A stretch of DNA of 64,000 nucleotides from Octopus vulgaris (lineage: Eukaryota). The stretch is from NCBI GenBank assembly GCA_951406725.2, contig OX597815.1:146072001-146136000 (forward strand), read 5' to 3'. Position 1 is the first letter of the stretch. Each line of letters starts with the position of its first letter. The translations under genes and the position numbers were made by a program. Shown here in pieces: positions 1 to 64,000 of the stretch. The notes under the pieces were generated by a model that had not been told where the DNA came from, did no database searches, and saw only the letters and a list, made by a program, of their open reading frames with translations.

Positions 1-829
1 CTTGCCCTAGGTTCTGCGCAGTAGGGTTTAAACTGAAGCCACGTGGTTCCAAAAAGAACTTCTTAATCGCTCAGGCTATATACGCTCACAGATGCACGCA
101 GACACACACATGTATCTATATGCGTGTATGTATAGTTATAATTCATTGCCTTATTACATTCTGCCAACGTGAACGCAAGAAAATAAAGCATGTGCGTTAT
201 AACATGTCATTTATCCTACTCCTAAAAGCGTGAGGTCTTCATACTTTGACAAGAGAAAAACTCAAAAGAACAGCGATGAATAAAAATCAAGAATGGAGAT
301 AAGATTTAACGCTCATTCAATAAATTGTGACACATGTTTCAGTTATGAAATATTTTCTATGCAAATAAGTACCTCACAATCTGATTGCATTGTATTATCA
401 TCAGAGATTGAATAACAAGACAAAAAGAAAAACAAAAAAGAAAACGGAAAGTATATAAAATATATCAAACAAAGGAGATAAATATAGTATATATTAAATA
501 TTATTCCATATCCCGATAAGAAATGTTAATTTGTAAGTTGACGGTTGTTATTTTGTTCGGTCGTAGCTGAGGCGATTCAAACTTGATAATTATACATTCA
601 GGCTTCTATTATCTTAATAAGCGTTTGTTGATGGTAGTGAATAATTTCAAGAAGATTCGTTGGTATTTTTAGCTGGTTGAGCGAATTCTTCGAATCCACA
701 AAGCATCGTGTAATGTTTTTATTGTAACGGACATAGAATGATATTCTATAGTTTCTCTCACCTCCTTTAAACACTTTCCCCCAGAAAGTAATTTGGTCTT
801 GATTCGTATATACGCAATAGCACCACAAA

Positions 830-1015
830 GGCGGCAAGCTGGCAGAAACGTTAGCATGCCGGGCTGTCTTTAGGTTATGAGTTCAAATTCCGCCGAGGCT
901 GACTTTACCTTTCATCCTTTCGGCGTCAATAAATTAAGTACCAGTTGCGTACTAGGGTCGATCTAATCGACTGGGCCCCTCCCACAAAATTTCGGGCCTT
1001 GTGTCTTGAGTAGAA
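830..1015 (+). mobile_element. tRNA-derived SINE, family A
   Basis: Head GGCGGCAAGCTGGCAGAAACGTTAGC, B-box-like GAGTTCAAATTCC, and the body (CTTTCATCCTTTCGG..AATTAAGTACCAG) shared by many copies in the window. Confidence 0.85.
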
Positions 1016-3474
1016 ACGAATAATACTAGAAACGAATAATGTTGATAGTGTTGCTGCTGCTGCTGGTCAATTTGTGGTATGAGTGTTCTTGTTGCAACAC
1101 TCTCACATACTTGATCACTATTCTATAGGATTATTGTGTTATAGCTTCAGTTTTTAGGAAGTTAAGATAATTCAATTACCTGTAATATATATTGCAGAAT
1201 CTACTCATAACATGGATGGTTATAGACATAAGTAATATACCTGTAATACAGAGAACAATTTGTCGTTGTCCCAAATGAACATAAAATAAGTAGTAGTGAT
1301 TTAAAGGTTTAAGATCAATGTTGATTATTATTATTATTTGTGCGAGAATCTCTGACAGAGGTGACATGTTTATTCACTTCAAGACATTTGCTAGAATATG
1401 GAGTTCGTTAAAAATCGAAGACAACTTGGTACTAAGTTACTGAGAAAATTGTTTTCTCACAGTGTAAAATAAAGGACAATGTTTTCGGCATTTCGTTAAT
1501 GAAACACTTATATATGTTACTGCTATGCTGAGCGCTGAGATATTCATCCTTATAGTATTTAGCTATATTTTATTGGAGAAAGTCAACAACTTATTAAGTT
1601 ACACTAGTCTATGCTGCGATGATAGTTTGTCGAAAATATCAAGTTGTTGTACAAAATAAAACAAGCTGTGTGTATAGGTTTTGGTCTAATGCTTTCTCTG
1701 TTCAAATACTGCCAACACTAACTTTGTTTTTTCTTTTCCTAAGAACGTTAAAATAAAGTACCAGTCATATATTTTGGTTGGTAATTGCGCTCTTTCTGAC
1801 TTCATGAAGCAAATGGGACTGCAGATAACCTTGAACGGACCTTATTTGTGTTGCATTCACTTTAAGGGAGAAGGTATGTTGAAACCCTAATGGCCACAAT
1901 ATCCCTGTAAGGAGTAACAGCTCCAATTATTATTTGATTTGAAAGATATTACGTCCTCCGTAAGCTGACAGATGAAGAAATAATAAGTCATGGAACACCC
2001 AATGGTTTATCCGTTTGCGTGTGGTAGTGTGTCTTTCAATTTATGTTCTCTTAATTATATTTTTTTCGTCTGAAATATATAATCTTTTCTCGATACACAA
2101 CGATCCATGGAATTGATATTCTGATTTTTTTTTTTTTTTGGTAGTACTAATCAAAAGAAAATTATTTATGATCTATTGTGCTGTGTATGTGCATCTGGAG
2201 TATTTCCTATTAACTTACTCGTTAAATTATACTTACAGTAGTAATCTATTCCACACTGAATTACATTTGGTATGTATACTCAAGGGTAATGAGTTGATAT
2301 GGTTTAAGTGTTATGGATATGTAAACGCTTGAGTATTAGCTTCGGGATATTTATCACTACTAAGAAGTAAATTATAGCTGTGTAGCTAAGAAGCTCGCAA
2401 TGAATCAGTGGAAACGGTAGCATATATTTATGACTGCTAAAGACTCGGTAACTGTAGTCTATATTTATATTAATATAAATGCGTATACATTATATCAAGT
2501 TACATTGGCGAACGGTCGGATTCTCGGCGAGAAGGGAAAAAGACCGAAGTTCTCCGAACGAATTTCTTCATGCTTTTTATTCCACACCAAATTATAAACA
2601 TTTTATTGTCATCTACAACATTAGAAACTTCGAGTACCAGTAATTTATTCTATTGACTGTAACCTGTGACACTATTTTCTCAAAATTTGGAATATAAAAT
2701 AAATACATTTTCACATATCAGACATTCTACCAAAATTTCCAACAGGTGGGGAAGTGGAAGCTTTATCAGGGGTACGTTTAGATTGCTTTGCCTAACTTGA
2801 GATTGGCGAGCAGTATTTCTCTGCGTTCTGAGTTCGAATCATGCCATAGCTTATATGGGTGGTACATTTGACCAGCTTACCGGTTTAAGAACCTGGATGC
2901 CTTTAGCTAAGTCCACTTTATTGCAAGCATTCGAGCAAGATATCCAGTTTGAGGACATTTGTCTCCCCTTTTTACCCAGCAACTCCAGAAGCCCTGAGAT
3001 AGCGCTAGAACACTAGCTTATGCTCTGACTAAGGATGAGCAGAAACTATTTTCAGACACCATGTAGCTACATATTTTTATTACAAACAAAACCTCAAATA
3101 ACATTATAATAAAACTAATACACCTGATTTCAATAGCAGTATGCCCGGTTTGGGGTATGTACATAGTTTCTCAATACTCTAAATACGCACTCTTCTCACA
3201 TGACACAATTCATCCTCTCTTTAGCATTTAAACATAACAAAATCATAGCTTAATACTTTTCCTCCGGAAATACTATCCTTTGCTGTCTCTTATATCTTCC
3301 TCTCAATTTACTTTTTTCAAAACATTGCACGCCTTAAGCCCGAGAAAAATATTTTTGTTATCAGTTATGGATCACGTGGAAACGGTTAAACATCTTGTTC
3401 ATAAATATACTTTTTAGTATATTTGTAAGTGGTTATATAATAATTTTTCGAGGAAAATAAAAATGACATAAACT

Positions 3475-3655
3475 TTTGGCACAAGGCCAGCAAATTTGGG
3501 GAAAGGAAGGTGTCTATCATATCATCAGTCCCAGTACTCAACCGGAATTTATTTTATCGATCCCGAAAAGATGAAAAGCAAAGTGAAACACGGTGAAATT
3601 TGAATTCAGAACGTAAAGACGGACGAAATTCCGTAAACGATTCTGTCACCTCACA
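3475..3655 (-). mobile_element. SINE family A, diverged copy
   Basis: Reverse complement of the family A body (TTTTATCGATCCCGAAAAGATGAAAAGCAAAG..TTTGAATTCAGAAC). Confidence 0.7.
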
Positions 3656-3766
3656 GGTTTGGAAACAATAATAATAATGCCAATTATAATCATAATGATT
3701 TCAAATTTTTTGCAGCAAGGGAAGCTTGGGGCGGGGGATTAAGTCGATTATTGTTTAATCTTCATG

Positions 3767-4143
3767 GCACTCCGTCGGTTACAACTACGAGGGTTCCATT
3801 TTGAACCGATCAACAGAACAGCCTGCTGGTGAAATTAACGTGCAAGTGGCTGAGCACTCAACAGACATGTGTACCCTTAATGTAGTTCTCAGGGAGTTTC
3901 AGCGTGACACAGTGTGACAAGGCTGGTCCTTTGAATTACGAGTACAATAGAATCACGAAGAAAGAGTGATAGAAAGTTGTGGTGAAAGAGTACAGCAGGG
4001 TTCGCCATCAACTCCTGCCGGAGCTTCGTGGAGCTTTAGGTGTTTTCGCTCAATAAACACTCACAACACCCGGTCTGTGAATCGAACTCACGAGCCTACG
4101 ACCGCAAGTTCGCTACCCTAACCACTGGGCCAATACGCCTCCA
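3767..4143 (-). mobile_element. tRNA-derived SINE, family B, near full length
   Basis: Minus strand starts TGGAGGCGTATTGGCCCAGTGGTTAGGG..GAGTTCGATTC (A/B boxes); body matches 61575-61920, 46570-46862 and 21725-21835. Confidence 0.85.
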
Positions 4144-4264
4144 CATTATTTAATACTTATTTAATCAACCACGAAAGTTAATTATAATAATGGTAGTAAT
4201 AATGATAGCGTTAACAATAACAATAATATTAATATCAATAGATGATTTGATAATGATAATAGTA

Positions 4265-5160
4265 ATCCTTTCTATTACAGGCTCAAGGCCTGACATTTTG
4301 TGGAGGAGATGAGTTGGGTACATCGACCCCAGTACTCAACTGGTACTTATTTTAACAACTCCGAAAGGATGAACGGCAGGGACCCTAGCGGAATTTGAAC
4401 TTAGAGCAAAAAGACAGACGAACTGTCTCATTTTGTCATTTTGTCCGGTGAGGTAACTTTTCTGCCAGAACATCGCATTAATAAAAACAATAATAATACG
4501 AAAATATGAGTAGCAACACATCAAAAGCTAAGTATTTCGCCCGGTGTGCTAACGTTTCTTATTTCTTTATGCCAACAAAGGGCTAACGATAGAGGAGATA
4601 AACAAGGATAGACAAAGGGATTAAGTCGATTACATCGACCCCACTGTGTAAATGGTACTTAATTTATCCACCCCGAAAGGATGAAAGGCAAAGTCGACAT
4701 CGGCGGAATTTGAACTCAGGACGTAACGGCAGACGAGATACCTATTTCTTTACCACCCACAAAGGGCTAAACACAGAGAGGACAAACAAAGACAGAAAAC
4801 AGATTAAGTCGATTACATCGACCCCCAGTGCGTAACTGGTACTTATTTAATCGACCCCGAAAGGATGAAAGGCAAAGTCGATCTCGGCGGAAATTGAACT
4901 CAGAACGTAGCGGCAGACGAAATACCGCTAAGTATTTCGCCCGGCGTGCTAACGTTTCTTCCAGCTCACCGTATTACGCTACCTGAATAGTCTTTTCTAC
5001 TCTAGGCACAAGGTCCGAAAGTTTTGTGGAGAGGGCTAGTCGATTAGATCGACACCAGTACGCAACTGGCGCTTAATTTATCAACCCCGAAAGGATGAAA
5101 AGCAAAGTCGACCTCCGCAGAATTTGAACTCCAATATAGAGGCAGACGAAATCTACCTGA
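4265..5160 (-). mobile_element. Cluster of about 4-5 co-oriented SINE family A copies, including a tandem dimer
   Basis: Repeated CGACCCCAGT..CTGGTACTT..CCCCGAAAGGATGAAAGGCAAAGTCGA..GGAATTTGAACTC units at ~4320, 4635, 4818, 5050. Confidence 0.85.
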
Positions 5161-5284
5161 ATAATACAACACAAATGACATCAACAACGACGCCATTTCG
5201 TTTTTCATCAAACGCACTAATAATAATGCTCTGTACAACAGAAACAGCAGCAACAACAACAGCAGGTACACAATATAAAGAAAA

Positions 5285-5286
5285 CA

Positions 5287-5317
<31 letters not shown>

Positions 5318-5358
5318 TAATAGTAGTAGTAGTAGCAGTAATAATAATAATAATAATC

Positions 5359-5390
<32 letters not shown>
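5285..5390. repeat. Compound trinucleotide microsatellite (ACC/AAC/AGT/AAT)n
   Basis: Directly visible. Confidence 0.95.
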
Positions 5391-5391
<1 letters not shown>

Positions 5392-5940
5392 GACTTACAA
5401 AACGAATTCATGATGCTTTAAGAGAGCTGTCCAAATTTTAATGGTACTTACCTACAAAAAAACAAGTGAAAAGAAAAAAATCAAAATTAGACATTTTGTG
5501 AAAGTTTGACAAAATAATTACTTTAGCTGGTTACAACAGAAAATACATTGTACAATAGACTTCAACTGATAGAGTTTGTGAGGGAAAAGGGCAAAATCCC
5601 GAATCTGACATGGAAACCTTTTGCCAAATTCTGTTATTCCTTCTCCATTTTCTTTGACATTCTATGAGTGTTTACATACAAACGTACACACACACACATA
5701 CACACATTAATTCATATATGTATGTATGTACATATATACACAAACATACATATTAGTATTACATGGATATATGTATGTATATATATATATATGTATACAT
5801 TTATGCATTTATATATATATATATATATATGTATAAATATATGTATGTATACATATTATATACATATCTATATGTATATATATACCCAAGTGTGTGTTCG
5901 TATGTACATATACATATAAATAAATTTATGTGTATATATT

Positions 5941-5995
<55 letters not shown>

Positions 5996-6711
5996 GAGAG
6001 AGAGAGAGAGTAAAAGACGGAGAGAGGGGGAGAGAGGGTGGGGGACGTAGATAGATTGATATATGTATGGATGAATGGATGGATGTTTTTATAAGATGTC
6101 AGTCCAAGTGTTTGTATACATATACTTCAGTTCAAAGTTTTGAAATATAGCGGTAAAAATTTGGCTGGTTGCCAAAATACGCCGTATAATTCTGTACAAG
6201 TTTGCGAAGCTTTTCCGAAATTTAACGATTACATAGTTTGCGTTGACGTATCAAAATATTCTAAATAAGAATATAAAGACAAATAATTATTGTTTTAGAA
6301 AATCACAAAAAAGCAAGTTTAAAAAAAATAGTAAGAAATGTACTCGCGAGAGGTTCCTAACTCTTTGTGAATTATTCTGAACTTGGATTGGAAACCGAAT
6401 CGCCTACATGGCTATCTGACGTCTTATCTCATGGACTACCTTGTTTTTCATTCCCAGCCTGAAGTTATGTATTCCCTATAGCGGTATAAGGAACAAGGCA
6501 TATTTTATAATTCTCGACCTCGTTACTTTGGCGTTACTTTATTTTATCGACCCGAATAAGTGAAAGTAGGGTTGATCTTGACGAAATGTGAGTGCAGGAT
6601 GTTTTGCTTAGGCGCAGAATTTTTTGTTTAGGGAGGCTGGTTTGTCGAAAATAATGACCACAAAGATTCACTAGTACTTTTATTTTGGAAGGGGAAGTAG
6701 AATCCGGAGTG

Positions 6712-6874
6712 AACATTATTTACGCTTGACGGATACTTGTCCTCATCTTGTTTGTTAACACAAGCTTTCGGCTGACATAACCTCCAGCCTTCATGAGGTG
6801 TCTTGTGGAAATTTCGAACCTGGGTTCTCATTCCTAAGGTATTTTTCGATGTTGTTGTTATCATTATTATTATT

Positions 6875-6875
<1 letters not shown>
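6712..6875 (-). mobile_element. Tail of the tRNA-headed HHR-like element, inverted relative to 7390-7565
   Basis: Reverse complement of 7390-7525; contains gacac-CTCATGA-aggctg..cagcc-GAAA-gc-TT-gtgtt. Confidence 0.75.

Positions 6876-6879
<4 letters not shown>

Positions 6880-6965
<86 letters not shown>
6880..6965. repeat. (AAT)n(ATT)n inverted trinucleotide microsatellite
   Basis: Directly visible; same arrangement at 9161-9300. Confidence 0.95.
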
Positions 6966-7260
6966 GAGTGATAGAGCAGTGCATGCCATTAAAGTGACAC
7001 TGGGGTGAAATATACGAAGCCCAGTATACCCATCATGACTGCCCGTCTGATAAGGGTACACTCGGCACATGCGTCACAACCATATGTGTGCAACATGGTG
7101 GTATCATATCCAGATAAACAGCACATGACCTTGCAGATGGGGCTCAGTTAGAATTTTCTTCTAGTCGAGTAACCCATCCCACTCAAAAGGTTCCTGAATA
7201 AGGGTTGTTTACGGATGTTGAACGAAATCTCTGTTGTTTCCAGAGGTGAATCATTCAAAC
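6965..7260. repeat. Interspersed repeat family D, copy 1
   Basis: Aligns by eye with 8653-8930 (CATGCYATYAAAGTGAC.., CAAGATAAACARCACATRACCTTGCAG, GGTGARTYATTCAAAC); abuts a (TTA)n tract. Confidence 0.75.
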
Positions 7261-7263
7261 TAC

Positions 7264-7348
7264 GCCATATGCCCGTAGTGGTGAAGAGCGCAGGCTACTA
7301 ATCCCAAGATTCTGAGTTCGATTCCAGGCAGTGTCCTGAATAGTAATG

Positions 7349-7397
<49 letters not shown>

Positions 7398-7565
7398 TAA
7401 CAACATCAAAAAATACCTTAGGAATGAGAACCCAGGTTCGAAATTTCCACAAGATACCTAATGAAGGCTGGAGGGTATATCATCCGAAACAAGATGAGGA
7501 CAAATATCCGTCAACTGTAAATAATGTAAATAATGTACATAATTCTTCATCTCTTAAATATAGAA
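7264..7565 (+). mobile_element. tRNA-headed element with internal (AAT)n and HHR-like tail
   Basis: A-box-like TGCCCGTAGTGG, B-box GAGTTCGATTCC, (AAT)n spacer, then gatac-CTAATGA-aggctg..catcc-GAAAC. Confidence 0.7.
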
Positions 7566-7567
7566 CT

Positions 7568-8085
7568 GAAGTCGGAGTGTTTTAAACGCATAGTTTCTGA
7601 TTTAAGACCAGCTATTTTGAGATGTTAAGATGCACTTTATTTTATAAACCCCCAAACGATAAAAGACACAGTTGGCCCCACCGCCATTGGAAGTTATAGT
7701 TTCTTATTTAGGAACAAGACGCGAAAATGTAAGGTGAAGTAGAAGTCGGAATGATTTGAACGCATGGTTTCTGATTTAAGTATGAGACCAACTACTTCGA
7801 GAGGAGAGGTTGAGTGGCATTTTATTTATCAACCCCGAAAGGATAAAAAAAAAACCCAGTTGACCTCAGTTTGATTTGAACCTATAGTTTCTGATTTAGG
7901 CATAAGACTAGCAATTTTGAGGGTAAGTAGGGCTTTGTGGATACCACTGTTCCAGTACTGGTACTTATTTTTTATCGACGTCGAAAGGGCGAAAGACAAA
8001 GTTGACCTAACCTTGCCCGAGCTTGAACTTCGAATGTAAAGATTCTGAACAAATGGTGTAAAGCTTCTTGCGTTGCTCTAACAAC
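7568..8085 (-). repeat. Degenerate tandem array of SINE A-derived units
   Basis: GTTTCTGATTTA(A/G)G..GACYARC recurs at ~7593, 7767, 7887, followed by CGAAAGGATAAA-like cores. Confidence 0.6.
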
Positions 8086-8652
8086 TCTTCTATTCCCACC
8101 CCCAACGGGCATGAAATTATTGGTTTGTATATTGCATAAGAATAAATATTCACAAGTGACGTAAATTTGCGATGTCAGTTTCGGCTATAAGATACGATAG
8201 AGATTTTCTGTTTTTCTATAATTGCTATCGTGATTCAACATAAATTATAGATATATAATATTGCATTAATTCATCTTTTAAGCCACATATGTTCTGGCTT
8301 AGCACTGTCCATGCTAACATGGGACAATTACTTCCATTGATCCGCTTGTTTGATCAATCTAATATGTCATATCTCATATTTATCAAAACAATTAGTGCCT
8401 TTTGCGCCATCGTTCTTCATGCACGTCTTATATTGATCCGATTTTCTTCTCAGAATTCCTTTTATAAATTCTTACATTAAATTTGTGGTTTCGGGTCTTC
8501 GTCTGTCCAATTATGAAGTATATACTATTTCGAATCTTCAGTCTCATAGTTTCAAACAATACAAAGTTGGATGTTGTTAATGCTGCTGCTGCTTTTGTTG
8601 ATCTTGTTGTTGTTGCTGTTCTTCTTCTTCTTCTTTTTACTTTTATATTGTT

Positions 8653-9160
8653 CGGTGAGAAAGCAACACATGCTATCAAAGTGACTCTGAGGGACAAATA
8701 TACGATTCAATCCCAATGTGCCCATCGTGTCGACTCGTCTGCTTAGGATTCACCAGGCACATACATCACATGGTGACCTCGAATCAAGATAAACAACACA
8801 TAACCTTGCAGGTGGGGCCCAGTAAGAATTTTCTTCAGGTTGTGTTGCCAATTCAACTAAAGAAAAGCAGGCTAAGTATGATGAACGAAACACCCACATT
8901 TCCTGGGGTGAGTTATTCAAACCCCACCAAAATTCCTTTCAACGCATGAATGTGATGCTTCGCCACTACTCCTGCTCATGATCAGAGATGCACATATCAT
9001 CAGACACTAAAAAACATTCTAAGCTGGTTAAGGTCAAGCAACTGACAAGCAAAGCTGTGGTATTGAGAAGAATATTTGCTGTAGGCCATCGTTTACATGG
9101 TAACACTTCCAATCAGCTATGAGCAGAAGCCATGTGAGCAACTGCCAGATATTGCATCAA
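8653..9160. repeat. Interspersed repeat family D, copy 2 (longer)
   Basis: Similar to 6965-7260; flanked by TTG/TTC- and AAT-type tracts. Confidence 0.7.
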
Positions 9161-9232
9161 AATAATAATAATGATAATAATAATAATAATATTAATTATT
9201 ATTATTATTTATTATTATTATTATTATTATTA

Positions 9233-9287
<55 letters not shown>

Positions 9288-9410
9288 CATTATTATTTTT
9301 ATTAGCATCTTTTTTCAATTCTATTTCCATTTCTTGTCTTCCTGATAACTAGAGCATTGTTATTATTGTTGTTGTTCTTCTACTTCGTTGTTGTTGTTGT
9401 TGTTATTATT

Positions 9411-10793
9411 ATACACAACAGATTAGACTTGGAATACAAAAAAATCCTATAATCTGGCTGCAACAAGTAACCTTAGATGCCCAAAACCTTTTTAAGTATC
9501 TTAGCTGTTTTCTGGAGCTGTACTAAACTGGGTTTTATGCTTATTTCCTGTATCCATCTGTTTAAATCTTTAGGGAGTATTCCTAAGGCACTTATAACTA
9601 CTGGGATACATTTTACCCGTACTTGTCATACTCTCTGTACTTCAATGGCTAGGTCCTCGTACTTTGCTATATTTTCTATACCGCTCATATAGATTTTTCA
9701 TCATCTTATATTTCTTACTTTCTAGTATTTTACTAGGTTTATGTTCATACCATTTATCAGTATGTTCAATTCTTAGCTTTCTACATAACTCTCAGTTGTC
9801 ATGGTTTTTCTTGTATTCTTTCTGTGCCCACACGCTAGATTCACTTACTATATGAGTAACACTTTCCTCTTTTGATTTGCATAACCTATATTGGGAATCT
9901 ACTTGGTTTTTGTCTTGGGTTTTATCCAATTATTCCATAATGCTTGATCCTGTGCTGCTGCTAACTGACTTTCTGTCTCCCTTTTCAGCCTTCCTTTCTG
10001 CAACCATAATCATGTCTCTCTAGTACTATTTGCTGCGACTATCTTTGGGAATCTACCATGCAAAGCCTTCTTCTGCCAGTCAGATAGCTTCTGTTCTTTT
10101 TTCTGGTTTTTAGCTTCGCTTAGAGTTTTGGTTGCCTATGTTTTACTTTGATTCTAATAGCTTTCAGTAAAATTTCTTCACTGTCACCTACATAGGAGTC
10201 TATATCTAGTCTAGCCAACTCCACGCTGACTTTTACTGATTACAAAAGCTGCTGAGTATCTAAGTAATGATACTGTCTAGGTACTTACATCCTTCACTAG
10301 ATTCGGACCATTTAGCTTGTACTTCATTAACTTCCTCACCATTCTGATGTACTCAATTTTCGTTTCCATTTCTAGATACTTTCAATACGCCTAGATACTT
10401 TCAACTCTCTCCTTATTTCAATGATTTTAATCTGGAAATCTGGTAATTGGATGCCTTCACTATTAACTACCTGTCCCCTTCTCATGACTAATGTTGCACT
10501 CTTATCTATGCCAAATTCTTGCCTATATTTTTGCTGAAGAGACTTACAGTCAGTATTGATGAATCTTTCTCTTTTTCATTCTTATTAAAAAGCTTCAGGG
10601 CACCCATGTAGAGCAAATGACTAATTTTCCCCTTACTATTTCTGAACTGATAACCTGCCTTTGCCTTCCTTAATATTAAAGTGAGGGGCATCAAACATAA
10701 GACAAATATTAAAAGAGATAACGAGTCTCCTTGGAAAATTCTTCTCTCCATATTAACTTCCCCTAAGTCTTTGTTACCTAAGTAGAGGTCTAC
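9411..10793 (-). mobile_element. Decayed R4/Dong-like non-LTR retrotransposon (RT, CCHC and RLE remnants), 5'-truncated
   Basis: Minus translation RIFQGDSLSLLIFVLCLMPL..KISHLLYM.ALKLF; AAQDQAL..RLCKSKEESVTHIVSE..AQKEYKKNHD; KYEDLAIEVQ..IPVVISALG..KTAKILKKVL; stops and frameshifts; flanked by (AAT/AAC)n. Confidence 0.85.
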
Positions 10794-10831
10794 TTATTGT
10801 TGTTATTATTACTATTGTTGTTGTTGTTGTT

Positions 10832-11020
10832 AGGGCGCAATATAAAACGCTTAGCAACATTTATCCTGGTTTTATGTTGAGTTCAAATGCCGCCGAGTTA
10901 GATTTTATTTTTTATCCTGTCAGGGTCGAGAAAATAATTACTAGTTGAGCACTGGGGTCTATTTAATCGACTACTTCTTTTCTTCAAAATTTCAGACCTT
11001 CTGCTCGTAGTAGAAAGGGA
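10832..11020 (+). mobile_element. SINE family A, diverged copy
   Basis: GAGTTCAAATGCCGCCGAG..TTTATCCTGTCAGGGTCGAG..GCACTGGGGTC. Confidence 0.7.
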
Positions 11021-12077
11021 TGTTATTATTATCATCACTATTTAGTTTAGGTCCGTTGTTATTGAAATCCAATATATCAAACGGAGACGAAACCATTAGA
11101 ATTTATTCACACGTAGTGACTGTATAAATATTTATTTATGCAAAAGACATTCAAATGTAACAAGTTTTACATCATATTGAATACGCTGTTCAGACTAACA
11201 TTTTACTATACATAACAAGGGAAATGTTTTCATTATGCGTGTGATATATCAAAAAGATACTTGACTTCGTTCAGCAGATAGCAATAAAACTTGAAACGAA
11301 CTACCATAAACTCGGGGTGTGCTATATCATTAAGTGGTAGAAAATATTCACGAATATAATAATAACAGTCACTCAAATTCTTTTAGGTAAACGATAATTG
11401 TACTCTCTTATTATTACCTAAATACCAAGAAATTCTACAATTTTAAGACATACATTTTATACAAAATGATAAAGGAAATGTTACTTTCCCTATGTATCTT
11501 GAAATATGCATATGTGTTTTGATGTTAATATCAGTGATAAGGAATGGAAATTGACGAAAAAACTGGAGAATTTCTTTAATTCAAATATTTCTTTACCTAG
11601 TGGCTGCAGCTACTACTTTCGTGAAGTCGTTGATCTCAGAAATCCTGTCGACTTTAAAATCAGTAACATAATCGAACTTTTCTGGCACACAATTTTTCTG
11701 GTAAACTATTCGACTCTAGGCAATCGCTTCCTTCATTTACCTTCGCCTGTCTTGCAACAACAGCATGTAAGGTGAGGGAATCCTTGCCATATCCCAGACA
11801 TTGTCAACACTAGCATGCTCTATATTTCCCCCGTCATACATAAATATCCTACTCCACAACGAAAACCAGCCATTCCCCCATTGGTGATGTGTCGGTGCAC
11901 TGTCGAGTGACAAAAGTGATGTTTTATAAGGGCCCTCACTGTCTTGGAAGGAGGAACAGTAAATTTTCATAATATGAATAAGGGCAGAACACAGACCCAA
12001 GAATATATAAACGTTCTCAATCCACGGCTTTAAGCGTATCAATGACAATACATTTGTTGATACTCTGTACATTTTTT

Positions 12078-12235
12078 TGGCTTTGTGGTTAAGGCGATCA
12101 CTTTGCAATCACTGGTTTCAGGTCCGGTGCAAATGCGCGGTACCTAGAGCAAGTATCTTCAGCTACAGAACTGAGCCGACCAATAGCATGTGAAGGATTT
12201 AGTTGACGAAAACTGTGTGCAAGTCCATAGTATAC
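12078..12235 (+). mobile_element. tRNA-derived SINE family C (CORE-like), diverged
   Basis: TGGCTTTGTGGTTAAG head, CCTAGAGCAAGTATCTTC core, GACGAAAACTG; followed by (TATG)n. Confidence 0.65.
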
Positions 12236-12362
12236 GTATGTATGTATGTATGTATGTATGTATGTATGTATGTATGTATGTATGTATGTATGTATGTATG
12301 TATGTATGTATATATGTATGTATGCATGCATATATGTATGTATGCATGTATATATGTATTTA

Positions 12363-12393
<31 letters not shown>

Positions 12394-12531
12394 GACGGAC
12401 GAAAGAAGGCCATGAATAACCCGTCGTTTTTCTTCCTGTCCCTCAAATTGTTGTTTTCCTGTCCGCCTTTGTGTTGTCTATCTGTCCGGTTGTTTTATTG
12501 TCCTCTATTGCGTATTTGTTCCATTTTTCTA

Positions 12532-12587
<56 letters not shown>

Positions 12588-12589
12588 GA

Positions 12590-13400
12590 AAATAGTAAAA
12601 AGTGAAAAAAAAACTACAGAAGGCTTGTTTTAAAAGGGTAAAAAATATATTTGAGTCATTATGTCAGAAGAATGTTATAAAATGTTTTCATACAGTGACA
12701 TAGTTTTTGAAGAAATTACCGGTTTCGTGTTAACTTTTCAAATTTCTCAAAACATCGTGTAATGTCTTCGTTATGAAGTGTAAAGAAGAGTTCTAGGTAA
12801 GGGTAGGTAATAAGTGATTTCTTCCGGTGTAAGGGAGATAATCACTTTATGTTTCTTGTCCCTTTTATTTAATGGGGTGAGTTTCTCTGTATAAGAATGT
12901 TAGAGTGGTTAAGTTTGGGCTTATATTTTTCAATAATGTTTCCTTTTTTAGTCTAATTTGTGTTGGTGTTCCAATAGCAGATTGATAAAATGGAAAGATG
13001 AAAAATTGTGGTAGTAGTTGCTTTGCGCATTTCTCAATATGCTCACTAAAGGGTATCATTCTGTATTCTGGGAATGCAATCTGTTGTCGATGCAGTGTGC
13101 CACAAGTAAAATTAGAATTGATCTGGGATTTTTGTCCCTCTTTGAAGAGGAATTCTGATCCTTCTAGAAGGTTTGGGCATGTTGCGCAGTTTGGTCTACC
13201 ACATTTTTTTTACTTTTGCATCCGTAATTTCAGAAAACAATTTTGCCTTTGTGAGAACCTTTTTAAGTAATTTAGGTTGTTAGTAGCTTTTAATGATTTT
13301 ATGTATGCTTAGAATTTCCTTTAATTTGGGGTCCTTATGAAGTATTGGTAAATTCTGGGTGATGATGAAAGCTTCTTTGCTTCTGGGGTTGTATGTGGAT
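12590..13400 (-). mobile_element. Penelope-like element fragment (Cys knuckle, GIY-YIG C-terminus, 3' region with degenerate HHR)
   Basis: Minus translation KKCGRPNCATCPNL..LHRQQIAFPEYRMIPFSEHIEKCAK..FFIFPFYQ..RLKKE; downstream gaaat-TTGAAAA-gt..ac-GAAA-ccgg-TA-atttc at 12712-12746. Confidence 0.8.
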
Positions 13401-13407
13401 ATGTAAT

Positions 13408-13454
13408 TAAAGCCTTGTGAGTGGATTTGGTAGATGGAAACTGAAAGAAGCCAG

Positions 13455-13502
<48 letters not shown>

Positions 13503-13762
13503 TATATGTGTGTGTGTGTATGTGTGTGTGTCTGTGTGTGTATGTGTGTGTGTGCGTTTGTGCATCTCTGTTTGTCCTACCACCATCGCTTGACAACCGA
13601 TTTTGGTGCGTCTACATGCCCGTAACTTAGCGGTTCGGCAAAAGAGAGAGAAATAAGATAAGTACTAGGCTTACAAAGAATAAGTCCAAGGCTCGATTTT
13701 TTCGACTAAAGACGGTGTCCAAGCATGGCCAAAGTCAAATTACTGAAACAAATAAAAGAATA
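13408..13762 (+). mobile_element. SINE family C body with internal TA/TG microsatellite
   Basis: AAAGCCTTGTGAGTGGATTTGGTAGATGGAAACTGAAAGAAG..GTAACTTAGCGGTTCGGCAAAAGAG..AGCATGGCC; matches 41200-41490. Confidence 0.85.
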
Positions 13763-13935
13763 TGTATACATGGTTCTTTTGCATGTGCATGTAGTACACA
13801 GTGTTCAAACAGACTTACTATGGCATAGTTCACGCACCCTCGATTTCCTTCCTCTAATGACATGAGCATTTACCCCCCCACACACACGCGCGCGTATGTA
13901 TATGCATAAATGTATGTATGTGTGTGTGTATGTAT

Positions 13936-13966
<31 letters not shown>

Positions 13967-14019
13967 CATGTTTGCATGTGTGGATGTTTGTGTCCATATA
14001 TATGTTTACATATATGTTT

Positions 14020-14199
14020 AAATAGTTGGAATTTACAAAAAAAAAAAAAGCAAAAGACGAAGACGGGTGTGTAAACAACAAGCAAATGTATTAGTTTAAC
14101 GCTCGGGAAGTGAGAAAGTCTTTTACGTTTCGAGTCTACACTCTTCAACAGAAAGGAACACAGAAATAAGCAGAGAGAAAATAAAACAAGATGTTTAGT

Positions 14200-14202
<3 letters not shown>
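14020..14202 (-). mobile_element. Short non-coding element with variant HHR (core CUGUUGA)
   Basis: Minus strand cttt-CTGTTGA-a-gagt-gtag-actc-GAAAC-GTA-aaag at 14120-14155; relatives at 47288-47434, 47840-47920, 22060-22170. Confidence 0.7.
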
Positions 14203-14247
<45 letters not shown>

Positions 14248-14565
14248 ATATATGCACGCATGTATCGGGATGGTAGAATTGTTTGTTAGAGCGCGGCAAA
14301 ACGCTATTGGCTTCGAATCCTTACATTATAACATCATATCACACCAGTGAGCTTTAGTTAACACCCCTCCGTAATAATTAGAGAAAAAAACGCATTTAAA
14401 ATAGTCAAATCTTAAGGGCAGTGCAATCACCTAAATACCTCACCTAATATATATATACATATAAAATATATACTTACAATATTAGATATGTACATATCTA
14501 ATATTGTATGTATATATTTTATTAATTTGCCTGTACGGCTGATATTTCGCTTACCACTCGTGATG

Positions 14566-14720
14566 GTAAATTCCGCCGAGGTCGACTTTTCCTTTCATCC
14601 ATTCGGGGTCGATTAATTAAGTACCAGTTACGCACTGGGGTCGATGTAATCGACTTAATACCTACGTCTGTCCTTGTTTGTCCCCTCTGTGTTTAGCCCC
14701 TTGTGGGTAATAAAGAAATA
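14566..14720 (+). mobile_element. 5'-truncated SINE family A inserted in the HHR element
   Basis: AAATTCCGCCGAGGTCGACTTT..AAAGAAATA; absent from the downstream direct-repeat copy. Confidence 0.85.
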
Positions 14721-14851
14721 GGTATTTCAATAACACCATCTCTATATTTAAATATAAATAATTTTACTTATTTCTTTTGTTCCTACAGTGCTTGGTCACT
14801 TCAAACGAACTTTTGCAGGCATGATGGGGGAGAATATTAGTAGTAATTTAG

Positions 14852-14924
14852 CTGGCAGACTGGCTGATGAGAAATCAGGCACCTATTTGGCGCTATATTT
14901 CGAAACCGGTACCAGGTTGACCAG
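14852..14924 (+). ncRNA. Minimal type I hammerhead ribozyme
   Basis: ctgg-CTGATGA-gaaat..atttc-GAAA-ccgg-TA-ccag; stems I and II pair, stem I extends (ctggcagactgg/ccaggttgaccag), palindromic stem III. Confidence 0.85.
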
Positions 14925-15180
14925 GATTTACTTGTTCTGAACCATGTGAGGTGAGACATTATTGTTCACTGATATTTTTTCTTATCATGTCTGCAATGGA
15001 TTTGTGACTATTCGGTGGTACAGATATATTTTTTTACTTCTATCTTTAGGGATATAGGTACTCATGTAGTATCCTTGTGTATATATGTACATATCTAATA
15101 TTGTATGTATATATTTTATTAATTTGCCTGTACGGCTGATAATTCGCTTACTACTCGTAATGACATTTTAATAATACCAT

Positions 15181-15219
<39 letters not shown>

Positions 15220-15221
<2 letters not shown>

Positions 15222-15466
15222 AAAAGCAATGAAGATTCAAGTTAATTTAAATGAATTTACTTGAATATGGTACCTAACTTAGATACACTACATTACTTCA
15301 TGAGTATAGCCTCAACCAATAGGATGTCTAGAGAACTCACATGTATTTTAGCTGATGAGTACGGGACACGTTTATATGCTGTAATTTTTGCAACTTTTAA
15401 TAAAGCCTGTCCTTGTATGAAACGATTGTACTAAAAACCTATCCATTCTTGTTGCTTCTTTCTCGC

Positions 15467-15468
<2 letters not shown>
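15220..15468 (+). mobile_element. HHR-bearing short element between two (TA)n tracts
   Basis: Homologous to both ends of 23045-23620 (minus). Confidence 0.8.
15346..15436 (+). ncRNA. Minimal type I hammerhead ribozyme
   Basis: ttttag-CTGATGA-gtacgggaca..tgtccttgtat-GAAA-cgattg-TA-ctaaaa. Confidence 0.8.
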
Positions 15469-15512
<44 letters not shown>

Positions 15513-16068
15513 ATGTATATATATATATGCATCCTACAACATAGCATTTAGCAAGTACAACTTGAAATTCATGAAACATGAATTTAGTAGTTTTGACAAG
15601 CTGCGACTGTAACTATTGCCTGACAACGTAAATGGCGTTTATATCATAAGCTGCTGTGTACTCTCTAATTCCCTTAGTCGGTGTTAGTTGAACATTTAAA
15701 TTGCACAGAATATTTATTGTTTCAGTCTATAAATGGCCATTAGCCTGTCAGATGCATAGGAAATTAACAGTATCTTTATCTTTGATAAAGTGTGCATAGT
15801 TTAATGATTTTAATTTCACAGTTTCTACTTTCCATGGGCGCTACTAAAGAGAACTATTGCTTACACCAGAGTTGCAATCGTAGCCTGTAGCTGTGAATTA
15901 TGCAGCGCCAAGCGTTTGCGTGTGGCACATACATACATGCATGTGTATTTCACTCACAAGGCTTTGGTCAGCCTGGTGAATCTATGGTAGAAAATACTTG
16001 ACCATGGCGACACGTACATGGATAGAGCGATAGATAGATAGTGGATATATGTATGTATGTATGTATGA

Positions 16069-16114
<46 letters not shown>

Positions 16115-16226
16115 GTATATATATATACCGGAGTAAGCACATAAATGTAAAACAAGGTGGGAAAAAGAGTACTAAAATACCAGAGGTAGAGTAATATGCT
16201 TTATATTTCTACTGCTTTTAAATAAA

Positions 16227-16298
<72 letters not shown>

Positions 16299-16299
16299 C

Positions 16300-16490
16300 A
16301 GTTTTACTTGCTTCAGTCATTTGATTTACTGTGGCCATGCTGGAGCACCGCTTTGAAGGGTTTTCATTCGAGCAAGTCGGCCCGTGGCTACAGCAGAAAA
16401 CATGTGGCCAGTGTGACACACTGTGGGACTGAACCTGGAACCATATGGTTGGGAGGCAAGCTTCTTATCACACAGCCAGGTGTGCGCCTA
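16300..16490 (-). mobile_element. SINE family C, internally deleted
   Basis: Minus head TGGCTGTGTGATAAGAAGCTTGC..GGTTCAGTCCCAC; tail CAGCATGGCCACAGTAAATCAAATGACTGAAGC. Confidence 0.75.
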
Positions 16491-18194
16491 TATATATATA
16501 TATATATTATTGTTTCCAACAACTTTTAATCAACTCTGAAGTCGTGACTAATCATTAGCGTGATCATGTATGTATATAAATATATATATAAACTCTGCAT
16601 TTGCATATGTAATTTGCATTAGTTACTGCATTTGGAAGATGTCTATGAGCTTATTTCTATCAGCGTAATATGTACATATGTATGTATGTATGTACACATA
16701 CATGTATACATACACATTTACTGTTTCTGTCTATGTATATATCTATAGATCTATCTATTTATGTGTGTGTGTGTATATACTTTTGCAGATGACTATATTT
16801 TACATATGTGCGTGTGCAAATGACTATATATGATATGTATGTATGTAGTATTTGATTTGCAGGAATATTCTTGAATTTTATTGTCCGTACTTATTTCAGT
16901 TTTGATTAGTCGCATAAAGATTTGATGTAACAGCTGGTGCTTTGCACATTAACACCTTCATTTCTTTAAATTGTTCAAGGGAGTGATAGCAATTAAACAA
17001 TTCTTACCAACGCTGGCTTGCAGGAATTTTCATTAAGTTCTTCGTATGATAGCTTAAAAGTTTTTATTCCCCTACGATTCACCTATTTTATTATTGCTAC
17101 AACGTTAAAGCAGAGAGCCGTCAAACACAGGATCAGAGAAAGAGATCAACAATCAAATGTGAATAAAGTGCCGGTGATAAATTTAATTTCTTTTTGCCAG
17201 TAGTCGTGCATAAAAAGCCGCAGCACCCATCCGCTCTATACTTTACATTTCCCATCTGCTCATAAAAGGTTAGCGTTAGGCCAATGAAAGTTCAGTGTAT
17301 TGAGGTGTTATAAGAACTGGATGATGTTTCATCGGTGAAGAGGTGCTAGGGTTTATCACTAGGTGAAAGCTGTGGCATAATACTGTGCTAAACGTTTGTG
17401 GAATCGATGCAATTGGATTGGATTAAATTGACTGAGAGGCGGACAGGGAAGAATCTATCACAGTTCCAATCGACTGAGATTAAACGAACGTATTGCACCA
17501 ATGATCTTTCCCTAAAAGAGCATCAATTACCACGCCGATTAATAACATTAAAAGGAAATGGTTCAAAGGATGCTATAAAATGTAAGAGAAATAGGAATTC
17601 AAAGAATGATAATAATAGTTGAGATGGAAAATGGTATAGGTAGCTACGAGTCGCAGACCCTGAGTTCAAATCGAATCGAAGATATATTATTTACTATTTT
17701 CTCTCAAATATATCTAATTCTCATCGTTTACTTGTCAACTGGCGACACACTCCTCATTGTCAACTGACTGTTCTCATCTGATAAGTGTATATAAATATAC
17801 ACTTCTGAATAGACTGATGTCTTACATTAGTATTTTTCAATTGTACGATAGATTTCTGATCGTTCATTTCTGAATTGAAACTTCTCAGTGTATGTCTAAT
17901 TTTACTCTTCTCAGTTGACAGCACCCATCTTATCATACACTTCGTATTTGTCTGTATACGTTCATTGTTCAGTTTTTTTTAATTGAGACTAAACTTTGCA
18001 CATATAGAATTATACTTCATTGCATATTTCTAAATTTCACAGTACACTTCTGAATCGACAGATCCTTTGTCATCGTCAAGTACATTTCCCATTGTATCCT
18101 CCTAAATCATCAGTATCATAAACTTCTCCGTTTCATCTACACTTATTACTTATTAATGTACAAACCTCACGTCTCTCTAGTACACTTATACATA

Positions 18195-18421
18195 TTTCTT
18201 TACTACCCACAAGGAGCTAAAAACAGAGAGGGCAAACAAGGACAGACAAACGGATTAAGTCGATTATATCGACCCCAGTGCGTAACTGGTACTTAATTTA
18301 TCGACCCCGGAAGGATGAAAGGCAAAGTCGACCTCGGCGGAATTTGAACTCAGAACGTAACGGCAGACGAAATACCGCTAAGCATTTCGCCCGGCCTGCT
18401 AACGATTCTGCCAATTCACCG
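18195..18421 (-). mobile_element. SINE family A, full length
   Basis: Complete reverse-complement copy, head to AAAGAAATA tail. Confidence 0.9.
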
Positions 18422-18723
18422 TCTATACATGTCTCACTTATACATGTCTCATTGAACACTTCTCATTCGTACTATACATACCTCTTTGTGCACCTCTAAA
18501 AATGGTAGTGCACCTATCATTCTACATCTTTCATGTAATAGTATACGTGACATTTGAATTAAGAGTACATATTCTTATTTACAGTAGCCCACACTTGAGT
18601 GAAAATCCCTCAACGGTACACATCTCTTAACCCCTATGAACTCTATAACCATTGATTAATTTACACTCCAGAAAACTATATACCTTGTAAATACATTATA
18701 TAATGAGACCATGAAAGAATATT

Positions 18724-18938
18724 CTTTTCTACTCTAGGCACAAGGCCTGAAATATTTGGAGGAGGGGCCAGTCGATTAGATCGACCCCAGTACGCAACTG
18801 GTACTTAATTTATCGACCCCGAAAGGATGAAAGCAAAGTCGCCCTCGGCGGAATTTGAACTCAGAACATAAAGACAGACGAAATAACGCTAAGCATTTCG
18901 CCCGGCGTGCTAAAGTTTCTGTCAGCTCGCTGCCTTTC
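18724..18938 (-). mobile_element. SINE family A (second subfamily) with 13-bp TSD
   Basis: Flanked by ATGAAAGAATATT at 18711 and 18940. Confidence 0.9.
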
Positions 18939-19460
18939 AATGAAAGAATATTAATGATTTGATATTATTAAAACAATGTGCCTATAGTAGAAAAGAATAT
19001 TAAAGCAATGCAGTGACATATTACCAAAAATAAAGCGGATATATAATACATAATATTTCGTTATAAGCCATAATATTGCCCGAATTAACAGGAATCCTTC
19101 AAATAGACGCGAAATACTACAGTACAGAGATCGCCATATTAAGCACAAGGGTCCAAAGCAAACGCAAAAAATAACTAAAACGGTTAAAAGAGATAAGAAA
19201 AATGGATATTCCAAAAGACTAAACAGATGTGAAACTGATATGAAGTTCAGGGCGTTACAGGGTGTGAATTAGGACAAAATGCCTGGGATGGCAAATGTAA
19301 ATCAAGATGTGGAGCCTGCTTTCCAGAAGCATTACACTCACAAACAGAGACATAAAAAGGCGTGTGAAAAATCGAATGTACATACGCAAAAAGCTGCACA
19401 GGCACACATACACACGTGTGTGCTTGTATATGCCTGTGTATATTTATTTACATATATATG

Positions 19461-19499
<39 letters not shown>

Positions 19500-19520
19500 G
19501 CGCATAAATATATATTTATA

Positions 19521-19553
<33 letters not shown>

Positions 19554-19870
19554 TCATATATATATATATATATTTATATGTATATATATACATATATATT
19601 GTATATATGTATATATATATGTATATATATATATATGTGTGTGTGCATGTGTCTGTGTGTGTGTTTGTATATATGTACATGCATAAACATACACATTTGT
19701 ATATAGCGACATACATATACGTACAAAATGCTGAACAATGCAAACTTTGTTGAAATCATCATGTACACGTATATATACATCCACACATCCACACATCCAC
19801 ACGTATGTGTGTGTGTGCATATGCAACTATTTATGTATGTGTATATATATATACATACATATATACATAC

Positions 19871-19926
<56 letters not shown>

Positions 19927-20499
19927 CTACATGTATGGACATACAAGCTGGTGAACAAACCAATCTCAGTTGAAATCAGATACGGTGAAATCCAGAATAC
20001 CAGAAAACCACCGAGATGCAAGATAGATGCAAGATAATTCTATAATGTATAGCAACATTTATAAAACGTTGTAAACAACCAGAGCTAGTAATAAGAGAAA
20101 TAACAGATGGAGTGCAGCAAAACACGACACGACAAATACTTTTATATTAGCTAAATACTTCAAATAATAAGGGAATAACAAAATATATGAACGAAATCTT
20201 ACATAGAAGCGATACATTGATACAAATACGACTGAAATAGAAGTAAATGAAAGACTGTTTGTTTGTTTACTTGTTTGTTTGAGGGCCTAGGAATAACTAT
20301 AAAATATAGTTCTTTTTTTAACAAACCAAAGTAGCTAATTACAAATTTTCAAGAAGAGATAGAATAATGTATACTAAACAGGAAAGCTAGTCACCGATTC
20401 AAAATGGAAGTCGAATGTTACTACTAGTAACTAACCCAAGGCAAATTCTCCGCCAGCTGGTTACCGGTGCAACACTTTGCACCCTTTATATACAATATA

Positions 20500-20932
20500 T
20501 CGTGAGCTGACAGAAACGTTAGCAAGCCAGGGGAAATGCTTGGCGGTATTTCGTCTGCTGCTACGTTCTGAGTTCAAATTCCGCCGAGGTCGACTTTGCC
20601 TTTCATCCTTCCGGGGTCGATTAAATAAGAACCAGTTACGCACTGGGGTCGATATAATCGACTTAATCCGTTTGCCTGTCCTTGTTTGTCCCCTCTGTGT
20701 TTAGCCCCTTGTGAGTAGTAAAGAAATAGGTATTTCGTCTGCCGCTACGTTCTGAGTTCAAATTCCGCCGAGGTCAACTTTGTCTTTCATCCCTTCGGGG
20801 TCGATTAAATAAGTACCAGTTACGCACTGGGGTCAATATAATCGACTTAATCCGTTTCTCTGTCTGTCCTCTCTGTGTTTGTCCTCTCTGTGTTTAGCCC
20901 CTTGTGGGTAGTAAAGAAATAGGTATTTCGTC
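20500..20932 (+). mobile_element. SINE family A tandem dimer
   Basis: Two bodies joined at AAAGAAATA|GGTATTTCGTCTG; ends with the same junction. Confidence 0.9.
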
Positions 20933-20937
20933 TCCCT

Positions 20938-21722
20938 TTAGACGTGTACCTGAACTGGCAATAGAATGGGTTTATCCCCAGATCTGTGCGCCGGGATGTA
21001 TTGACGTTGGTCAGAAAGGACCCGGACAAGGGGGGACGTTTTAGATAATTTCAGACCCATCACTCCGTTAAACGCAGAAGTGAAGATTTCGGCCAAGGTC
21101 TTTGCAAATGGTTGACGCGTGTCGCGAATAGTATAGTCGGGGAGGCACAGACATGTGCCATTCCAGGCAGAAACATTCAGGATAATCTCCACCTTATTCA
21201 CTATACCATAGAGAGGGTTGGTGGTAAATCTGGCAAAGGTGGGGCATTGGTACATTTGGACCAGTCTAAAGCTTTTGATCGGGTTGACCATCGATACTTG
21301 GGGACTGTTCTAGCACGGTTCGGCCTTAGATTCCTTAGGTGGTTTATCGCTTTGTATCACAACATTGACTGACTAGTTCAGGTGAACGATTTCCTTTCGA
21401 AGCCGTTCTGCATCAGGCGCTCTGTTCGTCAAGGATGTCCACTCTCACCACTTTTGCATATGATGGCCCTTGAGCCCCTATTGCGAAGGTTGAGTGGCAT
21501 CCCGAAAGAACCAAGTTTAGAGGAGTTGGTTACAGCTTACGCGGACGATATCACTATCAGCGTAACTACAGTAGCCCGCCTACGTGAAGTGGGTAAGGCT
21601 ATTGGGGTTTACGAGACGGTCGCAAGAGCAAAGATTAACCGGGAAAGGACGGTCGGCTTGCAGCTTGGCAACTGGGTTGGCAAGTCCATGCCTTCAGGCA
21701 GCGTTGTTGGGTGCTGGATAGG
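20938..21722 (+). mobile_element. Tx1/L1-clade LINE reverse-transcriptase fragment (pseudogenised)
   Basis: NFRPITPLNAEVKI, QTCAIPGRNIQDN, LDQSKAFDRVDHRYL, SVRQGCPLSPLL..ALEPL, AYADD; internal stops. Confidence 0.9.
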
Positions 21723-22172
21723 TCTACCTAAACGAGCGCATCTCTGTAGAATACTCACCCACCAGTACGTTAATTTCCCCAACATGCAGTTGATCGGATC
21801 AACTGGAGCCGTAGTCGTCGTAACCGGCTGAGTGTCATTTGTGCATATCGAGGTATATAATGAGGGCAGCAGCGTTAGGCTCCCCCATTCACCAAATGCC
21901 ACATATCAGAGTGGGTTTCATGTAGTGAAGGTGTGACAAAGCGAACGGCGGTGCCCCAGCATAGCCGCAGCTCTCGAGATGAAACAACTGAAATTAAATA
22001 TATAATTATATGTACACACACATATACATATGTGCATCTATGTGTGTGTGTTTATATAACCTTTCCTTTCTCCTCTTTCGGACGAAGAGTCATGCATGAA
22101 ACCTTATGCACCTTCCTGTTTTCCCATATTTACTGAGTGTCAATCTAATACATTCCGTGTGTAGTCGTTTTG

Positions 22173-22203
<31 letters not shown>

Positions 22204-22991
22204 GAGAGAGAGAGAGAGAGTAAGAGAGTGAGAGAGGAAGAGAGATAGAGATAGAGAGAGAGGGGAAAGTGAGACAGAGGGGAGAAAGAGAGAAAGAAAG
22301 ATGTAATTTTCTTGTCTTAAAATTGTGTAAATGAGCATTTTTCATGAAAACATCATATTGGTTTATACTTCTGTACCAGCTTCACAACAATGCCGTTAAT
22401 AATTTTAAAATTTATTGGGTGCATTTCACAGTGTAATTCAAAAGAAATATAATAACAAAAGAGTTGCTTAAGTATAGAAGCCATCGCAAGACATCATTCG
22501 AGATAGTAAAATTTGACGTAATGTTCCAATGTTCCTAGCGGTAATTATTATTGTTGAGGTTCTTAATGTGATCATCACTTCGTTGACAAACGTAAAACTA
22601 CTAGCAGCACTATTATCAAGAAGAGTGCATTAACAGTCACTAGGTCAGGAGACTGAAAGAGCACTTCATCACTACAACGATTTCAGTGATATGGGAATAG
22701 CACTTATTGTCATGGCTTGACACGTTTGAGATAGGCTGTGTCAAAATACGATTGTAAAATTAGGGGAGTGAAACTGACAAACCAGCGATAGTATTTCTGT
22801 AAAGTAGTAAAAACTACAAATCGCGATAATAGTACATAAAACCCCTTTCAGCAATAATGTCCAATACTGGCACACACACATGTATATGCATATATATATG
22901 TGTGTGTGTGTATATATAGATATAGACACGCACACATATACGTATGTATATGTATATATTTATATATATATACATATGTATGTGTATATAT

Positions 22992-23044
<53 letters not shown>

Positions 23045-23046
<2 letters not shown>

Positions 23047-23613
23047 AGAAAAAAGCAACAAGAATGGATTAGTTTTTCAGTACAATTGTTTCATACGAAG
23101 AACAGCTTTATTAAAAGCTGCAAATATTGCAGCAAATACAAGTGTCCCGTATTCATCAGCCAAAACACATATGAGTTTTCAAAACGTCCTAGGGGGGGAG
23201 CTACACTCATGAAGTATCGAAGAGAGTTCTATAAAAAGCAAATTTAGATCGTAAGCAGACTTCCAAAGTTCTCTAATGATGCACAGTTTTATAAAAGGTT
23301 TTTAAAAAGCTTGTTAGCTTCACAGAAAAGGTAAATCCATCCATAATAATGTAGGTGTAATTTCCGGAGATATGAGGAGATATTTCATACTCAGAGACGA
23401 TGAATTTATCCATAATAAAGTAGGTATAATTTCCTGATATATGAGAAGATGCTGATCACACTTCTGTTCACTTCACAAAACTACTATGTTGCTTTTTTCT
23501 TGTTTATAATCACCCCACATTATTTTATGATTAATACCATATAAATTTCTGGTGCATCTAAGTTAAGTACCGCATTCATGTGAATTCATTGGAACTCACT
23601 TGAATCTTAATTG

Positions 23614-23620
<7 letters not shown>
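23045..23620 (-). mobile_element. HHR-bearing element between (TA)n tracts; longer relative of 15220-15468
   Basis: 23548-23620 matches 15220-15290 and 23045-23218 matches 15294-15468 (reverse complement); extra ~330 bp inside. Confidence 0.8.
23074..23166 (-). ncRNA. Minimal type I hammerhead ribozyme
   Basis: Minus strand ttttgg-CTGATGA-atacggga..tcttcgtat-GAAA-caattg-TA-ctgaaa; palindromic stem III. Confidence 0.8.
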
Positions 23621-23649
<29 letters not shown>

Positions 23650-23807
23650 TGAGTGTGTGTGTAGTATTTATTTAAATTCCTCAGCTGACACAGATAGACA
23701 AATACGGGCGCATACGTCAGCTAGGATAGACCAAATTCCTGTCAGCGAAATTTTCAAGACGTAGAGAGTGTGATAAAATGCTTAAACTCTAAGCCTCTAA
23801 ATACCAT

Positions 23808-23839
<32 letters not shown>

Positions 23840-26508
23840 CTATATCTATATGTATATACATATATATAAGGTATGCATGTATGTACACATTGTTATAGAA
23901 ACGAAATGAAGCCCTGCCTGCACACCAGTTAATGTTCAATCTAGATGATGCCAATACTCTGTAAATTACGCAAATTTTTCATTCCACTTTACTTTAACCT
24001 CTGTTATTAGATGGTTATAAGAAATGGATAATTAAAGAAAGCGTGCAGCTGTTGACAGAACTAGCAATTTAGTTGAAATATGCATGAGCAAAGTTTGCCT
24101 TCGCTAGAACTTACAGTATTGGCTAAAACCTCTACGGACGTATTCAATAGTTTATTATGATATAACGTATGCATTATTACGCGTGTTAGATTGTGCAACA
24201 TGTATTGTTGCATAATCTTGAATCACGCAAAAACCAGGTGGTTTTCTGAAATCGGGTGGCTTTATTCGTAACTTGCTTTAAGAATAGCACCTGACTCTTG
24301 CGTGATTTGCAAGCATTCGAGCTAGGTCTCCGGTACGAAGATATCTTAAGCCCTGCTTTCTACTAGCAAAGAAGAAACGGGAAAAATTGTTATGGCCAAT
24401 GCTATTCTTTCTCTACCTGCAGCAATAACGACAATAACAACTGTAGTTCTTAGTTTATTTGATTGTGGTAAGGACAATATTGTCTTTACAATAACTTTTC
24501 AAGAACAAAATGTATGATTGTAGGATGTAACGGAGATATTCAATGAGTTTGGCTCTGATTAAATTGGTAAAGATTTTACAACACTTATTTAACAGAATCG
24601 GTTTGAAACGGTTAGTATTTATTGTCAAAATAAATGATTAAATATCCAATTTTCACTGAATGTATTTATAATGTTGATCTTGTGCCAGAGCGCCTACACG
24701 GTTGAAAGGAGAGATTTATTGAACTGTGACAGGTAGGCACATATTCAGTATTTTAAAGTGAACATGAATGTGGAAGCTGTAATTGGAATTCAACTACGAG
24801 GAAATATCCATCGTTGCCAAAACATGAAAATAGACTGGTGCGTCTATCTCTGGGGGCAGGTGTGTACCTGTACAAACCACTTAACCGTTTACGCTATTGA
24901 CAAGAATTAAGTTTAATGCTAATAGTTAAGATTATTTAAGTGTACTTTCATTGCATAATATTTGTTAATAACTGGAAAATAATTTTGGCAAGTTTCACCA
25001 TTTTCCCCCGTGTCCAGAGTAGAAGAGGACATTATGTGAAAACTGTGAAATAATTGCTGTATATTGAGACTCATTATCAGAGAAGGAAGAATCTTTGAGA
25101 TTGATGTCATGAAGAAATAATAATGTTATAACTTTCTAAGTATTTTAAAATAAAATAACTATTTAACCGCTGGTATTAGTAGCTATGGTAGAAAAGGTTA
25201 GTAGGCTTGATTGACAAGAATCTAACGAAATATAAATAATCATGGTTTTTCGGATGTCAAACTCTGCTGTTATTTAATCGTTTCCCCAAATAAGTGTTTG
25301 CTATAATGTAATATCTAATCAGTACAAAACACGTTGGTTTATTGAGACAGACAAGTAATATTGAGACTACCAAGCAAATATACTTGCATCATAATTGAAA
25401 TGCCGACGCAGAACTGTATTCAGATACCTTCATGATTCTCAATAATCAGAGCTATCGATAAATTACACTTTAAAAGGAGTCCAATTGACAAATTATTAAA
25501 ATGCAAACAGCGATGTTGAGTTATTTGTTTCCGAAATAACATACAGAAGCGAGACAGGTATTCAAATTGTGTGATTCTCACAAAATCACTTCACCGAATT
25601 CTTCTATAATTCTTCTAATATTTATTGTTACAAAGTTATTTTATATATATACCAAATTGTCCGATGTCCTAAAAATAATTAAATAATCCTTTCGGCTAAA
25701 TATTTTGTACGTCAGTAAAGGTTTTATCTCCATGCGTTCGGTATATAAATAATTAAATAAGAACAGACATCTGAGCTATCTACACAAAAAATGAATACAT
25801 AGATTAGATATAACCTCTAGTGCTGTCAACTGTGAGCTAACTCTGTCCATGGCACCTATTTATAGCAAGGTTATCGACTCCTGAAAAGTTAGTGCATTTT
25901 CATTTCCATTCTTCATTATGCATTGTGCATTATGCATACGCAAATACGCGTTCCGAGTTGTTTAACTGAATTCTTCGTGGACGTTTACAATGGGCAAAGA
26001 TGCAACGCAATAATGTATATCTAATGTGTGTAAAATCCGTCAATGAGAGTAAATAGATTTTATAGATAAGTAGAAGATTTCGTATCTAAAAGCTGCGATT
26101 ATGATCGTCTTAATCGAATACCAAACTAAACAGTGTTTTGTGAGTGCGAGATCGAATCACTTCACGCGAGAATGAATGAATGACTGGCTCTATCTCTGTT
26201 AATATCCCATTCTTTCGTAAGTATATAATCTTCATTTTAAAGCAATGATCATTCAAGTATATATTTGTTCTAAGACCGTTACACAAACATAATCATTTGA
26301 TTAAGGAAGAAAATACAAGGAAACATCTTGTTTTAAATGTCTCTTGTAGCCGACGGAGCATTTCAACACAAGTTGTAATTACATTGGAAGCGAATATATG
26401 TTGGTTCTTTGATCTGGAAGATGTATATATATGTCTGAACGAACAATGTTTCGGTGTATTGTTCTACGTTTAATCAATTTAATATTTATAAATACATACA
26501 TACCCATA

Positions 26509-26550
<42 letters not shown>

Positions 26551-27166
26551 CAGAAGGAAAGGTAGATAGATATATAAATACAAACGCACGTACATGCTAA
26601 TATACACATGCACATATATATGTGCGTGTATATATATATATATATACGGATATAATCTTAACTCTACTAATATTGTTGGTTGTGTGTGGACAATTCATTT
26701 ATATAACATTTCTATTTATTTGAATTATTATTAAAACATTTCTTTTGCAAAGTTTATTTAGAGGGTAAGTGTTACTTTTTAGCTGCGTTTGCTTATAGTA
26801 GTCAACTGTCAATCCAATGTATTCCCCAAAGCCCTTAATATAGAAATATGTCATCTTCAAGAACCTCAGCTACAACATTCCCCTATTATAAAATGGGAAT
26901 GGAAGCGAGCAGAAAGTTTAAATTGATCTTTCATTCAATTAGATGTGAGCTGAATGTCCAGATAGATGGAACTATTTTGGAAAAGTATTGACCAAAATCT
27001 GTAAACGTTCTCAGAGTGGAATCTTTGTAGATTTTAGGATTTCTGTTAGTTAGAATATATTTTCATGTTTTAACGATTTTGTTCTATTGAAGTCTTGAGA
27101 CCAATGTAGCGTAAGAAACTATAAAGGAGATAAAAAAACATTGAATGACAGAGAGTTCAAAAGACT

Positions 27167-27390
27167 GCGGCGAGGTGGCAGAAACGTTAGCACGCCGGGC
27201 GAAATGCTTAGCGATATTTCGTCTTCTACGTTCTGAGTTCAAATTCCGTCGAGGTTGACTTTGCCTTTCATCCTTTCGGGGTCGATAAATTAAGTACCAG
27301 TTACGCACTGGGGTCGATGTAATCAACTTAATCCGTTTGTCTGTCCTTGTTTGTCCCCTCTGTCTTTAGCTCCTTGTAGGGAATAAAGAA
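27167..27390 (+). mobile_element. SINE family A, full length, with degenerate TSD
   Basis: Head GCGGCGAGGTGGCAGAAACGTTAGC; GAATGA..TCAAAAGACTG on both flanks. Confidence 0.9.
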
Positions 27391-28254
27391 TGAAGAAAGC
27401 TCAAAAGACTGAATATCAGGGACTTGAGGAATGACGATGACAGAGGCGTTCTAGAGAGCAGCAGTTCAAGAAAAGACGCTATTAGAATAAAAAGACCTTT
27501 ATCTAAGATGAAGCTCAACAAAGAAACGATGTACTTAGGAAGAGAAGCGGATGACGCGCTTTAAGGTTTTCACAGAGTGTTATAGAAAGCTCATCAGATC
27601 AATGATCGTGGAGATACTTATAAAAAGTGCGTTTTGACGATAAACCAAATACTTCAACTAAATAGAAAGAAGAGTCACCATGATGATAACTCGATTCTGA
27701 ATTCGATTAATTAAGACACCTAGTTAAGAAACTACGATATTCAGGTCGTATCGTATCCTGATTGAGATTTACTTAAAGAAAAGCCAAGATATTTGAAAAA
27801 AATTGAATCAGGTTATAATGGTAACTACGTAATATATGTGATGTTAGAGTATCCAGAATACATAGCATGGAAACTAAGTCTCTAGACATGTGATTGCTGG
27901 TTTTTTGTCATGCTGTTAATGCAACGAATTTAGAAAATATATTATTGTGATTACATGGGTGCGGTGTGTCTTCCACTATCCCGAAAATAACTCACATTTC
28001 GGAAGTAGACTCCTGACTAAATTATTTGTTTCATATGTTGAGACAAAGCTAGAAATTGTTCTAAGGGGATAGCTCAGTCAATGGTATAATCCCAGGTAAA
28101 TCCAAGCAGTATTTCGGCAGTATTTTGAATGATGCGTACATGTTGAAGTAGTTAGCTAGTATGTAAATTGTCTGCGTATTCTGTGAGTGAGTGGACAGAA
28201 GACAGAGGAGAAAGAAAGAAAGAAAGTAGTATTGGCTATTGGGGTCGGCCCCAA

Positions 28255-28680
28255 AAAAGTCAATCTCTGCTCTCTCCAACGCCGCCGGGAGCGTTACATA
28301 ATTTGTGTGATGTGTAAAATATTCCATCTATATTGCACAAATGATGTTGGCATCAATTTTAAAATCCATCCAAGACTTGGTCCCCGTGCTATTCGCCCAC
28401 TACAAAAATCGAACTCAGGACACATAGCAACATTACGTCACAATTACTTTATCTCAACCGGTCCAGCTCTCTTTAATACGACACCAAATTACGTCAAAAC
28501 CGAAACAGATCCCATAAAATTCGAAAGTTCATTGGACAAATTTCTTTAAAAAATCTCTGACCACCCTCTTATACCCAGATACGTCTCTAACAGTAATAAC
28601 TCTTTGCCAGAGTGGGCCATGGTGCCCCACATATGACTAAAAGACTTCACCACATGGTTAAAGATGGCCTGGGACTGAGA
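28255..28680 (+). mobile_element. CR1/Jockey-group LINE 3' end fragment
   Basis: LCSLQRRRERYIIC..RLGPRAIRP..FISTGPALFNTTP..FESSLDKFL..SDHP..NNSLPEW resembles the CR1-like ORF2 C-terminus. Confidence 0.75.
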
Positions 28681-29461
28681 GTGAAAGTAAAGTTAAACCA
28701 AGAGTCAAAATCAAAACCAATGAAAATAAACATTAAAAAATAGAAATAAAACTAAAAAGTATAAAGGTAGAGATAAGATGTCAGTATTATTCTTCGTAAG
28801 CGTCGGTTCGAGTTGACAGGAGGTGGAAGTTGTTTATGTGTATTAAATCTAGGTTAGGTGATAGGGATAGCTAAAACTAGATGCCTAGCTTAAGGGGATA
28901 TATATAGGGTAAAAGTACAAGTGAATGGATAAAGGATACAAATTAAAGAATTAAAATTTAAACCTTGATAGTTAAAAGTCAAATTAAAAAAATTTTAATT
29001 AACGGATTAGAAAAGTTAATGAATTAAAGCTAACTAATTTCTAAGATGATAGAGAAAGAAAAGGAGTTAGTTTCCATGAAAAGTTTTTAGTTATTTACTT
29101 TTGACGTGTCTGTCGATGTGGAAGAGGGGATAATGTGTCTACGTGTGTGTGTGTGTGTGTATGTGTGTGTGCGCGCGCGTGCGCGCGAGTGTTTTTGTGC
29201 ATGTATGCGTATGCGGCTAGGGCTCGTTATTACCTGCTTCATTTTTGTATGTAAAATCCGTAAATTTCGAAGAAGAAAACGTGATCATCGTTGAAAAGCC
29301 GTATTACAATAATTACTTGCCATATCGCAGTTCACTTACCGCGGTTCACCTATCGATGTTTATTATCCAAGCTTACGTCGATTCCTCCGTGATGTTGTTT
29401 TGCATTTATAATAAAATAAACATATTCAAATTATAAAAATTATAAAAAAAGAATGCACAGT

Positions 29462-29552
29462 GCAGTACTGTTTGTACATCGCGGATTTTCATATATCGCG
29501 GGGAGGAGGCGGATTGGAACGTAACTCCCGTGATAGTCGAGGGATTACTGTA
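29462..29552. mobile_element. Tigger/pogo-like DNA transposon end
   Basis: Reverse complement TA-CAGTAATCCCTCGACTATCACGGGAGTTACGTTCC resembles a Tigger-type TIR with a TA target. Confidence 0.55.
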
Positions 29553-30360
29553 GTTTTAACAGTCCATTGCCTACAGTTGACAAACACGTGCTGTCACGCA
29601 CAAAATCTTATTTTGTGAGTGGTTAAAAATGATCAAACTTTAAACTTCTGTCATTAATTTTTTTTTTTCAGTCACCAAAAATCTAAAATATTGCAAAGGA
29701 AGAAATGCAAATTAATACTTAATATTGATTAAAGAAACTGCAAAAGAAAGAAATATAAATGATACTGACTTCTATTAATTTTGAGCTAAATTAAACAAGA
29801 TCTGTTGAACCATACAACGCATTTTATGAAATTCATAAAATCATGTTTGAAATGGGAAATAAAGGAGTATAATATTACAGGTCAAACAGAATATGCTCTC
29901 GCTCGCACATTAGCTTCCTTTTCCACTTCGGTAGACACGTCAAAAGTAAATGGATAAAAACTTTTCATTGAAACTAACCAACGAATGACAAGTCGCGGGT
30001 GACAAAACGATTGATTGCCATATATGTCCTATGGAACGCCTTAATCCCTAACTCACCATTAAATAGATGTATAAGATATTATATGGAACAGAACAATATT
30101 CAACATCTCACAAGTTTATTAATATGCTTCAAAGTGCATATTTCCTTTCCTTTTCACCCTTTCTGCGAATATATATTCACGCGGAAGCAACTAAAAATAA
30201 AAATACACTGGCAAAATATGGATTCACACGAGATTTATCATTAACTATGTATTGTTTAGATTCTTGAAATTGTAAGAGAATGTAAGAAGAATATATTTTA
30301 ATATGATGAAAGCATACTCATTATTTTCATTGTTTATAATACAGGTAGCATCTTATACAT

Positions 30361-30399
<39 letters not shown>

Positions 30400-31262
30400 G
30401 TGTGTGCATACATATATGTATATATTTATGTGTGTGTGTATGTATATATTATATGTATATATAGATTTGTATGTATATGCGTATGAATGTATGTTTGTAA
30501 ATGTAATAATCGTTGTTATGCGTGTCTACATTAATAAACCATCCACAAATATATACAGACGAATATGGTGAAAGATTTAGTGAAACGAATATAAAAATAT
30601 ATATACAATTCTTGTTCTTACTGGAAAAATCTAGTTTTGCTGAGTTGCAGAAGTAGAAAATTTATTAATAAGTAAATAATTATAGGAAAAATTTTTTTTT
30701 CACTATTTTTGCTTCTCTTGTTTAGTTTTCTAAAAGCACTCCGTATTTCCTTTGCAATAGATTTTTCTGATTACCTTTGATCAATTATATTTAGTAATTT
30801 ACTTCTCGACATTTCCCATCTTGGGAATACATCATCAGCAATCAAGTTTACCTGACCTATATTTTCACCATTGAATGTGGTGAGATCTATTCAAGTAACT
30901 TTCTTTAAAGATTTAATTTACAGGAATTACTAAGTCTTCAGAGCTTCTTTTGATATCCTGGTTGAGAAAATCGAGTGAAAGCAGACGTCTGCCATAAAAA
31001 CTACAAATGTCTCCTATTAGAGTAAAAAAAAAAAAAAAAAGTATTACTTGTTCATTCAGTAAACGAAATGATTATAAAACAGAAACGCATTCATGAAACG
31101 TAGACTGTATAAGAGGTGTACAGTGGTGAGTGACCAGCTGCACCTCGTTGTAGACATCGTAAAGTGTTGGAGATGTTTGTGCATCGGGGTGTGTATGTGC
31201 AAATATACACATATACATTGCATACACCCCAACATACAGACAATATATCTACATACATGCAT

Positions 31263-31293
<31 letters not shown>

Positions 31294-31360
31294 TATATAT
31301 GGGGAGAGAGAGATAGAATGATATGTATAGATATATAATCACACACACACACACACACAA

Positions 31361-31401
<41 letters not shown>

Positions 31402-31740
31402 AAGAGAGAGAGAGCTATAGCTATAGATATATAATCACAAACATAGATACATACATATATCATATATACATATAAGATAGTGTGTACAGTTACATGCACT
31501 ACTTACGAATCGTAAGAGTGCTTGTATATAGTTATATGCGTATGTTACATGGGTATGGAGATACATGCAAATGCATGTATATGGATGCGTGTTTGTGTAT
31601 ACAGAGGTGTGTATACATGGAAATATATATACATATATATATATGTATATATACACATATGTATGTGTACGTGTGCTTCTATGTGCGAATGTCGGTTCTT
31701 GTGTAAATAAGTCTGTGCGTATTTTTATATTTACGTATAC

Positions 31741-31783
<43 letters not shown>

Positions 31784-31840
31784 GTATATATATATACATA
31801 TATTATCAGAAATGTATAGTATTAAATATCGATAACGGGT

Positions 31841-31925
31841 GATCTTACAAATCGGTTTCGAGTAAAGAATGCAATGGCGTATTAGGTGTGAATCTGATTA
31901 TATAATTTTACGTTCATCAGAGTTA
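31841..31925 (-). ncRNA. Degenerate hammerhead motif in a short element (31805-31985) between (TA)n tracts
   Basis: Minus strand aact-CTGATGA-acgtaaa..tttactc-GAAA-ccgatttg-TA-agat; core intact, stems partly mismatched. Confidence 0.55.
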
Positions 31926-31983
31926 GCCGATATGGAAGGGAATATGGTGACTGTTCTCTATTGTAGGAGGTGGTTTTTATAAA

Positions 31984-32114
<131 letters not shown>

Positions 32115-32534
32115 CAGTGTATGTACGAATGTAGGTATGCTCTGTGGTCATGAATCTCTGTCAATGTCCTTAGTACTTAAATATTTCGTCACATTTGGGG
32201 GGGGGGGGTTATATTTAGAGATATTCAACTCCTTTTTTTTTATTCATCCTTTCATCTAGCTACTTGGTGTTCCCGATTTAAAATAGGGTTTTAACTCACT
32301 CGTTCTTTTCCAGCGCCAGGTCTCGTTTCCAAAAATTGAATTAAAATACTGACCGTCAAAATACGCTCCTCTATCTCATTCCTTTCTCTAAACTCATTTT
32401 TCTTCAAATCGTGCTTTTTCTCTCTTTTTCTGATTCAACTCCCAATATTAATAAAGCTACTCATTTACTTTTTCATTTATTTTCCACTAATTTTTCTGTC
32501 GAACTCTCCTTTATTTCATTTTATTTTTTCTTAA

Positions 32535-33586
32535 ATATCATCAATTGGCGTCCCGACCCATCACACTGATAGGAATAAGCATATATGGTTTGTAATCCCC
32601 TTTGGTAAGCAGATTAGAACTAACCTCCCCCTCATGTTTAGACAAGCCATCGCCAATAACTTCCCCAGAAATTCCAAATATTACTCCACGGTTAACTCGC
32701 ATAAAGTTAGGATAGCTTTCTCCAACACTAAAAACCTCGCCCAGATAATCGCCTCCCATAATAATAGGCTACTTACTAAGACCCTATCAGCTTTTTCCGG
32801 AGGCACAGCCTCTTCCGCTCCCGGTTTAATGCTCAGTAGGAATAATTATAGTAGTAATAATGATATGAGAGCCAGTACAGTGACACATAATTTCAGCTCC
32901 AGCCAGGGAGTACCCACTAGGAGTATAGTTATAAATAGGGGTGTTGTGGTTGACGGTAACAATGGGAGTAGGGTAGAGAGCCCCAATAGCATCCCCAGCA
33001 TCATTTCCCGCAATAGCAGCACCACGGGCAGTAGCAATGACAGCACTCTGATAGATAGTGGAGAATCAGGGGTTATTCCTATAGTTAATAGTGACGTAGT
33101 GGAAAATAGAGTAGTAAGCGGCTGCAGGTCTCGGAACGAATATAGTGACAGGAACGCAGTTCTAATTTCAGAAACTAATCCTAGCAGAATAAGATTCACG
33201 TCGGCGAACTCCAAGATCAAAAACGCCGTCTACCAATGCAAGGTTTACACGGACTCAGATGTCTTCACTTATGTAGGGGCCTCATCCTCAAGATTGTCTT
33301 TGCGAGTCTCCAACCATTACGCAACTTTTCGGGACATGAACAAGCGCCAGACCACGGGACTCAGTAAGCTAATATGGCGACTGAAGGATACGAACTTAAG
33401 CTACAGGCTGGAATGGTCAATTTTGTCGGTGGCCCTCCCATTTGATAGGGGCAGAACCAGTGCAACCTTTGTGTCTCCGAACTCTTCCATATTTTGTTTG
33501 CCAGAGGCCGGATGGTAAACGGGCTTTTACAGTCGGCTTTTCGATGCCCCCATTGGCGGCGTTACACTTATCTGGCTTTTAAATAG
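32535..33586 (+). pseudogene. Penelope-like element ORF fragment: post-RT region, long Ser/Asn linker, GIY-YIG endonuclease; one frameshift near 33452
   Basis: HIWFVIPFGKQIRTN..NSHKVRIAFSNTKNLAQIIASHN; AVYQCKV..YVGAS..RVSNHYATF..TGLSKLIWRLK..LEWSIL; after the shift CNLCVSELFHIL..RCPH. Confidence 0.85.
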
Positions 33587-34182
33587 CGTTTATAAATAAT
33601 ACCGGCACTCATAGCCCTTGGTAACAAATTCTGAAATAGCCTTTAAGATATCTACGATTAACCACTGCAAGCGGAATTACTCCTGTAAGATAAACGGGGC
33701 TTGGTTTTTTTCACAACGGGGGGTTTCCTTGACAAGGCAGGCTTAGATGAACACACACACACACATAAAACATAATATATATATATATATTTTTTTTTTT
33801 CTGCCACCCAACGGTTCTCACTGCAGTAGCCACTGACAGCCGAACGATCAAACGCACACACGTACACAAAAAATGTTTTCTACCCCTACGCCAGCACACA
33901 CATATATAGAACAGTATACACACACACGTCTCTAAGTAGATTTTTTCTCGCCCCTTATAAAACATCCAATATTCCTTAAATAGTCAGAACTTTATTCTCG
34001 GTCACAAAGAACATCTACGCACCCTCACCCACATGATTGACCGATGCCTGACCCGTTAAATTCTTCAGCCACCGGTTCTCAACATACACTGATAAACAGT
34101 TTCGCCATGGGCTCTTAGGAGCCTAGTTCGATTTGTTTTGCTCCGCCTCTGTTCTGTTTTTGTTTTTTCCAACGGATTTCCT

Positions 34183-34273
34183 ATTTCTTCCTGAAGAGAA
34201 AGACACAATATGGTCCCATTATTCAATCGGATTTTGGTAAATTGTGCCTTTCGAAACACGTGTAGAATGAAAT
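34183..34273 (+). ncRNA. Hammerhead ribozyme downstream of the PLE ORF
   Basis: atttcttc-CTGAAGA-gaaagacacaat..attgtgcctttc-GAAA-cacgtg-TA-gaatgaaat; long stem II, palindromic stem III. Confidence 0.9.
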
Positions 34274-34889
34274 AAAACGATTTCTGTTCAATCTGCGTTC
34301 AGCTCCATTTCTTCAATTCACCAATTATATATATATATATATATATTTGTGTGTATATATATATATGTATATATGTGTGTATGCATGTGCATATGTACAG
34401 ACAATCATCATCATCTTCAACGTCCGTTAACCATGCTGGCATGCGTATATATATTCGTATGTTGAAGCATATATTGTTGTGTCTGTGGACACAATAACAT
34501 ATATAAACTATTGAAGAGGTCGCAAGAAGCAACGAAAATTTTAGAAAAAAACAAATAAGTAAATGACTGAAAATCGAACCACTGATTGTGTTAATTAAGA
34601 AAGCTTTAAAACAGAATGTCTCCGTCCAGATACAGAAAAAAAAATTATATATATTATATATATTATTTCTGTATTTTGTTATCTACTTATTGTTTGATGT
34701 ACTTATTCCTTTTGTATACCTTTGTCCTGTTAATTTCTATGATCTTCAGTCTTTACTGTCTTCCTTTATTTTCTCTCCACTTGCACCCCCTTCCGTTTTT
34801 TCCCTCCACCTCTTGCCTGCTTTATTTCTACTTCCTTTCCTAAATGACTATAAATTTCCTCGCTATGTCGAACTTCAGATATTTCATCT

Positions 34890-35430
34890 CTGTAACAGAC
34901 TGCAACAATATTCTATCTAGATCATTTCCATATTATAAAGGTAAATCTTTTTGCACGCTCTGTAACAATGAACTATATTTCATCCTCTTCTCAGTGAATC
35001 CTCTTGTTAACACGTTTAAAGAACCCGTTTATCGTTGCAAAAATTGGCAAAAAACATACTTCTAGTTTATATAAGTGATTTCTACCAATCTGTAAAATTC
35101 CACCTTTAACTGTCGTCTTTCATTCCATTTCCTCGAAATATATCTATTTCCAGGCCATTAACTTCTATTCCTATTCACCCATCGCACTATATTTCTCCAC
35201 TTTCAAGTACTTTTGAATCTCCTGCGACTGAAGAGTCCTTGTTGACACTGATGCATGTTACTAATGTCTTATGCTAGTGTTTGTGTATTTTTGTACACGT
35301 GTGTGTGTGTGTGTGTGTTTGTGTGTGTGTGCGTTATAGATACACATAGATGTTTTTTTTATATTCTTCGATTATTTTCAGCCCAAGAGCTGCGGGTATG
35401 CTGAGGGACCTCCGTCAGATTTGTTACACT
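34890..35430 (+). mobile_element. Second PLE fragment (GIY-YIG C-terminus and 3' non-coding region)
   Basis: ILSRSFPYYKGKSFCTLCNNELYFIL..VN..YRCKNW parallels the C-terminus at 33420-33586; 35205-35430 recurs inverted at 44358-44598. Confidence 0.7.
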
Positions 35431-35579
35431 CCGCCTCCTTCTCTTTCTATAAATTGCCTTTGACGTTATACGTATTAAGGTTTTTTGTAAATAAAAATAA
35501 CGTACCAGCGTTCCCTTCATCATATATGCAGTGATCATATTCGGTTAAAGTGTTTTATTGATGTGTTTTGTTTCTCTTT

Positions 35580-35666
35580 CTTTCCCTGATGAGAAGGTTG
35601 CATTGTTTTACATCATGTTATTGCTTCTGGAATAATACCAATGTTTACTTCGAAATATGTCAGAAG
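35580..35666 (+). ncRNA. Hammerhead motif, weak stems I and III
   Basis: tttcc-CTGATGA-gaag..cttc-GAAA-tatg-TC-agaag. Confidence 0.6.
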
Positions 35667-35870
35667 TATAAAGATTAGAATAACACCTGCGTTTAACTCC
35701 ATTTATTTATTTATCTATGTTACACAAAATCATTTCACCAAAACATGGAAAAATCTACCTTTATAAGTAGGTTGTTACATACTCGGTACTTTTGTGAATG
35801 TTTGCTACACAGGTAACTATTTACTTATTTTTTCCGTGCCAAATGTAAACATTGAAAAACTTCACATACA

Positions 35871-35934
<64 letters not shown>

Positions 35935-36213
35935 CCAACCACGTGTTCCCCCACAAAAATATTTTCTATTCTATATATACATATATATATATATAGGGAG
36001 ACAGAGAGAGAGAGAGATAGCAAATAAGTAACAACGATGTCCAGGTATAAGCGCATTACGGCCGTTTCAAGTGGCTCCATTTAATCGATCAATGCAAGCA
36101 TTAAATCAATTTGAAATACACAGCTCTCCTCGGAAGCATAAGACCACATAGGTGTTCAACATACAGAACACTACATTATAATATCTTAGTAAATTTTTCA
36201 TCCGAATGTTGAA

Positions 36214-36510
36214 GGCGCATGGCTTAGTCGTTAGCGTGTTGCACTCAGGATTACGAAATCGTGGGATTGATTCCAAGACCGGGCGTTGTGCTATGTTCTG
36301 GAGCAAAGCACATCATTTCACGTCGTTCTGCGATCATTTCGTCAGCTGACATGTGGCTCTCGTTGCACCTGTGTAGGTAATGCCGATCTGAGGGAGGATG
36401 TGACTTTATGTCTACATTTGATCGCTATAAACAAATCTTCTGTGTGGCTGTTCGGTAAGGAATTGTCAATCCCTCATACATCGTCTAACGACGGAAGGGT
36501 CCATCATATG
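36214..36510 (+). mobile_element. Diverged tRNA-derived SINE
   Basis: GGCGCATGGCTTAGTCGTTAGCG head, GATTGATTCC B-box-like, CORE-like GTTCTGGAGCAAAGCACA. Confidence 0.65.
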
Positions 36511-36710
36511 AAATAGTAATGAAATTTTTTTGTCCTCCTAAAAAAAGATTTACTCTGCCTTTGGAATTTCTACCCTAATTCCTCCTCTTACTTTTGCGCC
36601 AATGCATACGTATGTGCATATGCATACATATGAATATATGTACAAGTGTGCTTTTGTATATACATATTTAAACACAGACACACACATGCATTCATACACT
36701 CACAAACACA

Positions 36711-36755
<45 letters not shown>

Positions 36756-36815
36756 TTCTTTTACATTATATCAGCCTGCATACCTCGCTACTCCACATTC
36801 ATGCAATCTCTAAAT

Positions 36816-36940
36816 CAGGGGTCGGGGAACTTTTTTGACCAACTACCCCAGAATATATTTACTTAAACTGACGTTATCCCTTGATTTGAAAGGAATAAAA
36901 TCAAAGAATCTTTGAATTCAAAAGTTTTATTGAATCTATT
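36816..36940 (+). mobile_element. Possible hAT-type transposon end
   Basis: CAGGGGTCGGGGAACTTTTT resembles hAT/Charlie TIRs; no partner end found. Confidence 0.35.
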
Positions 36941-37031
36941 TATATGGAGAATACAGCTATAAGTGTAAAAAGTATAAAACAAACGCAATGAAATAAATTA
37001 ATAACCTCATTAAGAAACAAAAGGTATTTTC

Positions 37032-37081
<50 letters not shown>

Positions 37082-37279
37082 CATATATATATATATGCAT
37101 ACATATATATATATATGCATACATATATATATGCATACATATATATATATATATGCATACATATATATGCATACATATATATACATGTATATATATATAC
37201 ATATATATATATACATATATATACATACATACATATATATATATATACATGCATATATATATATATATATATATATACA

Positions 37280-37319
<40 letters not shown>

Positions 37320-37335
37320 CAAGCGCGCGCACGCG

Positions 37336-37367
<32 letters not shown>

Positions 37368-37671
37368 CACAGACACACATGGTTTTAACTTGCTTGTTTT
37401 ATCTGTTTAAAATCAGACCTGCAGATGTTGGATTTATGCTACCGTGTAGTAAGTTTTAATCCCATCTCTGCCTTTTATTTTTATACCTACGCTGCACCTT
37501 GAACCAACTCTACGGTTTATGTTGAATCTCTACTTACACATCTTCATAATTACCAGCATATGATACCTCATGGTCGTTTTACCTAACTTTGAAACCCCAT
37601 GTTATGATACCTAGCCACGTGTGGCGTCTTACGTGTCGCTGCGCCTAGATCCTAAGAAATTCTGTAATTAA

Positions 37672-37734
<63 letters not shown>

Positions 37735-37761
37735 TATATATATACATACATATGTATGCAC

Positions 37762-37796
<35 letters not shown>

Positions 37797-39282
37797 TGGT
37801 GTTCATTCAGTATTTAAAATAATCTGTATTGTGCAGTAATTCAGTAATTTTTCACTATCCTTACTTCTAAGATATGGTTTTTGTTAGTGGTTATATTTGT
37901 GATAACAACAACAACAACAACAGCAACAAATATATTAGCGATGACTAGAAGAATATCTACAGCCTCAACAAGGGATAATATTCATTATATCACGAAAGAA
38001 TGATCTATAATTTAGGTCTAGAATGACTACAGCGATCCAACGCTGGAGATTCTATATGGATGCTGATCTGCAAAAAAGAAAAATAAGCCTTAATATATAA
38101 TCTAATATCTTATATAATTGCAAGACACGTTAGATAATGGTATTCCTATATACCCAGAAAAAAAAACCCAGAAAAAAAAAACAAGATAATCAGAGTCGGT
38201 ATTTTTTTATCATAAATCTCTTTGATGAAGATGGCCTGGGGGTTAAATAACGACAACAGCAAGAACAACAGCAAGAATAGAGCTAGTAGTATCAAGAACA
38301 GCAAGAAGAAAAAAATATCGCCGAAAAGAAAAGAGAGAAAAAGAAAAAAAAACTAGCAGACATTAGAAAATGCTCGCTTTAAAGAAACTGCCTTCTCGGC
38401 GAAAAAATAGTGAATGACAAATACAAAAACAACAACATAGAAAACAATAATATCATATGAAAACACCGCAGCAATATCAAGTGTAACGAGTAAAAACAAT
38501 ATCTTTGAAATACTGAGTACAGCATTACTAAAATGTAAAAGACAAACTATACATAATACGGATAAAGACGAGTAACAAGGAGTCTAATGGCGAACAACAA
38601 CCTAACAACTCATGGGTGGTAATATTGGCTGAAGTTGTTATTGTTGTTGTTCTTTTTTTCTTTTTATAGTATTGATTTCGGTTTTAGCCATCACTTCTGT
38701 TAACATGAACCATTACTCGTACTTGTCAAAGGATAGTGGAAATATCGTCTTTATGGCAGTTTCATAAAACTTTCTACTTCCACATTTGCTCGACATGTTT
38801 ACTGGAATATGCCAAGAATTTTATTGCAGTAAAAAGAAAATAAATAAAGAAATGCATAAATGAAATAAAAAATAGCGACAAAAGAATAAAAATAAAATAT
38901 AAAATATTATTATTATTATTATTATTATTATTTTATTTTTTTTTGAGTGATTTAGATATGTAGCTTTCTTCAGAAGTCAAGTGAAATTAAAAGTAAAGAT
39001 TCAGCGAATGAACTTCTCCAGTATAACTTCTCAAGAAACATAAATAAATAGACATAACGTGTTTAATGTGCAGATTGAAACCGGAAGAGATTTCTTGTCT
39101 GACCCTCTCACTTTGTCTCCCTCACACACTTATTGTATAAAGCAAACACACACATAGGCACACACTGATGCGCATGTACATATATTTATATATATACTTA
39201 TGTATAGATGTACGATTGACTTCGTGTGTACGCCTATACACATTTTTTTACCTTAATTTATCTATCTACATACATACACACA

Positions 39283-39355
<73 letters not shown>

Positions 39356-39377
39356 TCATATATATACATATGTACGT

Positions 39378-39722
39378 ATCAGTCATTTTGACTATATCCA
39401 TGCTGGAACACCGCCTTTAGTCGAGCAAATCGACCCCAGGACATTCTTTGTAAGCCTAGTACTTATTCTACCGGTCTCTTTTTCCGAACCGCTAAGTTAC
39501 GGAGGACAAACACAGACACACAAACATATACAGATACATATATATATACATATATACACGACGGGCTTCTTTCAATTTCTGTCCACCAAATCCACTCACA
39601 GGGCTTTAGTCGGCCCGAGGCTATAGTAGAAGACACTTGCTCAAGGTGTCAAGCAGTGGGACTGAACCCCCAACCATGTGGTTGGTAAGCAAGCTACGTA
39701 CCACACAGCCACTCCTACGCCT
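39378..39722 (-). mobile_element. SINE family C, near full length
   Basis: Minus head GGCGTAGGAGTGGCTGTGTGGTA..GGTTCAGTCCC, CORE-like CCTTGAGCAAGTGTCTTC. Confidence 0.85.
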
Positions 39723-39754
39723 ACACACACACACACACACAAATATATATATAC

Positions 39755-39818
<64 letters not shown>

Positions 39819-39958
39819 TACATGTATATTTGAGCCTGTGTTTTTCTATATATCGGAAATATATGTGTTCAGTTAAGCATATTAGTAAATATAAACTATA
39901 TATTTATCTGTACTTAAATAACAAAGCCATCCATCTATCTATCTATCAATTTATCTAA

Positions 39959-40057
<99 letters not shown>

Positions 40058-40198
40058 AAGAAAGAAGGAAAGAAATAGAGAGAGTGAGAAAGAAAGAAAT
40101 AGAAAGAGAGAAAGGGTGTGAGAGCGCGAAATCAATATGCATAGTCATATAAATGTGCGTATGTCGATATCAAATTTTATTGTTTCTTTCTCTTTGTG

Positions 40199-40231
<33 letters not shown>

Positions 40232-40293
40232 ATAATATGATCCCGTATATGTGCATTTATATATATATATTTGTCTATATATATATACATGCG

Positions 40294-40326
<33 letters not shown>

Positions 40327-41070
40327 ATGCACATATGCGTACATGTACATAGGTTTGTGCAATTGCTTGCACATATCAAAGTCTGTATGTAAGTATATCT
40401 GTATGCATACTTGGAAAGCATCACTGTTGAATTTTGTTGATTAAACCATAGATTCAACAAAACTGCACAACAAAAAATGAAGAATATAAACATAAAACAA
40501 CTACAACAACCCATTAAACAATAAACTAAGAACCAGTAAGAAACAACACTTCAAAATCCACTTATAAGGAGAACCAAGATAAATATAAAGCACAAGAATA
40601 AACAAATATTTCAAAAACAAAACTTAATAAAGAAATAATTCCAAGAAGAAATAGGCAAAGATATATATAATGTGCATATATAAATTTTGTAGTATACGTA
40701 AACAAACTACTAAATCTTATAATGATGGCAAAGAGAAAAGAAATTAAAAATCTGAGTTAAAGGGGCGAAATAAGACTGACGTGATGTTTTGATGGTCTTT
40801 AGTACCATTGCTGCATTTAACTAATTATGTTTTGTTTACAAGTTTAAATGACTACTGATAGGAAATATCTATAAAACTACTATCTCTATGGGAGTGTGCG
40901 TCTATGTATGAACTTATGTATTTATGTATATGCGAGTGTAATTGTGTGGTTAGATGGATGGATGGATGCATGGATAAATGATGATATATATATATGTGCG
41001 TATAGATGTAGGTGTGTATCTATTTTCCTGCGTATACATGTATGTGTATATTTTTCTGCATATGTGTCAT

Positions 41071-41127
<57 letters not shown>

Positions 41128-41199
41128 TGTATATATATACGTATGTATATATATATATGCGTATATATACATACCTATATATATATATATATATATACA

Positions 41200-41490
41200 T
41201 GCTATAGCCCCGGGCCGACCAATGCCTTGTGAGTGGATTTGGTAGACGGAAACTGAAAGAAGCTTGTCGAATATATGTATATATATGTATATGTATGTGT
41301 GTGTTTGTGTGTCTGTGTTTGTCCCTCTAGCATTGCTTGACAACCGATGCTGGTGTGTTTACGTCCCCGTCACTTAGCGGTTCGGCAAAAGAGACCGATA
41401 GAATAAGTATTGGGCTTACAAAGTAATAAGTTTCGGTGTCGATTTGCTCGAGCATGGCTGCAGTCAAATGACTGAAACAAGTAAAAGAGT
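41200..41490 (+). mobile_element. SINE family C body
   Basis: CTATAGCCCCGGGCCGACCAATGCCTTGTGAG..AGCATGGCTGCAGTCAAATGACTGAAAC. Confidence 0.85.
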
Positions 41491-41588
41491 AATGCATATA
41501 TACATATATATATGTACATATATGTATATATGTATATATATATATACATCTATACATACATATTTACACTATATATATGTATCTATAC

Positions 41589-41629
<41 letters not shown>

Positions 41630-41639
41630 TTACACTTTA

Positions 41640-41839
41640 ATCGTTTCAGTCACTTGACTGTGGCCATGCTGGAGCACCGCCTTTAATCGAGCAACTCGAC
41701 CCCGGGACTTATTCTTTGTAAGCCCAGTACTTATTCTATCGGTCTATTTTGCCGATCCGCTAGCTAACGGGGACATAAACACACCAGCATCGGCTGTCAA
41801 GCAATGCTAGCGGGTCAAACGGACACAGAAACACACACA

Positions 41840-41840
<1 letters not shown>
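41640..41840 (-). mobile_element. SINE family C 3' half, inverted to the previous copy
   Basis: Reverse complement of 41300-41480. Confidence 0.85.
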
Positions 41841-41879
<39 letters not shown>

Positions 41880-42094
41880 TATACACATATATATCTACAT
41901 ATATACATATATGTATACCTACACACACATATATATACATATACATACATATATACTTACATGTATATATACGTATACATATACATATACATATATATAC
42001 ATATACATATATATATATATACATACATATAAATATATATATACATATACATACATATACATATATATATACATATACATATATATACATATAC

Positions 42095-42127
<33 letters not shown>

Positions 42128-42376
42128 CATGCATACATAAATACATATGTACACATACATGCATACAGAGATATATATACCAAAAATATGTGTGTATGTG
42201 TGCGTATCTTTCAATTTAACTTCCCTCCTCTTTCTGTTTTTATATATGTATGTATCTATATATCTATCCATATCGCTTTCTCACTAGCCATGTATACCTA
42301 CAGACATGCACATACCCAAATATATATATACTATGTAGACACACACACACACACGGTCACAGATGTATATATATAT

Positions 42377-43405
42377 GGATTTTTCGTTGTGCTTATTGTC
42401 CTGTATCTCCTTTTTTTGCTTGTCTTGTTCCTTGGTTTGTGTCTATGTTTTTCGTCTCTCTATGTGTTCGACGTCATTTTGGTGTCCTGTACACATATAT
42501 GCGTGTATATGTACATGTAGAGGTAGGTACGTACATATATGTTTATATATATGCATATTTTTTATTAACATATTATACGACTAAACGCACGCACCCTATT
42601 AAGTAAGATTGTTCTGTTTATCAAGTTTGCCTTGATATTAACTCTCACGCGACTCTGCATCTTTCTTTCTTTCTCTCCCATTCCCTTTTTCGTCTTTTTT
42701 CCCTCACTTAACTTGTCTCTTCCTCTCTCTCTCCCCCTCACTGTTCTTCATGGTCTCCTCGCACCATTCCCCTTCTTCTCTCTCTTCCTCTTGCTCCTCC
42801 TCCCCCATTCCCGTCGTCCATCTGCGACGTACTTCCGTCGTAACTGCTATCCCGTCTTTTCTCACCTGCCTTCTAAGGCCACTGGTCGACATCTTCCTCT
42901 CTCGTCGTCCACTATAATCCAGCGTTTGCAATACTTTTTTCGTCTGGCGTTAACAGCCCTTCTTATCTTGTTCTCCTTGTCCTGTCTCTCACTGTTATAC
43001 TTTTATTTTTCCACTGTTTATATATATATTTTTTACTGTTTATATGTTTGTACTGTCGTTACCGTCTTGCTTTTTTTACCCCTCTGCGACAAGATCTCAG
43101 AATTTTAATTGATTTGCTTTTCGCAGGAAGGAATTTTTCATTCGAAGTATACGTCTCGCTTTTATCCTTCGAAACGTTTAGTAGATGAAACTTTAGCGAC
43201 TGAAGAAGGGGATTTTTCGTTGTGCTTATTGTCCTGTATCTCCTTTTTTTGCTTGTCTTGTTCCTTGGTTTGTGTCTATGTTTTTCGTCTCTCTATGTGT
43301 TCGACGTCCTTTTGGTGTCCTGTACACATATATGCGTGTATATGTACATGTAGAGGTAGGTACGTACATATATGTTTATATATATGCATATTTTTTATTA
43401 ACATA
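42377..43405 (+). mobile_element. PLE pseudo-LTR-like unit with ~195-bp terminal direct repeats (period ~833 bp)
   Basis: 42377-42572 nearly identical to 43210-43405; permuted HHR-like halves at 43135-43216; microsatellite flanks. Confidence 0.75.
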
Positions 43406-43411
43406 TGTATG

Positions 43412-43445
<34 letters not shown>

Positions 43446-43467
43446 TACATACACACACACACACACA

Positions 43468-43526
<59 letters not shown>

Positions 43527-43750
43527 GCTTTCGGTGCGAAAGGTGTTCTATATGGCGCAGTTTTTACAATCCTGTAAATAATAATAATGGTATTTTTATA
43601 TAAGCGTAAAGCTTATGGCGATCAGCGTGCAATATACAAAGGAAAATAGTCTAATAAAGGGGCATATAAGCCCTCGACGGAAAAAAGGCTTTGTATCCGC
43701 GTCATAGTCGAACCTATATCCCTTTGATAACGCGAGTCTGTTATATGTAT

Positions 43751-43800
<50 letters not shown>

Positions 43801-43864
43801 TCTCTCTCTTTTTCTACCTATTTTAGTCTTTCAAGTTTTTACTCACTAGATGTGCATATATATA

Positions 43865-43904
<40 letters not shown>

Positions 43905-43907
<3 letters not shown>

Positions 43908-44240
43908 ATACGTTGATAAGTTCTTTCCTTGTCCCTCATCCTCGCTGCCATGTACTGCGTCTCTCAGGGACTTGTGTCTCTCCTTAGGACATCAACATAT
44001 GTCATACTCGGTCTCCTTCTTCTAGTGTGTCTATGTAGGGACTTCCACAGGAGCACTGAGTTCAGTATCAACTCCGAATGACAATGTCCAGCTAATGTTA
44101 GCTAATGACAATCTCCTCTGTGTTATATTCGAGCTAACATTTGGGAGGCTCTCGTACAGCCCTGAGTTCATCCACAGCGTATACTGATTAATTTTCAGGG
44201 CCATCCTGAACATTCTCGAATTGCATCCATCCACCATCTG
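43905..44240 (-). mobile_element. RTE-like LINE 3' fragment
   Basis: VDGCNSRMFRMALKI..LYESLPNVSSNITQRRLSLA resembles the RTE-type ORF C-terminus. Confidence 0.55.
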
Positions 44241-44357
44241 TATATATATATATATATACATATATTTGTGTGTGTGTATGTGCGTGTGTATGTGTGTTCG
44301 TGTGTGTGTGCATGTATGTGTGAGTATATATATATATATATACACACATGTAATAAG

Positions 44358-44469
44358 TGTGTAACAAATCTGATGGAGATCCCTCAGCATACCCGCAGCT
44401 GTTGGGCTGAAAATAATCGAAGAATAAAAAAAAAACATCTGTGTGTATCTATAACGCACACACACACAA

Positions 44470-44510
<41 letters not shown>

Positions 44511-44598
44511 CAAAAATACACAAACACTAGTATAAGACATTAGTAACATGCATCAGTGTCAACAAGGACTCTTCAGTCGCAGGAGATTCAAAAGTACT
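44358..44598 (-). repeat. Inverted near-identical copy of 35205-35430
   Basis: Reverse-complement match including the internal (CA)n tract. Confidence 0.9.
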
Positions 44599-45559
44599 GT
44601 AACTCATTACGAAGTATGTAGATAGACGTATGAGCATCATAGAATCACACGACAAACGAGCTACAAATTGTGCTAAATACACTCACGTACATTCTATACG
44701 TATACAAGCATTCTGTCGTTCAAGCATTTACATATGGTTTTCATAATAATTGCCACCATCATCATCATCATCACCATCAACGTCGTAGATACCAAGACAA
44801 TAAAGAGATATCGTCATCTTTGAGCGTTAGAATTTTCCAGCGTCTTTGCCATCGTAGATGTCGTGGGCATTCCCATGATCACAATCAGCATTCTCACCAA
44901 CATCTTTTTCACCATCATCACCAGCACGATCAGCATTATCATTATTATCGCCTTCATCACCATCATAGCCATCTCTGCTGTTCGCTTCGTAAATATTCTT
45001 CGTCTCTTATTGATCTCACGTTGCAAGACAGCATTAAAAACTTCGTCCCATTCCTTGACGTGTAATCTCTCTAGAGATTGAACTTCAAGGAATGGGACCA
45101 GTCTGTCTCCCTTTTACTCACTCTCAGACCAATGCGCGTACAAACAAAAACACATACACACACACACACAAAACACATGCCAAATCATATATGCATATTA
45201 TTACATTTTGATATATATGTGTGCGTCAATATATATATATATATATATATGTATGTATATGTATAAACACACACACACACAACCACACGCATACACGCAC
45301 ACACGCACGCGCACAAACACATACACTCCCTGAATCATCTTCTCTAAATGATATACATATATTTCTTGTGTGTCTATCCTAACTTTCTAAAAGTAGGCTA
45401 CATAGACTATTTTGCATCTGGAATTATTAACGCGTTGCTAATCATTTCTTGAGCTCTATTAAAATTAATTATCAAGTCAATATATACTTATATTTCATTA
45501 GTATACCATTTAACCACGATTGTTCTACTCTTCCACATGCTGCTGCAATGACAATACAC

Positions 45560-46148
45560 TTTATTTCTTCTTAAACATAAATTTGAAAGCTGAGTCAATG
45601 CAAAGGAGTTACAGCTTGAGATCTCCAAGCGGTTTAAATGCACAAGTTTCCGATATCCAAGTGGCTAAAAATTATTTGAAGAACGGTACTCAGGAAACCT
45701 AACCCCACTTCGAGTGTATGAAGTTAAGAGCTGAAACACTTGCCTGATCGCGGTTCTTTGTTTGAAGACCTTCTACTGTTCAGCTCTTTTAAAAGTTTCT
45801 TATCGCTAGTAATAGCGGATATAAAAAGTGTTGGGTGCTTGGTTTGTTGATATTTTCCCACACCACTACAATAACAACCAATGATATTTCTTGCTTAAAT
45901 ATAGGTTTGAATGATGAGTCAACGGAGAGGAGTTATGACTAGATGAAATCTCAAAGCAGTTTAAATACTCAAGTCTCCGATATCCCAGTGGTTAAGGAGT
46001 GTCAGCAGAAGGGCACCCAAGAGTCAAAACCTGAATGCGGCCTAGTCCAGTTCGAGTGTACAAAGTTAAGAGACGGAACACTTTCCTTGGGGCAGTTTCT
46101 TCTCTGCAGACCTTCTGCTGTTCAGGTCTCTTGAGAGTTTCTTAGCAC
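45560..46148. repeat. Diverged tandem duplication (two ~245-bp copies, period ~325 bp)
   Basis: 45570-45808 aligns with 45894-46148 (TGAGTCAA, GTTTAAAT, CCGATATCC, TTCGAGTGTA, AAGTTAAGAG, AGACCTTCT, AGTTTCTTA). Confidence 0.8.
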
Positions 46149-46569
46149 TTAACTATATCTAGCAGCTTACCTTGCTGTTTAAACTACACCAGCAGACTTC
46201 AAACACTAGTTTAGCTATCTTTCTAGTTTGCTCTCTTGCATGTCTGAGACTGTAACTCATTATTTAGTTCCTCTTCAAATCTCATTCAAAATGTATTTTT
46301 CCTATATATGTCTCTTATTTATATTATTTTATATTATTATTTGTTTTACATTTTGGGAGCTTTAACTTATCTTTTATCTCAAACTCACGTTATTCTTTCC
46401 ATTATCCACATATAGTATCTATCGAATATTCATATATCTTGCTGTGTTATAGATAAACCTGAATGTGTGACTTGCTTTTATTTTTTTAATGCCAATTTTT
46501 TTTAATATATTGCTATATTCATTAATACATATATTAATATATTCACATACACATTTGTATACATAGTGA

Positions 46570-46862
46570 ACGCGCCTGGCTTAGTGGTTAGGGCATTGGG
46601 CTCACGATCGTAAGATCGTGAGTTCAATTTCCGTCGACGCGTTGTTCTCTTGAGCGAGACACTTTATCTTCCTTTGCCAAAGTCTGGCAAAAATGAATAG
46701 TACCTGTATTTAGTACTCTGTCACGTCGAATATCCCTGAGAACTACGTTAAGAGCGCGTGTGTCTGTGGAGTGCTCCTCCTCTTGCAACTAAATTTTACG
46801 AGCAGGCTGTTCCTTTGATCTGATCAACTGGAACCGTAATCGTCGTAACCGACGGAGTGCCA
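46570..46862 (+). mobile_element. tRNA-derived SINE, family B variant
   Basis: GCGCCTGGCTTAGTGGTTAGGG head; 3' end CGTCGTAACCGACGGAGTGCC. Confidence 0.8.
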
Positions 46863-47072
46863 ATTTATATATTTAAACAAAACCATACAAGCATTTACGC
46901 TCGAAATAAGATGTCACTACTTTTAATATCATCTACGGTAAATATTTTTAAATGATGATAGTAACAGTAATAACATAGGCGGTTAAACAACAGGTCATAT
47001 AGCGTTGAATAGCTATAAAATTATATATATATATACATGTGTGCGTATATATATATATATACGTGTGTGTAA

Positions 47073-47103
<31 letters not shown>

Positions 47104-47188
47104 TAATCCAAACATGAAAACACAACAACGCGAGGACGTGGAACAAATATAGATGCTTGGACGCTGAGGAAGGAAGGGAAGAAGGAGG

Positions 47189-47223
47189 GTTTAACGTTTC
47201 GAGCAGAGCTCTTCGTCAGAAAC
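47189..47223 (-). ncRNA. Minimal hammerhead ribozyme (loopless stem III) in short element 47100-47278
   Basis: Minus strand gttt-CTGACGA-a-gagc-tct-gctc-GAAAC-GTT-aaac. Confidence 0.75.
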
Positions 47224-48026
47224 ATAGGAAAAGGAAAGATCCAGAGAAGGGAAGACGGAGGGAAAAAATCGCCAACATACATATATATGGGGAGAAATCA
47301 CAAAAAACAAAAGACGAAGACAGGAAGACAGGTGGTGTAGACAACAAATAGATGTATTAGTTTAATACCAGGGAAGTTTAACACCAGGGAAGTGAAAAGG
47401 TTTTTAAGGTTTCGAGACTACACTCTCCACAGAAATATATATATATATATAGAGAGAGAGATAGATAGATAGATAGATAAATGGGTGTGTGTGTAGGTAT
47501 TGTGTGTTTGGAGTAGAGGTACGACTGCTACTGTTAGATTTAGAGCTACATAGGTAGATGATTATAGTCCAGTCTGCTGCCATTATAGTACTATTCAACA
47601 ATTATTATTAGCAAGTATTACTACTTATGAAATACCCAACAAATGTAGAAATTGCAATAAACACAAGTTTATGTAATTTCTTCCTACGTACGTTTCACTA
47701 TTATGGCTACTTGGAATTATGTATTGGTTAATCCAAGTGTATTTAGACGGTTAACCTGAAACTTAATGCATGATAATCCTCAATGCACCGGTCTGGTTAA
47801 GCATCTAAATTTTAAACTTATTCAGTGTTCCAAGCGATCCCAAACAACAAGCAGGTGTATTACTTTGACACACGGGAAGGTGATAAAATATCTTACTTTT
47901 CGAGCCTACGCTGTTCAACACACACACACGCTGTTCGCAGTGTGTGTATGTGTGCATTCATATACTCCTATATTCATATACATATACAGGAATACACATG
48001 TATGTATATATATGCATATATATATA

Positions 48027-48068
<42 letters not shown>

Positions 48069-48213
48069 GATGGATATCCATGTCATAGACTGAGCATATA
48101 TATATATATTTATATACGCATATATATATATATATACATGTATATATATGTGTGTGTGTGTACATATATATATACATTATATAACATTATATTTATATAC
48201 ATACACACACACG

Positions 48214-48261
<48 letters not shown>

Positions 48262-48843
48262 TATACATTCTAATATAATTTGCAGAATATATAAATTAGT
48301 GTTTTAATATCTACTAACTTGTATTTGATATAAATAGCGTTTAATGATAAGTTCTTTACCTCAGCAGTAAATTGAAAGACAACTCATTTGTTGATGTGTG
48401 CTTCTCGTGGTGTAAAATACCAAGCAATACAACTATAAGTAAATATAAAAATGATTTTCTGGCAGCACTCATCCTTATGAATAATGAGGTACATTAAAAA
48501 TTGCGCCCATTTAATTCATCTATTTTCATTATGGTGGTTTGATTAGATTTTGAAAATTTGCCCATCTCCAGATGAAAAATGAGAAATATATTTATTTTTA
48601 TAAATCATCGCATTTTATCAGCCCACTTCCCATGAATTCTCTATGTGAATCTCTGCTTCAAATAAATGGACTGCGTCAAAAATCGAAGGTACATAGTGTA
48701 TGATAGAGTACTAAATTTTTCCGCATATTATGGGACATTCCTGTCAAGGAGTGAACGCACCTTTTGATAGTGTCTCAGTAGAAGTGTGGTTTAATGTCGA
48801 TTACAAATTAGTTCTGGTTAAAACAAACAAATACAATACAGTG

Positions 48844-48903
<60 letters not shown>

Positions 48904-49799
48904 GAAAGCTATAGTTCACTGGCGAACAACAGGCACCAAAATAAAAACTAGAAGAATATAAAATCAAACTTCTTGGATGATTTAATATATTCTCATTTCT
49001 TTTATAACGTGTACTCGACATGCACAGAGACAGCGCAAGTTGCCATTTTGTTTTTGTAAGCCTGAAAGAGAGAATTGTTAAAAGTCTGATGGGGTCAATG
49101 AGGACAAAGTGTTGCTATTAAATCGGGCGTTGGATTTAATGTACCAGCGAAGAAATCAGGGTTCAAATAAGCAGGTCGAATTAACATTTTAAAGGCCAGA
49201 AAAGAAAAAGGACGAAGTATACATCATCGAGATTTGAACACAGGGCCGGAAAAATAGGAACATATAGAGTAAAGTGAAAGAAAGGTGTTTTACCCTACTC
49301 TATAAATATTCTGGCGATTCGATGTCAATATTTTAGTTATCTATGCTTAAAAAGATGCTGCTATCATCTGCGATATTTATGTCGGCGCATATTGCAGGAA
49401 ATGCAGTAAGAGATATATAGATACAAAAGAATAAAAGGAAAATAATTTTACAAAGGCAAGGAACCTTCAGGATCCTACAAAGTAATGGTATCTGGAGCAG
49501 AAATCGGTTGAGAAATACATATATCACATGGTACAAGATGGCGATCTCTGGCAGTTAGCGATCGTTTTCTCCAAAGTTTGGTCACATAAACATGATGTAC
49601 GATATCATGTGTCGTAAGAAGAATAAACAAACACAACCACAAGTGTATCTAGTCCTAGTAATAATGAGCTGCTAGCCGTATATGCGGAATTGTGCACAAA
49701 CGTATGCACACAGGCGAAAATATTAAGACATACACGAATATATGCATACGAAAATGCATATAATACCTTTATACGTGTGTTTGTGTGAGTGTGCGTATG

Positions 49800-49850
<51 letters not shown>

Positions 49851-50374
49851 ATGCTCACTCTATGACATGGATATCTATCTATATGTATACACATATAAAT
49901 ATGCAAATATCTATGTATATATAAAGAGACGTAAGCATACACAGACAAAAGTACATGCTTGTATAGGCATATAAACATAGATATGCAGACATTATGAATA
50001 CGAACCTATGTACGCATGTACTCATATACTCATAAATATGATATACAGATATACAACCATTATATACATATATATCTTTACGAATTAAGAATGTACAAAG
50101 TGAAGTAGATTATATATAAGAACATAGCAATATAAAGTTATAAAAGTACATTTGAAAATACATATATATATATACAAAAATTGTATAGATATCAAAATCA
50201 TAAATTCACATAAACTGTAAAAATAGAGGCAATTATATATAAAAAAAACAAATGAATTAGAAGCGTAGAAATGCATATAAATATTCCCCTATAGTTATAT
50301 GCGAATATGTATGTGAATATATGTATATATGTTTTTATATATACATATAATGTATATGTAATCTTTTATACAAG

Positions 50375-50430
<56 letters not shown>

Positions 50431-51826
50431 ATATACTATATGTGCAATATATATATATATATATATATATGCTTACTTTCATATACATGCACGAACACAC
50501 ATTCACACACACATACGCATATGTGTCTGTTTGTGTGTGTGTGAGTGTATGTGTGTTTGTGTTGATGATTACATATGCTTACCTATGTGAAGTATGTGCC
50601 TTTGCGTGCCTATGTTTCTTTAAAATTTAATGTTTTATTCAGATTTCTTGTTCGTGTAAAATGTTTTATACATTCATTTAATTTTCATCTGCTTTTAACG
50701 TTTTATAAAGTACATTTGCCCGTGTAATATCCCCTTGTCGCTCTTTGCATGCATACTTACTCATCTGAGAGTGTATTCACTTTATATATCACGGCATATA
50801 GCCCAAAATACAGTGTTCAGGACACACAACATATTATGCAGTACATAAGGTGCCAGAGTTCGGCATTCAGAGCACAGTATCACACATATATATTCAGTTT
50901 TGTAGGCACTGATATTTGTATCAGGGCCATTCAAATTTATCAATATGCATTTGTGCTTTTGCATAAAGATGGATATAAGCTCCAATCTTAAATTCGTGTA
51001 TTCAGATTTAAGTCGCTGTAAAATTTGGATAGGGACATTTTCTTGGCCAATATAACCACAGGGAACATAACCAATTCTCTATAGTAAAATCTGTTTGTCG
51101 GGCAAGTTGTCGGTTTTATACTATCGAATTTCAGAGAAAGGTTGAAGACACTGATGTTTGATTAACTTTTGCTGTTGGTTTAGGTTGCTTGAAATACGGT
51201 AAAGTTTGACGTTGTGCGCCTTCAATGTTTTGTGATATCATTGGTTCCTGCAAGATGTTTTTTCTAAAAAACTGAAACGGTTTATTGGCGAGATTTGCGT
51301 AAATATAGAGACTAGACGAAAGTATAAAGACATGTTACTTAGTATTTGTGGGCCTTGATATTAGCATTTGCTGAATTTTAACTTAGAAGTCTCTCAACAT
51401 CAACCGGAATATTGTCATGCTCTGATGACACAAGCTTTATTTGTGAACAGGCGCTTATGTATTTTACTAGGATTGTTTTAATAATAGAAGTTAGTCGTTG
51501 AAACTGTTGTTAATATATAATATTTATTTTTCCGTTTCATTTTTTGATAAAGGTAGTGGGCAGTAATATCTAACTAAAGAGCAGCTTCGTGAAATTTAGA
51601 CACATTGGGTTAGATCGACTCGTCGGGCTAGGAATCTGTTCCTTATATTATCGACGAAACTGTTTTCCTATATTTGTGTAATTGGTGACAGTATATATTT
51701 TGATATTTTGTGTGATATAGGGTATGTAAATAGGACGAAAACCTACTGTATACCTATGTACAAATCATCTGTAATGATACATAGAAACAAACATAAGCAA
51801 ACAGATACATTTATACTTATACATGC

Positions 51827-51892
<66 letters not shown>

Positions 51893-51991
51893 ATGTATAT
51901 ATGTATCTGTGTATATATATCTATCTACGTATATAAATATATATGGAGATATAGTCAACGTAGAAAATGCTAAAATAAATTCATAAAAAAG

Positions 51992-52059
51992 GTTAGCAGG
52001 CCGGAGTCTCGTTCGTTATCGAAATCAACCAGACGGATCGCTCCACCTACTAAGAACGG
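51992..52059 (-). pseudogene. 18S rRNA fragment (antisense arm)
   Basis: Minus strand CCGTTCTTAGTAGGTGGAGCGATCCGTCTGGTTGATTTCGATAACGAACGAGACTCCGGCCTGCTAAC. Confidence 0.9.
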
Positions 52060-52060
52060 G

Positions 52061-52134
52061 GCATGGCCATTCTTAGTAGGTGGAGCGATCCGTCTGGCTG
52101 ATTCCGATAACGAACGAGACTCCGGCCTGCTAAC
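52061..52134 (+). pseudogene. 18S rRNA fragment (sense arm)
   Basis: GCATGGCCATTCTTAGTAGGTGGAGCGAT..ATTCCGATAACGAACGAGAC matches the conserved eukaryotic SSU segment GCATGGCCGTTCTTAGTTGGTGGAGCGATTTGTCTGGTTAATTCCGATAACGAACGAGAC. Confidence 0.92.
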
Positions 52135-52244
52135 CTGAAATGTTTTTTATAAAATTATTTTAGCATTTTCTACCTTGACTTTTTTCCATGTATATCAACT
52201 CGCGTGTTCCTTTTCAACCTTCTACATATAAATATATATATGCA

Positions 52245-52352
<108 letters not shown>

Positions 52353-54171
52353 TAGCTAGCTCGCTACACAGACGTGTGTGTATGCATGTATACACTTATA
52401 TATATATATATATGTATATTGATGAGCCCATACATGCATGGGTACAATGTATGTGTGTATTTACATGTATATATATATATATATATGTGACTATATATTT
52501 ATATTTATATATATCTATAATTTGTAACTATCTCTCCATGTATCTGCGTGTGTGACGGGGTGTATTCATTCATGTATCTATTTCAGTAATCGATCTGGTA
52601 ATTATGTGAAATGAGATTATATAACTAATGTACGCATTACAAACACATCTGCCGCCATTGCTATGTTGTCGATCAATATTCATCATCGGTTGTTGGAGGA
52701 TTATGTGTAAAGATATTTATCCATCATTACTGATATTTGTAATATTTTGTTGTTTTTGGTTTTGTGGTGGGGTCTTCAAGGTTCCTGAATCAGTAGAGAA
52801 CTGACTGATATGGTTAAGGAAACCAGACATCAGTCGTTCGATGACTCACCATCCTGAGTTCAATTCCCCGTTGGGTTGACATCCACTTTTATCTCTCTAG
52901 AGTTAATAATTCGATTAACACGAATAAGATGTTAGAATTTATAATATCGATTTTATGCGTTTCGCTTTGTGCCAACTACAAATAAATCATTAAATATAAC
53001 CTTTGATGAATTTAGCAGTATCATAATATTTCTTATAGCGAGAAGATGGGTTCGTATTTCTCCCTGTTTACGTGTAATGGTGTCGAAAATTTCTGTGTTC
53101 CCATTTTAATATTTATGTATCTAATATATGTATATGCACATTAAATATTCACTGTCATAGGCACGTACGCATATATTAATGTATAGCAATAAGCATTAGA
53201 ACTCCGCATTTATAGTCATGCATACTAATAGATTAATGTATCTATTCTACACACGTTTTTTTTGTATATTTGCGTAAACAAAGTATTTCATACATAGAGT
53301 GATTTCAAACTACTATCAAAATGGATATCAATCAGTTCATAGAATTTACGGTGGAATTAGATATTATATCTGAGTTGATATGGGCGCCGACAACTCGATA
53401 TAACATAGAAAGGTTTAACAACAGATTATTGTCCATGGAAACGTGTACGCAATCAAACAGACACACTTACACATAAGTAAATGAATCTCCATCACTTTCG
53501 ATGATGAGTATTCACTTGTTTGAGCGACTAAACTAATCTGCTCAGCATAATTGTGAGTTTAAATAGCTTAAAATTCCACGGCCACGTGTGTCTTAGAAGT
53601 AATTCTCGAGTAGGGACATAACGGCAGTGTGTGACGAACCTACACTTTCAAATTAGGTACGATCCATCCAAAAACGTATAAAAAAGGCATCATCTTACAT
53701 CAGTTTCACTCACAAAACTTATTTCAACAAGAAGCGATGTTAAAAGTCAGGTGACAGGAAGCAATAATGATGTGTATGAAGCAGGAATGAACGCAAAGTT
53801 CTTGCTTATGAAGCAAAATTCTCAACATTTCAGGCATACGAAGACCATGCTCAGCAATGTACATTCATAGCTGCATATAGCCACAAGTTCGTAAAACGCA
53901 AAACATATGTATGTATGAGATATAATTTTATCAACGTGGATAATATTGCCAGATCCAACTAAGAACTCGATACTAATGAGCCAAGCGTCGGTCATCGATC
54001 GTTTCGATTCAGCAGATACTGCAACATATATCCATAATGCATATGTATATGGAAATGATACGTTTCTAAATAGCCTCAACACAGCCATACATATGCATAA
54101 CACAACACTACATATCATTTACATAATGCTTTGCACACACGATACAATTCATATCATGTGCGTGCTCGCAT

Positions 54172-54221
<50 letters not shown>

Positions 54222-54223
<2 letters not shown>

Positions 54224-54451
54224 TTCTTTACTACCCACAAGGGGCTAAACACAGAGGGGACAAACAAGGACAGACAAAGGGATTAAGTCGACTACATCGA
54301 CCCCAGTGCGTAACTGGTACTTAATTTATCGACCCCGAAAGGATGAAAGGCAAAGTCGACCTCGGCGGAATTTGAACTCGGAACGTAACGACAGACGAAA
54401 TACGACTACGAATCTCGCCCGGCGTGCTAACGTTTCTACCAGCTCGTCGCC
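54222..54451 (-). mobile_element. SINE family A, full length, inside (TA)n
   Basis: Complete reverse-complement copy. Confidence 0.9.
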
Positions 54452-54495
54452 TATATGTATATATATATATATATATACATATATATATACATATA

Positions 54496-54645
<150 letters not shown>

Positions 54646-55055
54646 AATATACACACACACACATATATATATATAAAAATATATATATATATACATATAC
54701 ACACATATATATATATATGTATGTATATATATATAATTTATATATACAGATATAATTTTATATGTGCATATACATTCTATAACTGCATTCGCACATATAC
54801 ATATATATATATATATACCTATACATATATACATACATATATATATGCGTGTCTGTGTAAGTATGTATATATGTATGAATGTATATGCACTCCTCATTAT
54901 TTCATGTAAATAGACAATTAGATGTCTACTTGTTTCTTTAAGATAATTTCCAGCTATACATCCTACTAATGTGCACATCATTATCTATATGTATTGCTTC
55001 GCCTCCTTCTCATTTGTCACTCTAATTTTCCCCTCTCTCTCTTACGCCTTCTCTC

Positions 55056-55104
<49 letters not shown>

Positions 55105-55119
55105 AAATATAAATGCATG

Positions 55120-55170
<51 letters not shown>

Positions 55171-55430
55171 AGCAATAATATAGGTTCTTACTGGGCGGAA
55201 TGGGTTCCTCATTGTTGGGTCACTAGTATGAAATCACATATCTACTTAGTTGAATTTAAATAATGTCGTGGTTGAAGGGTTATAAAACCACTTGGGTGAT
55301 GCGGTTAGTACAAGTGAACGTTTTAAAGAAGGTGGTAAGTTCGAATCTTGCTGGCGTAGCTATGAGTTATTTTCGGCTTTTTTAATAATATATATATGTA
55401 GGAATTTTCTTCTTTTGCCCTTAATTATAA

Positions 55431-55486
<56 letters not shown>

Positions 55487-55554
55487 CATACATACATTTA
55501 TCAGTCTATTTATCTATATATACATATCTATCTGTTTATCTATCTATCTATCTA

Positions 55555-55582
<28 letters not shown>

Positions 55583-55588
<6 letters not shown>

Positions 55589-56092
55589 TAGTTATCGCCA
55601 AGCTAACGTGACAGTCCAGGAAAATAGGACGAATGCTGCTGTTGAATAGCAGGTTTGTGTGTCACATAGCTAGCTACAGGCGATGACCTCTTGGAGCTAA
55701 TCAACAGCAGCATTCGTCCTATTTTCCTGGACTGCCATGTTAGCTTGGCGATAACTAATAATATCCATATCCATTACAGCTGCTGTAGTCTCCTTGAGAG
55801 AGATATAAAAATATTAGTATTTCTATTATATATATGGAATCTTATATGTATACGATTCTGTCTAGGTAATGGAACTGCAGATACAAAATCCCTGCATATC
55901 TCACGCCTATGTTCATGCCTCCACTTCACTCTCTATTTCATATCGTATATAGAATAACTATTGCTTAACCATCCTATCACACCCTCCCCGATGAAGGGAT
56001 ATATGAAATATTCCGGAAACAGCTGTAAGACCTCGCTATAAATGTTCTGAAATCTTTCACAGCCTTGAATTTTAATCATATTCTCTTAAGTT
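55583..56092 (+). mobile_element. Fold-back HHR-like element between (TA)n tracts
   Basis: 68-bp inverted repeat 55583-55650/55696-55763; CCGATGA-a-gggatat..atattcc-g-GAAA-cagctg-TA at 55988-56027. Confidence 0.75.
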
Positions 56093-56098
56093 ATATAG

Positions 56099-56142
<44 letters not shown>

Positions 56143-56414
56143 GTATTTTGGAGGGGTTGTAAAAATGGAATATATTTATCGATATTGTTGTACAATGGGT
56201 AAATGTGTTTGAAAGTTGTGGTTTCTTTGGTGTATTTAGTCCTCTGGATTGAATGGCACTGCCCAGATGTCGAAACCATAATGATATCCGTGGGGAGGCT
56301 GATGATGGAGGTATGTTGGATTGTTGTTATGTCTGTGGAATAGTATTATAACACATCCTTTTGATATATATATGTACATGTATATTTATATATACATATC
56401 ACTCTATCTCTATC

Positions 56415-56450
<36 letters not shown>

Positions 56451-56486
56451 TATATACATATCTATCTATCTATATAGGTATATACA

Positions 56487-56548
<62 letters not shown>

Positions 56549-56560
56549 AATATCTATCTA

Positions 56561-56594
<34 letters not shown>

Positions 56595-56638
56595 CATATA
56601 TATATATATACACACAAACACACACATATATATGTATG

Positions 56639-56695
<57 letters not shown>

Positions 56696-57939
56696 GACAT
56701 GTGTGTGTGTGTGTGTTGTGAGTGCATCATTGTTTATTTTTGATCATGTCTACACACCGTTTTTTGTTTTGAAATGAATAACTCATTGGAATGAGAAAAG
56801 TGTTTAATGGAATGTATATGAGCTGGAAGGAACTTGTGTGTGCCTATGTTCAACTGTATATAAAAGTATGTGGGTCTGTGGTTGTGTGATTGTGTTGTTT
56901 GTATATAAGAACTGAATCGATATACATGAGATTCGCACAGAGAGAATTAAATAGAGTGAATATTAATCAGGGATTAAAATGATACACATTATTATACAAT
57001 TATCATTATTGATGTTTCGACGTTTTGATTAGGACTTGTAATTTAATTTCGGCTCTAAGGCAAATAGATACGATTACTGGAGAGCAACCAGAGAACAGAG
57101 GAGAAATTGAATTAGGCGAGTGCAGTCTGAGAATAACTTAATAATACATCCAGAGGTATTAGAGAAGAGCTCCGAGCTAAGGCTTACCCGCCACCGCTAA
57201 CACAAACCCATATAGATACACATCTTTCGCAAACACACATGCACACACATACACAGAGCTGAATTATATGAACAGAAAACAAAGACAATTGCACACACAT
57301 ACATACATAGGTACACGTATACAAAGGAATATGAGAAATAAAAAAAAATTACATTCGCCTTTCTTGCTCCCTCTCACCCGATATTAATATATAATGAACT
57401 GTATAGGCGTGTATTTGTGTCTGTGTGTTTGTGTGTGTGTGTGTGTGTGCGTGCGTGTGATTATATACAGAGAAGTAAAACAAAAAGAAAAAATGCATAG
57501 AAAGAAAATGAGAGAAAAATGAAAGCCATTCCTTCTTTAGTTTTGCGATTAATGGATAAACATTCAGAGGTCAGCTAGAGTAAATTTGTATGAAATAAGC
57601 GAGGAAAACTTTGCGTTATTGAGCTGTGACCAGATATCAGATCACACACTCACAACAACTAATGGTCATTCAATAATTCTGATTTCAATTAGAAATTCAT
57701 ACTAAATAAATAAATAAAAATGTTAGCTCTTTAACAGTAAAATGAAGAATAGTAGTGAAAACATTAGAACTTTCTAAAGGCAATTGCCAGTGAAATAATT
57801 CGTCATACATAAATGTACCCAGTTGCTTGACGAGAAGATTGTGTAAGTGCAACGAATTTGGTTAAGAATAATTTTTTAAATTTCAAATCATTATCTAATA
57901 TCAAAATTATATTAGTGCATTTAAAAATTTTTCTTTTCA

Positions 57940-58775
57940 TATTGATACTGATAATAATGGTTTCAAATATGGGCTGAAGGCCAGCAATTTTAGGAGTGGA
58001 GTTAAGTCAATTACATCGATCCCATTGTTCAACTGGTACTTATTTTATCGACTCCCGAACGTATAGGCAAAAGCGACACGACGGAATTTTTAACGATTCT
58101 GTCAGAATTTCAACGATTCGGTAATTATTCTGCCAGCTCGCCTTCCTGTTGATACAGATAATAATGGTTTCGAATTTTTGGCCATAAGGGCAGCTTGGGG
58201 ACGGTGGGGATTAGTCGATTACATCGACCCCAGTGTTCAACTGATATTTATTTTATCTCTCCGAAAGGATGAAAGGCAAAGTCCACTTCGGTGAACAGAG
58301 AACGTAGCGACGGGGAAAATAGCGCTAAGCATTTCGCCCGGCGTGCTAATGATTCTGCTAGCTCGCCGTCTTCCTATTGATACAAATAATAATCCTTTCT
58401 GCAATAGGTACAAGATTTGAAGTTTTAAGGGAAGGGGACCAGTCGATTATATCGATCCAGGTGCGTAATTGGTACTTAATCTATTGACCCCGAAGGGATG
58501 AAAGGCAAAGTTGACCCAGGCAGCATTTGAACTGCGAAAGTGAAGACAGACGAAATACCTTAAGCATTTCGCCCGGCGTGCTAACTATTCTAATTTCGAT
58601 TAGATCTATCCCAGTACACAACGGGTACTTCATTTATCGACCCCGAAGGGATGAAAGGCGAAGTTGACCTCGGTGGATTTTGAACTTACAACGTAAAAAC
58701 AGACGAAACGCTACTAAGCATTTCATCCGGCGTAGTAACGTTTCTGACAGCTCCCGCCTTATTGATATGGACAAT
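57940..58775 (-). mobile_element. Array of four co-oriented SINE family A copies
   Basis: Cores at ~58015, 58220, 58445, 58605; recurring spacer TTGATAC..ATAATAAT. Confidence 0.85.
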
Positions 58776-59129
58776 ATCAAGAACTTAAATGCAATAATCC
58801 AAAAATGTAAAAAGCACGGTTTTACAAAATTTGACAATTTATAGGTGATGATAGAGACGAGTAGTATTCTGTTGTATCGTTTATTTTACATTTGTGCTAT
58901 TTACCTGCACACTACGAGTCCATCGGTGTGCATATTAATTTTTCCTTTTATTCTCTATCTTGTGTTAGTATCTGAAGTTTGGTCGTGATGTCGCAAACAT
59001 TTGAAGCTTGCTTTAGTGAACCAGAGAGAGACAGGTGATTATTATGACCCTAATACATATTCAAACGTTCACGTTTTACCGAAACCTTCAGTTACAGATA
59101 GTTTAAATCTAGAGATGATATACGCATAT

Positions 59130-59690
<561 letters not shown>

Positions 59691-60134
59691 TATCTATCTA
59701 CCAATCTATCTCTCTATCTGTCCGTATGTGTGCTTGTGTGTGTGCGTGTATTTGTCTAAGTGTGTGCTCGCGTTTGTAAGAGCGGGTGTATGAGTGGATT
59801 TGTATGTATGTCTCCATGCTCAAACAATCTAAGAATCATCTCTTAAATATATTCACATCTGCATATTTGGTTACTTTTGATCCCTGATTCAGCTTTTCTC
59901 ATGTTTAACCATCACATCAACCCTCACTAAGTAGATCGATGATCAAAATGTGTCCGGCCATGTCTGTCTTATTATTCTCTTTATGGGCATTATTTATGTA
60001 TGCTTCTCTCTCTGGGCTTTCTATGGGGGAGGTTTGCAAATATATTTGCAGTCCTCACTTGGCTCATCAATAGGTTTATTGTAAAAGATTCAGCAGTAAA
60101 AATGTAAAGAATTATTCCTCATATATCTTCTTCT

Positions 60135-60463
60135 TATTTCACTCATTGGACTGTGTCCATGCTGGGGTACTACCTTAAAGATTTCTTACTCGAATGAATC
60201 GACCCCAGTACTTATGTTGTTTTTTAAAGCATGGTACTTATTTTATAACTGACGCGGACGTCAACACACCTACAACGGTTGTGATGCGCTGGTTGAGGTC
60301 AAACACAAACGCCTACTCACAGACAAATTCAACGGGCTTCTTTAAGTTTCCGTCACCGAAATCCTCTCACAAGGCTTTGGAAAGACCCAGGATATAGTAG
60401 AAACCAACCTAAGGTGTCACACAGTGGGACTGATGTCGAAGACATCTTACCACTTAGCCACAG
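60135..60463 (-). mobile_element. SINE family C, old diverged copy
   Basis: CATGCTGG..CGACCCCAG..ACGGGCTTCTTT..CACAAGGCTTTGG..CAGTGGGACTGA. Confidence 0.7.
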
Positions 60464-61574
60464 CTGATCAATTTTAAAAAATCTGTTGTTATTTTAGCCC
60501 AGTGTCAGCTCTGATCGATCAAAAATATCGACCAAAAAATATATTCTAAGCTTGGTCATAACGTAACTTGCTCGAAAAATCTAGTCTAAACATTAATATA
60601 TATAATTTTAAGGTGTGACACATGAGCTTTGTGAAGATTTGGTTACTATTTCTAACGGAATACTGTCGTTGGTTTACATTTAAGAAACTATTGCACAGAT
60701 GTTTAAACCCAAGACGGAATGAAAATGTGAAAGTATAATTGTGACACAAATACCGTAGCTTCGTCTGACGCTACACTTTCATTTTCTGTAAAAATAATAT
60801 ACTTAGGTGACTATGTAACGTACGAAAGCTAGATTGGGTTTCTTTAAAAATAAACGAAAACCATTAGACTAAGGCTGCTATTTGCAGTGTGATAATAACG
60901 ACGACAGAAATATCACCTGTCAATTGTACTGACGTAAAATAAAATTGTATAAATAGACAAAAGTAGAGTATGAAATATAAAACACTCGAAGACAAGCATT
61001 CAGAGAAAGTGATTTTTGTAGCTGATTCTGTGCAAATAAGGGTGTTAATTATAAAGGACATGAATTAGAAAGCCAATAAATAATAAGCAAAAAGAAACTG
61101 TCTGTACGCGTACATACACACATATACATATGTATTTGTGTATGTATGTATGTATATATGCAAGTGTGTACGTGTGTGTGCGCACGCTTGTGTGAAGCCA
61201 CATGTCTTTCTTGCTAGAGCGTTCAGCTTACAATCGCGAGGTTGTGAGTTCGATTCCCGGACCGGGCTGTGCGTTGTGTTCAAGTTACGCCAGGTCATTC
61301 AACTGTAGAAATGAAATGTGATATCACTGATGCCAGGCTGTATCGATCTTTGTCTTTTCTTTGGATAACATCAGTGACCTTGAGAAGGGAGCCTGGTATG
61401 CAAGGGTAACTGATAGTCTCGCACAAATAACTTTGCCCGGATTTGTGCCTCGGAGGGGAATTTTCCAGAGGCAATTCCAGTCCCTATGTGTGTATGCATG
61501 TGTGTATGTATGTATGTATGTATGTATGTATGTATGTATGTATGTATGTATGTATGTATGTAGGTATGTATGGA

Positions 61575-61920
61575 CACGCTGTCATAGGATCGTGGTTTCG
61601 ATTCCCAGACAGGGCGTTGTGAGAGTTTATTGAGCGAAAACACCTAAAGCCCCAGCAGGCTCCGGCAGTGGGCGGTGGCGAACCCTGCTATACTCTTTCA
61701 ACACAAGTTCCTCTCACTATTTCTTCCTGTTCCTGTTGTACCTGTATTTCAAAGGGCCAGTCTTGTCACACTCTGTCTCACGCTGAATCTCCCTGAGAAC
61801 TTCGTTAAGTCTACACGTGTCTGTGGAGTGCTCAGCCACTTGCACGTTAATTTCACGAGCACGTTGTTCCGCTGATCAGATCAACTGGAACCCACGTCGT
61901 CGTAACCAGCGGAGTGCCAC
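61575..61920 (+). mobile_element. SINE family B between (TATG)n tracts
   Basis: Reverse complement of 3767-4110. Confidence 0.85.
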
Positions 61921-62906
61921 GATGTATGTATGTATGTATGTATGTATGTATGTATGTATGTATGTATGTATGTATGTATGTATGTATGTATGTAGTGTAT
62001 GCATATATGTATATATATTATTGTTCAGTTTTACTTCAAGGTTTTTTGCCACTAGAGAAAGAAGCAGTTTCTAACCTAGCCTCAAGGCTTCTTCATTGAA
62101 ATTTCAACAACACCAACAGGATATTTGTGCATGTATGTGTAGTGTGCAATATCTGGAGTCAGTGCAAATGCAGATGTGATGTTTTGTTTGGTGTTCGTTT
62201 GCTTGCGTGTATGTTTAAACACGTACTTATACATTATATGTGTATGTTTTTACTTTTCACTTCTTCTTCACAGAGTGACAAGGCTTCTGTGCATGCATGT
62301 ATGTGTGTATGTATGTCACTGTCCAGTTTTATTCCAAGATTTCTTGCCAATAGAAATTCTAACCTAGATCCAAGTAACCTTCATTTCAATTTCAACATCA
62401 ACAACAGGATATTTTTGTATTCACGAATGCATGTATATATGTATGTATGCACGTATGTATATGTGCAGAGTTGTACGTTTTGTTTCATGTAAGTATTCTC
62501 ACGCATATAGTTACATATCTAGACATGCTCATATATATGTAAATGATAAACTTCTGAAAAAATTTACAGAATTTTACAGTTCCTGTGATGGATTGGATCT
62601 GTTGTCTTGTATGTATGTATGTATGTATGTATGTATGTATGTATGTATGTATACTCATGGGTATATGTATGTGTACTCATGGCTATAATTTTTTTTTCCT
62701 CTCAGAAACTCTAAGATTGCATGTTGACATTGTTATAGGTTGTTCTACTTGTTATATACAAATATATTGAAGGATCAACTGACAACGATTTAGGGATATT
62801 CCAGTCGGTTAGAACAAGTCCCCGGCAATTTGATCTTCCTAAAAAATATACGTGTGAATGTGAATATGTGTGTGTAGGGGGTGTTTACGTGTGTATATAA
62901 ACACAT

Positions 62907-63114
62907 ACGAAAGTGCGCTGAAATGTTCCTGGCCTTAAGGGGGTCAAGAAAATATTGGTTGGAGCCGCAACTTCACTAGTTCTTTTACATGGTTTAGAAA
63001 AGCTGAACGGCCGCTGCGATAATTGTGTGAATCTGAGAGAGGAATACCATAATTAACTAATACTCTTGTATTTTCTTTTATCTAAAGTCAGGGACTTTTC
63101 AGCACCCACCCTTA
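62907..63114 (+). mobile_element. Mariner-derived MITE
   Basis: Imperfect TIRs TACGAAAGTGCGCTGAAATGTTCCTGGCCTTA / TAAAGTCAGGGACTTTTCAGCACCCACCCTTA; internal KLNGRCDNCVNLREEY resembles the mariner transposase C-terminus. Confidence 0.65.
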
Positions 63115-64000
63115 CACACAAATGTATATATGTACACACATACATAGTATGCCGCTTGTTTCTGGATAGGAGGAATTAAAGGAAGAAAAGGAATTAAATC
63201 AACAAACCAAACGCAAAAACATTCAATTCAGCGGAGTGAAATCTTATTCAAGCATATAGCAGGAGCTATATATGAACTTCTGGTATCACGCTGAGAAAGT
63301 GGAATATTCGAGCAAGCTTATACGAAGCATACAGTGTACGATCAGGCAATCATTCTGGATCATATAGCAGAGTTAGTCAGTGAGAAAATACAAGAAAAAA
63401 GCGTGGGGAATTGTAACTGCACATTATAAAGGAGAAAAGAATAATTAGTTTCCTTCATATTTTTTCTCGTATTTTCTCATTAACTTGCCATATTACTTGA
63501 ACCTGAATGCTTCTCGAGTTGCATATGGTACGTCTTGTATTCAAATATGGCATCTCCCAAGGACGAAAAAAAGTTCATTTGTAACTTCTGCATTGATGAA
63601 ATAATATAATCATATACGTACAAGTTGTATATACAAATATATGTACGAATGCATATATATTATACATGCCTTCATGTATATATGTCTATATGTTTATATA
63701 TATATATATTCATATGTTTATATATATATGTGTGTGTGTTTGTATGTGTGTATACATATATATATGAAATTGTATATATAGGTATGTGTGTATATATATA
63801 AGAGTATAGTACGTGTATATGTGTATATTATACACACACACACACACGCACATACATAAAGACATTTGTATATATATATATATTAGACGTATATAGGGTG
63901 TGTGTATGTGTGTATGTACTTGTTTTTTTTAATCTTTCATAGACCATATCGAAGTGTTGAGACCGTGCGTAGCGATCGAATGTGTCATCCATATAATATA

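What the first reader, a model, noticed from the sequence alone, without database searches (positions are those of the whole stretch)
51939..52224. 18S rRNA fragment captured in both arms of a retroelement-like fold-back hairpin
Seen: an antisense copy (51992-52059) and a sense copy (52061-52134) of a conserved 18S segment, with 3 mismatches between the arms. Each is fused at the same rRNA position (..GCCTGCTAAC) to the same AT-rich ~50-bp sequence, and the whole sits in TA-rich microsatellite. Known: Penelope-like elements often insert with an inverted 5'-truncated end, and their RNAs carry self-cleaving HHRs that leave 5'-OH ends. Inference: this is a chimeric 18S-PLE retrocopy made by RT template jumping, or by ligation of an rRNA fragment to the HHR-cleaved 3' product (which would start at CTGAAATG). 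If transcribed it would give dsRNA or antisense RNA against 18S.
Basis: partly seen in the sequence, partly recalled or inferred. Interest (0 to 1): 0.85.

Follow-up and report, generated by a model that had tools for sequence, protein, structure and literature searches.

The report
Ribozyme-cut retroelement RNA captured 18S fragment
A piece of the host's 18S rRNA sits in a DNA hairpin, joined to a Penelope-like retroelement exactly at the predicted cut site of its hammerhead ribozyme; U6 RNA is joined at such sites at 13 more places in this genome, which likely records that these doubtful ribozymes do cut in the germline and that the cut ends get ligated to other RNAs.

Summary
The hairpin is real. 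Both arms hold the host's own 18S segment ending at nt 1910, followed by the 3' end of a high-copy GIY-YIG Penelope-like element (PLE). Other copies show that 52135 is the first base after a minimal hammerhead (U3-A8 core, palindromic stem III), so the blunt junction lies at the predicted cut.

A test that I set up from the ligation idea passed. U6, whose mature end is a cyclic phosphate in humans, is joined at the same base at 6 loci, and at hammerhead-like cut sites of four other families at 7 more, each time with five T. No 5S or tRNA-CCA joins were found.

Most likely a nuclease-cut 18S fragment was ligated (RtcB-type) to the 5'-OH ribozyme product, reverse-transcribed, and snapped back into an inverted repeat. 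Template jumping remains the main rival. Over 800 copies read through the ribozyme, so cutting is the minority route. No RNA evidence was obtainable.

The locus itself is probably an inert fossil. Its value is as genomic evidence for in vivo PLE hammerhead cleavage, which two papers I read report as lacking, and as a hint of a preferred 18S break.

The parts
51830..51944 (.). (TA)n/(TG)n microsatellite, likely the left part of the target site
   Evidence: PLE bias for (TA)n from passages of PMC8557442
51937..51991 (-). inverted copy of the PLE (family A) sequence from the cut site to about +62, without the tail; 7-nt deletion next to the junction
51992..52059 (-). antisense 18S rRNA piece, own 18S nt 1843-1910, 2 differences from the rDNA array
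52060..52066 (.). about 7-nt loop; the two G at 52058-52059 belong to both arms (inferred snap-back point)
52058..52134 (+). sense 18S rRNA piece, own 18S nt 1834-1910, 4 differences from the rDNA array; ends where the GC-rich 274-nt expansion begins
52134..52135 (+). blunt 18S|PLE junction at the predicted hammerhead cut site (after GUA in read-through copies)
52135..52225 (+). 3' end (pLTR part after the hammerhead) of a GIY-YIG Penelope-like element, including the ~30-nt tail 52197-52225 found on this arm only
52226..52351 (.). (AT)n and (TATC)n microsatellite, likely the right part of the target site

Best explanation
This is a chimeric retrocopy in which an 18S rRNA fragment is joined bluntly to a Penelope-like element at the predicted cut site of its hammerhead ribozyme, likely because the two RNAs were ligated before being reverse-transcribed. 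Shown: the 18S identity, the PLE identity of the outer arm, the hammerhead motif ending at the junction base, U6 joined at the same base elsewhere, and one private substitution shared by both arms. Inferred: (1) the hammerhead cut the PLE transcript and left a 5'-OH at 52135; (2) a nuclease cut 18S near nt 1910, leaving a cyclic or 3' phosphate; (3) an RtcB-type ligase joined them; (4) the PLE RT, primed at a nicked (TA)n site, started about 91 nt downstream (tail end) and copied across the joint; (5) after 77 nt of 18S the cDNA end folded back on a 2-nt match and was extended along itself to the nearer start site, giving the inverted arm. The copy is probably inert.
For: Junction: 18S continues TAG in the rDNA and the PLE is preceded by GTA, so the window is 18S..TAAC + CTG with nothing added or lost. 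Hammerhead: in 37 copies U3 35, U4 37, G5 35, A6 36, A8 35, A9 37, G12 35, A13 37, A14 36, A15.1 37, U16.1 35, A17 37, with stems I and II paired and a CCGG palindrome; U3-A8 cores and palindromic stem III are described for PLE hammerheads (PMC4209133). PLE link: RT/GIY-YIG similarity upstream on the same strand in L013, L021, L094, L080, L003, L030. U6 test: 1 of 30 U6 loci fetched (48 listed) was joined at this base. The site-blind list of U6 tails (first 100 of 215 rows) held 4 family-A loci, all at +1. With the total is 6 loci, all aligning at +1; 4 of the 6 are also hairpins. U6 also joins four other repeat families right after their own GAAA..UH motif at 7 loci: L237, L236, L330, L332, L235, L234, L253/254. 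All 13 have exactly five T, the mature cyclic-phosphate form in humans (PMC6789731 passages). Controls with 3'-OH ends (my knowledge): 0 5S joins to family A; by eye none of 100 listed of 139 5S tails starts with these PLE ends, and 0 of 20 non-SINE ones fetched is such a join or a hairpin; 0 of 16 CCA matches is a tRNA or a PLE. U6 8 of 97 against 5S 0 of 100, Fisher p 0.003. One molecule: T1854A is in both arms and in no other 18S match of that motif held. 18S end: 4 of 17 other dispersed 18S copies end at nt 1909-1914 (rough p 0.01); as a positive control, 9 of 30 28S loci end within 8 nt at the AU-rich gap that I take to be the 28S hidden break. L328 holds a 438-nt unit from the cut site into the ORF joined back to the cut site, as a copied circle would.
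Against: 805 copies read straight through the motif, and plain 5' truncations show only a modest peak: 3 of 26 exactly at the cut, 13 of 26 within -2..+1 of a 15-position window, partly explained by TA microhomology (6 read-through copies with small indels were left unfetched). Rfam finds no hammerhead and family A shows no compensatory changes. At this junction 18S and PLE share ACT, so a microhomology switch plus one added C gives the same sequence. 5S and U6 are both very often joined to SINEs, so a route that needs no cyclic phosphate exists in this genome. The 5S pattern carried a filter that drops some joins. The second 18S hairpin (L096) is not diagnostic: its subfamily has GCAA for GAAA, shares GCTAA with 18S, and has 0 U6 joins. 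None of the 9 28S-break copies is joined to a PLE start I recognised. L215 and L228 share an odd centre and may be one event. No ribozyme, ligase or RNA data; the end chemistry of U6 and 18S in this animal is unknown.
Confidence: 0.68

Rival explanations
1. The hammerhead cut the RNA, the RT ran off the 5'-OH end at 52135 and jumped end-to-end onto the 3' end of an 18S fragment; no ligase was involved.
For: Predicts the same blunt junction at the cut. 5S and U6 both join SINEs here in large numbers, which shows ligase-independent joining is common in this genome. Template jumping is known for R2-type RTs (own knowledge; listing only).
Against: Abundant 3'-OH RNAs are missing at the cut sites, while U6 is joined 13 times with a uniform five T and no added bases; U6-SINE and 5S-SINE joins show variable T runs and extra bases.
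Confidence: 0.2
2. The RT was copying uncut RNA and switched to intact 18S at the shared ACT, adding one C; the match to the ribozyme site is coincidence.
For: ACT is shared at the junction; most copies come from uncut RNA (PMC11167929 reports unprocessed RNA as the main substrate in vitro); L096 also shows short similarity at its junction.
Against: Needs an extra base present in both arms. Cannot explain the U6 joins, where TTTTT shares nothing with the GGTA before the cut. Other 18S retrocopies end at the same place without any PLE.
Confidence: 0.08
3. The hairpin is a kept, functional source of dsRNA or antisense RNA against 18S.
For: The structure would fold stably.
Against: It is a single copy that has decayed in both arms. 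The same hairpin form occurs with U6 and with PLE sequence alone, so it is a by-product of PLE insertion.
Confidence: 0.03
4. The palindrome is an assembly or library artefact.
For: No long reads were examined.
Against: The arms differ by 9 substitutions and 2 indels, both differ from the rDNA array, and many loci share the architecture.
Confidence: 0.01

Closest known systems
U6/LINE-1 chimeric pseudogenes made by RtcB ligation (PMC6789731; passages read)
   Same: A cyclic-phosphate RNA joined bluntly, in sense, to a 5'-OH retroelement RNA and then retrotransposed; U6 with a five-U end; truncated small RNAs suggested to be endonuclease products.
   Different: There the L1 partner is variably truncated by unknown nucleases. 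Here the acceptor end is one fixed base, set by the element's own hammerhead, the element is a PLE, and many copies are fold-back hairpins.
28S rRNA/LINE-1 and other RNA/LINE-1 chimeras (PMC11838501; passages read)
   Same: rRNA fragments with recurrent ends fused in sense to a retroelement 3' end.
   Different: Mammalian L1 and 28S; the word ribozyme and the word Penelope do not occur in its main text; here 18S and a ribozyme-defined joint.
EN+ Penelope-like elements with minimal type I hammerheads in their pLTRs (PMC4209133, parts 1-2 of 4 read; PMC8557442 and PMC11167929, passages and one section part)
   Same: RT plus C-terminal GIY-YIG, U3-A8 core variant, palindromic stem III, inverted 5'-truncated arm, one-sided 30-40-nt tail, (TA)n targets.
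   Different: Those papers report low or protein-dependent cleavage in vitro, no in vivo evidence, and no RNA-seq reads ending at the cut. They describe no foreign RNA joined at the cut in the parts I read.
Metazoan retrozymes circularised by RtcB (PMC7229834; passages read)
   Same: Hammerhead products are RtcB substrates in vitro.
   Different: Canonical hammerheads in non-coding tandem repeats and self-circularisation, not joining of host RNAs to an autonomous PLE.
SINEs with rRNA- or snRNA-derived heads (PMC4494074, search listing only; SINE18/SINE28 recalled, not from a call)
   Same: A structural-RNA head fused to a retroelement tail.
   Different: This chimera has not amplified: one locus for the 18S-family A joint.

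Membership tests
EN+ Penelope-like element (outer arms) | RT plus C-terminal GIY-YIG ORF colinear with the repeat | tested here: met
   tblastn with the L107 frames hits 6 family-A copies upstream on the same strand, best E 9e-53; the L107 frame itself scores RVT_1 and GIY-YIG only below Pfam's cut-offs
EN+ Penelope-like element (outer arms) | pLTR structure: repeat end followed by the ORF start | tested here: met
   L017, L327, L328 continue from the tail into ORF-like 5' sequence
EN+ Penelope-like element (outer arms) | inverted 5'-truncated arm, one-sided tail, microsatellite targets | tested here: met
   features from PMC8557442
EN+ Penelope-like element (outer arms) | placement in a named clade (e.g. 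Neptune) | not tested
   no tree built; a CX4CxxC linker is visible in L107
minimal type I hammerhead ribozyme | core (C/U)UGAN(G/A)A, GAAA, UH with a 3:8 pair | tested here: met
   U3:A8 in 33 of 37 copies; other core bases 35-37 of 37
minimal type I hammerhead ribozyme | stems I and II, palindromic stem III | tested here: met
   3-bp stem I, 4-bp stem II, CCGG; different paired stem I sequences in families C, D, E
minimal type I hammerhead ribozyme | covariation within the family or an Rfam hit | tested here: inconclusive
   no compensatory pairs among 37 similar copies; no Rfam hammerhead hit at E up to 10
minimal type I hammerhead ribozyme | self-cleavage activity | not testable with these tools
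   only indirect: joints at the predicted cut
RtcB-ligated chimeric retrocopy (U6/L1 type) | blunt sense-sense joint without added bases | tested here: met
   the ACT-plus-C reading is an alternative for the 18S case only
RtcB-ligated chimeric retrocopy (U6/L1 type) | donor restricted to cyclic-phosphate ends | tested here: inconclusive
   U6 13 loci, 5S 0, tRNA-CCA 0, but controls are partial and the 18S end chemistry is unknown
RtcB-ligated chimeric retrocopy (U6/L1 type) | chimeric RNA exists before insertion and depends on RtcB | not testable with these tools
   no raw-read runs were offered
rRNA-derived SINE or MITE | the composite unit is itself multi-copy | tested here: not met
   only this locus carries the 18S-family A joint among 42 18S matches and 5 pattern matches

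The most novel reading that the evidence does not exclude
Minimal PLE hammerheads of at least five families cut in this animal's germline. Their 5'-OH products are standing acceptors for the host ligase, which joins U6, rRNA fragments and the element's own RNA (circles) to them. Chimeric retrocopies thus map ribozyme cuts base-exactly in any genome, and they also reveal an unreported natural break in this animal's 18S rRNA at the foot of its large GC-rich expansion.
Probability: 0.45. Interest if true: 0.85.

Novelty: new variant of a known kind. Interest (0 to 1): 0.72.

Why it matters
[quoted passage not shown] Heritable joints that fall exactly on the predicted cut, in several families, are germline evidence of cleavage. 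They also give a cheap test for any assembled genome: look at what follows U6 ends. They would extend the RtcB route for chimeric retrocopies from mammalian L1 to a ribozyme-defined end, support the proposed circular PLE intermediates, and point to a testable break in 18S. The single locus has no evident function.

Tried and rejected
RNA evidence: the look-up of sequencing runs listed 24 runs, all Logan contigs with RNA only guessed, no RNA holder listed. Laying 4 of them on the family-A hammerhead region showed cover in 3 runs and no loose end at the cut among the rows shown, with 77 rows hidden; contigs cannot show ends, so this is uninformative. Rfam miRNA hits on the hairpin and microsatellites are far below gathering scores and are rejected. 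L009 looked like a SINE fused at the cut, but the SINE itself continues CTG, so it is microhomology and was not counted. The GC-rich centre of L023 proved to be the element's own 3' UTR. The ORF in L107 belongs to a related family, not family A. Family B's link to an RT ORF is not established, nor is that of families C and F, which are PLE-like by structure only. L240 (U6 hairpin, seven T) was left out because its cut site could not be placed. The family-B junction pattern was swamped by a duplicated subfamily. No host gene was evident among 53 long frames in the window (not scanned against families). Earlier-findings look-ups returned nothing. Literature: no paper describing U6- or rRNA-PLE joints at hammerhead sites turned up in searches, and none on an 18S break in cephalopods in one search. 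The library lacks most subscription papers, I read no supplements, and two papers I recall on PLE/Terminon hammerheads (2017) were not seen, so prior mention cannot be excluded.

Full report
Setting. The window is G000:C2:146072001-146136000 in a 2.8-Gb genome, AT-rich and full of microsatellites and SINEs. The SINEs and the long 18S look octopus-like to me; that label is recalled, not tested.

Observation. The hairpin is as described: arms 51937-52059 and 52066-52193, three mismatches in the 18S part, six substitutions, a 1-nt indel and a 7-nt deletion in the outer part. The inner part is the host's own 18S. An rDNA array with a period of about 18.4 kb lies on C20, its 18S is 2643 nt, and the arms cover nt 1834-1910 and 1843-1910 with 4 and 2 differences. 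One difference, T1854A, is in both arms and in no other match of that motif among the loci held, so both arms most likely come from one molecule.

The outer arm. A search with 51945-52225 gave 1803 candidates, 40 scored, nearly all matching from 52135 on. Of 27 such copies that could be anchored, 24 continue upstream into one shared sequence. The copies share one 3' end followed by (AC)n or (AT)n, vary in 5' length and often carry an inverted arm. Six of them carry RT C-terminal or GIY-YIG coding sequence upstream on the same strand, and three run from the tail into ORF-like 5' sequence. This is the pLTR of an EN+ Penelope-like element, here family A. The right arm ends with a 30-nt tail that the left arm lacks, the one-sided tail described in PMC8557442 (passages) and tied to two RT start sites in PMC11167929 (passages and second part of the main text).

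The ribozyme. Just upstream of the base matching 52135 the read-through copies spell a minimal type I hammerhead: 3-bp stem I, core with U3-A8, 4-bp stem II, GAAA, a CCGG palindrome, then UA (37 copies). U3-A8 cores and palindromic stem III are reported for PLE hammerheads, with low activity in vitro (PMC4209133, parts 1-2 of 4). The predicted cut falls exactly at the junction in the window. The rDNA continues TAG and the element is preceded by GTA, so the joint is blunt. A switch at the shared ACT plus one added C would give the same letters. Rfam does not detect the motif and the family is too uniform to show covariation.

Test with U6. If cut ends are ligated, U6, which in humans ends in five U and a cyclic phosphate and is joined to 5'-OH L1 RNA by RtcB (PMC6789731, passages), should be joined at the same base. 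It is. One of 30 fetched U6 loci showed it, a targeted pattern gave 5 matches at 4 loci, and the site-blind list of U6 tails (first 100 of 215 rows) held 4 family-A loci, all at +1. Together these are 6 loci, each aligning at +1, 4 of them hairpins; two of them may share one origin. Here no microhomology is possible. I fetched the 20 of those 100 rows that looked least like SINEs or genes; none joined family A elsewhere. U6 is joined to four other families right after their own GAAA..UH motif. Family D has a copy with GIY-YIG sequence in this window at 12745 on the minus strand (L237). Family E is related to the RT-GIY-YIG element in L107; L330 aligns at its cut +1 (L236, L330, L332). Family C is L235 and family F is L234 and L253/254. 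For C the core differs between the two read-through copies seen, and for F only the GAAA half was seen. All 13 joints have five T and no added base.

Controls. 5S tails are as often copied: 139 with my filter, 100 listed, mostly joined to SINEs. None is joined to family A. By eye none starts with the other PLE ends, and 0 of 20 non-SINE ones fetched is such a join or a hairpin. The 16 CCA-plus-family-A matches hold no tRNA and no PLE. U6 8 of 97 loci against 5S 0 of 100 gives p 0.003; the filter drops some possible joins. An 80-match list of copies with a changed -3 base showed no 5S or tRNA end either, but it missed the U6 joints too, so it is insensitive.

The 18S end. Of 17 other dispersed 18S copies whose 3' end lies inside the gene, 4 end at nt 1909-1914 (L035, L051, L057, L096; rough p 0.01), where a 274-nt, 78% GC expansion begins (V7 by my knowledge). 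As a check on the logic, 9 of 30 28S loci end within 8 nt at an AU-rich gap that I take to be the hidden break. So retrocopy ends can mark real RNA ends, and a preferred 18S cut is plausible though unproven. L096 is a second 18S hairpin with another family (B). Its joint fits that family's predicted cut, but the subfamily has GCAA for GAAA, shares GCTAA with 18S and has no U6 joins, so I give it little weight.

Against. 805 copies read through the motif. Among 26 junction-bearing arms in a 15-position window only 3 start exactly at the cut and 13 within -2..+1. Cleavage is therefore a minority fate among copied RNAs, in line with the in vitro finding that unprocessed RNA is the main substrate. 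U6 and 5S both join SINEs freely, so ligase-free joining exists here. No RNA data bear on the question.

Mechanism. Shown: identities, motif, joint positions, shared substitution. Inferred: hammerhead cut; nuclease cut of 18S; RtcB-type ligation (hammerhead products are RtcB substrates in vitro, PMC7229834, passages); priming at (TA)n; fold-back of the cDNA end on the two-base match at 52058-52059 with a 7-nt loop; repair into an inverted repeat. The U6 hairpins have centres of the same kind. L328, a 438-nt unit running from the cut into the ORF and back to the cut, fits the circular intermediate proposed in PMC4209133, though insertion into another copy is not excluded. I put ligation at 0.68, run-off and jump at 0.2, microhomology at 0.08.

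Novelty. It works like U6/L1 and rRNA/L1 chimeras (PMC6789731; PMC11838501, passages) but with a ribozyme-fixed acceptor in a PLE. Searches found no report of it and search 28 none of an 18S break in cephalopods; subscription papers and supplements were not seen. PMC8782182 (passages) added only that degraded rRNA is a source of cyclic-phosphate ends. Verdict: real, a new variant of a known kind; the locus is probably inert, but the pattern it led to makes an open question directly testable. Interest 0.72.

Noticed in passing
G000-wide; L197-L226: Most dispersed U6 copies and most dispersed 5S copies are joined to SINE sequence (5' ends or internal points), with variable T runs and extra bases; the 5S copies often keep precursor-like trailers. 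Well over a hundred such chimeras are implied.
   Followed up: partly
L328 (G000:C29:203100-204400), 423-906; L327: A 438-nt unit from the family-A cut site into the ORF joined back to the cut site, as a rolling copy of a circular RNA would look; L327 has a similar ORF-to-cut joint.
   Followed up: partly
L035, L051, L057, L096: 18S retrocopies end at nt 1909-1914, at the foot of a 274-nt GC-rich expansion; L051 has an about 10-nt target-site duplication. Possible natural break in 18S.
   Followed up: partly
L345, L351, L354, L355, L359, L360, L362, L363, L364: 28S retrocopies end at LSU nt 2056-2063, mapping the likely 5' edge of the hidden break.
   Followed up: partly
L096 (G000:C28:2116160-2116439): Second 18S fold-back hairpin, with another high-copy family whose hammerhead-like motif has GCAA in one subfamily and GAAA in another.
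   Followed up: yes
window 12624-13209, minus strand: Truncated PLE of family D: GIY-YIG C-terminus followed by a U3-A8 minimal hammerhead at 12745.
   Followed up: partly
window near 47223, minus strand: Another minimal hammerhead-like motif with a canonical C3-G8 core.
   Followed up: no
window 32535-33518 and 21373-21831: Frames that look like another GIY-YIG retroelement C-terminus and a LINE RT fragment (by eye).
   Followed up: no
L244, L246, L247: U6 joined to a 5S-like copy, a tRNA-U6-U6 array and a U6-U6 tandem.
   Followed up: no
L336, L342, L346-L350, L357: Several 28S copies break off at LSU nt 3355-3368 into shared non-rDNA sequence, as R2-type insertions would.
   Followed up: no
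L097/L098 (G000:C6, two copies 15 kb apart): A 352-nt 18S piece abutting, in opposite orientation, a repeat with a hammerhead-like motif.
   Followed up: no
window 4560-4926 and 20545-20933: 184-nt tandem duplications of a tRNA-type SINE.
   Followed up: no
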